DNA from: Eledone cirrhosa | Lineage: Eukaryota | Assembly: GCA_964016885.1 (NCBI GenBank) | Contig: OZ024749.1 | Location: forward strand, 8,804,001-8,868,000 | Direction: 5' to 3' | DNA: 64,000 nt | In this document: positions 1 to 64,000 of the stretch, piece after piece | Layout of the letters: each line of letters opens with the position of its first letter | How positions within the stretch are numbered: the first letter of the stretch is position 1 | Translations under genes and position numbers: made by a program | Notes under the pieces: model-generated | What the model saw: only the letters and a program-made list of their open reading frames with translations | Database searches by the model: none | Told to the model about the DNA's origin: nothing

Positions 1-40
1 AAGGGAGAGAAGCATGACAGATTCTGTTTCACACTGTTGG

Positions 41-100
41 ATGATAGCACAAGGTCTTCAAAATGTTTTTAAATAGACATACGGTATATTTCAACCAGTA
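41..100 (+). mobile_element. Diverged fragment related to the 310-bp HHR repeat family
   Basis: atagcacaaggtcttcaaaatgtttttaaatagacatacggtatattt resembles atagcgattaggtcttcaaaatgtttattataaacatacagaatattt in the 310-bp unit. Confidence 0.55.
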
Positions 101-377
101 CACAGAAGCCACCCGCTAATTCCAGAATCATCTGGAAGGAACGAATGCGACGAGGATCAACACAGAGATTCGTCAACGGGGAGCGGCGATCCTTTGTGTT
201 CAATCGCTAAGGTTTACTAGTGATATAGACGTTCTTCACTGCCACTGTCACCATATGCTCTCCAAAGGCGTACGAATACATAGGCCCAATATATAGAACC
301 GATCACATAATTAGGCGGTTTAATTTCAAACAGTTTGAAAGTAGCGCCAAAAAGTTCTCCATTTTGAATATAGAGAT

Positions 378-515
378 AATTGTTTCTACTTTTGGCACAA
401 GGCCAGCAATTATCCCAGTGTATTACTGGTACTTTATTTTATCAACCCCGTAAGGATGAAAGGCAAAGTTAACCTCGGCGGGATTTGAACTCAGACCATA
501 AAGGGCCGTAACTCT
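378..515 (-). mobile_element. tRNA-derived SINE, Meta-domain-like family, 5'-truncated
   Basis: Reverse strand has B box GAGTTCAAATCCC, central GCCTTTCATCCTTACGGGGT(T/C)GATAAAATAAAGTACCAG and tail GCTGGCCTTGTGCCAAAAGTAGAAACAATT; A-box region absent. Confidence 0.85.
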
Positions 516-532
516 TTGCTGCAAGAGATAAT

Positions 533-717
533 TGTTTCTACTATTGGCACAAGGCCAGAAATTACCCAGTACATTACTGGTACTTTATTTTATCGACCCC
601 GTAAGGATGAAAGGCAAAGTTAACCTCGGCGGGATTTGAACTCAGAATAGCAAGGGCCGTAACTCTATGCATCAAAGCATGGCGTCCGACCCTCTACCGA
701 TACTGCCAATCCACCGC
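533..717 (-). mobile_element. tRNA-derived SINE, Meta-domain-like family, full length with 18-bp TSD
   Basis: A box TGGCAGTATCGG and B box GTTCAAATCC on the minus strand; flanking direct repeat tttgctgcaagagataat at 515-532 and 720-737. Confidence 0.9.
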
Positions 718-1206
718 AATTTGCTGCAAGAGATAATAACAGTCGAATATATATACATATATGTTAATTCTGGGAAACTGGAATGGAGGACCTTTCTAAT
801 GATTCAGAAATCTCCACTGTTAAACTAATCGATGGGATATGGAGGAGGTGTGTCAGTGTTCTTTGTTCTCTCCTTCGAAGTCCCATTGTTCATATCTGTT
901 AACCCATTGTACTTTTTATAATAATTACAAATGAGAATCTACAGCCAGGCTACTAGAGTTGAAGGTTTTACATTGGTTTAACAAGAGTTGCCACCGGTAG
1001 ATAGAACCAGCAATGGAAACACCAATGGAAACATTGTTTCATTGGTCCAATTTGACGAGTGCCACACCACGTGGTAAGCAAATGCGGTCTGGGGCCTTTT
1101 CGATCAATCGATAAAATAAATGAAAACCATAACTGTTCTATTTTCCACAATTTTAGATTACTTGAATATTTTCTAACACGCTGACGCGTGTGTGTATATG
1201 TATATT

Positions 1207-1259
<53 letters not shown>

Positions 1260-2074
1260 ATGTGCGTGTGTATATATGTGCATGTGCATATATTTATAGG
1301 TATGAGTATATAAATATAAATGCACAGACACACAAAACTACAGACTCACAGGCATACATTCAGACAAACACACACACATTTACGCAAGTAGATACATACA
1401 CATACGCTCACACGCAGCGTTGCAAATGGAACGCCAGCCACTTTTTGCAATAGTTATTTCACCATCCCCTTCCTTCCTTCCTTTTACACACACATACAAT
1501 CGCACAAACACATACACACAAAGTGTGACGGACGGAAATCACTCAAATTATATATAGATTTTAGATAATTTTTAGACAATAAAATCACATGCCTTGGTCA
1601 TCTGACCTCTATAACTTCCATGTTCCATAGAATAACATCAACTCTGTTGTTTGTACAACGGATTGTTGGTTTAGTTGGTATGCTCCACTAGCTTCCCTTA
1701 TTTTATAACCTGTGGAGGAGACATTCTGGCTATTGTGTGCCTCAGCAATATAACTTCACCTTCACCCATCTTATAATTCATTCATATTTATATCACCTGG
1801 AAAGTTTCTAAAGACTCAGTTCTCAACATAGATTTCATTCTAATTACATTCAGCCAGATGACAATATCGTATGTATGACTGAGTCGCAAGACGTGTTTTG
1901 AGCATTTTAAACCTGGCGGAGGTCATTCCTCTCATGTTAATCGATACATCGACCTCCACTATTCAATCAACTCTCTGAAACGATCGTAAAACGATGAACT
2001 AGATCGCTACCTACACATAACTTCTGTTTTTATTATTCAAACACACAGCCTCTCTCCCTACGTTTGCCGAAAAG

Positions 2075-2211
2075 AAGTAAGTGACATGTCACTACTTTAA
2101 AACTGATAGCGAATGGTCTTCTATATATTTTTATTTAAACATACGGTATATTGCCAAATATACTATACATACATTCATATATACATCGCTATTTCAGAGA
2201 ACCAATACTAA
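2075..2211 (+). mobile_element. Fragment of a diverged relative of the 310-bp HHR repeat family
   Basis: tatacatcgctatttcagag and gatagcgaatggtcttc match the 310-bp unit; close to the reverse complement of parts of 49640-49930. Confidence 0.65.
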
Positions 2212-2227
2212 TATATATATATATATA

Positions 2228-2450
2228 TCGTCAGTCAATCGACTTTCGTCAAATCGGACCGAGGAAACAATGTTTCCATTGGTCTTTCCAATTAATAATA
2301 CTATTTATCGGTCGAAACTCCAGGTAAAAGGAGCAACGTGAAATAAAGTGTATTGCTGAAGGACATAACGCATCACCCGATCCAGGAATTGAACTCACAG
2401 CCTCACGATTTCGAATCCAATTCTCTAACTACTCAGCCACACGCCTTCAC
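2228..2450 (-). mobile_element. tRNA-derived SINE, second family (CORE-like)
   Basis: Minus strand GTGAAGGCGTGTGGCTGAGTAGTTAG (A box), GAGTTCAATTCCTGG (B box), then TGTCCTTCAGCAATACACTTTA resembling the CORE domain; second copy at 17165-17375. Confidence 0.8.
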
Positions 2451-2638
2451 TAAATATATATATATATAGCACAATATAGAGAGACGAACACAGATATATT
2501 TCTATATGCTTTCAAAACATAAGGGACAGAGACAACTAGGGTGAAGAAAATACTGACAGAAATAGTATGGTTCCCAGAATTCATATATATTGTTGAACTT
2601 GTATTGTCAAAGTTCTTTCGTCACACATTCTGTGACCT

Positions 2639-2689
<51 letters not shown>

Positions 2690-2752
2690 AAGAAGAAGAT
2701 GTAGTAAACTCATATATATATATATATATATATAAGAAGAAGATGTAGTAAA

Positions 2753-2789
<37 letters not shown>

Positions 2790-2793
<4 letters not shown>

Positions 2794-3200
2794 ATAATAA
2801 TAAATTTGAAGACTAAAATCCAAAGAGGGCTCTATAAGGATAAATATATATCAAATATATAAGAACCGTAGAGCAAATATTTATTAAAATAACAGATTAA
2901 AGTTTAAGCAAAGAATCGCTGCTTTCACCCTTAACGGGATCTTCTGAAACTAACAAAGTCAATCTGTGAACGCAGAGGTGAATATTTCAAAAAACGTTGC
3001 ACCCGGAGGAAGACAGGAAGACGATACTTTGGTTCGTGGAAACGTTCGCTGGCAAAGAACGGGAAAAAACGAAGATAATACGTCATATGTGGAGCGTGGA
3101 GAACAATTGCACGCAAAGACAAAACAACGTAAATGGTATAACTGAAGTCGTAGACTCAAATTCTAACTAGGAAACCGAATGATTCTCGGCTTCAGAGTTA
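2790..3200. repeat. Interspersed repeat family C, TA-flanked, rearranged copies
   Basis: Blocks aataataaatttgaagactaaaatccaaagagggctc and gcaaagaatcgctgctttcacccttaacgggatc recur at 17565-17695, 32316-32411 and 33550-33810 in varying relative orientation. Confidence 0.75.
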
Positions 3201-3727
3201 AGAATAAAGTAAATAAAATTCAGAGGTAATTGAAATTAAATAAATACATACACACATACATATACGTACAAACACAAGCATACGCGAAAACCTCGCCATA
3301 GGTATACACATACACGCACATATAAATATGTGTGTGTGTGTGCGTGTATACAAATAATTAAATAAACGTATATAAATAAATAAATACCTATATAGCAAGC
3401 GCACACACATAGCTACATGTAAATGCACAAATGTTCGGATACCTACGTCAACCAAAACACGAAGTACACATATACACACACCCTAATACGTACGAACCCG
3501 CATAATCACACAGACGCAAAAAAAACTTAAAAAGCTTAAAAACACACTTGTGAATAGTGAAGTTTTAATTCAACATGTGAAAAATAATTTAAGACTGATG
3601 TATGAGATTGGGAAAAAGTGAGGAGGGGGGGAAGGTAAGGAAGAGGAGGTTCTTAAATTATTTTTCATATGTTGATTTAAAACTTCACTATTTACAAGTG
3701 TTTTTTAAGCTTCATATCATGTATCCC

Positions 3728-3798
3728 TATTTTATCTGATGAGAACGCAGATATCATCCCATGATGATATTTGTTTTTGAAATGCGCATAATAAAATA
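3728..3798 (+). ncRNA. Minimal type I hammerhead ribozyme, family A
   Basis: tattttat-CTGATGA-(long stem II)-GAAA-tgcgca-TA-ataaaata. Stem I is 8 bp and stem III is the palindrome ATGCGCAT. Related copies at about 9740-9808 (-) and 26329-26400 (+, degenerate). Confidence 0.8.
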
Positions 3799-3942
3799 CT
3801 TGGAACTCTTTTAACCATCTTTTGATCTTATATTATTTATACTCCAGTCCTACAAACTGTAGAGCTACTTATCTGATATTTGCATTGCTTTATTGTGCTA
3901 CAATAAAACTCACCTTCTACATTATATATATATACAGACATA

Positions 3943-4014
<72 letters not shown>

Positions 4015-4027
4015 TATATATATATAT

Positions 4028-4375
4028 AAAGAAAAAAAGATGAAATCGAAAATGTAACTGGAGTCTTATTTTTTTTTTAAATATATATATTTATTTGGTT
4101 CCTTTACCGGTTTCGCAGTTCATCTGCTTTTCAAAAGGTGAGTTGAGATGGAGGGTCTGTGGTTTTTCAGATGTGAGAAAAACCACAGACCCTCCATCTC
4201 AACTCACCTTTTGAAAAGCAGAAGAACTGCGAAACCGGTAAAGGAACCAAATAAATATATATATTTTTTAAAAAAATAAGACTCCAGTTGCATTTTCGAT
4301 TTAATCTCTTTTTCTTTATACTTTCACTCGTGTAGGACACCTCGGTTATTTTTCATTTTGTAAAAAAAACCTCAC

Positions 4376-4382
<7 letters not shown>
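4028..4382. mobile_element. Family E inverted-arm element with an HHR-like motif in each arm
   Basis: Arms of about 145 bp are reverse complements around about 4172 and are flanked by (TA)n; motifs at 4101-4138 (-) and 4207-4244 (+). Confidence 0.85.
4207..4244 (+). ncRNA. Hammerhead ribozyme variant with U3-A8 core, family E
   Basis: cctt-TTGAAAA-gcag-aagaa-ctgc-GAAA-ccgg-TA-aagg. Stems I and II pair, stem III is the palindrome ACCGGT, and the core has both C3U and G8A. Confidence 0.7.
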
Positions 4383-4425
<43 letters not shown>

Positions 4426-4431
<6 letters not shown>

Positions 4432-7400
4432 AGCAAACGGTAAAGGTGAGAAGCGAAATCACCTTCCGAAGGAGAACCAAGTGCAGAGGGACCAGTGGAC
4501 AACTGTCCAAAGGATGAACAGAAAGAACCGTGACACTGGGAGCAAGAAAACCCAAGTAATGTGCAAGTTCTTCAGGAACAGAACCTGCTGGCATGGAGAG
4601 ACAGGGATGGGCTGCAGATTCGCTCACCCCAGGCTCCAAACGAACTATGCCCATCCTACTCGCGCAACATGCCCCAGACAAAGCCAAAACAAGCCGCCCC
4701 AGAAGCATGCTGATGTCGCGCGTGCCGCGACAACAAGGAGAAGGCACGCACATGCCGACGAGATACAGATGGCAGCAGCAGAGCAGAAACATTTTTTAGT
4801 GATGGCAGAGAAGATTGTGGGACAGCTGACCTGGCTGCATCATTTTCAGAGCCAGGGTCACCCACACCAGCACTCGAGACCACCACAATTAAGGGACCCA
4901 GAGTGGCCGCCGCTGACACCAAGCCAGGTGTCATACCGACAGCCATTACTGGCACCCCAAAAGTCACACCAGTGCTGCTGCTGAATGTCTGAGGCCTGGT
5001 GAAACTCACTAACATGAGTAAAATTTCCTACCTGCAATCAAGCATTATGCATGGCACTAACCGAAACGCACCTGACAGATACAGAAATACATATACCGAA
5101 ATATACTGTATTTCGTTCGGACAGGAAAGAGAGAACTCATGGTGGGGTTGCTCTGTATATCCGTGAAGATGTCACACCAATTGTACTGTTGACACATTCA
5201 AACTCAGTCTGTGACACACTGATAATATGAAGCAACTACAGACAGTAATATGTGTCACTTATCGGCCGCCCGATGCCCCCAGTCATGAGGGTAAATTTGA
5301 GGATAGTTTAAGTAGGATAGAAGAGGTCCTTGACAAACTGGACCAGGGTCTTAACATTCTACTGCTGGGAGACTTCAACCTGCCAAAGGTCAAATGGCCT
5401 GGGGGCCACCTCCTCCCTGGAATAACGTCAATAGAACAGAGACAGACGGAATCCCTGCTGGCCCTCACACACAGGCTGCTCATGGAACAAGCAGTACTCA
5501 TCCACAATGTAAAGGAGACACCAACAATTTTCTCGGATCATAACTTAGAAGTAATGATATGTGGTCCGAGAGAACCAACAGAGACACAACCATCAAGAAG
5601 CACCGGGATGTTATCCAGCCTTAACTTCTACAAGGCTAACTGGAAAAAGATCAACAGAGAAATCCGGAAGCAAATATGGAGCGAAAACACCGCCACACAA
5701 GACACTAACACACAATGTCAACACTTCATGACAACGATACTCACTATATGCAAAAAGTTTGTCCTGGAGAAAAAGGTATACAGACACAAAAGTCTTATTC
5801 CCAGAGATAGGAAAATCCTTATGAGATGTAGAACCAAGCTCTCAAACCAGTTGAATAAACAACAAGAAAACAAAATCAATAAGGAACCCTATTTAAAACG
5901 TGCACTACTTGACACCGAGATTGCACTCAAACTTTCCCATGAAAATGAGAGGGCAAAGAAAGAAAGCAGGGCCATAGAAAATATTAAAACAAACCCTAAG
6001 GCCTTCATTAAATTGGCAAAAGAAACTGCCTCGGTACACTACAAGATTGGGCCACTCTTCCACACAGATGGTTCATTAACCGAGAATACCCAAGAGATAT
6101 GTGAAATACTGAACGAACAGTACAAAAGTGTGTTCACATGTCCACTGAGGCATATGCAAATAACAAAGCCAGGGGAGTTCTTTGATGCCACAACACTACA
6201 TGAAGAAATGGCGACCATTAACCACATAGACATAACGGAGGAGGATGTGGTATACGCCATAGATGAAATTAGAAAAGACTCAGCTGCTGGACCTGATTGA
6301 TTCCCAGCAGTCCTCTTAAAAACATGTAAGCGGGCCTTAGCAACTCCACTGAAGACGCTCTTTAGAAGCTCCTTGGCAAGCGGTATACTACCCAGGGAGC
6401 TGAAAGCAGACACAATATGCCCTATCCATAAAGGAGGTAGCAGAGCGGAGGCCAAAAACTATAGGCCACTCTCCCTGACGTCGCATATCAGTAAGGTCAT
6501 GGAGCGAGTCGTCAGAAAAAAACTGATCACTTTCCTAGAGGAAAATGACCGCCTGACTAGCACGCAGCATGGCTTCCGCCCAGGAAGAAACTGCTTTACA
6601 CAGCTGCTACATCACTACGACTGGGTACTGAAACAACTGCTAGACAGCTCACATGTGGACGTGATATATCTTGACTTTGCGAAGGCCTTTGACAAGGTCG
6701 ACCACGGAATAATATGTCACAAACTACACGGACTCGGCATAACTGGAAAAGTAGGTGAGTGGCTGCATGACTTCTTAAAGTACAGAAGCCAGACAGTCAC
6801 AGCAAACGGGGCCCTCTCAAAGGAAATATCAATAACAAGTGGGGTGCCCCAATGGGACAGTGCTGGGACCACTATTGTTTTTGGTGGCTGTCTCAGACAT
6901 GCCCTCTGTAGTACATACAACAACATCCCTCACTAGCTATGCTGATGACATTAAGGTAGCACAAGCAATCAAAAACCCGGCTGACGCTGCCCTTTTACAA
7001 CAAGATCTGGATGCTATACACAAATGGGCGGAAGAAAACAACATGCAGTTTAATGCTGGAAAATTCCAAGCCCTACAATACAAACCTGCAAACACATATA
7101 CAGTACAACACAGTTACGCAGGACCTGGAGGGACCGATATCCCCGTGTCAAAATCGATACGAGACCTGGGTATAGACATGAGCGATGATGCATCTTTTTC
7201 CTCACACATCATGAAAGTGGCGACAATGTGCAGACGACTCGCTGGCTGGATCTTGAGGACTTTCCGGACAAGAGATCGAGACACCATGTTGACACTGTGG
7301 AGGATATTTGTCCTAAGCTGCCTGGACTATTGCTCCCAATTGTGTTCACCCCATAGTGTCAAACTAACCACGGAGCTTGAAGCAATCCAGCGAAGCTACA

Positions 7401-7920
7401 CCAAGAGGATTGCCACGATGAGGGAGACAAGCTACTGGGAGAGGCTAAAGGAACTGAACCTCTACTCCTTGGAACGAAGACGGGAGAGATACGCAGTGAT
7501 CTACATGTGGAAAATCCTGGAGGGACTAGCACCAAACTTTGGCATTGGGAGCTGGACCAACCGTCGAACAGGACGTCACTGTGTGGTGCCACAGGTCCCG
7601 TCTTCCACATCTAGAATAAGGAGCAGGTATTGCAATAGCCTGGGATTCAAGGGTCCTCAACTCTTCAACAAGCTGCCGAGGGATCTGAGAGATCTGCATG
7701 GTGTGGAGGTGGATGTCTTCAAGAAACATCTCGACACCTTGTTATCTAGGATCCCGGATGAGCCCACAGCAAGGCACGAGGGAAACCTTTGGTCAGCAGT
7801 AACAAACTTCCACTTACACCAGTGGCCAACCAATACAGGCTGGAGATAAAATGTGTAGCAACAAGGGCGGTGCCCCAGCATGGTCTCAGCCGGATGGCCG
7901 GAACAGGTAAAAGAGTAAAT
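4426..7920 (+). mobile_element. Decayed CR1/L2-group LINE (ORF1 remnant plus APE endonuclease-RT ORF2)
   Basis: CCCH-like motif CKFFRNRTCWHGETGMGCRFAHP; APE motifs YRPP, GDFN, SDHN; RT motifs NYRPLSLTS, QHGFRPGR, YLDFAKAFDKVDH, GVPQ, YADD; C-terminal LERRRERY. In-frame stop at 6298-6300 and frameshift near 6850. Tail ggcggtgccccagcatgg...aacaggtaaaagagtaaa. Confidence 0.92.
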
Positions 7921-7926
7921 ATCTAT

Positions 7927-8020
<94 letters not shown>

Positions 8021-8139
8021 ACACATATATACATATATATGTATATTTAGAGAGAGTGAGAGGGAGAGAAACAGAGAGAGAGTGTGTGTATGAGTGTGAG
8101 ACAGAGGTGATAGAGAATGAGATATTCGAGGAAAAATTG

Positions 8140-8290
8140 ACCCGAATACTGTGCTGGGACTTTTTTTTTAGCGTTACCGAAAGGTTAAAAGGTAAAGTTG
8201 TCCTCGGCAGTATCTGAAATGAGAGAGCGGCGAGAGTTGGAACAAATAACACGAAGTATACTCTATATCCGATGTTCTAACGACTCCGAC
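8140..8290 (-). mobile_element. Old degenerate Meta-like SINE
   Basis: ccgaaaggttaaaaggtaaagttgtcctcggcagtatctgaa resembles ccgtaaggatgaaaggcaaagttaacctcggcgggatttgaa of the young family. Confidence 0.55.
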
Positions 8291-8703
8291 AATTCCCTGC
8301 CTCATCACTATAATATACACTATCAGATATAAACTTAGAGGTCTAGATAATGTCACGCATTCTTTATCCATTATATGTGCCAATGTCTACATCGCCCAAG
8401 GCTTACGATATTTGCTGCAACCAGCAAGACATTTATAACAAAGGCTGTAGAAATAGCAAGTTAGCCTCACAATGAATCTGCTGGCAGCGTTAACATAGAT
8501 TTTGATGAGTTTAGTAACGGGGACGGAGGGAAGAGTCTACTGTTTTCTCTGGGTTGTTTATATATGAGAATTATTACCAGGAATTTCATGTCTTTTCTTC
8601 TATTCCTTCAGTTTACATAAACGTATGTGTGTATGTGTAATTCGGAAGGGTGTGTGTATGTGTAGGTCTTCTGCGCGGGTGGTGTGTGGTGTGTATCGAT
8701 AAC

Positions 8704-8745
<42 letters not shown>

Positions 8746-9018
8746 TAAATTAGCGAGAATCGTATTTTGGCTTTGGAATTAGCGAAAAACAACTTCCGAG
8801 ATGTGTGGCAAGCGATCAATAATTCTGACGAACCAGAGCTACAACATACGTTAAAGCCCAAACACGCTGAGACGATGGTTAAACCGTCATCCGCACAACC
8901 ATAGAAACGACCAAGTAATTCGAGTCAAACAAATAAAAAAATGTGTGATTGAAAAAAAATATATATATATATATTAATTCAAAATATTAATAAATATAGA
9001 CATTCATGTAATCAAATA

Positions 9019-9084
9019 TATTTTATTATATATATTTCGGAGGTACTGTGCTGTTTCCTCAATACGTCCTCATCAGATAAAATA
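9019..9084 (-). ncRNA. Minimal hammerhead ribozyme, family B
   Basis: Reverse complement: tattttat-CTGATGA-ggacgtattg...cagtacctcc-GAAA-tatata-TA-ataaaata. Confidence 0.75.
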
Positions 9085-9138
9085 TATAAATTGATGTATC
9101 ACGTACCTCAACTGTGCTGATGGTTCAATTCCAGTCTT

Positions 9139-9178
<40 letters not shown>

Positions 9179-9535
9179 GTATATATCTAAATTTTTATGT
9201 GTGTATGTATATTTGTGTATTTATACGTATGTACACACTTTATGTTCACCAACACACACACGAGTTCACATATATACACATACATGTATATAGAGTGAGA
9301 GAGAGAGAAAGAGAGAGAAGGAACGAGTGTGAGAAAAAGAGAGAGAAGGTGCGAATGAGAGAGATAGAAAGAGAAGGTGCAAGCGAGAGAGAAAGAGAGA
9401 GAAGGAACGAGTGAGAGAGAAATATATAAAGAGATGCGTGTGTATAGTTGTAATTATAACAAACGTTAAACTAGCTGGGCACACGAGAAGAAGGGAGTGT
9501 ATGTTTTCCTGCCGGTGGCATATCACTATATATAT

Positions 9536-9676
9536 ATAGGGAAATGTTTGACCCCGACGGCAGAGCTCAAGCTGTTTCGACGGCTATTTCTGGACTATTA
9601 CCCACTCTACTACCCTAAGTATTGAGTACTCTGGTGCGTTATGGTCCATCTGGTTCCTTACCACAATTCCTTTGTT
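9536..9676. repeat. Interspersed repeat family D, TA-flanked, often with inverted arms
   Basis: accccgacggctgagctcaagccgtttcgacggctaattctggac and tattacccactctactaccctaagtattgagtac blocks recur at 26821-27016, 39291-39463, 41046-41211 and 54209-54330. Confidence 0.8.
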
Positions 9677-9704
9677 ATATATATATATATATATATAATA
9701 ATAT

Positions 9705-10107
9705 ATAAGATCAAAAGATGGTTAAAAGAGTTCCATGTATTTTATTATACGCATTTCAAAAACAAATATCATCATGCAATAACATTTGCGTTTTCGTCAG
9801 ATAAAATAGGGAGACATGATATGAAGGTTAAAACACACTTGTGAATAGTGCAGTTTTAAATCAACATATGTTGATTTAAAACTGCACTATTCACAAAACT
9901 GCACTATTCACACATTTGTTATTCACACAAATATTATTGCATGATGATATTTGTTTTTGAAATGCGTATAATAAAATACATGGAACTCTTTTAACCATCT
10001 TTTGATCTTATATATTATTATTTATACTCCAGTCCTACAAACTGTAGAGTGCTACTTATCCGATATCTGCATTGCTTTATTGTACTACAATAAAACTCAC
10101 CTCCTAC

Positions 10108-10112
<5 letters not shown>
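9705..10112. mobile_element. Family A inverted-arm HHR element
   Basis: Divergent arms around the palindrome aaatcaacatatgttgattt (about 9858-9877). Complete HHR on the minus arm, GAAA half only on the plus arm; TA-flanked. Confidence 0.8.
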
Positions 10113-10138
<26 letters not shown>

Positions 10139-10143
<5 letters not shown>

Positions 10144-12455
10144 CAAATAACGAAACGAAATTAAATTTCGTTTCGTTTGTAACTCACTTTTGTATGACTG
10201 ACGCTCAAACAATTAAGTCAAAGATGTACATCCATATATGTATACTGAAATACTAGTATGTATATGAATACACACACGTATACATATGTAGATGTACCAA
10301 GTTTTTTTTCACTGATCACTTTACTGTGAGTGGCCAGCTATTCTGTATGTAAACACACAGACAAACCGGTTTTTAGAGTCATACTGGTTTTTGAGGAAAC
10401 ACCTTTCCTCTATTCCCCAGAAAGCCAGACAAGGAATATTGAACTAGTTTCGTTGTTGTTACAACTCATCAGCAATATTTACCTATCTTCCGGCCTCTCT
10501 AGAGAATCGTAAAAGCACATATCGCTATATGCTTTTTCTATGAAAATTAGTAGTGGGCAGACCAACTTGCATAGAGTGTGAGTAAGTACCGGTTCAACGG
10601 AGACGATAAAAACAAATAACGAAACGAAATTAAATTTCGTTTCGTTTGTAACTCACTTTTGTATGACTGACGCTCAAACAATTAAGTCAAAGATGTACAT
10701 CCATATATGTATACTGAAATACTAGTATGTATATGAATACACACACGTATACATATGTAGATGTACCAAGTTTTTTTTCACTGATCACTTTACTGTGAGT
10801 GGCCAGCTATTCTGTATGTAAACACACAGACAAACCGGTTTTTAGAGTCATACTGGTTTTTGAGGAAACACCTTTCCTCTATTCCCCAGAAAGCCAGACA
10901 AGGAATATTGAACTAGTTTCGTTGTTGTTACAACTCATCAGCAATATTTACCTATCTTCCGGCCTCTCTAGAGAATCGTAAAAGCACATATCGCTATATG
11001 CTTTTTCTATGAAAATTAGTAGTGGGCAGACCAACTTGCATAGAGTGTGAGTAAGTACCGGTTCAACGGAGACGATAAAAACAAATAACGAAACGAAATT
11101 AAATTTCGTTTCGTTTGTAACTCACTTTTGTATGACTGACGCTCAAACAATTAAGTCAAAGATGTACATCCATATATGTATACTGAAATACTAGTATGTA
11201 TATGAATACACACACGTATACATATGTAGATGTACCAAGTTTTTTTTCACTGATCACTTTACTGTGAGTGGCCAGCTATTCTGTATGTAAACACACAGAC
11301 AAACCGGTTTTTAGAGTCATACTGGTTTTTGAGGAAACACCTTTCCTCTATTCCCCAGAAAGCCAGACAAGGAATATTGAACTAGTTTCGTTGTTGTTAC
11401 AACTCATCAGCAATATTTACCTATCTTCCGGCCTCTCTAGAGAATCGTAAAAGCACATATCGCTATATGCTTTTTCTATGAAAATTAGTAGTGGGCAGAC
11501 CAACTTGCATAGAGTGTGAGTAAGTACCGGTTCAACGGAGACGATAAAAACAAATAACGAAACGAAATTAAATTTCGTTTCGTTTGTAACTCACTTTTGT
11601 ATGACTGACGCTCAAACAATTAAGTCAAAGATGTACATCCATATATGTATACTGAAATACTAGTATGTATATGAATACACACACGTATACATATGTAGAT
11701 GTACCAAGTTTTTTTTCACTGATCACTTTACTGTGAGTGGCCAGCTATTCTGTATGTAAACACACAGACAAACCGGTTTTTAGAGTCATACTGGTTTTTG
11801 AGGAAACACCTTTCCTCTATTCCCCAGAAAGCCAGACAAGGAATATTGAACTAGTTTCGTTGTTGTTACAACTCATCAGCAATATTTACCTATCTTCCGG
11901 CCTCTCTAGAGAATCGTAAAAGCACATGTGTATTCATATACATACTAGTATTTCAGTATACATATATGGATGTACATCTTTGACTTAATTGTTTGAGCGT
12001 CAGTCATACAAAAGTGAGTTACAAACGAAACGAAATTTAATTTCGTTTCGTTATTTGTTTTTATCGTCTCCGTTGAACCGGTACTTACTCACACTCTATG
12101 CAAGTTGGTCTGCCCACTACTAATTTTCATAGAAAAAGCATATAGCGATATGTGCTTTTACGATTCTCTAGAGAGGCCGGAAGATAGGTAAATATTGCTG
12201 ATGAGTTGTAACAACAACGAAACTAGTTCAATATTCCTTGTCTGGCTTTCTGGGGAATAGAGGAAAGGTGTTTCCTCAAAAACCAGTATGACTCTAAAAA
12301 CCGGTTTGTCTGTGTGTTTACATACAGAATAGCTGGCCACTCACAGTAAAGTGATCAGTGAAAAAAACTTGGTACATCTACATATGTATACGTGTGTGTA
12401 TTCATATACATACTAGTATTTCAGTATACATATATGGATGTACATCTTTGACTTA
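10139..12455. mobile_element. 469-bp tandem array (about 3.8 units) plus inverted arm (about 1.1 units); retrozyme-like
   Basis: Units start at 10139, 10608, 11077 and 11546; orientation switches at about 11927/11928; copies look identical by eye. HHRs at 10435-10479, 10904-10948, 11373-11417 and 11842-11886 (-) and 12191-12235 (+). Both ends abut (TA)n. Confidence 0.9.
12191..12235 (+). ncRNA. Minimal type I hammerhead ribozyme of the 469-bp unit
   Basis: aatattg-CTGATGA-gttg-taacaa-caac-GAAA-ctag-TT-caatatt. Stem I is 7 bp, stem II is 4 bp, stem III is the palindrome ACTAGT, and the triplet is GUU. Confidence 0.88.
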
Positions 12456-12733
12456 TATATATATATATATATATATAGTAGACCGCTCAAAATTCGTTGG
12501 ATTTTCTAATTGGATTTACTTCCACCAGGAAATCTTTCGTATCATTGAAATGTTCTTTGCTTCTTGCATTTAAATATCCCGCGACTCTCTACTACTTTTC
12601 CTCTACTACAATCTACTTAAGACCCTCTCCCTGCTATATCAAGAAGTTAACCTAATATATCCCTTCCATATACTGTACTGATTGTGTTGTTATTTCTGTT
12701 TACCTTTTACATATATATATATATATATATATA

Positions 12734-64000: not shown

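Follow-up and report, generated by a model that had tools for sequence, protein, structure and literature searches.

Metazoan non-LTR retrozymes are tandem non-coding units of low GC content, each with one type I hammerhead ribozyme, which occur in thousands of copies, are predicted to form highly paired RNA circles and coexist with Penelope-like elements (PMC7229834; 10.64898/2026.07.22.740005). Both cleavage and circles have been demonstrated for the retrozymes of PMC7229834, and Penelope-driven (rolling-circle) copying of such circles has been proposed, not demonstrated (PMC7229834; 10.64898/2026.07.22.740005; PMC4209133). Penelope-like elements themselves typically show a tandem, inverted and tailed layout (PMC8557442; PMC3846280): those bearing an endonuclease form partial tandems with an inverted 5'-truncated copy and a single-end tail of 30–40 nt, carry a minimal hammerhead, are biased to (TA)n and generate target duplications of 8–10 bp. 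In vitro, a Penelope protein for which a dimeric state is predicted cuts each of the two strands, extends both and begins at two internal sites bounding the tail; insertion there did not require ribozyme cleavage (PMC11167929). Twin priming by L1 likewise extends both ends of a staggered break by reverse transcription and then joins them, with a variable second priming site beside the end of the first cDNA; among human L1 retrocopies in cultured cells, 3 of 235 carried clustered ADAR edits (PMC11702581). The parts of this literature on which we draw leave open how retrozymes return to genomes and what causes the tandem, inverted and tailed ends of Penelope-like elements.

We analyzed a 64,000-nt stretch of the Eledone cirrhosa genome (assembly GCA_964016885.1, contig OZ024749.1, positions 8,804,001–8,868,000; hereafter the window) that contains a two-armed array of 469-bp hammerhead units. 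Judged by sequence, the family of this array would be classed with the metazoan non-LTR retrozymes, sharing the features listed above (PMC7229834; 10.64898/2026.07.22.740005). Its unit is larger than the 170–400 nt circles of invertebrate retrozymes and lies within the 51–972 bp range of 10.64898/2026.07.22.740005, and its cleavage and circles are predicted, whereas those of PMC7229834 have been demonstrated. The family resembles endonuclease-bearing Penelope-like elements in its partial tandems, inverted 5'-truncated copy, single-end tail, target duplications, (TA)n bias and two internal start sites bounding the tail, and would likewise arise by cutting and extension of both strands, but has no ORF, a tail of 74 nt, a full-length hammerhead and arms that are both multimers of one small unit. 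Compared with L1, both of its priming sites are fixed, many units are common to its two arms, and nearly half of the heritable change in this germline family is A>G. In the main texts covered, we found neither head-to-head arms with two fixed ends nor fixed edits described for retrozymes, and PMC7229834 does not use the word 'inverted' in its main text. We consider it likely that the array is a young retrozyme, for which a Penelope-type enzyme copied one RNA monomer, probably an editable circle, repeatedly from both ends of a break into (TA)n.

Anatomy of the array and its hammerheads

The initial annotation described 3.8 identical 469-bp units on the minus strand, joined at about 11927 to 1.1 units on the plus strand, in an array extending from 10139 to 12455. 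The arrangement was confirmed, with 3.82 and 1.13 units and no mismatch among the copies of the minus-strand arm; the end at 12455 also stands, whereas the real start is 10137. In the following list and thereafter, unit positions are numbered from the predicted cleavage site, and A (300–306) and B (226–235) denote the positions of the RNA 3' ends.

10137 to 11927, minus strand: arm A, 3.82 identical 469-bp units (1,791 bp), beginning (5') at unit position 391 and terminating (RNA 3') at unit position 305, which is the outer fixed site A, at 10137
11927 to 12455, plus strand: arm B, 1.13 units, beginning (5') at unit position 168 and terminating (RNA 3') at unit position 228, which is the inner fixed site B, at 12455
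11920 to 11935, no strand: head-to-head (5'-to-5') junction of arms A and B, with a 1-base overlap at 11927
10110 to 10139, no strand: left (TA)15 run, target, sharing 3 bases with the element's 3' end
12456 to 12477, no strand: right (TA)11 run, target
10137 to 10211, minus strand: terminal 'tail', unit 231–305, between fixed ends B and A, with a hairpin at about 10149–10177
11990 to 12064, plus strand: internal copy of the tail, with a hairpin at about 12024–12052
12098 to 12105, plus strand: octamer-like site, reading ATGCAAGT in the window
12134 to 12159, plus strand: 11-bp hairpin upstream of the ribozyme
10419 to 10490, minus strand: hammerhead of type I, cleavage predicted 3' of U17 (10442)
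10888 to 10959, minus strand: hammerhead of type I, cleavage predicted 3' of U17 (10911)
11357 to 11428, minus strand: hammerhead of type I, cleavage predicted 3' of U17 (11380)
11826 to 11897, minus strand: hammerhead of type I, cleavage predicted 3' of U17 (11849)
12180 to 12251, plus strand: type I hammerhead, GUU with U17 at 12228

Arm B differs from the units of arm A solely by one base fewer in the A8 run, and (TA)n runs directly adjoin both outer ends. Between 10137 and 12455 there is no stop-to-stop frame of 120 aa, so the array is non-coding, and an ORF check of the same interval found no reverse transcriptase (RT) plus GIY-YIG ORF; the array is therefore not itself an autonomous Penelope-like element. 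The unit has a GC content of about 0.36, under the 50% bound for metazoan non-LTR retrozymes, contains no flanking DNA and shows no LTR/PBS/PPT layout. The inverted 5'-truncated arm, the single-end tail and the (TA)n target are the features by which a Penelope partner is recognized. The array is one young insertion among thousands of copies of the family.

Every full pass of the unit contains one type I hammerhead on the outward-reading strand, four on the minus strand and one on the plus strand. In each, stem I is extended and interrupted by an internal loop, stem II has 5 bp, and stem III is minimal and palindromic; such stems III perform best as dimers in tandem repeats (PMC4209133). An Rfam scan of the array at gathering level gave no match; the hammerheads correspond to HH9 with 37.7 bits (E 4.8e-7), where the gathering score of that family is 52. 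The cleavage triplet is GUU, as first annotated, a triplet on which PMC1636495 contains no data. Of 9 predicted retrozyme dimers in 10.64898/2026.07.22.740005, just 1 showed cleavage in vitro. Both hairpins pointed out in the initial annotation do fold (z -3.9 and -4.1). Folding of the circularized unit, which had been suggested there, gave -151 kcal/mol for the ribozyme strand (z -10, against 60 shuffles), compared with -112 kcal/mol (z -4) for the other strand.

For comparison across the family, 125 loci were reduced to 88 haplotypes, built from sites at which at least two copies agreed. The CUGAUGA core was invariant wherever it was called in these haplotypes, with 28 of the loci having been chosen by an exact core match, and the changes in stem II were compensatory. 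On the basis of this constant core and compensatory stem II, the ribozyme looks selected. The triplet was GUU in 70 of the 88 haplotypes, including the window's subfamily, and GUC in 14; with GUA in a sister family described below, GUU is probably the derived state. The motif at 12098–12105, which we have named octamer-like, has the canonical form ATGCAAAT in at least 44 of the 88 haplotypes and in the sister family; from this form of the older haplotypes, an A>G change produced the ATGCAAGT of the youngest subfamily. By analogy, we assume that it may be an internal promoter element of the snRNA type.

Two fixed 3' ends in the family and its relatives

The 30-base ribozyme core has 5,201 exact copies in the genome, the outer junction of the A end with (TA)n has 2,015 exact matches, and near-identical arrays are scattered over many chromosomes. 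We examined 65 insertions, namely that of the window, 37 from the best genome matches and 27 consecutive along one chromosome. All 42 of the two-armed insertions with both ends readable had one arm ending at A and the other at B, two fixed sites about 74 nt apart; the tail is optional in the Penelope papers, in the parts considered here (PMC8557442; PMC3846280; PMC11167929), whereas this family has one of each in 42/42. Another 20 insertions were single-armed by alignment, and each of these ended at A or B. Three were not classed: L041 has an N gap, and L083 and L089 are rearranged. L083 was excluded on inspection as a rearranged locus, which changed the count from 43/43 to 42/42; L089 and L041 were never in it. 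A further 60 insertions were selected for having an exact A end; at their opposite end, 46 had B and 0 an A end of the family, 4 extended beyond the fetched edge and 10 had an end of another kind. Either arm can exceed the other, the B arm being the longer in 16 of 42 by hand count. Contigs of an independent sequencing run contained at least 10 head-to-head joints at varied positions.

Target duplications of about 9–13 bp (around 10 bp), which exceed the 4 bp set for metazoan non-LTR retrozymes when such duplications are present, were legible by eye in about 8 of the 27 insertions displayed. They are not legible in the others, that of the window included, because the target is pure TA. Within the tail, 11 of 75 sites were variable compared with 102 of 328 elsewhere (p 0.004), a difference on which we do not rely because the 60 loci had been picked by an exact match inside the tail. 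A minimal insertion of the family, at L144:5938-6157, has no ribozyme; its B arm measures 170 nt and its A arm 54 nt.

A second retrozyme family, with a 310-bp unit, is also present in the window, and its core has 4,065 exact matches in the genome by exact-pattern search. The initial annotation saw likeness of the two units only in the ribozyme core, and this holds: the best local score was 27, with shuffles averaging 20 and reaching 38. In 11 insertions of the 310-bp family, all 10 two-armed ones had one arm at each of two fixed ends, which are about 30 nt apart compared with about 74 nt in the 469-bp family. The array in the window is as follows.

41515 to 44701: two-armed array of the 310-bp family, ends at unit positions 139 and 165

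The suggestion that a second family was mobilized by the same machinery is therefore borne out as regards the Penelope type, in that both families have fixed ends with one arm each; it is not borne out as regards the same enzyme.

The 469-bp family is not isolated, because a sister of about 490 nt is colinear with its unit at 59% identity and has 10,428 exact-pattern ribozyme copies. The sister hammerhead has covarying stems and a GUA triplet, and in the two copies whose ends were read these correspond to sites A and B. Copies of about 465–520 nt with a variable internal TA run were found at the following places.

L144:7579-9901: sister-family copies
L145:2890-3465: sister-family copies

Passage through the cleavage site and one-strand A>G changes

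Of 86 arms, L083 included, 81 cross the predicted cleavage site. The 5' ends lie within 5 nt of this site in 0 of 86 and 3 of 100 cases, with about 2 expected in each set, and no variant was seen at the ligation point in 200 units. A circular template is favored because the arms pass the cleavage site scar-free. The distribution of 5' ends around the unit departs somewhat from uniformity (Rayleigh p about 0.008; 8-bin chi-square p 0.25). Random priming around the circle was rejected in view of the 3' ends at two fixed sites.

Variants private to a locus are common to both arms in L095, L098, L110 and L082, and one in L043 is present in 5 of 6 units. At L110:1838-7106, an A/G variant recurs with period 3 through nine units of one arm, and the other arm is without it. 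Both arms need not derive from one molecule, because this pattern is on one arm only; a partly edited trimer circle or a block duplication would fit it. Periodic variants were considered more widely as evidence for dimer or trimer circles and rejected: L110 and L041 fit such an origin, but L188, L162, L173, L176, L180 and L106 are periodic in all mutation types, as would result from later block duplication, and the first five of these are old arrays whose block-repeated DNA-type mutations arose after insertion.

We counted changes on the terminal branches of the haplotype tree, reading them on the ribozyme strand. Among 73 changes common to all copies of an insertion there were 34 A>G, 9 T>C, 7 G>A and 7 C>T, whereas the 290 single-copy changes (25 A>G, 34 T>C, 52 G>A, 38 C>T) showed an ordinary DNA pattern (A>G 34/73 vs 25/290, Fisher p 1e-12). 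The contrast persisted without the most edited locus (A>G 23/61, p 9e-8) and when counted by insertion (17 vs 5, p 0.017). In L156, 11 of 12 private changes are A>G, and L095 has three A>G within six bases in 17/17 copies and both arms. In the window, the array has a single change of this kind, found in each of its five copies and on both arms.

12254, plus strand: G instead of A, candidate fixed A-to-I edit (A in 83 of 88 haplotypes); also at 10416, 10885, 11354 and 11823, minus strand

Tolerance of G-U wobble pairs can explain part of the A>G excess. It is not the whole account, because C-G pairs show no corresponding rise in C>T (2 vs 15–21); without L156, A-U pairs have 15 A>G changes and C-G pairs 2 C>T changes (p 0.04, equal rates assumed). 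Unpaired sites alone show a weak excess (11 A>G vs 4 T>C). ADAR favors a 5' U, avoids a 5' G and favors a 3' G. The neighbors of the A>G sites show a weak trend in this direction, with T at the 5' side in 20/46 vs 46/146 of the background and G at the 3' side in 12/46 vs 26/146.

The A>G excess is one-stranded, clustered and in paired RNA, the pattern by which edited retrocopies are recognized. A-to-I editing of the RNA template, which would then have been fixed in DNA, fits these observations as their simplest reading. The ribozyme strand is taken as the template because the A>G excess is one-sided on that strand, and repeated copying of one monomer is favored because identical A>G clusters occur in every unit, although later block duplication can likewise make copies share a change. 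The spectrum suggests that RNA editing has been written into germline DNA often enough to shape how a mobile element evolves, and the A>G record would provide a natural barcode for single template molecules.

A linear template, with Penelope-type two-sided priming kept, would be either an uncleaved multimeric donor transcript or cut monomers between which the enzyme jumped. A heterogeneous multimer would give arms of unlike pattern, as in L110, and single-register variants, as in L041 and L052. However, linear donors can only shrink arrays, yet young insertions have about 20 identical units (L095). Clustered A>G changes occur in all units of both arms, whereas the units of a multimer or separate monomers would be edited independently. 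There is also neither a pile-up of 5' ends nor a scar at the cleavage site, whereas in a coding lineage (see below) 9 of the 30 arms stop within 10 nt of one another's position. We regard a linear template as unlikely.

Proposed insertion from both break ends and a candidate partner enzyme

The reading that we prefer, copying of one probably circular monomer from both break ends, would proceed as follows. Tandem copies would give transcripts of the ribozyme strand, the strand indicated by the A>G excess being on one side only, and neighboring hammerheads are predicted to release a 469-nt monomer, possibly as a double hammerhead formed via the palindromic stem III. The monomer is predicted to be closed into a circle, and the substitution spectrum suggests that this highly paired RNA would sometimes be edited by ADAR. 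A GIY-YIG/RT protein would then make a staggered cut in (TA)n, consistent with the observed target bias and duplications of about 10 bp. One DNA end would prime at site A and the other at site B, at the observed end positions 74 nt apart. In keeping with the observed anatomy of the arms, both cDNAs would run through the cleavage site for 0.1–14 units, stop at scattered places and be joined 5'-to-5'. Older arrays also lengthen later through ordinary tandem duplication. The family predicts two start sites on a circular template, one for each DNA end, at about unit 305 and 231. We rejected classical L1 twin priming, since the inner start does not coincide with the stop of the other arm (228 vs 391 in the window, scattered elsewhere).

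The second arm could instead arise after single priming at A, by fold-back and self-priming, or a whole hairpin transcript could be copied. Fold-back with self-priming has been proposed for inverted Penelope ends (PMC3846280), one coding lineage often makes perfect hairpins, and a few junctions of the 469-bp family lie in palindromic hairpins with nearly coincident 5' ends (L038, L102, L098, L180). We nevertheless judge such an origin to be very unlikely: the B arm exceeds the A arm in 16/42 insertions, most junctions, that at 11927 included, link unrelated unit positions with an overlap of 0–3 bases, and A>G lies on the ribozyme strand in both arms, not along one chromosome strand.

Growth in place as a satellite, by unequal crossing-over with local inversion and with the hammerhead as a passenger, seems highly improbable to us. 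Local amplification of Penelope ends has been proposed (10.64898/2026.07.22.740005), and the old arrays L188, L162, L173, L176 and L180 do carry block-repeated DNA-type mutations. Against this, near-identical arrays lie on many chromosomes with fixed 3' ends and target duplications, the unit holds no flanking DNA, and a one-strand A>G excess is not given by DNA-level mutation. That the inverted arm is an assembly artefact of fold-back long reads is least credible of all, since this would not yield a second fixed site, with target duplications, in 42/42 insertions or at least 10 head-to-head joints at varied positions in contigs of an independent run, although the junction at 11927 was not bridged in four public runs, which differ from the genome at fixed positions and hence provide no test.

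Frames with RT plus GIY-YIG at the C-terminal end are numerous in the genome, and at least six Penelope-like lineages coexist. The initial annotation proposed a search for an autonomous Penelope element with the 469-bp unit as its pseudo-LTR; there was none among the 40 GIY-YIG loci inspected, a small sample drawn from 150 scored among 10,596 candidates. One coding lineage (L132, with a 938-aa frame) has a tail of about 66 nt and left two-armed 3' stubs in TA runs of the window, with one arm per site.

4014 to 4390: two-armed 3' stub of the L132 coding lineage
18006 to 19180: two-armed 3' stub of the L132 coding lineage

The hammerhead core is degenerate in these stubs. A young lineage encoding a 784-aa protein is represented by 3,235 exact outer ends; its 784-aa frame is intact in many copies, contains a CX4CxxC linker and would be Neptune-like by the description in PMC8557442. 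Its far end is at the inner site in 19/30 and at the outer site in 0/30 copies. Coding RT plus GIY-YIG elements share the two-site footprint of the retrozyme. In the 784-aa lineage, 9 of 30 arms (L212–L241) stop within 10 nt of one place, at about 2053–2062 of the reference, which is possibly the 5' end of the transcript. A short palindrome occupies this place, some 240 nt away from the outer end, and several arms are perfect hairpins.

In 2 of 124 insertions of the 469-bp family, the B end is replaced by the 3' part of the 784-aa lineage. These candidate chimeras are listed here.

L047/L048:3123-4107: insertion fused head-to-head to the 784-aa lineage
L161:3068-3316: insertion fused in line to the 784-aa lineage

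By density, about one young copy of this lineage is expected in the roughly 1 Mb fetched; two were seen, both fused. Stubs of the L132 lineage are present in about 15 of the same loci, none of them fused. Conversely, none of 30 ends of the 784-aa lineage was fused to a 469-bp unit within 1.5 kb. A later insertion with deletion explains the fusions in L047/48 and L161 equally well, and the 784-aa lineage is no more than a candidate partner of the 469-bp family. It does provide a named, active enzyme lineage to consider. Matching of partners by tail length was tried and rejected, the coding lineages having tails of about 66 and 39–40 nt vs 74 nt, and the tails compared showed neither a common sequence nor a common fold.

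A bolder version, which we put forward tentatively and at somewhat less than even chances, would make the family a viroid-sized circular RNA parasite driven by the 784-aa lineage, with a dimeric Penelope enzyme whose two subunits must begin at different sites, one for each broken DNA end, and each travel around the circle, and with A-to-I editing by the host as the main single source of heritable change. If so, RNA editing would drive germline evolution, including the loss of the octamer-like site and changes in stem I of the ribozyme.

The window also contains older, diverged hammerhead-like motifs of the CUGANGA type, at 9076 and 9800 (both minus strand), 12740–13210 (identified by eye), 15156–15201, 16887, 17876, 26337, 27843 and 61634. 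These lie in short AT-rich elements, some of them as inverted pairs. By reading of translations, broken frames of LINE-type endonuclease/reverse transcriptase were recognized at 5215–7849 and 46221–47354 on the plus strand and at 51481–52986 on the minus strand.
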